Source: Polyangiales bacterium (GTDB taxonomy: Bacteria > Myxococcota_A > Polyangia > Polyangiales > Ga0077539). From it: a DNA stretch of 64,000 nucleotides. Where the stretch lies: positions 1,024,001 to 1,088,000 of the forward strand of contig JBGARZ010000001.1 of the NCBI GenBank assembly GCA_044229975.1, written 5' to 3'. Below, in pieces: positions 1-64,000 of this stretch (the first letter of the stretch is position 1; every line of letters starts with the position of its first letter). Position numbers and translations under genes: made by a program. The notes below the pieces were generated by a model that had not been told where the DNA came from, ran no database searches, and worked only from the letters and a program-made list of their open reading frames with translations.

Positions 1-4
1 GGAG

Positions 5-994
5 GTGATGGTCATCGAGCGCGCCACCGGCGCGGGCCACACCATGGCCGTCGGAACCTTCGCCCGCCTCCGCATCGCCGACCTGCTCGACGACGGCCCG
101 CTGTCCGGCGCGGACATCGCGGCGCGGCTCGGCACCGACCCCGACGCGACCTTCCGGCTGATGCACTCCATGGCCTCCATCGACTTCGTGACGATGGACG
201 GCGAGCGGCGCTTCTCCCACGGCCGGGCGTCGCGGGCGATGCGCTCCAACGAGGTGATGCGCGCGCGCGACTTCGCCGAGTACTTCGCGAGCGAGAGCAA
301 CCTCCGCGCGTGGCTGGACTTCGGCGAGACGCTGCGCACCGGCAAGTGCGCCTTCGACCGGGTGCATGGGATGAGCGTGTGGGACTGGTTCGACGCGCAC
401 CCCGACGAGCGCGAGTGCTTCGCCCGCGCGATGACGGGCCTCACGCTGGCCGACGCGCCCTTCGTCGCGGGGACGTACCCCTTCGGCGAGGTGCAGACGG
501 TCTGCGACGTGGGCGGCGGCCGCGGCGCGCTGCTCTCGGAGATCCTGCTCCGTCATCCGCACCTGCGCGGGACGCTCACCGACAACCCGCGCGTGCTCGA
601 CGACGCCCGCAAGCTGCTCGACCGTCGCGGCGTCGCCGACCGCGTGACCCTGTCCCCTGGGAGCTTCTTCGAGAGCGTCCCGGCGGGCGCCGACCTCTAC
701 ACCCTCAAGAACATCGTCCACGACTGGGACGACGCCCGCTCGGAGACCATCCTCCGCAACGTGCGCGCGGCGATGAAGCCTGGGCAGAAGGTGCTGCTGC
801 TGGAGAGCATCCTCGACCGCACGAAGCCCGATCCCCTCGTCACCCCCGCCGACCTCCAGATGATGATGATCTGCGGCGAGGGGCGCGAGCGCGACGAGGC
901 CGACTTCCATCGCCTGTTTCGGGCGACGGGCTTCGCGCCGGGGCGCACCTGGGCGATGCCCACCGTCGGGCTCATCGAAGGCGTCGCGCGCTGA
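5..994 (+). CDS. SAM-dependent O-methyltransferase (Methyltransf_2 family with N-terminal dimerisation domain); 5' end may lie outside the window
   Basis: DVGGGRG SAM-binding motif, GSFF, KNIVHDWDD catalytic His-Asp, GRER motif. Confidence 0.9.
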   Translation: MMVIERATGAGHTMAVGTFARLRIADLLDDGPLSGADIAARLGTDPDATFRLMHSMASIDFVTMDGERRFSHGRASRAMRSNEVMRARDFAEYFASESNLRAWLDFGETLRTGKCAFDRVHGMSVWDWFDAHPDERECFARAMTGLTLADAPFVAGTYPFGEVQTVCDVGGGRGALLSEILLRHPHLRGTLTDNPRVLDDARKLLDRRGVADRVTLSPGSFFESVPAGADLYTLKNIVHDWDDARSETILRNVRAAMKPGQKVLLLESILDRTKPDPLVTPADLQMMMICGEGRERDEADFHRLFRATGFAPGRTWAMPTVGLIEGVAR

Positions 995-995
995 G

Positions 996-2366
996 CTACT
1001 CGACCACCCGCCGCACCACGCCCTCGTCGGCGAGGTCGACGCTCGTCTGCTGCTTGGGCTCGCTGCCATCGGCGAGCCGCATCACCTCGGTGAAGGGCTG
1101 ATCGAACAGCTCCGGCGCGCGCACCCCCGACAGCACCAGCACCCAGCGCCCGTCTTCGAGTTCGAGCACGCTGCCCGGCGGATATCGACCCACCCGGTTG
1201 ACGAAGAGCTGGAGCAGCGCCGGGTCGTACTCGATGCCCTTCGACGCGTACATCCGCGCCAGCGCCGTCGGCGGCGACATCAGCGCGCCGCCCGGTCGGT
1301 AGCGCGTGAGCGTCTCGAAGTCGTCGGCGATGTGGATGATGCGCGCGAAGAGCGACGCTCCATCAGACGCCCGGTACGGCTTGTGGTGCTCCAGGCAGGC
1401 CAGCATTCGATGGATGCGCGCCTCGTGGAAGCCCCGCTGCGCCAGCAGGCTGCGCACGGCCGCGCTGCCGTGCCGACTGAAGGGCGGCGCGTAGCCGTCC
1501 TCGTCCGTCGCGTAGCCGAGGTCGTGGTAGCAGGCCGTCACGCCGAGGTCGGCGAGCACCGTGTCGGGCAGGCCGAGCTCGCGGCCGATGAGCACGGCGA
1601 GGGCGGCCACCTGCGAGCTGTGGCGGGAGATGGCTGCGGTGTTTCGGTCGATGCGCGAGCGAGCGATGCTCTCCTCTTCGGACTGCGCCGGGAGGTCGAC
1701 GAGCTCGTTGATCATCTTGCGAACGGGCAGCGGGTTGGCCGCGCGCCCGGCCGCGAGCCCCGCCCAGAGGCCGTCGATGACCCCGGCCGCGCGGTGCATG
1801 ATGGCCCCGACGTCCTGGTCGAGCCGGCGGTGCTCGTCCTTCATGCGGTAGCGAAACACCGGCAGCAGCTCGATGGCGTTGAGCCCCTCGGACTCCAGCG
1901 CGGCCTGGAGCGTCGCGCGCGGATGATCGACGGCGGCCTCGGTCATGGCGCGCACCACCACGCGGCGCCACTGGTCCATGGTGAAGGTCGCGTGGAGGTT
2001 GAGCCCGCCCACCTGGTGCCGCAGCCACAGCGCCGCGAAGCCGTCCTCCGGGTCGATGCGGTCGTCCAGGCGGAGGCGCTGGTCGTTCACGTAGACCTGA
2101 TCTTCGACCATGATGACCTGCACCAGACCGAGCAGGTCGCGCAGCGCCGTGAGCGAGCGCTCCAGGTCACGCAAGGGCGCCTCGAAGGCCATGTTGCCCA
2201 CGTCGTGGAAGCGGGTCATCCGCATCGCGCCGGTGAGCATCCGCACAAACTGCTCGCCCAGCTCGCGCACCTTCGCGGCCAGCTCGCGGTCGTCCCCGGC
2301 CCTCGCCCGGTCGAGCGCCGCGCCAACGTCCCGCTGCGCCTGTCCGACCTCGTCGAGCTCGCTCAC
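996..2366 (-). CDS. HD-GYP-like (HD domain) protein lacking the GYP loop
   Basis: C-terminal part of ORF 996..3431; GTG start at 2366 overlaps the upstream TGA (GTGA); YHDLG, EHH, IIHIADDFETL, GRYPPGS motifs. Confidence 0.75.
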   Translation of the reverse strand: MSELDEVGQAQRDVGAALDRARAGDDRELAAKVRELGEQFVRMLTGAMRMTRFHDVGNMAFEAPLRDLERSLTALRDLLGLVQVIMVEDQVYVNDQRLRLDDRIDPEDGFAALWLRHQVGGLNLHATFTMDQWRRVVVRAMTEAAVDHPRATLQAALESEGLNAIELLPVFRYRMKDEHRRLDQDVGAIMHRAAGVIDGLWAGLAAGRAANPLPVRKMINELVDLPAQSEEESIARSRIDRNTAAISRHSSQVAALAVLIGRELGLPDTVLADLGVTACYHDLGYATDEDGYAPPFSRHGSAAVRSLLAQRGFHEARIHRMLACLEHHKPYRASDGASLFARIIHIADDFETLTRYRPGGALMSPPTALARMYASKGIEYDPALLQLFVNRVGRYPPGSVLELEDGRWVLVLSGVRAPELFDQPFTEVMRLADGSEPKQQTSVDLADEGVVRRVVE

Positions 2367-4924
2367 GGCGTCCCCCCGGCCCGCTGCGCCCGCTCGCTGA
2401 CGGCGTCGTCCACCGCGCGCCGCAGCGCCTCCGACGTCACCGTTGCGGCCAGCTCGCGCAGCACCCCGTCGGCCTCGTCGCTCGGGTGCCGCGCGAGGCC
2501 CGCCGCGACCGCCCGCACGCGCGCCGTGTGCGCGTCGCTCTTGACGAGGCGCTGGATGATCCCCGGCGGCTTCGCCCACTCGCGGAAGGCTTCGAGCGCC
2601 CGCGCGCCATCGACGAGCGTCATGGCCCGCCCGACCGCGGCCATCTCCTCGGGCGACGACGAGCGCTCGTCCGCGCGGTGCTCGGCGTGGCGCTGCAGCA
2701 GCGTGAACGCCCCCGGCTCGCGGTGCTCCCCGATGGCCTCGACGGTGCGTACGCGCAGCGTCTCGCTGCTCGACCGCAGGAGGTGCACGAGCACGCCGCG
2801 GGTGGACGTGTCCGTCTTGCCCACCGCCGTCAGCCGGAGAAATTCCATCTGGAGTTCGTCGTCCTCGCCGGACATGAGCGTCGCGGCCACCAACGAGGGC
2901 GCGTCGGGGAGCTTCTCGGAGAGCGTTCGCAGGAGGTCGGCGGCGAGGCTGCCGCGCGTCTCGCGCATGCGGGCGATGACCACGTCGGCGCGCATCGGGA
3001 GGAAGCCCTCCAGGAGCTCGCGCAGCACGCGGCGATCGTGCTCCGAGCGCTCGGACGCGAGCAGGTCGAGCAGCACCGGAACCGGGTCGTAGGGGAGCGA
3101 GTGCAGCAGGTTGGTGAGCTCGGCCGGCGCGGCCGTGGCGTCGTTGGGCACCGATCGAATGAGCTTCTGCACGGCGCGCTGATCGAAGAAGCCGGAGACC
3201 AGCGGACCGACCTGCTCGGAGAGCTCGGGGTGCCCGTCGGCGAAGGACGTGAGCACGTCGAAGAGCGCCAGGAGCTGCAGGAGGCGACTGTCCGAGAGAA
3301 GGAAGTCGCGGGCTTCGCGCACGAGCGGCGAGACCTCGTCGAAGTGCAGCGGGTCGGTCGGGTCGCCCGCCACGACGAGCAGGCGCTTGATGAGGTCGAT
3401 GGTCACCTGCGGCAGTCGCGGCGACGCGCACTCGGCGACCAGCGTCGCGCGCTGCTCCTCGCTGACGGCCGACGCCGCCACACGCACCGGGTCAGGCAGC
3501 CGCGGAACCGGGAGGTCGAAGTCCGCGGGAACCTTCGCCGACGCCGCGATGGCGACCGCCGCAAACCCGCCGCCGCCTCCGCCCTCGGCACCGGGCCCGG
3601 AGCTGTCATCGTCGTCGGGGACGAAGCCCTCGATGGACTCGATGGTGATGTGATGGAAGCCGGCCTTCCAGAGCAGCGTGACGAGGTCATCTTCGTCATG
3701 CCGCACGCCCACGAAGCGGATCGACAGGATCTCCAGCAGCTTGGTGAGCTCGGGCCAGGTGGTGTCGGCGTCGAGGGTGAGCTTGCGCACGCCGTCGCGG
3801 AAGAGCTTGAGGGCGAGCGAGCGCTCCCGCTCGCGCTCGATGTAGACGACCTCCTGGTCGAGCACGAGCTCGAAGGGGCGCACCGTCAGCGGGAGCTCCC
3901 CATACGTGGCGAGGTATGCCGCGAAGGTGTTGCGGACGGCGTCGAGGAAGCCGCGCACGGCCTGGTTGCTGGGGTCGTAGATGAGGTAGCTGCGAGAGGC
4001 GCGCGCGAGGGCCAGCATGCACGCGTGGGCGGCGACGGCGCGGTCGCTCCCCTGGAGGGCCGTCTCGCTCTCGCCCTCCAGCAGCGGCGTGGAGGGACGC
4101 GCGGCGGGGATGCTCCCAGGCGCGCTGGAGAGTCGGAGCGGCGGGAGCGACGCGTAGGCCGAGTCGCCGGCGGCGGGCGCCGCGCGGCTCAGGCTCTTGG
4201 TGGGCGCAGCGACGCGGCGGGGTGCGACGGTGGGGGGCGGCGCACCGCGGCGTGCAAGGGGCGGCGCGGGCGTGAGGTCATCGAGCTCGAAGCGCTCGGG
4301 AATGGACGGGCCGCGCGAGACCCTCACGACGTCGTCGAGGGGGCGCGCGGGCGGCGGGGCGGTCTTCGCGCCGGGCGCGGCGGACAGCCGGGCGGTCTGC
4401 GCGAAGGGGTCTTCGGCGGGTTCGGCGAAGGGGTCTTCCATCGGCAGCGCGGGGCCGCGGGAGTGGCTCGGCGGCGCGGGCCGGAGGGGCGGCGGGCGCG
4501 ACGACGACCGCGGCGGGCCGACGACGAGGTTGAGCGGAGACGACGTGCGGCGCGGCGGCAGCGGAACGTCGGGCAGCACCTCGACCTTCGGCACCTCGTC
4601 GTCGTCGACGGGCTCGGCGCGCGGGTCGACCCTGGGAAAGCCCGCGCCGCTGCTGTGACGGCCCACGGGCGGAGGCTTCATCGTGGGGATGGCGACGGCG
4701 GGATGGGTTCCGCTCGACTCGGGGCGCCGCGGGGGCGCGATGTCGAGGACGACCGCGGGGGGCAGCGAGGCGCTGCGCGGTGCGAGAAACGGCGGCAGCG
4801 CGGGGACGGACTCGACCGAGTCCCGCCGCGGCGGAGCACCGATGGGCAGCGACGGCCGACGGATCGACGGACCCTCCGTCTGCTCGTTGCCCGCCGGGGG
4901 CTCGGAGCGGTCTCGGTTCGACAT
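2363..4924 (-). CDS. HEAT-repeat protein with a long Pro-rich disordered N-terminus
   Basis: ATG at 4924 (MSNRD); about 280 aa Pro/Ala/Ser-rich, then a helical region with HEAT-like repeats (LRVRTVEAIG, VRAVAAGLAR). Confidence 0.7.
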   Translation of the reverse strand: MSNRDRSEPPAGNEQTEGPSIRRPSLPIGAPPRRDSVESVPALPPFLAPRSASLPPAVVLDIAPPRRPESSGTHPAVAIPTMKPPPVGRHSSGAGFPRVDPRAEPVDDDEVPKVEVLPDVPLPPRRTSSPLNLVVGPPRSSSRPPPLRPAPPSHSRGPALPMEDPFAEPAEDPFAQTARLSAAPGAKTAPPPARPLDDVVRVSRGPSIPERFELDDLTPAPPLARRGAPPPTVAPRRVAAPTKSLSRAAPAAGDSAYASLPPLRLSSAPGSIPAARPSTPLLEGESETALQGSDRAVAAHACMLALARASRSYLIYDPSNQAVRGFLDAVRNTFAAYLATYGELPLTVRPFELVLDQEVVYIERERERSLALKLFRDGVRKLTLDADTTWPELTKLLEILSIRFVGVRHDEDDLVTLLWKAGFHHITIESIEGFVPDDDDSSGPGAEGGGGGGFAAVAIAASAKVPADFDLPVPRLPDPVRVAASAVSEEQRATLVAECASPRLPQVTIDLIKRLLVVAGDPTDPLHFDEVSPLVREARDFLLSDSRLLQLLALFDVLTSFADGHPELSEQVGPLVSGFFDQRAVQKLIRSVPNDATAAPAELTNLLHSLPYDPVPVLLDLLASERSEHDRRVLRELLEGFLPMRADVVIARMRETRGSLAADLLRTLSEKLPDAPSLVAATLMSGEDDELQMEFLRLTAVGKTDTSTRGVLVHLLRSSSETLRVRTVEAIGEHREPGAFTLLQRHAEHRADERSSSPEEMAAVGRAMTLVDGARALEAFREWAKPPGIIQRLVKSDAHTARVRAVAAGLARHPSDEADGVLRELAATVTSEALRRAVDDAVSERAQRAGGTP

Positions 4925-5009
4925 GGGTAGGCGTGACCTCCGCGCCCCTGAGGTAACGCCTCCCGACAAGCGGGATCAAGAGATTCCGCCCCCCGTCGCG
5001 GTGCGTCGA

Positions 5010-7265
5010 TCAGTAGTCCACGACCGCGTCAAAGGCCGCGTCGCTGTGGAGCGGTAGCGCGAGCGAGCGCTCGGTGAGGCCATGGAGGTAGCGGTAGCGC
5101 GCGAGGTTTTGCACCACCCGGCGCACATACCCGCGGGTCTCGTCGAAGGGGATGTGCTCGACGAAGGCGTCGACCTCGTCGGCGCCGTGCTCGCGCATCC
5201 AGCGGTTCATGGCGCCCGGGCCGGCGTTGAAGCTCCCGATGGAGCGGGGCAGCACCGAGCGGTACTGGCGGTAGAGCCGACCGATGTAGTGACCCGCGAC
5301 GCGGATGTTGTACGCGGGCTCGAAGAGCTGATCTTCGGTGAAGGAAATACCCAGCTCGGCCGCGACCCGACGCGTCGTCGGCGGAACCATCTGGAGCAGC
5401 CCGATGGCGCGAGCCGTGGAGACGTCGCGCGCGTTGAAGCCGCTCTCCTGGCGCATGATGGCGAAGAGGTAGTCGCGCGGCAGGCCGTTGGCGTCTTCGG
5501 CCGCCTCGACCAGCGGCGCGAAGGGCCGCGGAAACCCAGCGTCCCAGACCCACCGGGTGTTGGCGTTCGGGAGCTGGTCGAGGGCGTCGGCGTGACGCGA
5601 CGACAGGACAAACGCCCGACGTGCATCGCCCAGGGCGAGGTAGGCCCCGGCGAGCACCTCGTCGGCGCGATCGCGCGGCAGCGTCGCGCGCAGGGCGTCC
5701 TCGTCGGTGACCACCACGTCAGCGGCCTCGCGGTCGAAGCCCAGCGCCGAGAGCCAGCGCGCCCGCGGCGGGAGGATCACCGTCGGCCGCGGCCTCGCGG
5801 GCGGCGGCGGCGGAGGTGCGTCGACGGTCTCGCCCTGGGCCCTCAGCCGCGTCTCGGCGAGCAGCGCGTACCAGGTGAGCGGTCGATGCGCGATGAGCCC
5901 GCGCCACCCTGCGACGGCCGCCGTGGGGTCGCCCGCGCGCAGCCTCGCGACGGCCGACCAGTACCGGCCGCGGCCGCGTTCGAGATGGTGCGTGGCGATG
6001 TCACCGGAGCGCGCGAGCGGCTCCACCGCATCGGCGTACTGACCGGCGGAGAAGAGCGTCCACCCGAGGTGCCAGGCGGCGTCGACGCGCAGGCGCGACG
6101 GGGCGTCGGGCCGATCGCGGAGGTAGGCGCGCCATCGCCCGACGGCCTCGTCCAACCGCGCGTGACGGGACGCGAGCCACGCCGCGCGGAAGGCCGCCTC
6201 GTCGCTCCAGCGACCACGCAGCGAGCGGGCAACGGCGTCGTAGGCGCGCACCGCGTCGTCGTCCTGGTCGGCCCGCGAGAGCGCCCGCGCGGCCATGAAC
6301 GCGTCCTCGTCCCGGTCGTTGTTGAGGGGATTGCGCGCGGCGACGGAGAGCCAACGGTGCGCCTCGGGGTACCTCCCGCGCGCCCCGAAAAACGCCCTGC
6401 CCAGGAGGTGCACCCGCCGCGCCTCGTCGCGTCCCGTGAGCGTCGGGATGGCCTGCAGCGCCTCGATGGCCTCCGTGTGCCGCGCCCGCTCCAATAGCGT
6501 CGCCGCGCGCTCCATCGACTGCGCCGGGCTGAGGGGCGTCGCCGCGCGCACCAGCGCCGCGAGACCCTGGATGCCCGCTGGGGTGTCGGGCTCATCGACG
6601 GCCAGGCGACGGCGCGCCTCGCGAGCGGCGTTGATGTCCCCGGCGGCGTCGAGCGCCTCGAGGGCCAGTCGCCACGCGCGCGGTCGGTCGATGCCCGGAG
6701 GCGGGTGGGCGACCCAGGCGCGCATCGCGTCGGTGGCCGCGCGGCGATCGCCCGCCGACCACGCCTCGAGCGTGGCGTGGGTGCGATCGCGACCGGCGCC
6801 GCCCCGAAGGCTGAGGGCCTCGTAGGCGGCGCGCGACTCGGCGTGTCGACCGGCGGCCGAGAGCGCCGCGGCCTCCATGCGACGGGCGTCGAGGGAGAGC
6901 GCGGGGAGCGCGGCGGCGAGCCCGGTGAGCTGCGTGAGGGCGAAGGCCGCATCGCCCCGATCGAGCGCCACGCGCGCGGCAATGAAGCGCGCCTCGGGTC
7001 GGGCCTGCTCCGCAGCCGGGAGCCGTTGGAGCGCGGCCAGGACGGACGAGCGATCGCCCGCGCGCACCATCGCGACGACGGCGGCGAGCGACGGCGGGGA
7101 GGAGGGCTCCACCGCGGCGTCGTCGACGCCCGCGTCGGGCGCACCCGCGGTCGGAGCCGGGCGCGGCGCAGACCGCATCGGGCGTCGCGGCGGCGTCGGC
7201 GCGGGGTCACGCACGCAGCCCGCGAGCGCGACGAGGCCCAGGAGATGTCGTCCGCGGATCGCCAC
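5010..7265 (-). CDS. Soluble lytic murein transglycosylase (Slt family) lipoprotein with TPR-like repeats
   Basis: Lipobox LAGC; IMRQESGF catalytic Glu, AIGLLQMVP, SFNAGPG, ETRGYV. Confidence 0.9.
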   Translation of the reverse strand: MAIRGRHLLGLVALAGCVRDPAPTPPRRPMRSAPRPAPTAGAPDAGVDDAAVEPSSPPSLAAVVAMVRAGDRSSVLAALQRLPAAEQARPEARFIAARVALDRGDAAFALTQLTGLAAALPALSLDARRMEAAALSAAGRHAESRAAYEALSLRGGAGRDRTHATLEAWSAGDRRAATDAMRAWVAHPPPGIDRPRAWRLALEALDAAGDINAAREARRRLAVDEPDTPAGIQGLAALVRAATPLSPAQSMERAATLLERARHTEAIEALQAIPTLTGRDEARRVHLLGRAFFGARGRYPEAHRWLSVAARNPLNNDRDEDAFMAARALSRADQDDDAVRAYDAVARSLRGRWSDEAAFRAAWLASRHARLDEAVGRWRAYLRDRPDAPSRLRVDAAWHLGWTLFSAGQYADAVEPLARSGDIATHHLERGRGRYWSAVARLRAGDPTAAVAGWRGLIAHRPLTWYALLAETRLRAQGETVDAPPPPPPARPRPTVILPPRARWLSALGFDREAADVVVTDEDALRATLPRDRADEVLAGAYLALGDARRAFVLSSRHADALDQLPNANTRWVWDAGFPRPFAPLVEAAEDANGLPRDYLFAIMRQESGFNARDVSTARAIGLLQMVPPTTRRVAAELGISFTEDQLFEPAYNIRVAGHYIGRLYRQYRSVLPRSIGSFNAGPGAMNRWMREHGADEVDAFVEHIPFDETRGYVRRVVQNLARYRYLHGLTERSLALPLHSDAAFDAVVDY

Positions 7266-7380
7266 CGTTCAGGGCTGAACCGCCTACCACACCCGGAGCC
7301 CCTGTTGGCGTCACAGCCCGCGAAGTCCGTCGGCGGTGGCCGGAAGGCTGTGTGGTAGCGTCGGGTGTGCGGTGCGCGAC

Positions 7381-8937
7381 ATGACAGGAGCGTTGGCAGC
7401 GGGGCCGAGGACGCCGGTCGACGCCTTTCGTTTGGTGGGCACGCGGCTCGACGGCAAGTACCTCGTCGAGGCGCTGGTCGCCGAAGGGGGCTTCGGCATC
7501 GTGTACCGCTGCGCCCACGCGGACCTTCAGAAGGCCATCGCGCTGAAGGTGTTGAAGATCCCCGGGCACCTCGCGGCGACGGCGAAGGGGGAGTTCTTCA
7601 AGAAGTTCACCAACGAGGCGCGCACCATCGCGCGCATCGAGCACGAGTCCATCGTGCGGGTGCTCGACTTCGGGACGTCCATCATGCCCACCGGCGAGCT
7701 CGCCCCGTGGATGGCCCTGGAGTGGCTCGACGGCGTGACCCTGGAGCGCGACCTCGACCAGCGCACCGCGGCAGGGCCGGGCGGTCGCTCGCCCGCGGAG
7801 GCCCTCGCGCTCATGCACCCGGTCATCGAGGCCGTGGCGCTCGCACACGAAGAGGGCATCGCGCACCGCGACATCAAGCCCGGCAACCTGATGCTGGTGA
7901 CCAACCGCCGCGGCGACGCGCGGATGAAGCTCCTGGATTTCGGCATCGCGAAGGTGATGGCCGACGACGACCGCGCGCCCAGCTCGGGGCAGACCTCGAC
8001 GCAGGCCCACCTCCAGATGTTCTCGCTCGACTACGCCGCGCCCGAGCAGATGAGCGGTACCCGCTCGGGCCCGTGGACGGACGTGCACGCCCTCGGCCTC
8101 GTGCTCTCCGAACTCCTCACCGGCGTGCAGCCCTACGACGGCGAGGACTCCGTCGAGATCTTCTCCGAGGCCCTGAGCCGCCGCCGCCCCACGCCCGCCC
8201 GCCGCGGCCTCGACGTCGGCCCGTGGGAGCCCGTGCTGCTCCGCGCCCTCGCCCTGCGCCCGGCCGATCGCTTCCCCAACGCGGCCGCCTTCCTCAAGGC
8301 GCTGCTCGAAGAGGTCCCGTCGACGGCGGTGTGGCGCGCGTCGATCCAGCCCACGCTGTCACCGCCCGCGTCCGATCCTCCGCCGCAGCCGGCCTCCGAG
8401 CGCCCCGCGAAGATCGAGTCGGTGAAGGCCCCCGCGGTCGCGAAGGCCGCGCCAGCGACCACCGTGAAGGCCGTGGCCGCGCCCGCCGCGGAGGTCCCCG
8501 AGTCGCAGCGCATCACGGCGCTCCTGCCGACGGCGTCGCACGATGACGACGACGAGCCCGTGAAGCTCCCCATCAACCGCGTCGGCGGTCTCGCGTGGGC
8601 GGCGCTGGCGCTCGGCCTCGTCGGCGTCGGCGCGGTGGTGTTCGTCACGCAGCGCGCGCCCGCGGTCGTGCCGAGGCCCGCTCCGTCGGCCGCCGTCGTC
8701 GCACCGGCGCCGCCACCTGCCGTCGTGGCACCCGCGCCACCTGCGCCACCCGTCGTTCCGACCGCTCCGGCTGTCGTCGCGGCGCCGCTGCCCACCGCCG
8801 TGGTCGTCGCTCCGCTGCCGGTGGCCCGGCCCGCGGCGGTCGTCCCCGCTGCGCCGGTCGAGCGTCCGCCAGCGGCGCCCCGCCCGCCCGTGCATCGTCC
8901 TCGATCGCCCTCGTCGGGGCGCATCCCCATCGAGTAG
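7381..8937 (+). CDS. Membrane-anchored Hanks-type Ser/Thr protein kinase
   Basis: EGGFGIVY, IALKVL, HRDIKPGN, DFG, APE; TM segment then Pro/Ala/Val-rich tail. Confidence 0.92.
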   Translation: MTGALAAGPRTPVDAFRLVGTRLDGKYLVEALVAEGGFGIVYRCAHADLQKAIALKVLKIPGHLAATAKGEFFKKFTNEARTIARIEHESIVRVLDFGTSIMPTGELAPWMALEWLDGVTLERDLDQRTAAGPGGRSPAEALALMHPVIEAVALAHEEGIAHRDIKPGNLMLVTNRRGDARMKLLDFGIAKVMADDDRAPSSGQTSTQAHLQMFSLDYAAPEQMSGTRSGPWTDVHALGLVLSELLTGVQPYDGEDSVEIFSEALSRRRPTPARRGLDVGPWEPVLLRALALRPADRFPNAAAFLKALLEEVPSTAVWRASIQPTLSPPASDPPPQPASERPAKIESVKAPAVAKAAPATTVKAVAAPAAEVPESQRITALLPTASHDDDDEPVKLPINRVGGLAWAALALGLVGVGAVVFVTQRAPAVVPRPAPSAAVVAPAPPPAVVAPAPPAPPVVPTAPAVVAAPLPTAVVVAPLPVARPAAVVPAAPVERPPAAPRPPVHRPRSPSSGRIPIE

Positions 8938-9061
8938 CGGTCGGCCCCGGTCCCCGTCTCGGGGGCACCGCGAGACTCTGGCGATCGGGCGGCGATGCTC
9001 CTATGGTCTGCCGCCCATCCATACGGTCACCCACCGAACCAACCTTCGAATCAATACCCCC

Positions 9062-11872
<2,811 letters not shown>

Positions 11873-11880
11873 GGAGCTCT

Positions 11881-12273
11881 ATGAGCGACGACCGCCCTGC
11901 CCCGCCCCGTCGGCGTCACGTGCTGGTGATCGACGACGACACCCTCGTGCGCACCTCGCTCGGTCACCTGCTACGGCTCGACCACGAGGTGACGCTCTGC
12001 GGGGCGGCGGAGGAGGCGCTCAAGCTCTTCGTGGATGGAGCGCGCTTCGACGCGGTGCTCTGCGACCTCAACATGCCCGGCATGGACGGCGTCGCCCTCT
12101 ACGACGAGATGGTGACGGCCTTCCCGGAGCAGCTCGGTCGCACCGTGTTTCTGACGGGCGGGGCGTACACGACGCGCTCGCAGGAGTTCCTGGAACGTGT
12201 TCCCAACGAGCACATGGAGAAGCCCTTCGACTTCGAAGCACTGCGCTCGGTGCTCGCCCGGGTGATGGGCTGA
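11881..12273 (+). CDS. Single-domain response regulator (receiver)
   Basis: VLVIDDD, LCDLNMPGMDG, FLTG, KPF. Confidence 0.92.
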   Translation: MSDDRPAPPRRRHVLVIDDDTLVRTSLGHLLRLDHEVTLCGAAEEALKLFVDGARFDAVLCDLNMPGMDGVALYDEMVTAFPEQLGRTVFLTGGAYTTRSQEFLERVPNEHMEKPFDFEALRSVLARVMG

Positions 12274-12293
12274 GCTGAACGGTCGCCCGGCGA

Positions 12294-12689
12294 CTACTGG
12301 AGGGCGCGCAGCAGGACGCCCACCACCGCGATGAAGAGCGACGCGGCGAAGCCCGTGCGCAGCAGCGCGAAGATGCGACGGAGCTCGGCGAGGGCCGTCA
12401 TCAGGTGGGTGATGTCGCGCCCTTCGGTGTCGACGATCTTGAGCAGCAGCTCCGAGGCGCGGCGCACCCAGAAGCCCGCGATGACCATCGGCGCGCAGAA
12501 GGCCGCGAACACCATCGGCGTCGGGTCGCGGGCGGCGCTCGCGACGAAGACGCCCACGTAGAGAATCGCGACGATGGCCAGCGCCATCAGCACCAGGCCC
12601 GCGACGCTCATCACGCCCGCGAGGTCGCGGATGACGACGTTTTGATCAGCGGAGAACTCGTACTCGGACTTCTCGGCGGGCTCGGACAT
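12294..12689 (-). CDS. Small hypothetical membrane protein (about 3 TM helices)
   Basis: Hydrophobic segments; RBS-like GAGGAG upstream; native codon usage. Confidence 0.7.
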   Translation of the reverse strand: MSEPAEKSEYEFSADQNVVIRDLAGVMSVAGLVLMALAIVAILYVGVFVASAARDPTPMVFAAFCAPMVIAGFWVRRASELLLKIVDTEGRDITHLMTALAELRRIFALLRTGFAASLFIAVVGVLLRALQ

Positions 12690-12768
12690 CGGTGGACTCC
12701 TCGCGGCTGCGGGGCTGCAGCGACGGCGGAGGATACACAGGCCGATGTGAGGGGAGAGAGGAAGCGGC

Positions 12769-13464
12769 TCAGTCGGCGGGCGGGACGAAGTCGGCGCCGG
12801 CCTGGAAGAGACCGGCGACCGCGCCGAGGCCGATGCCGAGGAGGACGAGGAACAGCGCGATGGAGAAGACCTGCATGCGGCGCTGGGCCTTCGGCGAGGC
12901 CGCGAGGCCGTGGATGAAGGTCGCGGTGTACACCCCGTTGGCGAGGTGGAATGTCGTCCCCAGCACGCCGAGGATGTAGACCACCAGCGTCGGCGGGTGA
13001 TGGCGCATGTGGGCCGCGAGGTCTTCGAAGCTCTCGTGCCCGGTGGGGCTGTGCAGCGCCGGGCTGATGCGCGCGAGGTAGACGTGCGCCCCGATGAACC
13101 CCAGGAGCCCCAGCGCCGAGAGCCGCTGCAGCACGTACTTCGCGTTGCCGAAGAACTTGTACCCGTTGGGCTTCGTCATGGAGAGGCGGCGCAGGCCCCA
13201 CACGAGGTGGATGAGCAGCGGCGCGAACACCACGATGCTCACCAGCGCCGAGCTCACCGGGTTGCCGGTGTACGTGGGGCCGGTGGCCGTCACGCTCGTG
13301 TCGACGACACGCTCGGACCACGCGGCCGCGCCGCGCCAGGAGTAGAGGTTTTCCCACAGGTGCCACGCCACCCAGACGCCCAGGGGCGCGATGGCGAGGA
13401 CGGAGCCAAGTCGGGGAAAGAGGCCGCCCTGAGGGGGCGTGGTTTCGGCAACCGCTTCGGACAT
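12769..13464 (-). CDS. sdhC: Succinate dehydrogenase/fumarate reductase cytochrome b558 subunit (5-TM type)
   Basis: PLGVWVAWHLWEN, LIHLVWG, LQRLSA..FIGAHV, FHLANG: four haem-ligand His in TM helices as in Bacillus-type SdhC; start uncertain. Confidence 0.75.
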   Translation of the reverse strand: MSEAVAETTPPQGGLFPRLGSVLAIAPLGVWVAWHLWENLYSWRGAAAWSERVVDTSVTATGPTYTGNPVSSALVSIVVFAPLLIHLVWGLRRLSMTKPNGYKFFGNAKYVLQRLSALGLLGFIGAHVYLARISPALHSPTGHESFEDLAAHMRHHPPTLVVYILGVLGTTFHLANGVYTATFIHGLAASPKAQRRMQVFSIALFLVLLGIGLGAVAGLFQAGADFVPPAD

Positions 13465-13567
13465 CGTCGCGCTCTCCGTCAGTCGCGCGTGCGGCCCGTG
13501 GATGAGCCCGTCGCGCGCGGCGGAACAAACCACGAACCCAAGGGCTCGCGCAACCAGCGATCTAGGG

Positions 13568-14494
13568 TCACATCCAGCGGGTGGTAGAGCGCGCGTCGCC
13601 GTTGCGGAAGGCCACGGCGCGGGAGGCAGTCACGCGCTGGTCGCGATGCTCGACCCGACCGTCGTGCGAGACCGCGAAGCCCACCGAGTAGGCCCGACCG
13701 TCCCAGCGCACCGAATCGACGTTGTCGACGGGCTCACCCTCGGCGAGGAGCTGCCCGGCGTCGAGCCGATGGCCCTGCGCGTCGACGCGGGTGAAGTACA
13801 CGCCCTCGCGAAGCTGCGCAGCGAGACCAAACTCACGGCCATTGAACACCAGCCGCGCCGAGCGCGGGTCGGCGAGACCGTCGTGGATGATGGTCGCCGC
13901 GCCCCGCGGAGCGCCGTCAGCACCCACCAACTGAAAGCGCACCCGACCGTTTTCCGCATCGACCCAGGCGACGCCAAACGCATCACCCGCAGCGACCACG
14001 GCCGGGGCCGAGAGCCCCTCTTCTTCACTCACCAGCGCACGAACGCGAACCGGCGACGCGACCCCGGTGCCCTGCGCGTCGGTGACGGCGAACCACATGC
14101 CCTCGCCGTCGTGCCAGGCGGCGCCGAGGCGCTGGGCGGTGCGGGCGGTGGCGATGTCTTGATGGTTGGCGTCGGGGACGAAGGTCACGCCGTCGGGGCC
14201 GGGACGGGTGTGCGGGAGGGCGTCGACCGGAGCATTGGCGGGCGGCGTCGCGGGGCGGAGGGCCGCGAGGTCGGGCGCGCGCTGCGTGATGGACGCGCTC
14301 TCATCGAGGGTGAGCCGGGGACTGCGGGACGGGCGCTCTGCAAGGGCCCCCTGGGCGCCTTCTCCTACCGCGCGCTGAACGCGTGCGACGGAGCGCTGGA
14401 CCTCCGGACGATCGGCGCACCCGGCGAAGAGCGACGCGCTGGCGACGCAGAGTCCGACGAGGGCGAAGGTGGTTCGGTTGGAGCGAAGATGCAT
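13568..14494 (-). CDS. Hypothetical lipoprotein with beta-rich repeats
   Basis: Signal peptide with lipobox FAGC; repeated 'FGVAW/LGAAW' beta segments. Confidence 0.7.
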   Translation of the reverse strand: MHLRSNRTTFALVGLCVASASLFAGCADRPEVQRSVARVQRAVGEGAQGALAERPSRSPRLTLDESASITQRAPDLAALRPATPPANAPVDALPHTRPGPDGVTFVPDANHQDIATARTAQRLGAAWHDGEGMWFAVTDAQGTGVASPVRVRALVSEEEGLSAPAVVAAGDAFGVAWVDAENGRVRFQLVGADGAPRGAATIIHDGLADPRSARLVFNGREFGLAAQLREGVYFTRVDAQGHRLDAGQLLAEGEPVDNVDSVRWDGRAYSVGFAVSHDGRVEHRDQRVTASRAVAFRNGDARSTTRWM

Positions 14495-14627
14495 GAACGG
14501 CCTCACTGGGTAACAGAGCGTCAACGGCAACTAAGCAACAGCCCGTGACCGTAACCTTGCGATCGCAGGCTGGCAAAGGGGGCCGTGGACGTTTGGTGGT
14601 TGGTGGTAGGTTCGCCAACCCCAACCC

Positions 14628-17000
14628 ATGCCCACGGTATCTCGCGGCCTCGCCCTCGCGGTGCTCGCCCTCGTCTCTGCGACCACCGTCGCCGCCGAGG
14701 TGCTCCTCACGCGCGCTCTCTCCGTTACGACCTGGTACGGCCTCGCCTTCGTCGTGCTCTCGCTCGCGATGCTCGGCCTCACGCGCGGCTCGCTCGACGC
14801 CGACGCCGCGTCGCGCGCTCGCGAGCCCATCGGCCCGTGGATCGCCCAGCGTCTCCTCGCCCTCTCGCTCGGCCTCGCGCTCACCGTGGCCGTCGTCGTG
14901 TCGGTGCCGCTCACCTTCTCGCTCAACCTCTCGTCCCTCGCGGCGCTCCTCGTCGTGAGCGGCGCCGCGGCCGTTCCCCTCGTCGCGGGCGGCGCCATCG
15001 TCGCGCGCCTCCTCGCGGACACCGAGGTCCCCTCGCCCGTGCTCTACGCCGTCGACCTCGGCGCCGCCGCGCTCGGGGCGCTCGCGCCGCTCGTCCTGCT
15101 CGGTCCCTTCGGTGCGCCCGACGCGCTCGTGCTGCTCGGCGGCCTCTGCGCCGCCGCGGCGTGGGCCGTCGCCGCGCCCGGTGACCCCACGCGTCGACGC
15201 GCCATCGCCATGGCCATCGCCTCGCTGATCGTTGCCTTCTTCGCGCGCCACTCCGACGCCGGCCTCGTCATCCGCTACCCCAAGGGAGCTCCGCGCAACG
15301 AACGTGAAGTCGCCGCCTTCGAGGCGTGGACCCCGCTCGCGTACGTCCGCCTCGGGGCCTTCCGCCCGGTGCCCCACTGGCACCTCTGGTCCCCTTCGCC
15401 GAATACACCGCCCGGTATGGTCGAGGCCGCCGACGCCACCCTCGACGGCGAGGCCGCCACCCCCGTCTACGCGTGGCAGACGCCCGCGCAGCTCAACATC
15501 CTCCGCTTCGACGCAACCACCTCCGCGCACGTCCTCCGCCCCACCGGGACCGCCTGCGTCATCGGCGTCGGCGGCGGGCGCGACCTCATCGCCGCCCTCG
15601 CCGTGGGCCACGACCGCGTGCTCGGCGCGGAGATCAACCCCGGCATCGTCGCGATGCTCGGCGCCGTCCGTCGCCGCTCGCCCACCCTCAACGACCCGCG
15701 CGTCACCGTGCGCCTCGGCGACGGTCGCGCCCTCTACGCCCGCTCGCGCGTCCACTGCAACGTGCTCCAGGCGTCGCTCGTCGACACCTGGGCCGCCACC
15801 TCCGCGGGCGCCTTCGCGCACACCGAAGCCACGCTCTACACCCGCGAGGCGTGGTCCATCTTCTTGCGCCGCGTGGCGCCCGCCGGGGTGCTCACCTTCT
15901 CGCGCTGGTATGACCCGCGCCGCGTGAGCGAGACCGCCCGCCTCGTCGCCCTCGCCGTCGCCTCCCTCCACGACCGCGGCGTCGCGCGCCCCCGCGAGCA
16001 CCTCGCCCTCGTCGCCGCGGGCAACGTCGCCACCATCCTCGTCAGCCCGGCGCCCTTCAGTGCGTCGGACATCGCAGCGCTCCATGACCTGGAAACACGT
16101 CTGCGCTTCACGCTGCTCGTCACGCCCGACCGGCCTGTCACCGAGCCGCTCATCGACGCCATCCTCAACGCGCGCAACGACGAGGCCCTCGCCGCCGTCG
16201 GTCGTCCGCTCGGGCTCGACACCTCGGCGCCCACCGACGAGCGACCGTTCTTCTTCCAGCTCCTCTCGGCGCGCGCGTGGCTCCACCCGGTCGTCGCGCT
16301 GGGGCTCGCCCGCGGATCGGCAGGGGTCATCACCGGCAATGCCACGGCGATGTTCGAGCTGCTCGCCACCTTCGCCGTGGTGCTGCTCGTCGCCGCGTGG
16401 CTGCTCGGCCCCGCGCTCGTCCGTTCGGCCCGCGACCCGGAGCGCCCGCAGGGCCGTGCCCTCGTCTACTTCGCCGCCCTCGGCGCCGGCTACATGACCG
16501 CCGAGCTCGCGCTCGTGCAGCGGCTCCATGTCGTCCTCGGGCACCCCACCTACGCGCTCATCGTGGCCCTCGCGGGGATGCTCGTCGCCACCGGCGTCGG
16601 CGCGCTGCTCTCGCCGCGCGTGCTGCGCACCAACCGCCACGTCACCGTCGCCGCCGTGCTCGCTGCGATCGCGCTCGTCGCCCTCCCGTACGCGGTGCTG
16701 CGCCCCCTCGCCCGCGCCACGCTCGAAGGCGCCGAGACGCTCCGCTTCGGCGGCGCGGCGGCCTGCGCGGCGGTCGTCGGGTTGATGCTCGGGCTCTTCT
16801 TCCCCGCGGGACTGAAGGCGTTGCCGAAGCGCGAAGGCGCGGCGTTGGCCCTGGCCGTCAACGGCGCGAGCAGCGTGCTCGGGTCGGTGCTCGCGACCAC
16901 GCTGTCGGTGTGGTTCGGCATCCCGGCGACCTTCGCGGCCGCTGGGGCGATCTACCTCGTCGCGGCCTGGGCCTCACCCGCGCGCTGGCGCGCCGAGTGA
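14628..17000 (+). CDS. Polytopic membrane protein with central spermidine-synthase-like SAM-binding domain
   Basis: TM bundles at both ends (LYAVDLGAAALG; YFAALGAGYM..ELAL); VIGVGGGRD, AEINP, GDGR, LYTREA. Confidence 0.85.
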   Translation: MPTVSRGLALAVLALVSATTVAAEVLLTRALSVTTWYGLAFVVLSLAMLGLTRGSLDADAASRAREPIGPWIAQRLLALSLGLALTVAVVVSVPLTFSLNLSSLAALLVVSGAAAVPLVAGGAIVARLLADTEVPSPVLYAVDLGAAALGALAPLVLLGPFGAPDALVLLGGLCAAAAWAVAAPGDPTRRRAIAMAIASLIVAFFARHSDAGLVIRYPKGAPRNEREVAAFEAWTPLAYVRLGAFRPVPHWHLWSPSPNTPPGMVEAADATLDGEAATPVYAWQTPAQLNILRFDATTSAHVLRPTGTACVIGVGGGRDLIAALAVGHDRVLGAEINPGIVAMLGAVRRRSPTLNDPRVTVRLGDGRALYARSRVHCNVLQASLVDTWAATSAGAFAHTEATLYTREAWSIFLRRVAPAGVLTFSRWYDPRRVSETARLVALAVASLHDRGVARPREHLALVAAGNVATILVSPAPFSASDIAALHDLETRLRFTLLVTPDRPVTEPLIDAILNARNDEALAAVGRPLGLDTSAPTDERPFFFQLLSARAWLHPVVALGLARGSAGVITGNATAMFELLATFAVVLLVAAWLLGPALVRSARDPERPQGRALVYFAALGAGYMTAELALVQRLHVVLGHPTYALIVALAGMLVATGVGALLSPRVLRTNRHVTVAAVLAAIALVALPYAVLRPLARATLEGAETLRFGGAAACAAVVGLMLGLFFPAGLKALPKREGAALALAVNGASSVLGSVLATTLSVWFGIPATFAAAGAIYLVAAWASPARWRAE

Positions 17001-17809
17001 CGGCGCACGTTGAGCGGCGCCCCTCGTAGCGGCTCGGCTCCGCGCGGCACCACGAACTGATCCATGTTGATGATGGCGTACGGCGCCTGTCCGCTCGCGA
17101 CGAGCTCGGCGTTGCGACGCGCGACCACCGACATGATCTGCGGAAACGCCCGCACGCTCCACGGTCGCGTGTCGTGCATGAGCACCACGCCGCCGCGCGG
17201 ATGCTCCAGGAGTTCTTGCCGGAAGCGCGCGGTGACGGCCTCGGCCGAGGTGACCTCCCAGTCGTGGGTGTCGATCATCCAGTACGCCGGCGTGAGGTTG
17301 CGCGCCGCGACGGCCCCGAGGCTGCGCGGCGCGGTGAGCATCCCGAAGGGCGCGCGGAAGAGCGCGGGTCGCCTCCCGGTGGACTGCGCGACGAGATCGG
17401 CGGTGCGGTCGATCTCGTAGTCGATCTGCCGCGGTCGGAGATTGCCCAGCACGACGTGGTGGTAGGTGTGGTTGCCCAGCAGGTGACCGCGCCGGACGAT
17501 GTCCCGCAGCAGCGCTCGCTGCGCCCGGTGGTGCGGCTCTTCGCCGTCGATGCGGTGGCCCACCACGAAGAACGTCGCCCGCACATGGTGCGCGTCGAGC
17601 ATGTCGAGGAGGCGCGGCGTGGTGACGATCTCCGGGCCGTCGTCGAAGGTGAACGTCAGGCAGCGCGGATAGCGCGGCGGGCATCGGCCGTCGATGTGCT
17701 GGCCACCGAGCAGCGAGCGGCGCACGGGCGTCGGCGTGGCCTGCGCGAAGGGCAGCGCGGCGACGAGGGCGAGAGGGAGGAGGAGGGAGGCGAGGCGGCG
17801 GGCGCTCAC
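16952..17809 (-). CDS. Secreted polysaccharide deacetylase (CE4/NodB)
   Basis: TFDDGP, NHTYHH, FRAPFG, DTHDW, VLMHD; signal peptide; 3' end overlaps the convergent gene by 49 bp. Confidence 0.92.
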   Translation of the reverse strand: MSARRLASLLLPLALVAALPFAQATPTPVRRSLLGGQHIDGRCPPRYPRCLTFTFDDGPEIVTTPRLLDMLDAHHVRATFFVVGHRIDGEEPHHRAQRALLRDIVRRGHLLGNHTYHHVVLGNLRPRQIDYEIDRTADLVAQSTGRRPALFRAPFGMLTAPRSLGAVAARNLTPAYWMIDTHDWEVTSAEAVTARFRQELLEHPRGGVVLMHDTRPWSVRAFPQIMSVVARRNAELVASGQAPYAIINMDQFVVPRGAEPLRGAPLNVRRHSARQRAGEAQAATR

Positions 17810-17862
17810 ACGGGGGAAGCTATGCGCTCACCCCGCGCGGCGCGGAGTTTCTGGCGGAACGC

Positions 17863-19332
17863 TCAGGGAGCGGGCGGGGTGACGCCGATGGTGAGGTAGT
17901 ACGCCTCGATGGGCGTTCCCTCGGTCTCGCCCATGGCGAGGTACGGCGAGACGCAGACGACGTAGGTGCCACCCGGAACGCGCGTGACCGGCGTGGTGCC
18001 GCTGATGCGCGAGCAGACGTTGGCCGAGCTGATGTCGTCGTTGGTGGCGATGGCCGCCGCGGTGCCCTGGCGGTAGATGTTCACGACGGTGTCTTCGCCG
18101 TCACCCAGATCGCAGGCGCCGTTGGCGTCGCTGGTCTCGGCGTAGAGCGTCGCGCCCGTCGGGACGGTGACCGAGTAGCAGTCGACGTCGGTGCCGGTCG
18201 CGAGCGCGCCGCGGTAGACCGTGGTCGTCGTGGTGGCCGCCTGCGGGGCCATCGCGCTGTTGTTGGGCTCGGTCTCCATCGTCGGAGCGATGCAGAGGCG
18301 CGCGGCGGCCGGGGCGCCCGCGTCGGCCGCGACACCCGCGTCGCCGCTCACGGCGCCGCCGGGGGTGGCGTAGTTGGGGCAGAAGGCCATCGACGCGCAG
18401 ACCGCGGTGGTGCCGCAGGCTTCGCCAACCGCGACGGTGCGGCGGCAGATGCCCCGCGTGGCCATCGACGGCGTCGCGACCGAGCAGCTGAACGCGCCGT
18501 CGCAGAAGGGCGCGGTGGCGCGGCAGGCGGCGCCGGGGGCGGTGCCGTCGGCGGTGCAGACACCCGAGTTCATCGCCGTGGCGCCGACGCAGATGCTGCC
18601 GGTGGCGCACACGTCACCGAGCGGGCAGGGCATGCCGATGGGGATGGGCGGCGCCTCGCGAACCGTGAGCTGGAAGGCGCCGGTCAAGGCGCCCTTCGAG
18701 TTCGCGCCCCAACCACCGACGACGATGAACACCGTCTGGCCGGCGGTGAGCGCCGTCGAGGTGCGCGCGGTGGAGGTCAACATGCCGCCCGTGTCGTCGT
18801 TGCAGGCGAGCGGGGTCGCGTTGGCGGTGCAGGTCGGAAGGATGGCAACCACGGTGTCGAAGTCCGTGGCCGCGCCGACAGTGGACGCCGTGAGGAGGCC
18901 CGCGGTGCGGGTGGTGTAGCGGTAGACGATGGTCGCGCCCTTGGCGCCGTCGCCGCCCGAGGTCTGGCCAAGGCAGCCGCCCTCGGAGGCGAGACCGAGG
19001 TTGCCGATCTGCACGGCCGCGCCGTCGGTGTTGTCGCCCATCACGCGGATGGAGCCGTCGGCGCCGGGGGTCATCGTGGAGAGGTCGATCGCGGCGGCAC
19101 AGGTCGCGGCGACCAGGTTGCCCGCGTCGACGCGCTGAACGTCCGTCGCCGGGCGATCGCCCGCGGTGTCGGTGCCCTGCACGTCATTGGCGGTCTGCAC
19201 GTCCATCGCGCCGCCCATGTCCGTGGTCACGCCCGAGTCCACCGCCGGGGTGTTGCCGCCGTCGCTGCTGCAGGCTGCCAGGAGCCCGGTCGCGAACATC
19301 GTCGCGAGCAATCCACGCAAGTTGGTCTTCAT
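17863..19332 (-). CDS. Cys-rich myxobacterial lipoprotein with PPC-like (pre-peptidase C-terminal) domains
   Basis: GGAGG RBS, lipobox LAAC, D/A/G linker, DFDTVV..ACNDD and ETEPNN...DVDCY motifs. Confidence 0.8.
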   Translation of the reverse strand: MKTNLRGLLATMFATGLLAACSSDGGNTPAVDSGVTTDMGGAMDVQTANDVQGTDTAGDRPATDVQRVDAGNLVAATCAAAIDLSTMTPGADGSIRVMGDNTDGAAVQIGNLGLASEGGCLGQTSGGDGAKGATIVYRYTTRTAGLLTASTVGAATDFDTVVAILPTCTANATPLACNDDTGGMLTSTARTSTALTAGQTVFIVVGGWGANSKGALTGAFQLTVREAPPIPIGMPCPLGDVCATGSICVGATAMNSGVCTADGTAPGAACRATAPFCDGAFSCSVATPSMATRGICRRTVAVGEACGTTAVCASMAFCPNYATPGGAVSGDAGVAADAGAPAAARLCIAPTMETEPNNSAMAPQAATTTTTVYRGALATGTDVDCYSVTVPTGATLYAETSDANGACDLGDGEDTVVNIYRQGTAAAIATNDDISSANVCSRISGTTPVTRVPGGTYVVCVSPYLAMGETEGTPIEAYYLTIGVTPPAP

Positions 19333-19444
19333 TGAGAGTCCTCCATCGAAGGGATTTCCAGTCGGTGGCTCTGAGAAACCACGACCAAGGAAGCGCTCCC
19401 TTTCGCACGCGGCTACCCCGACCGTCAATCCGGTGGACGCGTGG

Positions 19445-20341
19445 TTACTCGACGGTGACAGACATCCGACAGCCGCTCGACCCACCGTGCCCATCGCGCA
19501 AGAACAACCACAGGCTCTGCGTGCCCGCGTGCTCGGACGGGTACCACTCGTTGTCGCGCGTCGGTGCGCGGGTGAGCCCCCGCGCCAGCGACCCGTTGGT
19601 CGCGTACCACGAGTAAAACGCCTGCTCGGTGCGCTCGTCGAAGGTGCCTACCGCGGTGAGCACCGTGAAGCGCTCCGTCCACGACTCGTTGGGATCAGGC
19701 ACCAGCGTCACGCGCTGCCCCCGCGGCACGCGCAGCCCATCGCCCTGCTCGGGCACGCAGTCGGGACCTCCCGTCGCGGGCACCGACACCCAGCGCCCGT
19801 TGACCTGCACGCGCGGGGTCGGCGGGTTGCGGTTGGGCCGCGGGTTGAGCGACACCACCACGCGCTTGTAGCCCTCCACGGTGCGCCCATCGGCCTCGAT
19901 GGTGAGCCCGACGCCGACGATCACGCCCACGTCGCGGAGGTAGCGCTCCACCAGCTCGCGCGGCGCCCGATCGCCGAAGCGCGCGAGCAGCTGATCGACG
20001 TCGACGCTCGCGGGCGGAATGACCAGCGTCGCCTCCTCGCCGCTACCCAGCGGAATCACGCGACCCGCGTCGCCCGTGCAGCCGGACTCGGAGGTTCCGG
20101 CGCCGAAGCCACCGTTGCCGGAGAGCGCGTCGAGGCCCGCGCAGGTGACCCAGCGGTAGCGCACCGGCCCCGTGATGCCGCCGAGCACGGCGCGGATGCG
20201 CACGGTGCTACCGGGGTTGACCTCAGGGGGGTCGGCGATGATGTCGAGGATGCGCGGCGAGACGACGATCTCCTTGGGGGCGAGGTCGCCGATGCAGCCG
20301 AGGGATACGGTGGCGCAGAGCGCCCATCGGAGAGAGCGCAT
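19445..20341 (-). CDS. Lipoprotein accompanying the TonB-dependent receptor
   Basis: ATG overlaps the receptor stop (TGATG); lipobox SLGC; PRIL..IADPPE and RDGHGG motifs. Confidence 0.75.
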   Translation of the reverse strand: MRSLRWALCATVSLGCIGDLAPKEIVVSPRILDIIADPPEVNPGSTVRIRAVLGGITGPVRYRWVTCAGLDALSGNGGFGAGTSESGCTGDAGRVIPLGSGEEATLVIPPASVDVDQLLARFGDRAPRELVERYLRDVGVIVGVGLTIEADGRTVEGYKRVVVSLNPRPNRNPPTPRVQVNGRWVSVPATGGPDCVPEQGDGLRVPRGQRVTLVPDPNESWTERFTVLTAVGTFDERTEQAFYSWYATNGSLARGLTRAPTRDNEWYPSEHAGTQSLWLFLRDGHGGSSGCRMSVTVE

Positions 20342-22773
20342 CAGTACTCCCCCGTCAGGCCGATGGCCGGAAGGATGGGCAGCCCCGGAAACGGAACGCG
20401 CTGCGAGAAGTCGTACTGGTAGAGCCAGTTCTCGACGTTCTGCGCGTAGTAGGCGTTGATGACGTCGAGGTACGCGGACATGCGCCACGGGCCCCAGCGG
20501 AAGCGGTAGTCCACGCGCACGTCGAGCTGGTGGTAGACGGGCAGTCGTTCGGTGTCCGAACCATCGGTGGCGCGCGGCGGGTTGATGGACCGATAGCGGT
20601 CGACGTCGGCGTCGTAGAAGGACCCGGTGACGAGGCGGCGCGGCGTGCCCGAGGCGAGCTGGAAGCGACCGCCGATGCGCCAGCGGGTGTTGATGTCCCA
20701 CGAGAGCGCGAGGTTGAGCACGTGGGTCTGGTCGAAGTTGAAGGGCACCACGGTGCCGTCGCCGACGTACCGCTCGCTGCGCGACAGCGTGTACGAGACC
20801 CAGCCGTAGACGCCGCGTTCGAGCTTGCGGCGGATGAGCACTTCGAGGCCGTACGAGCGACCCTCGCCGTCGTCGACGATGGACACGCGCTGCGGCCCGT
20901 TGGGCGTCGCGACGACGTCGCTGGAGTTGCGGGTGAGCCGGTACATCCGCGAGAAGAAGCCCGTGAAGCGGGCCTCAATGCTCCCGGGGAGGTTGAGCTC
21001 GACGCCCGCCGAGGTCTGCCACGAGCGCTGCGGTCGTAGCGTCGGGTTGCGCACACCGGGCACGAGGTTGAAGAAGGGCGGCTGCTGGTGGAAGAAGCCC
21101 GACGCGACGTTGGCCACCACGCGGGGATGGAGGCGCAGGCGAAGCACGGTGCGCGGGTCGCTCACCCAGGTGTCGACGAGCGCGTACTTCAAGCGATCGA
21201 GGCGCAGGCCCGCGGTAAACTCCACCGGCCCCGCGCGGAAGACCTCCTCGATGTACCCCACGACGCTGAACTGCGTGAGCCGCGGGCTGAACGCCAGGAT
21301 CGCCGGGTCGAAGGCGGGCGGCGGGACGCTCCCGATGTTGTCGGGCAGCGGCACCTGGAGGTTGGCGTCGAAGAGGATCGTGAGGATGTCGAGGCCGATG
21401 GTGGTGGTGAGGTGCTGCCCCGTGGGGATGCGCAGCGAGGCGCGCTCGCCGAGGATGTAGCCCGTCGAGGCGAAGGACTGATCCTGCTGGCCGGGCACCT
21501 GGTTGGTGAAGGCGGTGTCGTCGACGCCGACCATGCCTGACAGGCTGAGCTGCATGCGATTGGGCAGGCCGTAGTCCCAGCGCGCGATGAGCCGATGGAA
21601 GGTGTACGCGAGGTCCGAGCTCTGCTCGGCGGCGGTCTGGCCGACGCCCGTGGCGGCCGAGCGGGAGAAGGTGTCGTTGGAGCCGAAGACGAAGAGCGAC
21701 AGCTTGCTGTGGGCGTTGAAGCGGTAGTCCGCGCGCACCTGGTAGTCGGTGTACTGGAGGTTGACGCCGTCGACGATGAGCGGGGCGATGAGCTCCAGGT
21801 AGCTGCGGCGCACCGCGAAGGCGACCGAGCCGCGACCGTGGTCGAAGGGCACGACGGCCATCGCGCTCGCGCGCAGCACGTCGACGGAGAACTCCAGGAA
21901 GGGTCGGTCGGAGGGCGGCGGCCGGGTCTCCAGCGAGATGACGCCGGCGGAGAAGCGGCCGTACTGGAGGGGGTAGCCGCCGGGGAAGAAGTCGAGCTGC
22001 CCGACCAGGCGCGAGGAGATGACCGCGGGCCCGGCGCCGAAGTGATAGAGCAGCGGGACGGGGAAGCCGTCGATGAAGAAGCCGGTGTTCTCGAAGGAGG
22101 CGCCGCGCACCACGAAGAACCCGAGACCGAAGGGTGAACGCGCCACGCCGGGCATCGCGGCGACGACACGCGTGGGCTCGCCGAGGGTTCCGGGGACGGT
22201 GGTGAGCTCCTCGCCGTGGAGGCTGAAGGTGGTGGCCGCGCCCGCCTGACGACGCGAGCGAACGGTGGCCTCGCCGGACTCCGGGTCGGCCGCGGGTGAG
22301 GTGACCGCGGGGCGCACGACGGGCGCGGCGGGTGCGCCAGGCGAGGTCGAAGGCGTCGGTGCGACGGGGGCGGTCGAAGGCGAGACGACGAGGTCGGCGG
22401 TGTCGCCCTCGTAGGGGTTGCGGGGAATCACCGAGCGGCGCGTCGGAGCGCGCAGCCGGAAGCGGAAGCGCATGCGGGCGGGCATCGCGCGGCCGCCCTG
22501 CTCGGCGGGCTCGAACACCATGCGGGAGGTGGCTTCGAGCACCGTGGCGTCGAGGTCGGGGCGCAGGCCCTCGACGACGACGACATCCTGCACATGGCCC
22601 GTCGCATCGACGGTGAACTCCAGGCGCACCGAGGCGCCGTCGGCGATGGAGTCGTCGTCGGGCAGCGGGACATCGGGCGCCGAGATGAGCCGCGGCGCGT
22701 GGTCGACGGCGAGCGCGAGCGACGGGACAGCGAGGGCGGCGAGACAGGTGAGCGAGGAGAGGAGGCGCTTCAC
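20341..22773 (-). CDS. TonB-dependent outer-membrane receptor with N-terminal TonB C-terminal-like domain
   Basis: Signal peptide; VRLEFTVDATGHV..FEPA; plug motif (VVRG..N.FFIDG.PVP.LYHF; GGYPLQYGR); beta-barrel ending GLTGEY. Confidence 0.9.
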   Translation of the reverse strand: MKRLLSSLTCLAALAVPSLALAVDHAPRLISAPDVPLPDDDSIADGASVRLEFTVDATGHVQDVVVVEGLRPDLDATVLEATSRMVFEPAEQGGRAMPARMRFRFRLRAPTRRSVIPRNPYEGDTADLVVSPSTAPVAPTPSTSPGAPAAPVVRPAVTSPAADPESGEATVRSRRQAGAATTFSLHGEELTTVPGTLGEPTRVVAAMPGVARSPFGLGFFVVRGASFENTGFFIDGFPVPLLYHFGAGPAVISSRLVGQLDFFPGGYPLQYGRFSAGVISLETRPPPSDRPFLEFSVDVLRASAMAVVPFDHGRGSVAFAVRRSYLELIAPLIVDGVNLQYTDYQVRADYRFNAHSKLSLFVFGSNDTFSRSAATGVGQTAAEQSSDLAYTFHRLIARWDYGLPNRMQLSLSGMVGVDDTAFTNQVPGQQDQSFASTGYILGERASLRIPTGQHLTTTIGLDILTILFDANLQVPLPDNIGSVPPPAFDPAILAFSPRLTQFSVVGYIEEVFRAGPVEFTAGLRLDRLKYALVDTWVSDPRTVLRLRLHPRVVANVASGFFHQQPPFFNLVPGVRNPTLRPQRSWQTSAGVELNLPGSIEARFTGFFSRMYRLTRNSSDVVATPNGPQRVSIVDDGEGRSYGLEVLIRRKLERGVYGWVSYTLSRSERYVGDGTVVPFNFDQTHVLNLALSWDINTRWRIGGRFQLASGTPRRLVTGSFYDADVDRYRSINPPRATDGSDTERLPVYHQLDVRVDYRFRWGPWRMSAYLDVINAYYAQNVENWLYQYDFSQRVPFPGLPILPAIGLTGEY

Positions 22774-23228
22774 GTCCACCCCTCGACTCTTACCGGGATG
22801 AGCTTCGCCACGGTGGCGCGATCGACGAGGTTGCCCGGCGGCACGAGCGCGAGCCCGCCGTCGCGCGGCGCGAAGGCCAGGATGATGGGCCCCGCCTCGG
22901 CGGTGTAGGCGAGCTGCACGAGGAGGTCGCGCTCGAAGACGCGGCATTGCTTCTCGCAGCACCAGAAGGCTTCGCGCACGCGGTAGACGCCTTCGGGGGC
23001 GAGCGCGTCGAGGGTGCGCGTCCAGCCCGTCGAAGGCACCGTGACGCCGGTGTTGGTGAACTGCGCGCGGTGGTGGATCCACCCGGTCGGGAGGAAGACG
23101 CCGGGGCCGTGGTCGCCGTGGTTGTGGAAGGAGACGAGGCGCCCGGCGGGAATGGTCCCGAGCGCCGTGGTCGTGCGGTAGAGCCCGCACGGCGGGAGCG
23201 GCCCCGCGTCGGGCTCCGCCGGGGTCAT
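22770..23228 (-). CDS. Hypothetical protein with HNHGD and WCCEKQC motifs
   Basis: Start/stop overlaps with both neighbours (ATGA, GTGA). Confidence 0.7.
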   Translation of the reverse strand: MTPAEPDAGPLPPCGLYRTTTALGTIPAGRLVSFHNHGDHGPGVFLPTGWIHHRAQFTNTGVTVPSTGWTRTLDALAPEGVYRVREAFWCCEKQCRVFERDLLVQLAYTAEAGPIILAFAPRDGGLALVPPGNLVDRATVAKLIPVRVEGWT

Positions 23229-26200
23229 TCGCTCGCGGTGGCCTCGTCGGCGAAGAGCATCTCGACGTCGGCCCGGGTGAGGCCCTTCAGGCTGACGTTT
23301 TCGTCGGAGCCGAGCACGTTGGAGACGAGCTCACGCTTCTTGGCGCCGAGCTGCATGATCTTCTCCTCGATGGTCGAGCGCGCGATGAGGCGGTACGCGG
23401 TCACCACGCGGGTCTGACCGATGCGGTGCGCGCGGTCGGTCGCCTGATCTTCGACGGCAGGGTTCCACCACGGGTCGAAGTGCACGACGGTGTCCGCGCC
23501 GGTGAGGTTCAAGCCCGCGCCACCCGCCTTGAGCGAGATGAGGAAGACCGGAACGTTCTCGTTGCGGTTGAAGTGGTCGACCTTGTCCTGGCGGTCCTTG
23601 GTGGAGCCGTCGAGGTACTCGTAGGCCACGCCGTCGCGCTCCAGCGCCTTGCGGATGAGCGAGAGCATCTCGACGAACTGCGAGAACACCAGCGTGCGGT
23701 GCCCCGACTGGATCGCCTCCTGGAGGATCTCGCGCAGCGCGTCGAGCTTGCCCGCGTCGTCGTCCTTGAAGTCCCCGGGGATCTTCAAGAGCCGCGGGTC
23801 GCACGCCGCCTGACGCAGCCGCGTGAGGCCCGCGAGGATCATGATCTGGCTCTTGCCGATGCCCACGCGATCGATCTCGCCGAACACGTTCGAGCGCACC
23901 TGATCGAGCACCTGCTGGTAGAGGGCGCGCTGCGCCGCCGGGAGCTCGACCTCGCGCTCCACGACGATGCGCTCGGGAAGATCCTTGGCGACCTCGTTCT
24001 TGGTGCGGCGAAGCACCAGCGGACGGATGACGCCGCGCAGACGGCGGATGGCCTCGACGTCGCCGCGATCGATGGGACGCGCGTAGCGCTCCTCGAAGGT
24101 GGTGAGGTCGCCGAGCATCCCGGGCGAGAGGAAGTCGTAGATCGACCAGATCTCCGACAGGCGGTTCTCGATGGGCGTGCCCGTGAGCGCGAGCCGTCGC
24201 TGCGAGCGCAGCCGCTTGGCGGCCTTCGCGGTCGCCGAGATCGGGTTCTTGATGTTCTGCGCCTCGTCGAGGATCGCGTACGCGAACTCGTAGCGCTGGA
24301 GAAACTCCTCGTCCCGCCGCAGCAGCGCGTAGCTCGTGATGACCACGTCCGCCGTGTCGAGCTCGTGGAGCCGCTTCTCGCGATCGGGCCCGGTCCACGC
24401 GACGGCCCGCAGCGTCGGAGCGAAGCGCGAGATCTCGCGCAGCCAGTTGGTGACCACCGACGTCGGCGCGACCACCAGCGTGAGCGGCGCGCGCTTCGGG
24501 GGAGCGACCGCCGCGGGTGCTTCGACGACCACCTTCGCAGTCGCCGCCACGGGCGCGGGCTCTTCCTCGGCCACCTTCTTCTTGGTGACCTTCTTCACCT
24601 TCACCGCCTTCGCGGGCTCGGGCTCGGGCTCCGGTTCGGCCGCCTTCTTCTTGGTGACCTTCTTCACCTTCGGCGCCTTCGCCGCGTCGGCCTCGGCCTC
24701 GGCCTCGGGGGCCGCCGTCGTCGCAGCGGCTTCGAGCGTGCGCAGGTGGTCTTCCTTCAGCCACGCCAGCAGCGCGAGCGTCTGGAGTGTCTTGCCGAGA
24801 CCCATGTCGTCGGCCAGCACCCCGCCGGTCTTCGCCCGGTGCAGGAACACCAGCCACGAGAAGCCCTCGGCCTGGTACGGGCGCATCGTCGCGTGCAAGG
24901 ACTTCGGCGGAGTGATCTGCTCCATCGAGCCGTGGTCGGCGAGGCGGGCCAGCAGCTCCTTCGCCGCGGGCTCGACGCGTGCGCCGGGCAGGAGCCGCAG
25001 CAGGTCCTGCATGCGCCCCGCTTGTGAGAGCGGGATGTGCTGCCGACCCTGCGCGAAGATCTCCGCCATGCGGGTGAGCACCTCCTCCACCTGCTCACGC
25101 GAGACGGGCGCGAAGGTTCCGTCTTCGAGGCGCACGAGGCGACGGCCTTCGAGGAGCGCGCGGCGCAGGTCTTCTTCGTTGACCTTGCTGCCCTCGCTCA
25201 CGAACTCCACGTCGAGCGAGAGCCAGTCGACGCCCGACCCGACGCGGGCGCGCGGGGTGATGGGCGTGTCCCTCACCTGCACGTGCATCAGGTCGTCGGG
25301 GATGAAGCGATCCCAGTCATCGGGCAGCGAGCCGACGCCCTCCATCCAGAACGACACGGCCTTGTCGCCGCTCGCCTCGAACCACCCCGAGTGCTCTTCG
25401 GGCAACCCGAGACCCAGCTCGAAGAGTCGGTCGGCGGCCATGCGCTCGGCACCGATGTCGCGGCGGATCACCCTGGGCTTGGCGAAGTCCTCCTCCTCGC
25501 TCCCCTTCTTCGGAGGAATGATCGCGAGCGGCGGCGGCAGGTCGGCCGGCGGCACGTCGAGCTCCACGTCGCCGTAGCAGGCCCGCAGCGTCGCGCGCAC
25601 CTTCGACAGGTCGCCCTCCGCGCGCAGCATGAACGTCGGCGTGAGGTCGATGAGCGTCGCCACCGTCGAGAGGTCGGGCAGCTCGGTGCCCAGCGCGAGC
25701 GCCACCTTGGGGACGATCTCGCCGAGCAGTCGGCCGAGGTCTTCCATCGGGTGGAGGATCATCGGCGCGCGCGAGAGCCGCTCCAGCCAGGTGGGCGTCA
25801 CGCTGTCGGCGACCGTGCGCGCGACGCCCTGCACCGTGTCCACCTGCCAGGTGGGAGTGCCTTCAAACCACAGCCCCTGCGCGCCCGAGTACTTCCGGCC
25901 GTCGCTCTTGCGCTCGAACACCACCTTCGCCCGCACGCCCATGGCGCCCGCGGACTCCAGCTCCATGCGCGGGACGAGCGGGTCGTCGACGAAGCGCAGC
26001 TCCATCAGCGTCGGCTCGATGAGCACGCGGCGACCGCGCAGCAGCGTGAGCAGCTCGGCGGCGTCTTCCCCGCGGAGCTCTACGGCGGCCTGACGAGCGC
26101 CGCGGGCGTTGCGGGAGAGCACGCGGAGGATGTTGCGGTGCGGGCTCGCCGACGGACCGAGCGCTTCGAGCGCCGCGTCGGGCGTCATGGCCGTGCGCGC

Positions 26201-27052
26201 CTCGGCGTTGAAGGCCGTCACCGCGATGGCCATCGGCCGGAGCTGGAGCCGGTACTCGAACTCGGGGGCGCGCCGCGGGTCGGACGGCGGCAGCCACACC
26301 TGCCAGTTCATGCGGCTCTCGCCGGACACCACCGCGCCAGGCTGGAGCGGCAGCGACGACAACGCGCTGGAGCTGCTGCCCATGGTGCGCGGGCCGCCGC
26401 GATCGAGCACCACCACCTCGCGGGTGTGCTGCTCTTCGCCGCGATGCGGACGGCGGGCGGGCGACCCTTTGCCCTTGCGCCGATCGCCGCCACCCTCGTC
26501 GCGGGCGTGCGCCTGCGCGGCCTGCGCCACCTGAAGCGCCTGCTGCATGGCCGCCTCGCGCATGGGCTTCATGCGGTCGCGCAAGGACACCAGCAGCGCA
26601 GCGACGTGCTTGCAGTGACGCTCGGGGCCGCGCCACGCGGGGCACGTACACGCCGAGGTGAACGTGCCCAGCTCGGACACGTCGACGCGCACCACGTAGG
26701 GCTCGGCCGCGCGGCCATGAACGCGCCCCAGCGCCGCCCATCCGTCGATGCTGGCCTCCAGCACGTGACCGCGGCGGGCGTAGCCGCGACCCTTCTGGTA
26801 GGCGTTCATCCCGACGGTGCGGGAGAGCAGGCGCTCGCTCATGCGGGCGATGGCGAGCGTGGCCGGCGTCTGTGGGAGCGGGCCGTTGTCGACGGGCGTA
26901 TCGCCGCGCGGAATCTCCGGCAGCGCGTCCCCGTCGTCTCCGTCATCGTCCGTTGCGTCGGGCGGGTCGTCGACCCCGGTATCCTCGTCGCGCAACAGCT
27001 CGTCAGCCTCTGCCTGCTTCGGGTCTTTCGGACCGAGTTTCGTCACCGACAT
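23225..27052 (-). CDS. SWIM zinc-finger / SNF2-family helicase-like ATPase
   Basis: CTC..CKH SWIM; LRPYQ-like MRPYQ, LADDMGLGKT, LDEAQNIKN, LTGTPIEN, FSQF, SLKAGGAGLNL, DPWWNP, QATDRAHRIGQ. Confidence 0.95.
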   Translation of the reverse strand: MSVTKLGPKDPKQAEADELLRDEDTGVDDPPDATDDDGDDGDALPEIPRGDTPVDNGPLPQTPATLAIARMSERLLSRTVGMNAYQKGRGYARRGHVLEASIDGWAALGRVHGRAAEPYVVRVDVSELGTFTSACTCPAWRGPERHCKHVAALLVSLRDRMKPMREAAMQQALQVAQAAQAHARDEGGGDRRKGKGSPARRPHRGEEQHTREVVVLDRGGPRTMGSSSSALSSLPLQPGAVVSGESRMNWQVWLPPSDPRRAPEFEYRLQLRPMAIAVTAFNAEARTAMTPDAALEALGPSASPHRNILRVLSRNARGARQAAVELRGEDAAELLTLLRGRRVLIEPTLMELRFVDDPLVPRMELESAGAMGVRAKVVFERKSDGRKYSGAQGLWFEGTPTWQVDTVQGVARTVADSVTPTWLERLSRAPMILHPMEDLGRLLGEIVPKVALALGTELPDLSTVATLIDLTPTFMLRAEGDLSKVRATLRACYGDVELDVPPADLPPPLAIIPPKKGSEEEDFAKPRVIRRDIGAERMAADRLFELGLGLPEEHSGWFEASGDKAVSFWMEGVGSLPDDWDRFIPDDLMHVQVRDTPITPRARVGSGVDWLSLDVEFVSEGSKVNEEDLRRALLEGRRLVRLEDGTFAPVSREQVEEVLTRMAEIFAQGRQHIPLSQAGRMQDLLRLLPGARVEPAAKELLARLADHGSMEQITPPKSLHATMRPYQAEGFSWLVFLHRAKTGGVLADDMGLGKTLQTLALLAWLKEDHLRTLEAAATTAAPEAEAEADAAKAPKVKKVTKKKAAEPEPEPEPAKAVKVKKVTKKKVAEEEPAPVAATAKVVVEAPAAVAPPKRAPLTLVVAPTSVVTNWLREISRFAPTLRAVAWTGPDREKRLHELDTADVVITSYALLRRDEEFLQRYEFAYAILDEAQNIKNPISATAKAAKRLRSQRRLALTGTPIENRLSEIWSIYDFLSPGMLGDLTTFEERYARPIDRGDVEAIRRLRGVIRPLVLRRTKNEVAKDLPERIVVEREVELPAAQRALYQQVLDQVRSNVFGEIDRVGIGKSQIMILAGLTRLRQAACDPRLLKIPGDFKDDDAGKLDALREILQEAIQSGHRTLVFSQFVEMLSLIRKALERDGVAYEYLDGSTKDRQDKVDHFNRNENVPVFLISLKAGGAGLNLTGADTVVHFDPWWNPAVEDQATDRAHRIGQTRVVTAYRLIARSTIEEKIMQLGAKKRELVSNVLGSDENVSLKGLTRADVEMLFADEATASE
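24574..24671. repeat. Two exact 29-bp direct repeats (24574-24602, 24643-24671) inside the SNF2 gene encoding KVKKVTKKK
   Basis: ccttcttcttggtgaccttcttcaccttc occurs twice. Confidence 0.9.
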
Positions 27053-27285
27053 CGCTCCCGTTCAGCGGTTTGCGCCCTGGGAGGAACTCATAGGGCGCTG
27101 TGCACGCTCATGGGACCCCTCCACTCTCCACACGGCGTGGACGCAATGGCTCATCTGTGTGGCTTCAGCCCTTGCGCGCGAACGCGGCTAACCCTCCATC
27201 GGGGCACCGTCGGCCACCCGCGCGGCCTCACCACTCTGTCTCGACCCCGTCTAGCACAGCCTTGCGCCGCACGAAACCACCGACG

Positions 27286-29964
27286 CTACACACCCTCAGG
27301 ACGGGGCGCCGCGCCGACCAGGAAGATGCCCACGGGCGACGCGACCACCAACGAAACGCTGCCGTCATAGAGGAAATCCCGCGCGAACTGCACCCGCACC
27401 CGGCTCGCCTCGACCACCGCGCCCACCGCCCCGTGGAGCGGAAAACGTCCCAGCCGATGATCGTCGTTGGCCGAGTAGACCTCCAGCGTCGCGTCGGGCG
27501 CCGTCGCCCGCACCACGCCGATGTCGGGGTATCCGTCGTGCGCGAGGTCGGGCGCATACACCGCCCCGACGCCGAAGTTGGTGGTGGGCTCGGGGCCTGT
27601 CGGGCCCACCGCGTGGATCTCCCGCCCCGCACGACCCGACACCAGCCGCATGCGCCCATCGGCCGCCGACGACACCATGATGTCCGGCGCGCCGTCGTCG
27701 TCGAGGTCGGGCCCCGCGCTCAGCGACTGCGTCGCGCTCCCGGGCTGGCAATACGCGTTGTCCCAGCGGGGTGTTCCCGTCGCGCCCGACAGCAGCATCA
27801 CGCAGCGCTGGCCGTCGCGGAGCATGCCCATGGCGATCTCCTCGGTGCCGTCACCGTCCACGTCGCCGACGGTGACGAGTCCGAAGTCCCTGGGCTCGGC
27901 GGGTCGCAACGACGCGGGCAATCGCCACGCGACGCGACCGCTCTGGAGCCCCACCGCGAGCAGCGTCGGCGCGCCCGACTCCGACGACACGAAGGCCACC
28001 ACCGCGGGCTCCGGACGACCGCGCACCTGCAACGTGAGCGGCCCGGTGATGCCCCACGCGCCCGGCAGCGCGATGCGCCGGAGGAGCGTCGACCGCGCGG
28101 AGCCCACCACGAGCAGCGCCCCGCGACGCGAATCGACGGCCACCACGTCGGACGCGCCGTCGCTGTCGAGGTCGGGCACGAGCGCGATGTCCTGGCTCTC
28201 GCAGCGCACCGGGACCCTCGACTCCGCGAGCGGCGCCGACACCCCGCCGCGGTGCAGGAACACCCGGCCCTCCACACACGTCGCGAAGCCGCGGACGCGC
28301 GGGCCCAGGGCCGGCGTGGCCGTGGTGAGGTGCGCGACGAAGGCCTGCGTCTGCACCCCGTCGAGGCCCGCGGGCAGCGCCATGTGGAACTGCTCGCCGA
28401 ACTCCACCGTGGTCTGCACCTCGCTCTGCGGGCTCCACGCGACCGCGACCGCGTCGCCGCCGAGCGCGCCGCCGTCTTCGTTGGTCGCGGCAACGGGTCG
28501 CAGCGGCTCGGGCTCCAGCGCGCGCACCGGCTCGACGCGAGCGACGGGCGGAGGGCGGGTCATGGACTGCCACCCGAGGTAGCTGCTACCGCCGCCGACG
28601 AGCAGCACCGCGAGGGCCGCCGCCGCGCCGACGCCCTTGGGGCGCCTCGTTCGGACGACGTGGGTGCGGTCGATGGACTTCGCTTCGAGCGCGGTGTGCG
28701 TGGCCGAGTCGCGCCACGGCATCTCGGGTTCGAGCGCTGGCTCGGGAAGCGTCGGAACGAGCGCGGGCGCCTTCGCGTTGGGCGGCGCGGCGACCTTGCC
28801 CATCGGGGGCGGCCCGAGGCTGTCGAGATCGAATCCGCCGATGGCGGTCGTGGCCGCGGGCTTGGGCGCTTCGGGCGGGCGCAGCGAGTCCTTGAGCGGC
28901 GGGCGCTCGGAGCTGCCCGGCGGGCGCAGCGAGGGCGCGATGGCGACGGGGTTGACGGGAATCGAACCGAGCGTGGCGGGCGCCGCGGACGACCGACGCG
29001 ACACGTCGGCGACGAGGGCATCGAGGTCGAAGTCGTCGCTGTCGGTGGGCGCCGGCGGGCGCGCCGTGGCCTTGGCGACCACCGTCTTGCTGGCGACGGG
29101 AGCGCCCAGCGGCGTGGCGTCGGAGAGCGCCGCTTCGAGCGCGATGCGCAGGGCATCGGCGTCGGTGAAGCGGCCGCCCGGTCGCACGTCGAGGGCGCGT
29201 CGCAACACCGTCACGACGGGCGCCGGGAGGGAGTCCGAGAGTGCGAGCGTACCCGCGGCCGCCGCGGCGAGGCGGGACGTCGCGTCGGCGCCGGGGAAGG
29301 GCATCGCGCCGGTGGCGAGGACGTGGAAGAGCACCGCCGACGACCAGACGTCGGTCTCCATCGTGGCGTCGCCCGCGGCCCATTGTTCGGGCGCGGCGAA
29401 CTCGCCGCCGACCGGCGCAGGTCGGGCGTCGAGGCCCTCGCGCAGCTCGCCCTCGCGACCGAGCTCCACGAGCTGACCACCCGGCAGCAAGCGCGCGCGT
29501 AGCCGACCATCGGCGCCGACGAAGAGGGTGACGTCGCGAGGCGCGACCGCGCGGTGGACGATGCCACGACCGTGCAGGACGCCGAGCGCGACGAGGACGT
29601 CGAAGACGATGGCGCCGGCGACGTGGAGGTTGAAGGCGCCCTGCCGATCGACGCGCTTCTCCAGGGTGTCGTCGCCGTACCAGGGCGTGACGGCGAAGAC
29701 GCCGCCCTGGGGTTCGGCCGCGAGGTCGAGGACGGCGCCGAGGCGCGGGTGGCGCAGCTCGCGGAGGTCGGCTCCTTCGGTGACCATGCGCTGCATCGAG
29801 CGGGGCCCGAAGAAGTTGGCCGGGTAGTACAGCACCATCACGGGCTGATCGGAGCCCACCATGGAGGCGCACCATGCCTGCGGGGCATTGGACACCGGGG
29901 CCAGCGAAGCGAGGACGTAGTGGCCCGCGAGGGTCGTCCCGACAGGGAGCGTCGAACCGGACAT
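27286..29964 (-). CDS. Pseudokinase with TM helix and extracytoplasmic FG-GAP/VCBS repeats
   Basis: Kinase fold remnants (LRHPRL, HRAVAPRDV, FAAPEQ, TDVWS); TM; DLDSDGASD, DVDGDGTEE, DLDDDGAPD repeats. Confidence 0.8.
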   Translation of the reverse strand: MSGSTLPVGTTLAGHYVLASLAPVSNAPQAWCASMVGSDQPVMVLYYPANFFGPRSMQRMVTEGADLRELRHPRLGAVLDLAAEPQGGVFAVTPWYGDDTLEKRVDRQGAFNLHVAGAIVFDVLVALGVLHGRGIVHRAVAPRDVTLFVGADGRLRARLLPGGQLVELGREGELREGLDARPAPVGGEFAAPEQWAAGDATMETDVWSSAVLFHVLATGAMPFPGADATSRLAAAAAGTLALSDSLPAPVVTVLRRALDVRPGGRFTDADALRIALEAALSDATPLGAPVASKTVVAKATARPPAPTDSDDFDLDALVADVSRRSSAAPATLGSIPVNPVAIAPSLRPPGSSERPPLKDSLRPPEAPKPAATTAIGGFDLDSLGPPPMGKVAAPPNAKAPALVPTLPEPALEPEMPWRDSATHTALEAKSIDRTHVVRTRRPKGVGAAAALAVLLVGGGSSYLGWQSMTRPPPVARVEPVRALEPEPLRPVAATNEDGGALGGDAVAVAWSPQSEVQTTVEFGEQFHMALPAGLDGVQTQAFVAHLTTATPALGPRVRGFATCVEGRVFLHRGGVSAPLAESRVPVRCESQDIALVPDLDSDGASDVVAVDSRRGALLVVGSARSTLLRRIALPGAWGITGPLTLQVRGRPEPAVVAFVSSESGAPTLLAVGLQSGRVAWRLPASLRPAEPRDFGLVTVGDVDGDGTEEIAMGMLRDGQRCVMLLSGATGTPRWDNAYCQPGSATQSLSAGPDLDDDGAPDIMVSSAADGRMRLVSGRAGREIHAVGPTGPEPTTNFGVGAVYAPDLAHDGYPDIGVVRATAPDATLEVYSANDDHRLGRFPLHGAVGAVVEASRVRVQFARDFLYDGSVSLVVASPVGIFLVGAAPRPEGV

Positions 29965-30084
29965 GCGACGTCATTGGTACAACCAAACACCGCACCGCCA
30001 CCACCCGACAGTTGGCCACTATCGCTCGTCGGTGCTTGACCCCGCGCGCGGACACCCGTTCACTCCGACGGGACTGGCGATCCG

Positions 30085-31377
<1,293 letters not shown>

Positions 31378-31402
31378 TCGCGGCCCCCCCTTCGCGAAGA
31401 GG

Positions 31403-33799
<2,397 letters not shown>

Positions 33800-35251
33800 T
33801 CAGCCGAGCGGCGCGGCCTTCACCGCGGCGCGGCCGTCCTTCACCGTCACCGAGAAGCGGGCGCTGCGGCTGCGGGCGCGCGTCACCACCTCCGCGCGGG
33901 TGCGCTGGAGCGTCGCCTGGAAGCGCTCCCAGGTGACCCCGTCGGCCCCCTCCCCGCACTCCCGCCGCTTCGCCATGAACTGCTCGAACACCTCGCGCCA
34001 CTGCCGCAGCTCCTCGGCCTCGTTGAGCGGCATGCGCTGGTTCATGGGCGTTCCGGGTGCGTCGCCCGGCATCGAGAGCAGCGACTCCAGGTCGTTGACG
34101 CTCCGCAGCTTGCCGCCCGAGCGCTCGATCTCGCGCTTCACCACCTCGTCGATGCCGTCGTTGGCGGCCACCGCCACGTCGCGCGCGAAGCCCGACAACA
34201 ACAACGGATCGACCCGGTTGAGCGGCCCCTTCTGGAGGTCGCGCATCGCGTCGATGAGCTTGCGCTTCTTGCTGTCGTACTCCCAGTAGAAGAGCGCGAA
34301 GCCCAGCACGATGAGCACGCCCACCACGGCGCCGAGCGCCGCGAGCGGAACGCGCGCGAGGTCGTCCTTCGATGCCTTCAAGAGGAAGTCCGTCGGCATC
34401 GTCGGGAGCCCGCGCCCCACCGCGATGCCCGCCATCGCCGCACCCGGGAGCGACCCATACGCGACGCGGCCCGAGTGATCGGGCAGCTCGAAGGACACCG
34501 CGCCGCGGGTGGTCCACTCGGCGCGCTGCGACAGCGTGCGAACGGGCTCCGACAGCACGGCCTGGCTGGGAGCCGCGACGGCCCCGCGCTCAGGCACCGG
34601 GACGACGCCGCCGTAGGTCTGCTCGGCGCCGAAGACGATCAACGACGCGCCCGGCACGAGCTGCGCGACCCGGTCCACGAAGGTCTGCTGGATGACCATG
34701 CCGTGCACCACGGCGCCCACGTAGTAGCGACCCTCGGAGATCACCGGGCGGGCGGCCATGCGATAGGCGCGACCCGACAGCTCCCAGATGTCGTCGCGGA
34801 CGTTGCCCGCGAGGGCGCGCTCGACCAGCGGCAGACCGCCGACGTACTGGCCGGTCTCGTTCTCCTGCAAGCCGACGCGGCCCACGATGATGCCGCGCGG
34901 GTCGACCGCGAAGAGCACCTCACCACGCAGCGGACCAAGCCCCTGGTTGAGCTCGCGCAGCTTCGCCGTGATGGCGGTTCCGATCGCCGCGGGCGTGTCG
35001 CCGGTGCGGCGCGTCGCGGTGACCATCAACGGGACGAGGCCCGGGTCCGACGCCAGCGGCGCGAGATCATCGAGCCGCGTGCGCGCGTCGCGTCGGAGAT
35101 ACTCCTCCACGATGCGCCGATCGCTGTCGACCAGCGAGGCCACGTCCGTCGCGCGGTCGTGGTCGTAGGTCGTTCGAGCGAGGGTCATCGCCGCGACCGA
35201 CGCGCCCGCCACCAGCGCCAGCAACACCATCCAGAACCGTGAGAACAACAT
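33800..35251 (-). CDS. MXAN_5187-like membrane protein (two TM helices, Cache-like sensor region, conserved C-terminal domain)
   Basis: C-terminal WREVFEQF..RRECGE..TWERF..L....FSVTVKDGRAAVKA recognised by eye. Confidence 0.7.
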   Translation of the reverse strand: MLFSRFWMVLLALVAGASVAAMTLARTTYDHDRATDVASLVDSDRRIVEEYLRRDARTRLDDLAPLASDPGLVPLMVTATRRTGDTPAAIGTAITAKLRELNQGLGPLRGEVLFAVDPRGIIVGRVGLQENETGQYVGGLPLVERALAGNVRDDIWELSGRAYRMAARPVISEGRYYVGAVVHGMVIQQTFVDRVAQLVPGASLIVFGAEQTYGGVVPVPERGAVAAPSQAVLSEPVRTLSQRAEWTTRGAVSFELPDHSGRVAYGSLPGAAMAGIAVGRGLPTMPTDFLLKASKDDLARVPLAALGAVVGVLIVLGFALFYWEYDSKKRKLIDAMRDLQKGPLNRVDPLLLSGFARDVAVAANDGIDEVVKREIERSGGKLRSVNDLESLLSMPGDAPGTPMNQRMPLNEAEELRQWREVFEQFMAKRRECGEGADGVTWERFQATLQRTRAEVVTRARSRSARFSVTVKDGRAAVKAAPLG

Positions 35252-35275
35252 CGCCGCTCGCTCCGCAGTCTTCCG

Positions 35276-36025
35276 TCAGTGATGCCGACGATCGTCGCCC
35301 GCCGGTGCCGCCGGCGCCGCCGCGCCCGGCGTCCCGAGGGTGAGCGTCACCGCCGCCTCGCGACCCGCCACGGTGACCTCCGCGGAGGCCCGCTCGACGC
35401 CCTCGAAGTACGCCTTCAAGGTGTAGGTACCGTCCTCGATGTTGGTCGCCGCGAAGGCGCCCGCGCTGTTGGCCAGAAGCACCCGCCCCTGCCCCGGACC
35501 CGCGACCACCCAGCACCGAAACGACGGCTGGCGGGCGTCGCGGAGCTCGTACGTTCCGGCGGCGGGGAGGCTCACCTGGCGGCGGGCCCGCGCGGCCGTC
35601 ATCTCCGCGGCGACCACGCGCTCGTCCTGCCCCTGTCGCACCACGAAGAACTCGTGGGCCAGCATGTCCTGGTTGTCGAGCGTGAGCGTCGTGCCCGGCG
35701 AGAGCACCACCGTGCCCGGCACGCAGCGCCCACCCTGCACCGACACCGTCACCGGCTGCCGCGCCTCGGCCACGCTCGCGCCCGTGAGCACCACCGTCAC
35801 GTCGCGCTCGACGCTCGCCCGCGGTGCGGTGATCGCCAGCGCCCCGTTGGGCACCTCCCAGTACGACCCGCGCCACCGCGGCGGAACCGCGCGCGGCGAC
35901 GGGGAGAGCCCATCGGCGCCTGCGATTGTTCCGCGCACCTCGTGGGCGGACGCCGCGCCCGCGACCAACACCAGCCCGGCGAGCACGACCCACCGACGCG
36001 ACCCCTGCGACCACCGCGTTGCCAT
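35276..36025 (-). CDS. Secreted protein with cupredoxin-like / carboxypeptidase-regulatory-like beta domains
   Basis: Signal peptide AASA-H; NQDMLAHEF; GAF..NIEDGTYTLKAY; alternative start 36064. Confidence 0.7.
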   Translation of the reverse strand: MATRWSQGSRRWVVLAGLVLVAGAASAHEVRGTIAGADGLSPSPRAVPPRWRGSYWEVPNGALAITAPRASVERDVTVVLTGASVAEARQPVTVSVQGGRCVPGTVVLSPGTTLTLDNQDMLAHEFFVVRQGQDERVVAAEMTAARARRQVSLPAAGTYELRDARQPSFRCWVVAGPGQGRVLLANSAGAFAATNIEDGTYTLKAYFEGVERASAEVTVAGREAAVTLTLGTPGAAAPAAPAGDDRRHH

Positions 36026-36086
36026 CACGAGCGCATGGGACACCGTTCCACGCGACGGCGTCAATCGGTGAGTGGGGCGGTGGGCC

Positions 36087-37010
36087 TCAGATGCTGCCGA
36101 GGCCGCGGGCGAGCGACTCGATGTCGGCGCGGCGCATCTGCTCCACGGCCAGCGCCGGGAGCATCACCTTGCTGCCGGGGAGCTTCGCGAGCCGCTCGAT
36201 CATTCCCCGCTGGAGCGCCTCTCGCTTCGCGCGGGAGAGACCCACGCGGGCGACCTCCTCCAACGCCGACGCGCGGGCGAGCACCTCGGCGGCCGAGCGC
36301 GCGGGGTCGACGCCGGTCTTGAAGAGCGGCGTGAGCACCTGGTTGATGACCAGCTTGGCGAGCGGGAGCTGGAGCTCACCGGTGAGCTTCGGGATGAGCT
36401 CCTCGGTCTCCGCGGTGGGCATCTCCTCGGCCAGCGTGACCACCACCATCCCCGACTGCTTCGGGTCGCGCATGATGGCGAGACCCTCCTCGGCCTCGCG
36501 GCGCAACAACCCGATGGGCGCCACGCTCGTGATGACCTGCGGGACCCGCAGCATCTGCAAGCCGTGCCCCGTGGCGGGCGCGTCGAGGATGACCAGGTCG
36601 TACACGCGGCGACCGTTTTCGGTCTGCTTCACGTGGTAGAGCGTCTTGCCGAGCATCGCCCACGCGTCCATGCCGGGGACGGCGCGCAGGAAGCCCTTCA
36701 CGGCGCGGTTGTCCATCACCGCTTTGTAGAGGGCCTTCACCTTCAGGATCATCATCCCGTACTCGTCGAGGCACGTCTCCGGGTCGAGGTTGACGGCGTC
36801 GATGTTGGGGAGAATCTGCGCGACCTCGCTGGTGATGAACTGCGTCTCCAGCATGGCGCTCATCCGCTCGCGGGCCTGCGACATGGCCACGAGGACACGC
36901 TTGCCGCGCGAGGCGGCGAGCAGCGCGAGGGCGGCCGACACGGTGGTCTTGCCGGTGCCCCCTTTGCCGATGACGGCGAGGAAGCGTCGGTCGAGGAGGT
37001 CAGACGCCAT
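36087..37010 (-). CDS. ArsA/GET3-family ATPase (single domain)
   Basis: GKGGTGKTT deviant Walker A, VPG, YDLVILDAPATGH, VTLAEEMP..E, VIN. Confidence 0.88.
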   Translation of the reverse strand: MASDLLDRRFLAVIGKGGTGKTTVSAALALLAASRGKRVLVAMSQARERMSAMLETQFITSEVAQILPNIDAVNLDPETCLDEYGMMILKVKALYKAVMDNRAVKGFLRAVPGMDAWAMLGKTLYHVKQTENGRRVYDLVILDAPATGHGLQMLRVPQVITSVAPIGLLRREAEEGLAIMRDPKQSGMVVVTLAEEMPTAETEELIPKLTGELQLPLAKLVINQVLTPLFKTGVDPARSAAEVLARASALEEVARVGLSRAKREALQRGMIERLAKLPGSKVMLPALAVEQMRRADIESLARGLGSI

Positions 37011-37094
37011 GGAAGGGTGCCCGGTGCTACCGCGCGCATCACCCGTCACGCAAGCAGAGGATGAATGACCGGCGCTTCGGAGAGGGCGACGAGG

Positions 37095-38324
37095 TCACGC
37101 ACCGGTGCGGCGACGACGGACGAACGCCGCCGCGAAGCCCAGCACCAGCACACCGACGACGCCGCGCGGGGCGCCGCTACGGCCCGGCGACGTGGCGCAC
37201 TCCAGGCCGCGCGCGGAGGTGTCGGTGCCGCTGTAGAAGCCGTCGTCGGTCACGCACGGCGGACGGTTGAGCAGGCGCCCTGCCTGAAAGGACGGCGTCA
37301 GCTCGCCGGCCGACGACGACTGGAGCTGGAGGTCGCGGTCGAGCGCGCCCGCGGGGAGATCGGCGCGCAGCCGCGTCACCCACGGAGTCGAGAGCCCGGC
37401 GACGGCGACGCCCCAGTCGGCCGCGGTGGACTCGTTGAAGCGGAAGTTGTTGGCGTACTGGTCGGCGTGGCGGGCCGACTCGGTGACCCACGCGCGACCG
37501 CCCGACGGGGCGATGGCGGCGCGAAACATCGCGGGGTAGTTGCTCTGGCTGGTGGCGTAGTCCCACGACACGTTGGCGCGATCGACGAGGGCGTTGGGGA
37601 AGTTCATCGCCTCGGAGCGCCCCTCCATGAAGACGAAGAGCGAGATGCCGACCTTGTCGGCGATGCCCGCGCTCACCATGCGCAGCGGGAGCACCGGCGA
37701 CGGCGTGGCGAAGCGCACCCGGATGGGCTGCATCGCCTGGATGCCCTCCATCGGGCGCAGCCGCAGCGCGATGAAGTCCATGCGCAGGTCGGTGTAGTGG
37801 CGGATGACGGGCTCGATGGACGACGGGATGACGTAGCTGTTGGCGCGCAGCCAGGTGGAGAGCGCGTCGGCGTCGGTGCTGCGCAGGGTGACGGTCTGGT
37901 ACGGGCCCACGACCTCGGTGCGAATCACCTCCACTCCGCCGTTTTCGAAGCGGCTGGAAGTGGCGTCCGACGCGAAGAGCCCGCGCCCGGAGGAGGGACA
38001 GCTCTGCGCAGGGGCGGTGACCGTGGGCGCCGTCACCTGGCCGAGCAGATCGAAGAAGGCCGCATCGGCGAGCTCGACCCGCGCGTCACCCTGGACGGGA
38101 AGCACCCAGGAGAAGTCCTCCGGGCGGCCGGAGTAGCGGATCTGGTCCCAGAGAATCGACTCGCTCGCGTGGATGGCCATGACCATCAGGTGGTCGGTGA
38201 CGACCTGGTTGGTCTCCGACGGAGCGAAGCACCCGCCACAGGCGTCGGCGGTGTTGCCCGAGAGGGTCGGCAGGCCGAGGGCAGCGACAACGACAAGCGC
38301 GCGAGTCCAGGTCGAGGGGGTCAT
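37095..38324 (-). CDS. DUF2330-like secreted protein with MYXO-CTERM-like tail
   Basis: ADACGGCF N-terminus, FSWVLPV, VGPY, L..WL..N.Y, LPLRM; C-terminal C...TM-RRRR. Confidence 0.8.
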   Translation of the reverse strand: MTPSTWTRALVVVAALGLPTLSGNTADACGGCFAPSETNQVVTDHLMVMAIHASESILWDQIRYSGRPEDFSWVLPVQGDARVELADAAFFDLLGQVTAPTVTAPAQSCPSSGRGLFASDATSSRFENGGVEVIRTEVVGPYQTVTLRSTDADALSTWLRANSYVIPSSIEPVIRHYTDLRMDFIALRLRPMEGIQAMQPIRVRFATPSPVLPLRMVSAGIADKVGISLFVFMEGRSEAMNFPNALVDRANVSWDYATSQSNYPAMFRAAIAPSGGRAWVTESARHADQYANNFRFNESTAADWGVAVAGLSTPWVTRLRADLPAGALDRDLQLQSSSAGELTPSFQAGRLLNRPPCVTDDGFYSGTDTSARGLECATSPGRSGAPRGVVGVLVLGFAAAFVRRRRTGA

Positions 38325-38495
38325 GGGGTGGTCCTTGAGTGCAATGGATGCTCCAACCGCGCGCGAAACTCAAACCGCGGGAAACGACGGGGAGACGTGG
38401 GACGGACTGTGCCACGGAGGCTCTGCCGTGACTGTGGGTCACACGGGTCGATCGCTACCCTCGGTTGCCCGAATCGGACTACACCCGACGGCGCC

Positions 38496-39920
38496 ATGAC
38501 CGACGCCGTGCTGCGATTCGTTCCGCCTGCGCCGAAGCCGATGTCCGTGTCGGAGCTCAACCGGACGGCGCGCGACACGCTCGACCAGAAGTTTGCGGTC
38601 CCCGTGTGGGTCGAAGGGGAGATCTCCTCGGCCAAGCTCGTCGCCTCGGGGCACCTCTACTTCGAGCTCAAGGACGAGCGCGAAGACGCCCGCCTCACCT
38701 GTGTGATGTGGAAGGGCAGCCTCGCCAAGGTGCGCGCCAAGATGACCGTCGGGGAGAAGATCCTCCTGCGCGGAAAGCCCACCGTCTACGGACCGCGCGG
38801 GCAGTTTCAGTTCGTCGGCGACACCGCGATGGCAGCGGGCGCCGGAGCAGCCGCCGCCGCCTTCGAGGCCCTCAAGGAGAAGCTCCGCGCCGAAGGTCTC
38901 TTCGACGACGAACGCAAGCGCCGCGTGCCCCGCTTTCCCCGCGTCATCGGCGTGGTGACCAGCCCATCGGGCGCCGCGCTGCAGGACATCCTGAAGGTGC
39001 TCACCGCGCGCTGGCCGGTGCGCGTGGTGGTCGCCCCGACGCTGGTGCAGGGCGCCGAAGCTCCGGCGCAGATCGCGCGCGCCATCGTCAACGTGCAGAA
39101 GCTGCGGGCGCTCGACGTGGTCATCGTCGGGCGCGGCGGCGGGGCGAGCGAAGACCTCGCGGCCTTCAACGACGAGCGCGTGGCGAGGGCCATCGCGACG
39201 TGTCGGGTGCCCGTGGTGTCGGCCGTCGGTCATCAGGTCGACCACACGCTGGCAGACCTCGTCGCCGACCTGCGCGCGGCCACGCCCACCGACGCCGCCG
39301 CCCTCTGCACGCCGGTCATGGCCGAGGAGCGCGACCGGCTCGACGGCTTCGAGCGGCGCCTCCAGAGCTCGCTCTCGGCGAAGATCAACGCCCTCGGCGT
39401 GCGGCTCCACCGCCTCCAGCCGAAGGATCCGCACCGCCTCATCAACGACCGCCGACAGCGCCTCGACCAGCTCATGGAGCGCGCGGGCGACCTCCTGCGC
39501 CGACGCCTCGTCACGCAGCGCAACGCGCTCACCCGCTTCGACAAGCGCCTCGAAGGCAACCACCCCGCGGCGCGACTCGCGGTGCATCGCGCGAAGTTGC
39601 AGCGGCTCGAAGCGCGCCTCGTGCCAGCGATGCAGCACCGCGCCGAGCGACGCGCGACGCAGCTCCGCGAGCTCCGCGGGCGCCTCGACCGCAGCGCGCG
39701 TGCGCTTGTCGGCCGTGACAAGAATCGGTTCGGCCTCAACCTGCAGAAGCTCAATGTGCTTTCGCCGCTGAAGATTCTGGAGCGCGGGTACAGCGTGACG
39801 CTGCATGAGGATGAGGCGCTCATCGACGCGTCCACGGTGAAGTCGGGCGACGCGATCCATGTGCGGCTGCACCACGGCAGCCTCGACGCGACCGTCACCG
39901 CGACGCACCCGAAGACGTGA
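38496..39920 (+). CDS. xseA: Exodeoxyribonuclease VII large subunit
   Basis: SVSELN, WVEGEIS, SGHLYFELKD, GVVTSPSGAA, RGGGASEDL.AFNDE, SAVGH..D, A.TPT, LSPL.ILERGYS. Confidence 0.96.
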   Translation: MTDAVLRFVPPAPKPMSVSELNRTARDTLDQKFAVPVWVEGEISSAKLVASGHLYFELKDEREDARLTCVMWKGSLAKVRAKMTVGEKILLRGKPTVYGPRGQFQFVGDTAMAAGAGAAAAAFEALKEKLRAEGLFDDERKRRVPRFPRVIGVVTSPSGAALQDILKVLTARWPVRVVVAPTLVQGAEAPAQIARAIVNVQKLRALDVVIVGRGGGASEDLAAFNDERVARAIATCRVPVVSAVGHQVDHTLADLVADLRAATPTDAAALCTPVMAEERDRLDGFERRLQSSLSAKINALGVRLHRLQPKDPHRLINDRRQRLDQLMERAGDLLRRRLVTQRNALTRFDKRLEGNHPAARLAVHRAKLQRLEARLVPAMQHRAERRATQLRELRGRLDRSARALVGRDKNRFGLNLQKLNVLSPLKILERGYSVTLHEDEALIDASTVKSGDAIHVRLHHGSLDATVTATHPKT

Positions 39921-39921
39921 C

Positions 39922-40029
39922 GTCCACCCCTTTCAAGGTCGCTACGCCCGCCGACCGGCCGGGGTGCAGGCGCGGGACGCGACCAACCCCGGCCGGTCGG
40001 CGGGCGTAGCGACCTTGAAAGGGGTGGAC
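39922..40029. repeat. Perfect 44-bp inverted repeat (39922-39965 / 39986-40029) with a 20-nt spacer
   Basis: gtccacccctttcaaggtcgctacgcccgccgaccggccggggt is the exact reverse complement of accccggccggtcggcgggcgtagcgaccttgaaaggggtggac. Confidence 0.95.
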
Positions 40030-40845
40030 ATCACGGCGCGGCTGGCGTTGCTGGGTCACCCGGTGGCGCACTCGCGTTCGCCTGCGATGATGACGGCGGC
40101 CTTCCGCGCGCGGGGCATCGACGCGAGCTACGAGCTGCGCGACACGCCACCGGGGACGCTCGACGCCGCGCTCGCGGCGCTATGGGACGAGGGGTTCGTG
40201 GGGGCGAACGTGACGGTTCCGTGGAAGGCGGAGGTGCGTGCGCGGATCGCGACGGTGGACGAGGCGGCGGCGCGGTGCGGCGCTGTGAATACGCTGGTGC
40301 GTGGCGCGGCGGGCTTCGAGGGGACCAACACCGACGTAGCGGGGTTCACGCGGGCGCTCGCGGAAGCGGGGGTTGCGCTGGCGGGTGAGCGGGTGGTGGT
40401 GATCGGCGCGGGCGGCGCGGCGCGAGCGGTGGTGGCGGCGGCGTTGGCGGGCGGAGCGACGGTGACGGTGCTGGCGCGCGACGCGGCGCGGGCGGCCGAC
40501 GTGGGGACGACGGCGGGCTTCGGCAGCGACGCGGCGCGGGCGGCGTTGGCAGCGTGCACGCTGCTGGTGCAGGCGACGCCGTGCGGGATGGAGGGTGGTC
40601 CGCCGGGCGCGGCGGTGGTGGCGGCGGTGGAGCTCGCGGCGTGTGCACCGGGCGCGAAGGCGGCGGACCTGGTGTACGTGCCGCGCGAGACCGAGTGGAT
40701 GCGGGCGGCGCGCGCGGCGGGGCTGCGGGTGCTCAATGGGGTCGGCGCGGGGATGCTGGTGCACCAGGGGGCGGCGGCGTTTGAGCGGTGGTTCGGCGGG
40801 GTCGCGCCGGTCGAGGCGATGCGAGGGGCGCTGGGTCGGACGTAG
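40024..40845 (+). CDS. aroE: Shikimate dehydrogenase (start approximate)
   Basis: LGHPVAHSRSP, GANVTVPWK, GAVNT, NTD, IGAGGAARA, DLVYVP..T, MLVHQG. Confidence 0.93.
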   Translation: MDITARLALLGHPVAHSRSPAMMTAAFRARGIDASYELRDTPPGTLDAALAALWDEGFVGANVTVPWKAEVRARIATVDEAAARCGAVNTLVRGAAGFEGTNTDVAGFTRALAEAGVALAGERVVVIGAGGAARAVVAAALAGGATVTVLARDAARAADVGTTAGFGSDAARAALAACTLLVQATPCGMEGGPPGAAVVAAVELAACAPGAKAADLVYVPRETEWMRAARAAGLRVLNGVGAGMLVHQGAAAFERWFGGVAPVEAMRGALGRT

Positions 40846-40861
40846 GGGCGAGCGCGTGGGC

Positions 40862-40943
40862 CCGCGGTCGTCGGGGCCCACGCCGCGGCGTCAGCGCGGC
40901 GCGCGACGGTCGGGTCCGCGGTCGTCGGGGCCCACGCCGCGGC
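40862..40943. repeat. Two exact 28-bp direct repeats, each self-complementary (REP-like)
   Basis: ccgcggtcgtcggggcccacgccgcggc at 40862-40889 and 40916-40943. Confidence 0.88.
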
Positions 40944-40961
40944 CCTCGCGGATCGCGTCGA

Positions 40962-41114
40962 AGAGGGGTGGGGTCTCTTTGAACGATGCGCGGTGTCGCC
41001 AATAGAGGGGTGGGGGTCTCTCCAACCGATGCAACCCATCGCTTGGAGAGGGGTGGGGGCCTCTTTGAACGATGCAACCCATCGCCAATAGAGGGGTGGG
41101 GGTCTCTCCAACCG
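40962..41114. repeat. Tandem array of about 3.5 units of 42-43 bp (units start at 40962, 41004, 41047, 41090)
   Basis: Each unit begins agaggggtgggg(g)(t/c)ctct and continues with ttgaacgatgc or ccaaccg(atgc) alternately. Confidence 0.88.
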
Positions 41115-41120
41115 GCGATG

Positions 41121-42212
41121 TCAGCGCTGCGCGCCCCGATGCGGGGCCCGCGGCGCCCGCGGTCGTGCTCTCACCGGAGCAGCGGGCGCGGTCTCTGGCG
41201 CCACCACCGCCGCCGTCGCGACCGACTGCGTACGACCGAGCCGGTACACACCCATCGTAAACGCCAGCAGCGCCAACCCCGCGAGCACCACAGTGCTCCA
41301 GCGCGGCGGAAACGGCGCGGGCCCTCTCGCGACGGCGTTGGACGGCTCGCGCAACGCGTTGGCCAGCAGCGCCACGAAGGCGCCCGCCGACGCGGGTCGC
41401 TCGCTCGCTCGACGCGCAAGCCCCATGGCGAAGACCTCGTCGACGCGCCCGTTGAGCGCCGGGCGGAGCGTCGACGGCGCGACGAGCGCGTCGTGCACCA
41501 CCGAGTACGAGACGCGCACCGCGTCGTCGCCCGGAAAGGGCCGCGTCCCGGTGAGCGCCTCGAAGAGAACCGACGCCAGCGAGTACACGTCCCCGCGCGG
41601 GCTGTACTCGCCCTTGGTGATGGCCTCCGGGGGCGCGTAGGCGGGCGTTCCGAGAAACTGCCCGTCGCGGGTGAGCGTCGCATCGGGGACGCGCGCGATG
41701 CCGAGGTCGGTGAGCTTCACCGCGCCGTCGGGTCCGAGGAGGATGTTGTCCGGCTTGATGTCGCGGTGGACGATGCCCGCGCCATGGAGCGCATCGAGCG
41801 CCGAGCCCACGCCGCGTGCGATGCGCAGCACCTCGCGCAACGGAACCTGTCCCTCCTCGACGAGCTCGCGGAGGTTGCGCCCCGGCACGTACTCGTAGAC
41901 GACATACGGACCGAGGTTGGGGCACTCACCCGCGTCGTGGACGATGACGACGTGCGGGTGGTGGAAGCGCGCCGCCGCCCGCATCTCGTTGCGGAAGCGG
42001 GCGACGTGGGCGTCGCGGAGGTTGCCTTCGCGGAGCACCTTCACCGCGACGTCGCGCTGGAGGTCAGCGTCGTGGGCGAGCAGCACGCGTCCCATGGCAC
42101 CCGCACCAAGAGGCCGCAGAACGCGGTAGCGCCCGATGCGCGTCGGCGTGTCCGTGGCCACCGCGCCGCCGCGAGGCTCCGGGTCGATGGGGTGCGTGGC
42201 GAGCTCGGACAT
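41121..42212 (-). CDS. Ser/Thr protein kinase with TM segment
   Basis: LGAGAMGRV, VAVK, HRDIKPDN, DLG, GTPAYAPPE. Confidence 0.92.
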   Translation of the reverse strand: MSELATHPIDPEPRGGAVATDTPTRIGRYRVLRPLGAGAMGRVLLAHDADLQRDVAVKVLREGNLRDAHVARFRNEMRAAARFHHPHVVIVHDAGECPNLGPYVVYEYVPGRNLRELVEEGQVPLREVLRIARGVGSALDALHGAGIVHRDIKPDNILLGPDGAVKLTDLGIARVPDATLTRDGQFLGTPAYAPPEAITKGEYSPRGDVYSLASVLFEALTGTRPFPGDDAVRVSYSVVHDALVAPSTLRPALNGRVDEVFAMGLARRASERPASAGAFVALLANALREPSNAVARGPAPFPPRWSTVVLAGLALLAFTMGVYRLGRTQSVATAAVVAPETAPAAPVRARPRAPRAPHRGAQR

Positions 42213-42268
42213 GCGGGCCGCGGGAGTCTATGCCGCGCTCACAAAGCGGTCGAGAAACGGCCCACCGC

Positions 42269-42940
42269 TCACCTCCGCCTCACCTCCGCCACCCTCCCCC
42301 GTTCGAGCGTCACGCGGACGTCCGCGACCCGCTCGGCGAAGCCCGCGTCGTGGGTCACCACCACCACGATGCGCTTCCGCGACCGCGCCCGCGCGATGTC
42401 CTCTTCGAGCACCGCCACCGAGCGCGCGTCGAGCCCAGTCGTCGGCTCGTCGAAGAGCACCAGCGTCGGGTCGTGCAGCTCGGCCCGCGCCACCGCCAGC
42501 CGCTGCAACTGCCCGCGCGAAAATGTGCGCGCCGCCCGATCACCCAGCGCCTTCAGGCCCGCCCGATCGAGCACCGCCTCGATGCGCTCCTTCGGGTCGT
42601 CGAGCCCGTGCAGCGAGGCCATCAGCGCGAGCGACTCGCGCGGCGTGAGGTCGGGGTAGACCATCGCCTCGTGCGCGACGAGACCGACCGACGCGCGGAT
42701 GGCGGCGCGGTCTTCGGGCATGCGGTAGTCGCCCCAGCGAACCTCTCCGGCGGTGGGGCGCGAGAGCGTCGCGAGGATGCTCAGCAGGGTGCTCTTGCCG
42801 GCGCCGTTGCCGCCTTCGAGGGAGGCCACCTCGCCCGCGCGGAAGGTGACGGTCACGCCCGCGAGCGCGCGGGTCACGCCAAACACGCGGGTGACCTTGT
42901 CGACGTCCACGGTGTCGAAGCGCGCGCGAGGGGTGACCAT
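42269..42940 (-). CDS. ccmA: ABC ATPase, haem exporter CcmA-like
   Basis: GGNGAGKST, VGLVAHEAMVYPDLT..E, FSRGQLQR, LFDEP, VTHD; short length and the H..Y.LT pattern fit CcmA. Confidence 0.7.
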   Translation of the reverse strand: MVTPRARFDTVDVDKVTRVFGVTRALAGVTVTFRAGEVASLEGGNGAGKSTLLSILATLSRPTAGEVRWGDYRMPEDRAAIRASVGLVAHEAMVYPDLTPRESLALMASLHGLDDPKERIEAVLDRAGLKALGDRAARTFSRGQLQRLAVARAELHDPTLVLFDEPTTGLDARSVAVLEEDIARARSRKRIVVVVTHDAGFAERVADVRVTLERGRVAEVRRR

Positions 42941-43002
42941 CAGGGCGGCGCATCCTACGCCGCTTGCGGGCGCCGGGGCGTTGATGCATAGGTCGGCGCG
43001 CC

Positions 43003-43463
43003 ATGACGACCACGGTGAACTGCATCAAGTGCAACGAGGAGAAGCCCGCGCTCGCCGCCCCGCCGTTTCGCGCGGGCACCAAGCTCGGTGACCTGGGGGC
43101 GGAGATCCAGCAGAAGATCTGCGGCGCCTGCTACAAGGACTGGATCGCGATGAGCGTGAAGCTCGTCAACGAGCTGCGCCTCGACACCACCGACCCGCGC
43201 GGCCAGGAACTCTGGCTGAAGCAGATGAAGGTGTTCTTGAACCTCGATACGGCGAGTGATCCGTGGGCGCGTCACCTCGACAAGCGCGTGGTCATCGAGA
43301 CCGCCGACGGTCGCACGATCAACGCGACGCTCATCGGCGCCGACGATCACCGGCTCACCTTCTCGGACTTCGACGACGGCATCCCCGCGGGCTTCGCCAC
43401 CGGCGCCAACAAGGGCGCCGCCACCCTCGGCCGCGACGCCATCAAGACCGTCGAACCGGCCGC

Positions 43464-43467
<4 letters not shown>
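43003..43467 (+). CDS. YggX/Fe(II)-trafficking-like domain fused to an Sm/LSm-like domain
   Basis: N-terminal V.C...P...LG.EI..IC...W....LVNE.RL...P.....L..M..FL matches the YggX pattern; C-terminal HLDKRVVIETADGRTINATLIGAD resembles the Sm1 motif. Confidence 0.7.
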
Positions 43468-44363
<896 letters not shown>

Positions 44364-44399
44364 GGCCTCTCGCGATCTATACTGCGCGCCGCGAACCCA

Positions 44400-45593
<1,194 letters not shown>

Positions 45594-45631
45594 GGGTTGA
45601 CGCCGCGGGGCGGTGGGCGGCACATCGGGGG

Positions 45632-46351
45632 ATGCGCGGCTTCCTTCTGCTGTCGGGGTTGATCGGGGTGATGGCGTGCGCGTCGCGCGTGTCGTCGACG
45701 GAGGCGGACGTCGGTGTGACGCCGGCGGACGTGGCGACGGTCGGCGAAGGCGGGCCGTGCGCGGCGGGGATGGTCTACGTGTACGCGCCGGGGTGTGACG
45801 CGCCGACGGGGCGCTGCGTGACCGAGGTGACGGACGCAGGCGCGATTCCGCAGATGGGTTTCTGCGGGTGTGATGGCGAGGTGTTCTACGACTCGACGGG
45901 GGCGCGACGGCCGATTCGATCGGCGGGGCTGTGTCCCGCTCGGGATGCGGGGATCGATGCGGGCAGCGCGGACGTGAGCTTGGACGTTGGCGTCGATGCA
46001 GGCAGCGCCGACGTGGGTGTCGATGCAGGCAGCGCCGACGTGGGCGTCGATGCGGGCGGCGACGTGGCGCCAGATTGCTCCGCCGGGCCAAACGACTGGC
46101 GCAACTGCGGGGGCTGCGGCGTGGTGTGTTGCGGGGGTTGGTGCTTCGACGGCCGGTGTGGGACCGAGGGCCCTCCGGGGACGACCTCGTGCCCGAGCAC
46201 CGAGGCGTACCGGATGCGTTACGGGTGCATCGGACCGATCCCGGTGCAGCCGGCCTACGACCCCAACAACTGCGGCGGCTGTGGCGTGCGATGTGAGACC
46301 GGGATGGCCTGCTCCAGCGGCCGCTGCGTGGCGATGACGGACGGGGGTTGA
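45632..46351 (+). CDS. Cys-rich lipoprotein (D..NCGGCG..C repeats)
   Basis: Lipobox VMAC; FCGCDG; two NCGGCG repeats; GVDAGSADV linker repeats. Confidence 0.75.
   Translation: MRGFLLLSGLIGVMACASRVSSTEADVGVTPADVATVGEGGPCAAGMVYVYAPGCDAPTGRCVTEVTDAGAIPQMGFCGCDGEVFYDSTGARRPIRSAGLCPARDAGIDAGSADVSLDVGVDAGSADVGVDAGSADVGVDAGGDVAPDCSAGPNDWRNCGGCGVVCCGGWCFDGRCGTEGPPGTTSCPSTEAYRMRYGCIGPIPVQPAYDPNNCGGCGVRCETGMACSSGRCVAMTDGG
45992..46053. repeat. 27-bp in-frame tandem repeat (VDAGSADVG), about 2.3 copies, with a degenerate copy upstream
   Basis: gtcgatgcaggcagcgccgacgtggg(t/c) repeated. Confidence 0.85.
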
Positions 46352-46393
46352 AGAGCGATCGCCCGCAGCAGGTCGACGAGGAACCGGAGACCG

Positions 46394-47857
46394 TTACCCT
46401 CCCACCAGCGCCTCGTGCTCCACCTCATCGCGTGAGTCGACGCGGCGGCGGTCCGACGTTGCCGTGACGGGAGCCCGCCACGCCCCGCGGGTCCAGCGCC
46501 ACCAGAGCAGCGACGCGCCAAACGTCGTCTCGCCGACGAAGCCCAGCCAGCCGCCCACGACGCCCAGTCCGAGCTCGCGCCCGAAGAGCCACGCCGCGCA
46601 CGGGATGCACGTCCACATCGTCGCGATGCCGACCGTCGCGGCGAAGCGCACGTCCTTGGCGCCGCGCAGCGCCCCGCGCAGCACGATGTTGGCGCCGTCC
46701 AGCACCTGGAACACGGCAGCCACCACGAGCAGTCGCCGCACCGTCTCGATGAGCAGCGGGTCGTGCGTGAAGAAGCGCGCGATGAGCCCGCCTCCGAACG
46801 CGAACACCACCCCGCACGCCGCCATGAACCCGATGGCCACGGCGAGCGCCGCGCGGGTCATCCGGTCGGCCTCGTCGGCGTCGCCCCGACCGAGCGCGCG
46901 CCCGACCAGCACCGACGCCGCCTCGGACACCGCCACGCCAGGGAGAAACGACGTTCGGATGACGGCGAGCGCCACCTGATGCGCCGCCACCTCCCTCGCG
47001 CCGAGCGACCCGAGGATGGCCGTGAACACCGTGAACGCCAGCGTCTCCAGGCCGAACTGCATCCCCGTCGGGACGCCCACGGCGCACACCTTCCGCAGCG
47101 CCGTCGCGAAGCCCGGCATCGTCGGATCAGGCGACCGCGCGCGCCACGCCGCGACCCACAGCGCGGCCAGCCGCAGGGCGTTGATGCCCTCGGCGATGGC
47201 GGTCGCATAGCCCGCGCCCGCGACACCCAGACGGGGCATCCCGAAGTGCCCGTAGATGAGCACCCACGCGAGGGCCGCGTTGACGACGTTGCCCGAGAGC
47301 GTGACGCGCATGGGGGTCTGGCTGTCGCCCACGCCCTGCCGCCACTGAACCATCGCCGCGAGCAGACAGGTGAGCGGCGCCAGCGTGGTGCGCGCGGCCA
47401 TGAACGAACGCGCGTACGGCACCATCGCCGGGTCGACGTGCAGCGCCCGCAGCGCCCAGGTGATGTCGCGTCCGAAGACGAACACCGCCGCGCCCGCGAG
47501 CACCGCGAGGGCCGCCCCGGCGCGGGCGTACGCGAGGCTGTGTTGGGGGTGAGCCTCGCCGAGGGCGTGCGAGGCGCAGACCTTCACGCCGCGCATGACG
47601 CCGAAGACGATGGCGTAGTTGAGCCACGTCAGCACGGTGGCGACGCCGACGCCGCCGAGCGCGTTGGCGCCGAGTCCGCCGACGAGGGCGGTGTCGACGA
47701 GGCCCATGGCCGTGTCGCCGAGGAGAGCGACCGCGATGGGCCAGGCGAGGTGGACGACCTCGCGGTGGGCGTCCGAGCGGACGACCTCCAGCGAGTGGCG
47801 TCTCAAGCGATGAAGGAGCTGCACGACCGACCGTCTCTTCCAGTGACCACCGACCAT
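46394..47857 (-). CDS. MATE family efflux transporter (start uncertain)
   Basis: LAWPI, GLVDTALVGGLG, QGVGDSQTPM, LGVAGAGYAT, AAHQV, LRGAKD. Confidence 0.92.
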   Translation of the reverse strand: MVGGHWKRRSVVQLLHRLRRHSLEVVRSDAHREVVHLAWPIAVALLGDTAMGLVDTALVGGLGANALGGVGVATVLTWLNYAIVFGVMRGVKVCASHALGEAHPQHSLAYARAGAALAVLAGAAVFVFGRDITWALRALHVDPAMVPYARSFMAARTTLAPLTCLLAAMVQWRQGVGDSQTPMRVTLSGNVVNAALAWVLIYGHFGMPRLGVAGAGYATAIAEGINALRLAALWVAAWRARSPDPTMPGFATALRKVCAVGVPTGMQFGLETLAFTVFTAILGSLGAREVAAHQVALAVIRTSFLPGVAVSEAASVLVGRALGRGDADEADRMTRAALAVAIGFMAACGVVFAFGGGLIARFFTHDPLLIETVRRLLVVAAVFQVLDGANIVLRGALRGAKDVRFAATVGIATMWTCIPCAAWLFGRELGLGVVGGWLGFVGETTFGASLLWWRWTRGAWRAPVTATSDRRRVDSRDEVEHEALVGG

Positions 47858-48068
47858 CCCTCGGTTGAGAGGGTCGCGTGGGTCACTGGTACGACGGCCC
47901 TCTCCTGCTAGCGGACTCCCTTGATGGCGAAGTCGGCCGTGAGCACGCAGCTCGGACGGCACGTCGACATCGGGGAGTGGGTGCAGGGGAAAATCATGAG
48001 CACCACGGGTAGCGCGTTGGTCGATCGCCGGTCAAGCGCGCGGCTGCGTTAGTGTGCGCGCCATCCCC

Positions 48069-50699
48069 ATGAAGACCACGCGATGGATGGGCCCGGTGGT
48101 GTTGGCGGCGCTCGTGGGCGCGTGCGCTCCCGACGACGGAACAGTCACCCCGGTGAAGGACGCCGGCACCTTCGACGCGGGCACGCGCGACGTTGTGTCG
48201 GACCTCACGACGGACATCACCATCGACCGCGGCGTCTCGAAGATGGACGTACCTTCGGACCGCGGCGCGATGACCGATGGCGGTGCGGCGGAGGTGTTCA
48301 CGCCCGAGTGCCGCGCGACGGCCGACTGCCCCGCCGGGCGCCTCTGTCGCATGGACCGCTGCGTCGAGATGACGACCACCTGCACGAGCGCGGCAGGGTG
48401 TCCCAACGACATGCGCTGCGAGGGCGGTCGCTGCGTCGCGTGGGCGAGCGGCGGAACCGACCCCGCGTGCACGGTCGACCCGCGGCCCGGGGTGTTTGCG
48501 CCAGCGGTCCAGTGCCAGTTCGACGAGGCGCCGGCGGGTGATGCGTTCCCCGAGCACCTGCACGTCCTGTCGACGCCGATGGTGGCCGACCTGCGGGTGT
48601 ACTCGTCGCCGACGATCGGCGTGCGGCCGTCCATCGTGGTGGTGTTCGATGACGGCGGCGACGGGAGCTCGGAGCTTCCCTCGGGGCTCATCCGCATCCT
48701 CGACGGCCGCACCTGTCAGTTGCAGGACAACCTGAGCGACCAGATGGTGTCGCACTCCTCGCCGCCCGCCATCGGCGACCTCGACGGCGACGGGACGCCC
48801 GAGATCGTGGCCTTCAAGGCAGGCGGCGGGCTGGTGGCATTTCGGTATGTGCGCACGGTCGACGCGGGTCGCTGGAGCGTGTGGTGGCGCTCGACGACCG
48901 ACGACGGGATGGCCTTCAATCCCACCGGCGGCGGATGGGCGGGGCCGACCATCGTGGACATCGACGGCGACGGTCGACCAGAGGTGCTGCGCCACGGGAT
49001 GGTGTTCAACGGACGCACGGGCGTGCTGGTCGGAGGACAGGGCGTGCGCACGCAGCTCGCGGGCTACTCGGCGGGGGCGTTTAGCGTGGTGCTGGACGTC
49101 GACGAGGACGGCGCGGTCGAGCTCATCACGGGCAACGGCGTGTTCGGCTGGGACGCGACGATGCGGGAGTGGGTTCGCGAGACGTACTTCACGCGGAGCA
49201 ACTGCGCGGGCGCGGGCTGCGGCGACGGCCAGGTGGCGGTCGGCGACTTCGGCGACTTCGCGACGGCGCGCTTTCCCGATGGGCACATCCCGGAGATCGC
49301 GGTGGTGTCGTCGGGCTACGTGCGGGTGGACACGATCGAGGGGCGCACGGTGTTTGGTCCGGTGGCGCTGCCGGGCGGCGGGACGGGCGGTCCGCCGACG
49401 GTGGCGGACTTCGACGGCGACGGCCTCGCGGAGGTCGCGGCGGCCGGGGCGACGGCGTACTCGGTGATGGACCCGGACTGCGGTCCGCGCACCGTGTCGC
49501 GCCCGGAGGGTCGCTGCGAGACGATGACGACGACGGGCGTGTTGTGGTCGCGGCCATCGCAGGACTCGAGCTCCAACGTCACGGGGAGCACGTCCTTCGA
49601 CTTCGAGGGCGATGGGCGCGTCGAGGCCGTGTACGCCGACGAGTGCTTCGCGCGGGTGTACGACGGCGCGACGGGCACGGTGCTCTTCTCGCAGCAGCAC
49701 TCGTCGTGCACCTGGTACGAAAACCCCGTGGTGGCCGACGTCGACGGCGACTTCCGGGCCGAGCTCGTGGTGGGCAGCAACTTCAACTGCGGATCACCCA
49801 CGACGGGCATCGCGTGTCCGGGCGTGGGGCCGCGCGGGGTGGACGTTCAGTTCGCGGGGCTGCGGTGCTCCAACAACTCCGAGTGCCCGTCCAACGCGTG
49901 CGTGATGGGCTTCTGCCGCTGCACCATGGACAGCGAGTGCTGCCCCGGAAGCGCGCCCGCAGGCGACGCCGGCGTAGACGACGGCGGCGCGGACGATGGT
50001 GGGACGGACGCGGGCGTGGCGATGGATGCGGGCGGCGACGCAGGCCGCACGACGGGCTCGGGGAGCGAGTGCACGTACGTGTGCGCGGAGCCACCGGAGG
50101 GGACGGCGGGAGCGGGCAACACGTGCCGCGCGGTGCGTCCGCGAGGCGTGCGCGGGGTGCGTGTGTACGCGGACATCGCCGACCGCTGGGTTCGGTCGCG
50201 AACGATCTGGAACCAGCACGCCTACAACGTGACCAACGTCGAGGACGACGCGCGGGTGCTCGCGAGCGGGGTGGTGCGTCGCAACTGGCGGGTGCCCGGG
50301 CTCAACAACTTCCGCACGAACGTGCAGGGCACCGCGGAGATCACGAGCTCACCGGACGGAACGGTCTCGGGCACGGGCTTCGTGTGTCAGCCGTCGGGCG
50401 CGGCGCGCATGCAGGTGCGAGCGTGCAACCGTGGGACGGCGCCGATGGCGGACGGGCTGTCGGTGGGCTTCTACCGCGGCGACGGCGTGACGATGGGCGC
50501 GCGGGTGTGCCGCGCAGAGACGCCAAGAGCGTTGCTGCCGGGCGAGTGCGCGGACGTGACGTGCGACTGGCCGACGCCGCCGCTCGACCGCGCGGAGCCG
50601 GTGACGGTGGTGATCGACGACGCGCGGGCGCGCACCGAGTGCCATGAGGAGAACAACCTCGGGCTCATCGAGGACGTGATCTGCCGAGGGCCCGGCTGA
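48069..50699 (+). CDS. Lipoprotein with Cys-rich modules, FG-GAP/VCBS beta-propeller and C-terminal CARDB-like domain
   Basis: Lipobox VGAC; DLDGDGTPE, DFDGDGLAE, DFEGDG repeats; WNQHAY; C-terminal ECHEENN. Confidence 0.85.
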   Translation: MKTTRWMGPVVLAALVGACAPDDGTVTPVKDAGTFDAGTRDVVSDLTTDITIDRGVSKMDVPSDRGAMTDGGAAEVFTPECRATADCPAGRLCRMDRCVEMTTTCTSAAGCPNDMRCEGGRCVAWASGGTDPACTVDPRPGVFAPAVQCQFDEAPAGDAFPEHLHVLSTPMVADLRVYSSPTIGVRPSIVVVFDDGGDGSSELPSGLIRILDGRTCQLQDNLSDQMVSHSSPPAIGDLDGDGTPEIVAFKAGGGLVAFRYVRTVDAGRWSVWWRSTTDDGMAFNPTGGGWAGPTIVDIDGDGRPEVLRHGMVFNGRTGVLVGGQGVRTQLAGYSAGAFSVVLDVDEDGAVELITGNGVFGWDATMREWVRETYFTRSNCAGAGCGDGQVAVGDFGDFATARFPDGHIPEIAVVSSGYVRVDTIEGRTVFGPVALPGGGTGGPPTVADFDGDGLAEVAAAGATAYSVMDPDCGPRTVSRPEGRCETMTTTGVLWSRPSQDSSSNVTGSTSFDFEGDGRVEAVYADECFARVYDGATGTVLFSQQHSSCTWYENPVVADVDGDFRAELVVGSNFNCGSPTTGIACPGVGPRGVDVQFAGLRCSNNSECPSNACVMGFCRCTMDSECCPGSAPAGDAGVDDGGADDGGTDAGVAMDAGGDAGRTTGSGSECTYVCAEPPEGTAGAGNTCRAVRPRGVRGVRVYADIADRWVRSRTIWNQHAYNVTNVEDDARVLASGVVRRNWRVPGLNNFRTNVQGTAEITSSPDGTVSGTGFVCQPSGAARMQVRACNRGTAPMADGLSVGFYRGDGVTMGARVCRAETPRALLPGECADVTCDWPTPPLDRAEPVTVVIDDARARTECHEENNLGLIEDVICRGPG

Positions 50700-50731
50700 G
50701 GCAATGGCCGCAACGACGCAAGACGATTGTC

Positions 50732-50760
50732 TTGACAGTGTTGGGGGTGGCGCGTAGAAA
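50732..50760 (+). promoter_or_regulatory. sigma70-type promoter of the tRNA gene
   Basis: TTGACA (50732-37), 17-bp spacer, TAGAAA (50755-60), 13 bp upstream of the tRNA. Confidence 0.7.
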
Positions 50761-50773
50761 GCGTCTCCCTTTA

Positions 50774-50847
50774 CGGGGCGTAGCGCAGCCTGGTAGCGCA
50801 CCTGGTTCGGGACCAGGGAGTCGGAGGTTCAAATCCTCTCGCCCCGA
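50774..50847 (+). tRNA. tRNA-Pro, anticodon CGG; CCA not encoded
   Basis: Acceptor CGGGGCG/CGCCCCG; D arm GCGC..GCGC; anticodon arm CCTGG-TTCGGGA-CCAGG; T arm GGAGG-TTCAAAT-CCTCT. Confidence 0.96.
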
Positions 50848-50854
50848 CGGAAGC

Positions 50855-50892
50855 AAAAGACCCTCGGATGCCGCAAGGCTCCGGGGGTTTTC
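50855..50892. terminator. Probable bidirectional intrinsic terminator between the tRNA and the convergent TSUP gene
   Basis: aaaa-gaccctcgga-t-gcc-GCAA-ggc-tccggggg-tttt hairpin with A and T tracts. Confidence 0.75.
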
Positions 50893-50893
50893 G

Positions 50894-51793
50894 CTATGGG
50901 GCATCGGGGTGCAGGCGCGCGTGGCCGGGATCAAACGCGGAGTCGGTCCTCCGTCGGCTCCGCGCGAGCGCCGCCAGCGCAGGGAGCGCGACCGCCACGA
51001 GCAGCAGCCAGGGCCAGTCTTGCGCGAGCGACACGTGCACCCCGAACAGCCGCGGCAGCTCTCGGAGGAGGAGGAGCTCGGCCATCACCAGGACCAGCCA
51101 CGCGAAGCCGCGGCGCAATGCGTCGGGCGAGACGCTCCCCGCGAGCCGACTCCCGACGACGCTGCCCAGCGCGGCGGCGGCCACGACCGGCAGGGCGACG
51201 CCCCAGGGGATGGACACCCCGCCGAGGTGACCCGCGAAGCCTGCGAGGCCGTTCATCGCGATCACGAGCAGTGAGGTGCCGACGGCCACGGTCATGGGCA
51301 TGCGCGCCACGAGCACGAGCGCCGGCACGACGAGGAAGCCGCCGCCCGCCCCGACGAGACCCGTGAGCGCCCCCACCACGACGCCGAGCGGCGCGAGCGC
51401 ACCGAGCGGGAGCGCGGCGGACGACGGGTCGGCTGACGCGCGCCGCGGCCTCATCATGGCGACGGCGGTGACGAGCATCGCGGCCCCGAAGGCGACGACC
51501 AGGACGTCGGGTGACAGGTGGGCCGACGCGCGTCCGCCGACAAAGGCCCCGGCCATGCTCGCGATGCCGAAGAGGGCACCCGCGCGCCAGCGAACCCGCC
51601 CAGCGCGCGCATGCGGCACGAGCGAGAGCGCGCTCGTCGTGCCCACCACGAGCAGCGACGACGCGATGGCCTGATCGGGCGGCAGCCGAAACACATAGAG
51701 AAGGATCGGCACCGTCAGGATCGAGCCACCTCCGCCCAGGAGACCGAGCGCCACGCCGACCGCCACCGCCAACACCACGCCGAGCACGAACAT
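50894..51793 (-). CDS. TSUP / TauE-SafE family sulfur-compound transporter
   Basis: [44 protein letters not shown] before ATG 51793. Confidence 0.92.
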
Positions 51794-51817
51794 GCGCACA
51801 CCTCGGGGCGCCGTAGA

Positions 51818-51832
51818 GCGAGCGACGTGCCA
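51818..51832 (-). promoter_or_regulatory. Putative sigma54 (-24/-12) promoter for the TSUP gene
   Basis: Minus strand TGGCAC-GTCGC-TCGC versus consensus TGGCAC-N5-TTGC. Confidence 0.6.
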
Positions 51833-51976
51833 CACGACGCTTCCTCCAGATGGCGCGTCGGACGACCCTCGCTGGACGGCGCCATGAAACGTTTCGCAAC
51901 GTCCAACGCAACGACCGCAACGAGCTCACTCGCGCTGGATCCCTCGATTTTGTGTGGCTTCCGCGTCAGGCGACCG

Positions 51977-51991
51977 AGGCACGACGATTGC
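51977..51991 (+). promoter_or_regulatory. Putative sigma54 (-24/-12) promoter for the yeeE/yedE-PDO operon
   Basis: AGGCAC-GACGA-TTGC, 50 bp upstream of ATG 52041. Confidence 0.7.
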
Positions 51992-52040
51992 GATGTCGGC
52001 CGACGACCGGCGCACCCTGCAACGCCCGGGAAGAGAGCTC

Positions 52041-52460
52041 ATGACCCTGTCTTCGGTGTGGATCCACGCGCTCCTCGGCGGCGCGCTCATCGGCACGAGC
52101 GCGTCGCTCCTGCTTGCGTTCAACGGCCGCGTCGCCGGCATCTCGGGCATCGTCGGCGGCGCGCTGCGCCCCGCCCCGGGCGACCTCGCGTGGCGGGCGC
52201 TCTTCGTCGTCGGTCTCGTGGTGGGTGGCCTCGCGGCGTACCCGATCGCGCCGGGTGCGTTTGCGGTGCCCGCGACCAACATGGCCACCGCCGTCGCGGC
52301 CGGGCTCCTCGTGGGCGTGGGCACCGGGCTGGGCAGCGGCTGCACCTCCGGCCATGGGGTGTGCGGCCTCGCGCGCCGGTCGCCTCGCTCGCTCGCGGCG
52401 ACGCTCACCTTCATCGCCGCAGGCGCCGCGACCGTGGCCCTCACCGGCGGCTCGCCGTGA
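52041..52460 (+). CDS. YeeE/YedE sulfur-transport family protein, first half
   Basis: GGALIG, GRVAGISG, GSGCTSGHGVCG. Confidence 0.9.
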   Translation: MTLSSVWIHALLGGALIGTSASLLLAFNGRVAGISGIVGGALRPAPGDLAWRALFVVGLVVGGLAAYPIAPGAFAVPATNMATAVAAGLLVGVGTGLGSGCTSGHGVCGLARRSPRSLAATLTFIAAGAATVALTGGSP

Positions 52461-52891
52461 GCGCCACCACCACGACGCGACGCCTCGGCCTCGGAGCGAC
52501 CGCGCTCGTCGCCGGGGGCCTCTTCGGCTTCGGCCTCGCGCTCGCGGGCATGACGCGACCCGAGCGGGTGCGCGGCTTCCTCGACTTCAGCGTGCGCTGG
52601 GACCCGACGCTGGTGCTGGTGCTGGGCGCGGCGCTCGCCGTCCACGCGGCGGCGTATCGCCTCGTCGCGCGGCGCGCGGCGCCGGTGTTCGCGGGCAGCT
52701 TCTCGCTCCCGACCCGGCGCGACCTCGACCTCCGTCTGCTGGGCGGCGCCGCGATCTTCGGCGTCGGCTGGGGCCTCGGCGGCTTCTGCCCGGGGCCCGC
52801 GATCGTCTCGCTCGTCGGAGGTCACGGGGCGACCGTGGCCTTCGTCCTCGCGATGATCGGCGGCCTCGCGCTCGCGACCCCGCGCCGTTGA
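52457..52891 (+). CDS. YeeE/YedE sulfur-transport family protein, second half
   Basis: GTGA overlap; FGFGLALAGM, WDPTL, FGVGWGLGGFCPGP. Confidence 0.9.
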   Translation: MSATTTTRRLGLGATALVAGGLFGFGLALAGMTRPERVRGFLDFSVRWDPTLVLVLGAALAVHAAAYRLVARRAAPVFAGSFSLPTRRDLDLRLLGGAAIFGVGWGLGGFCPGPAIVSLVGGHGATVAFVLAMIGGLALATPRR

Positions 52892-52940
52892 CGCGATCAT
52901 CCCCTCGTTGGCGCCACGCACCTCGCAAAGGAGACCTGCC

Positions 52941-54017
52941 ATGTTGTTTCGACAGTTGTTCGACCCCGAGACCTCGACCTGGTCGTATCTGCTCGCTGAC
53001 GAGACGACCCGCGAGGCCGTGCTCATCGACCCGGTGCTGGAGCAGGTCGAGCGCGACCTCCAGCTCCTGCGCGAGCTCGACCTCACGCTCCGCTGGGCGC
53101 TCGACACCCACGTCCACGCCGACCACGTCACCGGCCTCGGCGCGCTGCGCGCCCACACAGGTTGTCAGACCGTGCTCTCGGAGCGCGCAGGCACCGGGTG
53201 GGCCGACCGCCTCGTGAAGCAGGGCGACCGCGTGGCCTTTGGCGACCGCTTCCTGGAGGTGCGCGAGACGCCCGGGCACACCGACGGCTGCGTCACGTAC
53301 GTGACCGACGACCACGCGATGGCCTTCACGGGTGACGCGCTGCTCATCCGCGGCTGCGGCCGCACCGACTTCCAGCAGGGCGACGCGGCGGCCCTCTACG
53401 CCTCGGTGCACGCCCAGGTGCTGTCGCTGCCCGACCAGACGCTCGTGTACCCGGGTCACGACTACAAGGGCCGAACCGCCTCGACGGTCGGCGAGGAGAA
53501 GCGCTGGAACCCGCGGCTCGGCGCCGGGCGCACGTCGGCGGAGTTCGTGGCGATCATGGCGGGGCTCCAGCTCGCGTACCCGAAGCGCATCGACGTGGCG
53601 CTGCCGCTCAATCTTCGGTGCGGCGTCCCGCGGGGATTGCCCGTCAGCGGGGAAGCGCCCGCGGCCCCGCGGTGGGCGCCCGTGGAGGTCAGCGCCGCCG
53701 ACGTTCCCGAGGTCACCTGCGAGTGGCTCGCCGCCCACACCGACGCGGGGCGACTCGTGGACGTCCGCGAGCCCGAGGAGTTTCGCGGCGAGCTCGGTCA
53801 CGTCGACGGAGCGGCGCTCGTCCCGCTGGCCACCGTGACCGACGAGGCCGCCCGGTGGGACCGCGCGGCGCCGGTGCTCCTCGTCTGCCGCTCGGGCGGG
53901 CGCTCGGGCAAGGCCGCGCTCGCCCTCCAGGCGATGGGCTTCGCGAAGGTCGCCTCCCTCCGCGGCGGCATGATCGCCTGGAACGCCCTGCGTCTCCCCG
54001 TCACCCGCGACGCCTGA
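52941..54017 (+). CDS. Persulfide dioxygenase (ETHE1-like MBL fold) fused to a rhodanese domain
   Basis: FRQLFD, THVHADH, TPGHT, FTGDALLIRGCGRTDF, YPGHDY; DVREPEEF and active-site CRSGGRS. Confidence 0.93.
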   Translation: MLFRQLFDPETSTWSYLLADETTREAVLIDPVLEQVERDLQLLRELDLTLRWALDTHVHADHVTGLGALRAHTGCQTVLSERAGTGWADRLVKQGDRVAFGDRFLEVRETPGHTDGCVTYVTDDHAMAFTGDALLIRGCGRTDFQQGDAAALYASVHAQVLSLPDQTLVYPGHDYKGRTASTVGEEKRWNPRLGAGRTSAEFVAIMAGLQLAYPKRIDVALPLNLRCGVPRGLPVSGEAPAAPRWAPVEVSAADVPEVTCEWLAAHTDAGRLVDVREPEEFRGELGHVDGAALVPLATVTDEAARWDRAAPVLLVCRSGGRSGKAALALQAMGFAKVASLRGGMIAWNALRLPVTRDA

Positions 54018-54029
54018 CAGGCACAGCCT

Positions 54030-55385
<1,356 letters not shown>

Positions 55386-55593
55386 CGCCCCTCTTCTCGC
55401 AGGGATGCGCCGCGTTGGAAACCACCACATGCACGCCCGCGGCGAAGCGCCCGGCGCGTCGCGCTCACCAACAATCGTCCGACGGGAGGGCGAGCGTCGA
55501 AGGGTTTCGCCGCGAGCGGTCATCCAGGTCTCCGAGCAGGGCGACGACCCGCGTCGGCCATCGCCCTATCCCCCATTTCGAAGGAGACGTTTC

Positions 55594-56397
55594 ATGGTCG
55601 GTCTTGCCGCGCTCGCCCTCGCGTGGACGCACAGCCTCGCCCTCACCGTGACGCCACCGGGCGGCGCGGTCGGCGGCCTTTCGCGACCCGTCCCCGAAGT
55701 GTCGCTGCGCGTCGATCGCCTCGGGCTCGACCGACCGCCCGGCGGCTGGCGCCCCTTCGTCGCGCAGAACGCCACGGCCTCCGGCGCGACGCCGACCGAG
55801 AGCTCCGCGGACACCCCGTCGCCCGCCACGACCTGCGACCTCGACTGCGAGACCGCCCAGGAGGACGCGCGCCTCGCTCGCTACGTGCAGCGCCGCCGCG
55901 CCCGGCTCCTGCGCACCCACCGCGCCTTCGCCATCGCCGCGTGGAGCACGATGCTCGTCACGGAGGTGCTCGGGACCATCCAGGCCGTCAACCAGCCCAC
56001 GTGGTTTGGCGACGGCGCCTGCTCGCACGACCCCGAAGCCTTCGGCTGCCACCAGTCGTCGCTGCTCACCGGCCTGCACGAGACCTTCGCGTTCACGACC
56101 ACGGCGCTCTACACGACCGCGGGCATCCTGGCCGTGGCCGCCCCCGACCCCGACAACGCCGCCGAGGGCGACGGCCGCGCCCCACGAACGCTCCGCCTCC
56201 ACAAGACCCTGGCGTGGGTGCACGGCGCCGGGATGATCCTGCTGCCGCTGCTTGGTGTGATCACCGCCCACCCGCAGATCGTCGGCGTCTCGCCCTCGGC
56301 GCAGGCGGACTTCGGTCGCGCGATGCGCACCGTCCACGCCGGCGTCGGCTTCGTGACCTTCGCCGCGCTCTCGGTCTCGGCCTACCTGGAGCTGTAG
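55594..56397 (+). CDS. Exported membrane protein with four His-bearing TM helices (cytochrome b561-like, tentative)
   Basis: AAGGAG RBS; LRTHRAF, GLHETFAF, RLHKTLAWVH, TVHAGVGF each at the start of a hydrophobic helix. Confidence 0.55.
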   Translation: MVGLAALALAWTHSLALTVTPPGGAVGGLSRPVPEVSLRVDRLGLDRPPGGWRPFVAQNATASGATPTESSADTPSPATTCDLDCETAQEDARLARYVQRRRARLLRTHRAFAIAAWSTMLVTEVLGTIQAVNQPTWFGDGACSHDPEAFGCHQSSLLTGLHETFAFTTTALYTTAGILAVAAPDPDNAAEGDGRAPRTLRLHKTLAWVHGAGMILLPLLGVITAHPQIVGVSPSAQADFGRAMRTVHAGVGFVTFAALSVSAYLEL

Positions 56398-56403
56398 CGC
56401 GTC

Positions 56404-57135
56404 GTGACGACCCGCAGGCGCTACCCCGTCGTGCTCGCCGCCGCGCTCTCGCTCGCGTCGACGCCCGCCCGCGCTCACCCCGACGGCCGCGAGGTGGGCC
56501 GCTCGGCCGTCGGCTGTGGACGCGTCGGCAACTGCCACGGCGCCAGCCCCGGCGCGACCGCGACGCTCACCGGACCGGACACCCTGCTCCCCGGCGGACG
56601 CGCGACCTTCACGCTCGTCGTGCGCTCGACGAGCCCCGCGTTCACGGGCGGCGGCGTCGACGTGGGCGTGCGCGGGCCCGCGGGCACCTCGCTCGTCGCG
56701 ACGCAGGCCAACACGCGCGTCAACGCCGGAGACCTCGTGATGAACAACCGCCTGGCCGCCGAAGGCGGCGCCGTCACGGTCACCTTCGACGTCGTGGCCC
56801 CGACCGCGGGCGCGGTGACCCTCACGGCCGCGGGCAACGCCACCGACGGCACCGGCAACACCGGCGACGCCTGGGCGCTCACCGCCCACACCCTCGCCGT
56901 GGGCGACGTCGCGGCGGCGGACGCAGGCAACGCCCCGGATGCCTCGATGATCGGCACCGACAGCGGCCCGGCCGTCGACGGCGGCCCGCCGGGACCCGAA
57001 GCGTATGACCCGACGGTCTCCTACGGCTACGGCGGCTGCTCGGTGGGCGGGCGTCGAGCGACGACCATGCGGTGGGCGTGGTTCGCGGCGCTCGCGTGGT
57101 GGGCGCGACGTCGACGCGAGGGACGCGATGCGTAG
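56404..57135 (+). CDS. Secreted Reeler-like beta protein with CX5CH motif and MYXO-CTERM-like sorting tail
   Basis: Signal peptide ARA-H; GCGRVGNCHG; AAGNATDG.G..GD; GGCSVG..WAWFAALAWWARRRR. Confidence 0.65.
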   Translation: MTTRRRYPVVLAAALSLASTPARAHPDGREVGRSAVGCGRVGNCHGASPGATATLTGPDTLLPGGRATFTLVVRSTSPAFTGGGVDVGVRGPAGTSLVATQANTRVNAGDLVMNNRLAAEGGAVTVTFDVVAPTAGAVTLTAAGNATDGTGNTGDAWALTAHTLAVGDVAAADAGNAPDASMIGTDSGPAVDGGPPGPEAYDPTVSYGYGGCSVGGRRATTMRWAWFAALAWWARRRREGRDA

Positions 57136-57673
57136 CGGCGTGGCGGGCGCGTTCTTCGCCGCGGTGGTCGCGTCGTGCGGAGGTGAGGCTCCGCCGTTGC
57201 CGTCGGTGGACGTCGCCGAGGGCGACCGGGGCCCGGTCTGCCTGAGCGGACGCTACTGGCCCTTCGGCGACCGCGGAGACAACCACATGCACCCGGGGCG
57301 TGACTGCGTCGGCTGCCACGCGCGCAGCGGCGACGCCCCGGCCTTCGCGGTCGCCGGAACGCTCTACAGCGCGCCCCACGAAGCCGACGAGTGCTTCGGC
57401 TACGACAGCGACGTGGCCGCCGGGCTCGGCGCCGAGGTCGAGCTCGTCGACGCCACCGGCGCGCGCTTCACCGTCGTCGCCAACCGCGCGGGGAACTTCT
57501 ACACCACCCACCCGCTCGCGTTTCCGTTGCAGCGCGTGCGCGTCTACGCCCCCGACGGCGCCTTCCGCGAGATGGGGAGCCCCGCCCCCCACGGCGACTG
57601 CAACGCCTGCCACACGCGCCTCGGTACCGTCTCCGCGCTGGGCGACTCGCCCGGGCGCCTGGTGGTGCCGTGA
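57128..57673 (+). CDS. Di-haem c-type cytochrome lipoprotein
   Basis: Lipobox VASC; MHPGRDCVGCH and GDCNACH. Confidence 0.8.
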   Translation: MRSGVAGAFFAAVVASCGGEAPPLPSVDVAEGDRGPVCLSGRYWPFGDRGDNHMHPGRDCVGCHARSGDAPAFAVAGTLYSAPHEADECFGYDSDVAAGLGAEVELVDATGARFTVVANRAGNFYTTHPLAFPLQRVRVYAPDGAFREMGSPAPHGDCNACHTRLGTVSALGDSPGRLVVP

Positions 57674-57707
57674 CGCCGCTCACACCCACCTGAGGAGGAC
57701 GGAGTCC

Positions 57708-58367
57708 ATGCACCGAAAGCCCCATCTGCTTCGCCTGTCGTTGCTCGCCGTCTGTGCCGGCGCGAGCTGTGCCCCCGACGTCGTCGGCTACCGCCCCGCG
57801 CGCGACGCGGGCGCCACCGTCGACGCGCCCGCGACCCCGATCGACGTCGGCTCCGACGTCGCGACGGTCGTCGATGCGCCCGAGGCGGACGTCTCGTCGC
57901 CCGCCGACACACCGCCGCCGTCGCCGTGCACCTCGGGCATCCACTGGACCCGCGGCAACCGCGGCAGCACGCAGATGAACCCCGGCCAGGCCTGTGTGGC
58001 GTGCCACGTCCGGATGCGCGCCGACGGGCCGACGCTGGTGGGCGGAACGGCCTACGGCGACGACGGCCAGGAGGACAACTGCTACGGCTTCCCGGGCACC
58101 ACGGGGGCGGCGTACGTCGAGGCCACCGACGCGGCGGGCTTCGCCATTCGCATGGCCATCAACCAGGCCGGCAACTTCTACTACAGCGGCCGCACCGCGC
58201 TGCGCTTCCCGCTGCACGGCGTCGCCGTGGTGGGCCCGGGCGGCCTGCGCAACGAGATGGACGACGACGCCCCCAACGGCGACTGCAACGGCTGTCACAC
58301 CGTCACCGGCACGTCGACGGTGGCGGGCTTCGACCCGGCGCCCGGCCGCATCCTCGTTCCGCGGTGA
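57708..58367 (+). CDS. Di-haem c-type cytochrome lipoprotein (paralogue of the preceding gene)
   Basis: GAGGAGG/GGAG RBS; lipobox GASC; MNPGQACVACH and GDCNGCH; shared N.AGNFY and PGR motifs. Confidence 0.8.
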   Translation: MHRKPHLLRLSLLAVCAGASCAPDVVGYRPARDAGATVDAPATPIDVGSDVATVVDAPEADVSSPADTPPPSPCTSGIHWTRGNRGSTQMNPGQACVACHVRMRADGPTLVGGTAYGDDGQEDNCYGFPGTTGAAYVEATDAAGFAIRMAINQAGNFYYSGRTALRFPLHGVAVVGPGGLRNEMDDDAPNGDCNGCHTVTGTSTVAGFDPAPGRILVPR

Positions 58368-58370
58368 CGG

Positions 58371-59060
58371 CTACTCGATCTCGATGGTCACGCTCCGCAC
58401 GATCTCCGTGCGCAGCGAGGACCCCGCCGCGAACTCCCGCAACGACGTCGTCGTCGACCGCCGGAGTCGCACGGCCTGCGCGCCCGTCGCCGCCCCGAAG
58501 GCGCCCGGCGGGAGGTCGACCGCGCCGTTATCCGGGACGGTTCGCGTCGGCTCGGGCGACACGATCGTCGCGTCCGCTCCGCCCGCAGGTGACCACCGGA
58601 CATCGATGTCGGCGCCGCGCGCGATGCGCTGGCCGCGGGTCGGCTGGACGATGGCGTGCGCCGCCAGCGCCGCGAGGGGCACGGTGCGGGTGACGCCGTC
58701 GGCGCGCACGAGCAGCGCGAGGGTGCTCCGGTAATCGTCGAAGGTGGCGGTGTAGCGACCGCCGCCCGCCGCCGTGACCACCACATCGCGCTCTCCGCCG
58801 GTGATCGACACCTCCGCCGTCGCGGGCGCGCCGTCGGCCGTCAGCGTCGCGCTCACCGTCAGCATGAGCTCCGCCCGCGCGGCGTCCCGATCGGTGACCA
58901 TGACCACCACCTGGAGCGAGAGCTCCGCTCGCGCGGCCTCGTCGCGCGGCCCATCCGTCGCGGCGTCGGTGGTCGGCTCGCGGGCGACGATCGCGTCACG
59001 CACGCAGCCCGGCGCGGCCACCAGCACGAGCCCGAGCACCGCCCTCGCGCCGCGGCTCAA
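58371..59060 (-). CDS. Hypothetical lipoprotein at the end of the ECF operon
   Basis: TTG start overlaps the upstream stop; lipobox-like APGC. Confidence 0.65.
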   Translation of the reverse strand: MSRGARAVLGLVLVAAPGCVRDAIVAREPTTDAATDGPRDEAARAELSLQVVVMVTDRDAARAELMLTVSATLTADGAPATAEVSITGGERDVVVTAAGGGRYTATFDDYRSTLALLVRADGVTRTVPLAALAAHAIVQPTRGQRIARGADIDVRWSPAGGADATIVSPEPTRTVPDNGAVDLPPGAFGAATGAQAVRLRRSTTTSLREFAAGSSLRTEIVRSVTIEIE

Positions 59061-59743
59061 GGACCTTCCCCCCGCTGCGCGCGCACCTGGGCGGAGTAGA
59101 TCCCGTGCGGGTGTCGCGCGAGGAACCGATCGGCCTCACGGGTCACCACCGCGGGCGAGGCGCCCAGGGTGCTGGCGCGAAACGTCAGGTAGTCGCGCTC
59201 CTCCGCGAGGGCCGACTGCGGGAAGCGTCGCGCGTGGTCGTGGAGCGTCGTCGCCGCGAGCGCCGCGTCGCCGCTGGCCAGCGCGGCGCGAGCGCGTTCG
59301 AGCGGCGCCGACTCCGCGGCCGGATCGACCGACGCGTGCTCGTGGACGGAGGCGTCGTGGTGCGCCGCGTGGTGCGCCGCGGTCGCGACGGGCGCCGCGA
59401 TGGCGGCCGAGGGGACGACCGCAGGCGCGGCGGTCGTCGCGGTGGGCACCGGCCCGACGCGGGCGACGGGCGTCCGGTGCGTCGGCGGTCGACGCGATCG
59501 CACGACGGCGACGGAGGTGCCCGCGACCACGGCCAGCGCCGCGAGGAACTTCACCACCGTCGCCGCCTTCCACGCCGTGACGCCCGCCGCCTTCGTGAGG
59601 GCCACGCGGGTGAGCGCCGAGGCCGACGCCGCGCGCACCGCCTCGGGCAGCGGGGGCGGCGCGCCGCGCGCCTGCTGGAGCAACGCGCGGACGTGGTCCG
59701 GGGCGCCGCCGCCGGGGTCACGCCATCGGGCCGGGTCTTTCAT
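59057..59743 (-). CDS. Putative transmembrane anti-sigma factor with C-terminal TPR-like motif
   Basis: Coupled to the ECF sigma (ATGA); TM helix; LERARAALASGD..RFPQSALAEER, FLARHP. Confidence 0.75.
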   Translation of the reverse strand: MKDPARWRDPGGGAPDHVRALLQQARGAPPPLPEAVRAASASALTRVALTKAAGVTAWKAATVVKFLAALAVVAGTSVAVVRSRRPPTHRTPVARVGPVPTATTAAPAVVPSAAIAAPVATAAHHAAHHDASVHEHASVDPAAESAPLERARAALASGDAALAATTLHDHARRFPQSALAEERDYLTFRASTLGASPAVVTREADRFLARHPHGIYSAQVRAQRGEGP

Positions 59744-60291
59744 CGGCTGCCTCCCTTCGTCGGATGTTGGAGCGCGGCGAGGCCCTCGGCGAAGGCCGCC
59801 CGCGCCGCGTGCAGGCGAGAATAGACCGTCCCCACGGGGACGCCGATCATCGTCGCGATCTCGGGGCAGGTCATCTCCTCCAGCTCGAACATCACGAACA
59901 CCGCCCGCTTGTCGGCGTCCAGCGCGTCGAGGGCGCGGTTCACGAGGGCGCGGGCCTGCGCGGCCGCGGCAGCGTCCTCGGGCGATCGCCCGCCGCCGAC
60001 GGGCGCCTCGGGGACCGTCTCGACGGCCTCTTCGGGGTGCCGTCGTCGGTGCCGGCGCCACGTCGACACCACGCGCAGGCAGATGCCGTAGAGCCACGTC
60101 GTCAGGAGGCTGGAGCCGTCGAAGGAGTCGAGCCGACGGTGCACCACCAGGAAGACCTCCTGGAGCAGGTCGGGGCGGTCGTCGTCGGGCACCCCCATGC
60201 GGTGCAGCGTCGACCACACGAAGCCGGCCTGTGCAGCGTGGATCGCCTCCACGTCGAGCGGCGCGTGGGCGCGGTCGGGCGCGTCGCTCAT
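59740..60291 (-). CDS. ECF RNA polymerase sigma factor
   Basis: DLLQEVFLVV, TWLYGI, VFVMFELEEM..EIA..GVPVGTVYSRLH. Confidence 0.93.
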   Translation of the reverse strand: MSDAPDRAHAPLDVEAIHAAQAGFVWSTLHRMGVPDDDRPDLLQEVFLVVHRRLDSFDGSSLLTTWLYGICLRVVSTWRRHRRRHPEEAVETVPEAPVGGGRSPEDAAAAAQARALVNRALDALDADKRAVFVMFELEEMTCPEIATMIGVPVGTVYSRLHAARAAFAEGLAALQHPTKGGSR

Positions 60292-60388
60292 GTCGCGGCG
60301 CGGACCGAGCGCGCGCGCGCCGAGGACGTTGGGAGGGAGTGCGAGCCACGCCATGACGGGCGGTGGATGACCGCGCGCGAAGGATCCT

Positions 60389-61438
60389 TCACCGCAACCG
60401 CACGCCCAGCGTCAGATCGCCTTCGAAGGCCAGCGGGGTCGGCTCGAACGAGGGCTCCCGGCGCCCCTCGATGCGCGCGGCCCAGCCGAGCACCGGGACC
60501 ACGCCCCGCGCCTGGAGGCCGAGCGCCAGGTAGCGCCCGAGCGCGATGTGCACGTGCCCGTCGAACCACAGCCCCGCCCAGAAGCGATCACCCGGGTCGA
60601 CCGGCTGGAGCGAGAGCGCCGCCAGGTGCACCGCGCCCCCCATCGCGCCTGCGCAGAGCCCCATCCTCCACGGACCGGGCGACCAGTCGTGGCAGGCGCC
60701 CACGCGCGCGAAGGTGCGCCCGACGCCGACGACGCCGTCGTCGGTGCGGTGGGACGGGACGAGCAGCGCGCCCACCTGCACGCCCCAGCGACGCGAGAGC
60801 GCGACGTCCAGCGAGAGCCCCACGGCCACCGACGGCGACGGGTCGAGGCCGTACGAGCTGCCACCCGAGACCCGCAGCCACAGCGGCAGGACGGGCGGCG
60901 CGGGCGGCAGGCGCGGCGGCGGCGGGCTCGCGGGCGGCGGGGTCGGCGCGGGACATGCCGCGCAGGCCGGGCACTCGACGACCGGGCACACGGGCGCCGG
61001 GGTCGCGGGCGGGGGCACAGGCGGAGGTGGCGGTCGCAGCGCCGCGTCGGGGTCGATGAGCAGCACCACCGCGAGCGCGACGGCGTCGGCCAGGCCCTCG
61101 CAGGTCGGGCCCGGCTGCGCGATGGTCCGTACCGCGTCGCGCTCGCCGGTCTCGCGCAGCACGAGGCGCGCGGTGCGACGGGCCCGACCGCCTGCGTCGA
61201 AGCGGACGACGATGCGTCGCGAGGACGCCTCGTCGAAGCCCTCGCGCCCGAGGCGCCGCCGCACCTCCGCCGTCAGCGCCCCGGAGTCGGGGCAGTCGTC
61301 GGGGCCGCCGTCGAGCACCCGCAGCGACGCGGTTCGCGGGACCTGGGCAACGGCGTCGCGGGCGAACACGGCGAGGGCGACCGTCACGGCGAGGGTGAGA
61401 CGAAAGACCCCGGCGGCGCGATCGATCCCCTGCTGCAT
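60389..61438 (-). CDS. Exported protein, ECF-associated, with probable C-terminal beta-barrel
   Basis: Signal peptide; CP...C..LADAVALAVVLLIDP; Pro-rich linker; amphipathic strands ending LGVRLR. Confidence 0.7.
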   Translation of the reverse strand: MQQGIDRAAGVFRLTLAVTVALAVFARDAVAQVPRTASLRVLDGGPDDCPDSGALTAEVRRRLGREGFDEASSRRIVVRFDAGGRARRTARLVLRETGERDAVRTIAQPGPTCEGLADAVALAVVLLIDPDAALRPPPPPVPPPATPAPVCPVVECPACAACPAPTPPPASPPPPRLPPAPPVLPLWLRVSGGSSYGLDPSPSVAVGLSLDVALSRRWGVQVGALLVPSHRTDDGVVGVGRTFARVGACHDWSPGPWRMGLCAGAMGGAVHLAALSLQPVDPGDRFWAGLWFDGHVHIALGRYLALGLQARGVVPVLGWAARIEGRREPSFEPTPLAFEGDLTLGVRLR

Positions 61439-61628
61439 GGAGGCCGCGCACCATACCCAGGCGCCGCGCGATGTCCACGCCGGGCGAGCGGACCGCGACG
61501 GTTGGCGCGTCGATCAGCCGACGGTCGATTGTCCCGATGGGTCGACCGACGGTCGGCCATGGAGCGATCACAGACCCGACGGAGCGGCACGACGCGCCCT
61601 CCCGACACCATCGGAGACGAAGCCCACG

Positions 61629-61952
61629 ATGCGATCAACCCTCCTGCTCCTCGGCGCCCTCCTCGCAGGATGCGGCGGCGGGTCCGGCTCGACCTGCCCG
61701 ACGACCAGCACCCTCACGTACGACAACTTCGGTCGGCAGTTTTTCGCCAGCTACTGCGACCGCTGCCACGCGGCCGGCGAGCGACCGTCACTCTCCACGC
61801 TCGCGGAGATCCGCGCCCAGTCCACGGCCATCGACGTCGAGTCCGCCGCGGGGCCCAACGCCGTCAACACCGCGATGCCCGAGAGCGGCACGGCGCCCAC
61901 CGAGGCCGAGCGCCGCCAACTCGGCGAGTGGCTCGCCTGCGGCGCGCGGTAG
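61629..61952 (+). CDS. Small mono-haem cytochrome c lipoprotein
   Basis: Lipobox LAGC; YCDRCH; AMP distal Met; ER..L.EWL.CGA. Confidence 0.82.
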   Translation: MRSTLLLLGALLAGCGGGSGSTCPTTSTLTYDNFGRQFFASYCDRCHAAGERPSLSTLAEIRAQSTAIDVESAAGPNAVNTAMPESGTAPTEAERRQLGEWLACGAR

Positions 61953-62070
61953 CGTCGTCCCCTGCGCGCGGGCTTGAAGTCACGGACGCCACGCGACGAG
62001 TCGGCAAAGCTCTCAACCGACGACGCACCGCGTTGACACGCCTCCTCCAACTGTCTCAGCGTGGCGGTCC

Positions 62071-64000
62071 GTGCGTCATCCGAGCATCGCCTCCGACCCG
62101 TCGACCCTCGCGGCCTCCTACGACGTCGTGATCATCGGCTCGGGCTACGGCGGCGCCGTCGCGGCCTCGCGCTTCGCCCGCACCGGCCGCTCGGTCTGCG
62201 TTCTCGAGCGTGGCCGCGAGCACCTCCCCGGCGACTTCCCCCGCACCGTCGCCGACGCGAGCTTCGGCACGCACGTCGATGCCCGCAGCGCCTCCCTCGG
62301 CCGACGCGACAGCCTCTACCAGCTCCACGTCGGCGAGGGGCTCACCGTCGCCTGGAGCTGCGGCCTCGGCGGCGGATCGCTCATCAACAGCGGCGTCGTC
62401 GCGCGCCCCGACGACGACGTGTTGCGCGACCCGCTCTGGCCCGAGGCGCTGCGCCGCGACGACGACGGCAGCTTCGCGCGCGCCTACGAGCGAGCGTGGT
62501 CGATGCTCCGACCGGCGACGTACCCCGAGGGCGGCGTCGTTCCGCGCAAGCTCGCGGCGCTGGAGGAGGCTGCGTCGCGCGTCGGAGGCGAGGCGCGTCG
62601 GCTGCCCGTGTGCGTGTCGTACGAGGCCGGGGTCAACCACGTCGGCGTCGAGGTCGCGGCCTGCACCGGATGCGGCGACTGCAACTCGGGCTGCAACCAT
62701 GGCGCGAAGAGCACCCTCGGCGTCACCTACCTCACCGACGCCGTCGCCCACGGCGCGCGTTGTTTCACGTCCGCAGAAGTCGATCACGTCGAGCGCGCGG
62801 GCGACACCTGGCTCGTCGCGTGCCGCCTCGACGGACTCGGTCGCGAGCGCTTCGACGCGCCGTGGGTGACCCTGCGCGCGAAGGTCGTCGTCGTCGCGGC
62901 GGGTGTCCTCGGCACCAGCGCCGTGCTCTTGCGATCACGCGACCGCGGGCTCTCCCTGTCGGCGCGCGTGGGCCAGCGCGTGAGCGCCAACGGCAACGTG
63001 CTCGGCTTCGCCTACGCGACCCCCGAAGCGCGCGGCGCCCAGGGACTCGGCGAGCGCACCGACGCGACGCCCGTGGGCCCGGGCATCACGGCGATGCTGG
63101 CACTACCCGCGACGGAGACGAGCGAGCGCGTGGTCATCGAGGACGGATCGCACCCCGGGTGGGCCTCTCCAGCGATGGCCGGACTGCTCCTCGCGGGCGC
63201 CTTCTCCGATGCCTCGTGGCAGCAGAAGCTCTCCCGCGCACGGAGCCCATCACGCGCGCTCGCCGGGACGCTCAACCTCCTCGCGATGACCCACGACGCC
63301 GCCGAGGGGACGATCACCCTCGACGACAGCGCACCGCGTCTCTCGTGGAAGGGCGAGGCCCACGCGGGGATGAGTCCGTCGGTCACCCGGCGGCTCGGTG
63401 AGGTCGCGGCCTCGCTCGGCGGTCAGCTCGTGGTGCAGCCCGGCGCCATGACCGCGCAGGCGCTCGGGGGATGTGTCGCCGCCGACCGCGCGGAGGACGG
63501 CGTGGTCGATGACGCCGGGCGAGTCTTCTCGTCGGTGGCAGGCACTGACGTCCACGCAGGGCTCTACGTCACCGACGGGTCTGCCATCCCGCGCTCACTC
63601 GGCATCAACCCGTTGTGGACCATCAGCGCCTTCGCCGAGCGCGCGGTCGAGCGCGCCATCCGCGAGCAGGGCTGGGACCACGCCGCCGCGCCCCCTCCCC
63701 CGCCCCCGGTGCGACCGCAGCCCGAAGCGCTGCGCTTCACCGAGCGCATGAGCGGCGAGATCGACCTCCTCGACGGAGACCAGACGACGCTCTCGTTCAC
63801 CATCACCGTCAGCGTGGACGCCGTCGACGCCCTCGCCCGCGACCCCGGCCGCGCCGTCGGCTTCGTCGGGACGGCGCTGGTGCCTGCGCTCTCCCCTCGC
63901 CCCTTTGCCGTGACCGAAGGGCGCTTCGTGTTCTTCGAGCGCGTCGCCTCGCGCGCGGAGGCGCGGCGCATGACCTACGCGTGCGGGCTCACGAGCCACG
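62071..64000 (+). CDS. GMC oxidoreductase (cholesterol-oxidase-like), runs off the window end; absent from the ORF track
   Basis: Frame from GTG 62071: YDVVIIGSGYGG, LERG, GLGGGSLIN, CTGCGDCNSGC, GLYVTDGSAIP..LGINP.WTISA.AER, then LRFTERM. Confidence 0.88.
   Translation, partial: MRHPSIASDPSTLAASYDVVIIGSGYGGAVAASRFARTGRSVCVLERGREHLPGDFPRTVADASFGTHVDARSASLGRRDSLYQLHVGEGLTVAWSCGLGGGSLINSGVVARPDDDVLRDPLWPEALRRDDDGSFARAYERAWSMLRPATYPEGGVVPRKLAALEEAASRVGGEARRLPVCVSYEAGVNHVGVEVAACTGCGDCNSGCNHGAKSTLGVTYLTDAVAHGARCFTSAEVDHVERAGDTWLVACRLDGLGRERFDAPWVTLRAKVVVVAAGVLGTSAVLLRSRDRGLSLSARVGQRVSANGNVLGFAYATPEARGAQGLGERTDATPVGPGITAMLALPATETSERVVIEDGSHPGWASPAMAGLLLAGAFSDASWQQKLSRARSPSRALAGTLNLLAMTHDAAEGTITLDDSAPRLSWKGEAHAGMSPSVTRRLGEVAASLGGQLVVQPGAMTAQALGGCVAADRAEDGVVDDAGRVFSSVAGTDVHAGLYVTDGSAIPRSLGINPLWTISAFAERAVERAIREQGWDHAAAPPPPPPVRPQPEALRFTERMSGEIDLLDGDQTTLSFTITVSVDAVDALARDPGRAVGFVGTALVPALSPRPFAVTEGRFVFFERVASRAEARRMTYACGLTSH

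What the first reader, a model, noticed from the sequence alone, without database searches (positions are those of the whole stretch)
55594..58367. Candidate undescribed envelope electron-transfer operon: b561-like protein, Reeler-like haem protein and two di-haem lipoproteins
Seen: four tightly spaced genes (6-bp gap, 8-bp overlap, 34-bp gap). They encode a 4-TM protein with a His at the start of each helix, a surface-sorted beta protein with CX5CH, and two paralogous lipoproteins each with two CxxCH motifs and conserved Met residues. Established: four such His ligate two b haems in cytochrome b561, and animal ferric-chelate reductase FRRS1 combines Reeler, DOMON and b561 domains. Inference: a modular bacterial trans-envelope redox chain (metal reduction, or electron disposal for the adjacent sulfur module) encoded as separate genes. 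This is my best candidate for a new system here.
Basis: partly seen in the sequence, partly recalled or inferred. Interest (0 to 1): 0.7.

Follow-up and report, generated by a model that had tools for sequence, protein, structure and literature searches.

The report
Myxobacterial envelope haem-wire operon
A four-gene cluster, conserved in one family of myxobacteria, encodes a membrane protein, two lipoproteins and a likely surface protein that are all predicted to carry haem and likely pass electrons across the cell envelope; none of the four protein types has been studied.

Summary
Gene 1 is an unnamed cytochrome-b561-like four-helix protein whose first and fourth His fall in the register of Dcytb H50/H159. 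Gene 2 is an NCBIfam choice-of-anchor V protein with a likely haem site (Cys-His plus a His/Met column). Genes 3 and 4 are likely His/Met di-haem c lipoproteins built on a transthyretin-like core with no solved relative. Across Myxococcota, distant gene-1 relatives sit beside YceI (6 of 6 examined) and a c-type lipoprotein (5 of 6), which recalls the LcoA-BcnA pair. The link to the neighbouring sulfur genes is not supported. Haem binding, direction of flow and substrate are untested. Gene 1 has a topology conflict (signal peptides and basic residues on the same face), which leaves open an outer-membrane helical haem conduit (about 0.2). Verdict: new variant of a known kind.

The parts
55594..56397 (+). 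Gene 1: unnamed cytochrome b561-like protein: hydrophobic leader, low-complexity linker with a Cys pair (C81, C85), four-helix core (about residues 87-267) with H109, H162, H203, H248, extra H210, loop Cys pair C143/C152
   Evidence: (AF2 pLDDT 97); paralogue in the same genome on C11, 63% identical
56404..57135 (+). Gene 2: choice-of-anchor V domain protein (NF041895); signal peptide, C38-x5-C44-H45, M113 at a His/Met column, MYXO-CTERM-like tail with C212; likely surface mono-haem protein
   Evidence: 73.5 bits, cut-off 42; tail passes TIGR03901 in 4 of 8 orthologues, not in this protein
57128..57673 (+). Gene 3: di-haem c lipoprotein type A (Cys17 lipobox-like; C60-x2-C63-H64, C158-x2-C161-H162, M54, M149, C38/C89 pair); the paralogue kept in three-gene and two-gene versions of the cluster
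   Evidence: (AF2 pLDDT 89)
57708..58367 (+). Gene 4: di-haem c lipoprotein type B with a roughly 50-residue Pro/Ala/Asp linker (C96-x2-C99-H100, C193-x2-C196-H197, M90, M184)
61629..61952 (+). Possible accessory part: mono-haem c lipoprotein 3.3 kb downstream, homologous to the mono-haem lipoproteins that flank distant gene-1 relatives
   Evidence: phmmer E 7e-10 and 4e-6 to two ORFs in L245; 3e-40 to an ORF beside a di-haem gene in L238; PF13442 E 9e-5, below cut-off
50894..55523 (.). Neighbouring sulfur module (TauE/SafE-like, two YeeE/YeeD-like halves, persulfide-dioxygenase-like MBL-rhodanese, PAS sigma-54 activator): considered and judged not part of the system
   Evidence: sigma-54-like sites at 51818-51832 (-) and 51977-51991 (+) face these genes, none lies before gene 1; absent beside other copies. 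TauE and YeeE labels rest on weak NCBIfam hits and recall.

Best explanation
The four genes are a conserved operon that likely encodes an outward electron relay of the cell envelope: a predicted two-haem-b cytochrome b561-type protein in the inner membrane would pass electrons to two predicted His/Met di-haem c lipoproteins and on to a predicted surface-anchored mono-haem protein, which would reduce an oxidant or metal ion at the cell surface. Shown: the genes, motifs, their conservation, linkage and the gene 2-3 fusion records. Inferred from family knowledge: haem b between H109/H203 and H162/H248; haem c on the CxxCH motifs with Met as sixth ligand; surface display through a MYXO-CTERM-type tail. 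Inferred only: direction (His/Met c haems are usually of higher potential than bis-His b haems, my own knowledge), physical contacts, the electron donor (quinol or a cytoplasmic reductant) and the acceptor. The operon looks like a family-level elaboration of an older b561 + YceI + c-type lipoprotein module, used for envelope redox upkeep or metal reduction for uptake and not for bulk respiration.
For: Linkage: gene-2 orthologue in 13 of 31 family genomes (3 of 10 genera), di-haem gene adjacent in 12 of 13, gene 1 adjacent in 11 of 13 (one as a contig-end fragment), the misses lying at contig ends; two gene orders. Gene 1 + gene 3 pairs without gene 2 in G065, G145, G072 and L286, L288. Fusion of genes 2 and 3 in records P0186 and P0201, 83% identical to each other. 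Independent lineages: distant gene-1 relatives beside YceI in 6 of 6 loci examined from four other families, with a mono-haem c lipoprotein in 5 of 6; L082 and L094 hold gene-1 relative + YceI + di-haem genes together. Gene 1: four His kept in 8 of 8 YceI-linked relatives; aligned ranges against Dcytb put H109 on H50 and H248 on H159 if no gap intervenes (ligands from PMC6123691); small residues at H1+7 (T/A/S in 137 of 138) and H4+4 (G/A in 138 of 140), as in eukaryotic b561 (PMC10691727). Gene 2: Cys-His in 70 of 72 relatives, canonical CxxCH in 28, and one column is His 59, Met 9, Gln 4. The genome has CcmF- and CcmC-like genes.
Confidence: 0.45

Rival explanations
1. Gene 1 is exported whole and sits in the outer membrane as an alpha-helical di-haem b conduit, linking periplasmic di-haem lipoproteins to the surface protein, in the role that a cytochrome-porin plays in related loci.
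For: Classic-looking cleavable signal peptides in 8 of 8 YceI-linked relatives (read by eye), yet K+R counts are 63 on the N-terminal face against 22 on the other (means 7.8 against 3.6 in 119 of 140 rows). Cys pairs occur on both faces in close relatives: loop 1 (137 and 131 of 140) and linker (even numbers in 74 of 87 sequences with linker Cys). C-terminal Phe in 101 of 188. Among 71 di-haem loci, 11 have a CxxCH porin-like gene, 8 a gene-1 relative, none both; this genome lacks the porin-like gene.
Against: Helix hydrophobicity (median 1.4-1.6) equals that of a MATE transporter in the window (1.5). The 0-of-71 overlap is near the 1.2 expected by chance. CYBDOM proteins are N-out with a signal peptide in an ordinary membrane (PMC10691727). 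In most family members the leader has no basic n-region (34 of 188 have one) and may be an uncleaved anchor. Sequences are related, so counts are not independent. No signal-peptide predictor was available.
Confidence: 0.2
2. The module binds, stores or senses haem or redox state in the envelope without net electron flow across it; gene 2 may hold a disulfide or a metal and no haem.
For: Gene 1 is near-universal and mostly single-copy in the order, even in 2.7-4 Mb genomes, without cytochrome neighbours. Gene-2 spacing between the two Cys varies from 2 to 5 and 18 of 72 did not match C-x2..6-CH. Choice-of-anchor V domains occur on many unrelated surface proteins.
Against: Repeated linkage of gene-1 relatives with three kinds of c-type lipoprotein across families; two-level His layout typical of trans-membrane electron transfer; no signalling domain in any of the four proteins.
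Confidence: 0.15
3. The same chain runs inward: the surface haem oxidises an external reductant (Fe(II), quinols of humic matter or prey, superoxide) and gene 1 hands the electrons to the quinone pool, as E. coli CybB does with superoxide.
Against: His/Met c haems to bis-His b haems would usually be uphill (own knowledge); no potentials are known.
Confidence: 0.12
4. The operon disposes of electrons for the adjacent sulfur module.
For: Adjacency in this genome; gene 1 is divergent from the sigma-54 activator.
Against: No TauE, YeeE or dioxygenase homologue in any of 31 loci screened (which include the other operon copies) or 29; the two best sigma-54-like sites of the window face the sulfur genes and none precedes gene 1.
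Confidence: 0.04
5. Gene 1 is a half-size haem A synthase-like enzyme that modifies haem.
For: Cys pair in the first loop before a His; PF02628 weak hits in 10 of 140 relatives (best 5.5e-4); Foldseek row for 6a2j (E 1.1).
Against: The genome has a full CtaA (116.6 bits); hhalign of the gene-1 profile with it gives probability 0.1; no conserved Glu-x-x-His-Arg before H162 (motif recalled); loop Cys are absent in 8 of 8 YceI-linked relatives.
Confidence: 0.04

Closest known systems
LcoA-BcnA (cytochrome b561 + YceI lipocalin) envelope peroxidation-detoxifying pair (PMC9113575)
   Same: A b561-type membrane protein genetically tied to an exported partner; distant gene-1 relatives sit beside YceI in 6 of 6 loci examined plus L082 and L094.
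   Different: Gene 1 is below the PF01292 cut-off, carries a leader and linker, and comes with c-type lipoproteins; this operon has no YceI and has a choice-of-anchor V protein instead.
Eukaryotic cytochrome b561 and CYBDOM proteins (Dcytb; SDR2/FRRS1 = Reeler-DOMON-b561)
   Same: Four-helix core with H1-H4 at helix starts, matching end registers, small residues at H1+7 and H4+4; an exoplasmic beta-sandwich haem partner; a Reeler-like module.
   Different: No DOMON domain; parts are separate genes; partners are c-type; four core helices only; extra H210 and loop Cys pair; 13% identity.
NCBIfam choice-of-anchor V domain (NF041895) and MXAN_6652 family (NF041894)
   Same: Gene 2 passes the domain cut-off and has the same domain-linker-tail layout.
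   Different: Far below the MXAN_6652 equivalog cut-off (74.7 against 200); CX5CH in place of CxxCH and Met in place of His; no paper on either found.
Porin-cytochrome conduits (MtrCAB, Cyc2; recalled)
   Same: Inner-membrane donor, periplasmic or lipid-anchored c haems, surface haem.
   Different: No beta-barrel in the operon, only 2 haems per lipoprotein, His/Met and not bis-His ligation predicted, small total haem count.
Transthyretin-like / carboxypeptidase-regulatory beta-sandwich domains
   Different: None of the listed matches is a cytochrome with this layout; here two CxxCH and two Met flank the sandwich.

Membership tests
Cytochrome b561 (PF03188 / PF01292) | Four consecutive membrane helices forming a bundle | tested here: met
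   AF2 model, four long helices, pLDDT 97; hydropathy peaks 1.45-1.81
Cytochrome b561 (PF03188 / PF01292) | Four conserved His, one near the start of each helix, H1/H3 and H2/H4 on opposite faces | tested here: met
   H1 and H4 registers match Dcytb H50 and H159 from range ends; H2 and H3 registers were not shown by the tool
Cytochrome b561 (PF03188 / PF01292) | Small residues at H1+7 and H4+4 | tested here: met
   137 of 138 and 138 of 140; feature from PMC10691727
Cytochrome b561 (PF03188 / PF01292) | Score above the Pfam gathering cut-off | tested here: not met
   No hit for gene 1; relatives reach at best E 3.5e-6 for PF01292 and 3.3e-5 for PF03188. So 'b561-like', not filed as a member.
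Cytochrome b561 (PF03188 / PF01292) | Fold match that stands above generic four-helix bundles | tested here: inconclusive
Cytochrome b561 (PF03188 / PF01292) | Two bis-His b haems and trans-membrane electron transfer | not testable with these tools
LcoA-BcnA system | YceI/BcnA gene beside the b561 gene | tested here: not met
   No YceI in this operon or its family copies; met for distant relatives
CYBDOM / FRRS1 | DOMON domain upstream of the b561 core in one chain | tested here: not met
   No DOMON hit in any of the four proteins; gene 1 linker is low-complexity
Choice-of-anchor V domain (NF041895) | Score above curated cut-off | tested here: met
   73.5 bits against 42
MXAN_6652 family (NF041894) | Score above equivalog cut-off | tested here: not met
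   74.7 bits against 200
MYXO-CTERM (TIGR03901) | Cys motif, hydrophobic helix, Arg-rich tail at the C-terminus; score of 20 bits or more | tested here: inconclusive
   Layout present but the helix is short and gene 2 has no hit; 4 of 8 orthologues pass, 3 more score 15-19 bits; definition from PMC11980579
Reeler domain (PF02014) | Sequence or fold match to Reeler | tested here: inconclusive
   Atlas neighbours at 0.92-0.93 carry PF02014 in 11-27% of members; 0 of 15 aligned domains hit PF02014; no PDB hit; gene 2 was not folded
c-type cytochrome (genes 3, 4) | CxxCH in an exported protein, with a maturation system in the genome | tested here: met
   CcmF- and CcmC-like genes
c-type cytochrome (genes 2, 3, 4) | Covalent haem and His/Met ligation | not testable with these tools
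   Inferred from invariant Met and the His/Met column
Haem A synthase (PF02628) | Profile similarity to CtaA | tested here: not met
   hhalign probability 0.1 against the genome's own CtaA
Porin-cytochrome conduit | A beta-barrel porin gene in the cluster | tested here: not met
   None in the operon; the CxxCH porin-like family was not found in this genome with a local profile

The most novel reading that the evidence does not exclude
Gene 1 defines a family of exported, alpha-helical di-haem b proteins that sit in the outer membrane and carry electrons across it without a beta-barrel, taking the place of a cytochrome-porin between a new fold of di-haem lipoprotein and a Reeler-like surface cytochrome.
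Probability: 0.2. Interest if true: 0.9.

Novelty: new variant of a known kind. Interest (0 to 1): 0.58.

Why it matters
It points to three unstudied haem-protein types at once: a b561-like family that is near-universal in one myxobacterial order, a di-haem cytochrome on a transthyretin-like scaffold with over a thousand relatives and no solved structure, and choice-of-anchor V as a likely surface cytochrome. It extends the b561-YceI theme with c-type relays and gives a small, expressible system for asking how myxobacteria handle redox at their surface. If gene 1 lies in the outer membrane it would be a new way to wire that membrane.

Tried and rejected
Complex prediction of the gene-1 core with the gene-3 core and four haems gave no verdict (scores 0.00, 0.35, 0.00); it is not used either way. 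PDB sequence searches found no relative for gene 1, genes 3/4 or gene 2; the influenza haemagglutinin rows (E>=0.0017, about 53 columns) and capsid rows are judged chance. Foldseek gave nothing at E<=0.001 for either model. No RNA holder was listed for the operon. No sigma-70 promoter or terminator match in 55200-58600. Upstream DNA of four copies gave no convincing shared motif. Three look-ups of earlier findings were empty. Haem A synthase and the sulfur link were considered and rejected (see rivals). The fused gene 2-3 form was not recovered as DNA among 29 metagenome loci, so it rests on two protein records. The phylum search for gene 1 scored only 9 candidates per genome, so 38 of 301 is a lower bound. 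Scans of the ORF near 61630 used a wrong frame and are void; replace them. PMC8112865 gave nothing on extended CXnCH motifs.

Full report
Observation. The window is G000:C32:1024001-1088000 in a 10 Mb, 93%-complete genome. Source labels of close homologues read Polyangiales, Myxococcaceae or Deltaproteobacteria, so the host is a myxobacterium, probably Polyangiales (inference). Gene 1 has one paralogue in the genome (C11, 63%), genes 2-4 none beyond each other.

Gene 2. It passes NF041895 choice-of-anchor V (73.5 bits, cut-off 42) and not the MXAN_6652 equivalog. In 72 relatives Cys-His is present in 70; spacing from the first Cys is 2 in 28, 4 in 10, 5 in 16, and 18 did not match the pattern (fragments or shorter spacing); the column holding M113 is His in 59, Met in 9, Gln in 4. 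A His/Met swap at one column is what a sixth haem ligand would show (inference). CX5CH is not among the motifs listed in 10.1101/2024.01.05.574438 (passages seen); that Ccm can mature it is recalled and not checked. The genome has CcmF- and CcmC-like genes. The tail fits the tripartite MYXO-CTERM layout that sends proteins to the surface (PMC11980579, passages seen); 4 of 8 orthologues pass TIGR03901 but this protein does not. Reeler likeness is a lead from the Atlas only and not seen directly.

Conservation of the operon. In all 31 held genomes of the family, 13 have the gene-2 orthologue (E<=2e-37); a di-haem gene follows in 12 (the 13th ends at a contig edge) and gene 1 is adjacent in 11 (G121 as a contig-end fragment; G016 and G133 are cut). 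Orders are 1-2-3-(4) and 2-3-4-1. Three genomes hold a second gene 1 + gene 3 pair. Metagenome loci add 4 clusters with gene 2 and 2 without, among 29. Two protein records, 83% identical, fuse genes 2 and 3 in frame. A tree of 49 cores nests the operon copies within the family's clade (97/98); 9 of 10 operon copies group with the paired copies at weak support (80/85), in line with duplication of the lone gene but not proving one origin. The lone gene is in 113 of 151 order genomes, often beside an HMG-CoA-lyase-like gene and thrS (gene labels recalled from sequence). The tallies include G123, which is unpublished; no other claim rests on it.

The wider module. Of 15 distant gene-1 matches outside the order I examined 6, from four families: all 6 lie beside YceI and 5 beside a mono-haem c lipoprotein. 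Two closer-type matches (L225, L226) had no YceI within 1.5 kb. Among 71 di-haem loci with up to 8 kb flanks, 11 hold YceI, 11 a roughly 400-residue CxxCH porin-like gene, 8 a gene-1 relative and 8 a V gene; L082 and L094 join gene-1 relative, YceI and di-haem genes. Most di-haem loci show none of these. The porin label rests on length, a C-terminal aromatic motif and one Pfam hit at E 0.05; 'Cyc2-like' is recalled. The b561 + YceI pair is known as LcoA-BcnA, which limits envelope lipid peroxidation in Burkholderia, with a proposed and untested quinone mechanism (PMC9113575: abstract, section 6 and discussion read).

Sulfur link. No homologue of the TauE-, YeeE- or dioxygenase-like neighbours lies in the 31 loci or the 29. 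The two one-mismatch sigma-54-like sites of the window face the sulfur genes; the pattern as a whole is rarer than in shuffles (11 against 26), so only their position is informative.

Topology conflict. Eight YceI-linked relatives have textbook-looking signal peptides (by eye), yet 63 Lys/Arg lie on the N-terminal face and 22 on the other (loops cut by a script rule). In the order most leaders lack a basic n-region (34 of 188 have one; 124 have a strongly hydrophobic stretch), 101 of 188 end in Phe, and linker Cys counts are mostly even (rows without a full core or Met start were dropped, and rows are related). Hydrophobicity does not decide. An N-out inner-membrane protein like CYBDOM is the simplest reading; an outer-membrane location would resolve the conflict and explain the missing porin, and I give it 0.2.

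Mechanism. Most likely (0.45): electrons leave the inner membrane through two b haems, pass along tethered His/Met di-haem lipoproteins, the long linker of gene 4 giving reach, and end on the surface haem of gene 2, reducing an oxidant or metal. Every haem assignment and the direction are inferred. Rivals: outer-membrane conduit 0.2, sensing or storage 0.15, inward flow 0.12, sulfur sink 0.04, haem A synthase 0.04.

Literature. Searches found no paper with 'choice-of-anchor V' (0 occurrences in the 20 listed of 24 papers), none with MXAN_6652, none holding four of Cyc2, YceI, Myxococc, cytochrome b561, outer membrane, and no listing that describes this system (listings and abstract starts only). 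10.1101/2023.06.07.544157 (two passages) does not mention the domain. The library lacks most subscription papers, and supplements were not read; the supplementary tables of the myxosortase papers may list MXAN_6652.

Verdict. A real, conserved and apparently undescribed envelope haem module, best filed as a new variant of b561-centred envelope redox systems; interest 0.58.

Noticed in passing
window 61629-61952 (+): Mono-haem c lipoprotein of the type that flanks YceI-linked gene-1 relatives; in L238 a close homologue lies next to a di-haem gene.
   Followed up: partly
G000:C11:290483-291337 (L035): Lone paralogue of gene 1 with a C-x2-C-x3-C-x2-C linker motif, beside an HMG-CoA-lyase-like gene and thrS; this lone copy is near-universal in the order and unannotated.
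   Followed up: partly
L069, L086, L090, L095, L097, L098, L113, L130: Recurrent cluster of YceI, a roughly 400-residue CxxCH porin-like protein with no NCBIfam family in 2 tested, and tri-haem relatives of genes 3/4: a possible undescribed porin-cytochrome module.
   Followed up: partly
P0098, P0099, P0100, P0101, P0154, P0217: The di-haem domain occurs as tandem repeats (two or three copies) and behind up to four mono-haem domains, so it is a modular building block.
   Followed up: no
window 50894-55523: Sulfur module with divergent sigma-54-like sites at 51818-51832 and 51977-51991 and its own PAS sigma-54 activator.
   Followed up: partly
window 58371-61438 (-): ECF sigma factor (59740-60354) with a likely anti-sigma gene, a lipoprotein and an exported protein; a homologue of the lipoprotein also follows the di-haem genes in L282.
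   Followed up: no
window 50774-50848 (+): tRNA-Pro(CGG) just upstream of the sulfur module and operon; could mark an integration point, not tested.
   Followed up: no
L002/L061 (G065) gene 2; L062 (G407) gene 4; L275: Apparent frameshifts or truncations in single operon genes of some relatives; assembly error or decay not resolved.
   Followed up: no
L066, L067, L068, L006: In genus g2 the operon is divergent from a soluble-transhydrogenase-like flavoprotein gene (label recalled from sequence), followed by a VgrG-like gene.
   Followed up: no
window 48054-50699 (+) and 46394-47962 (-): Large FG-GAP-repeat-like lipoprotein and a MATE-like transporter (labels from sequence reading).
   Followed up: no
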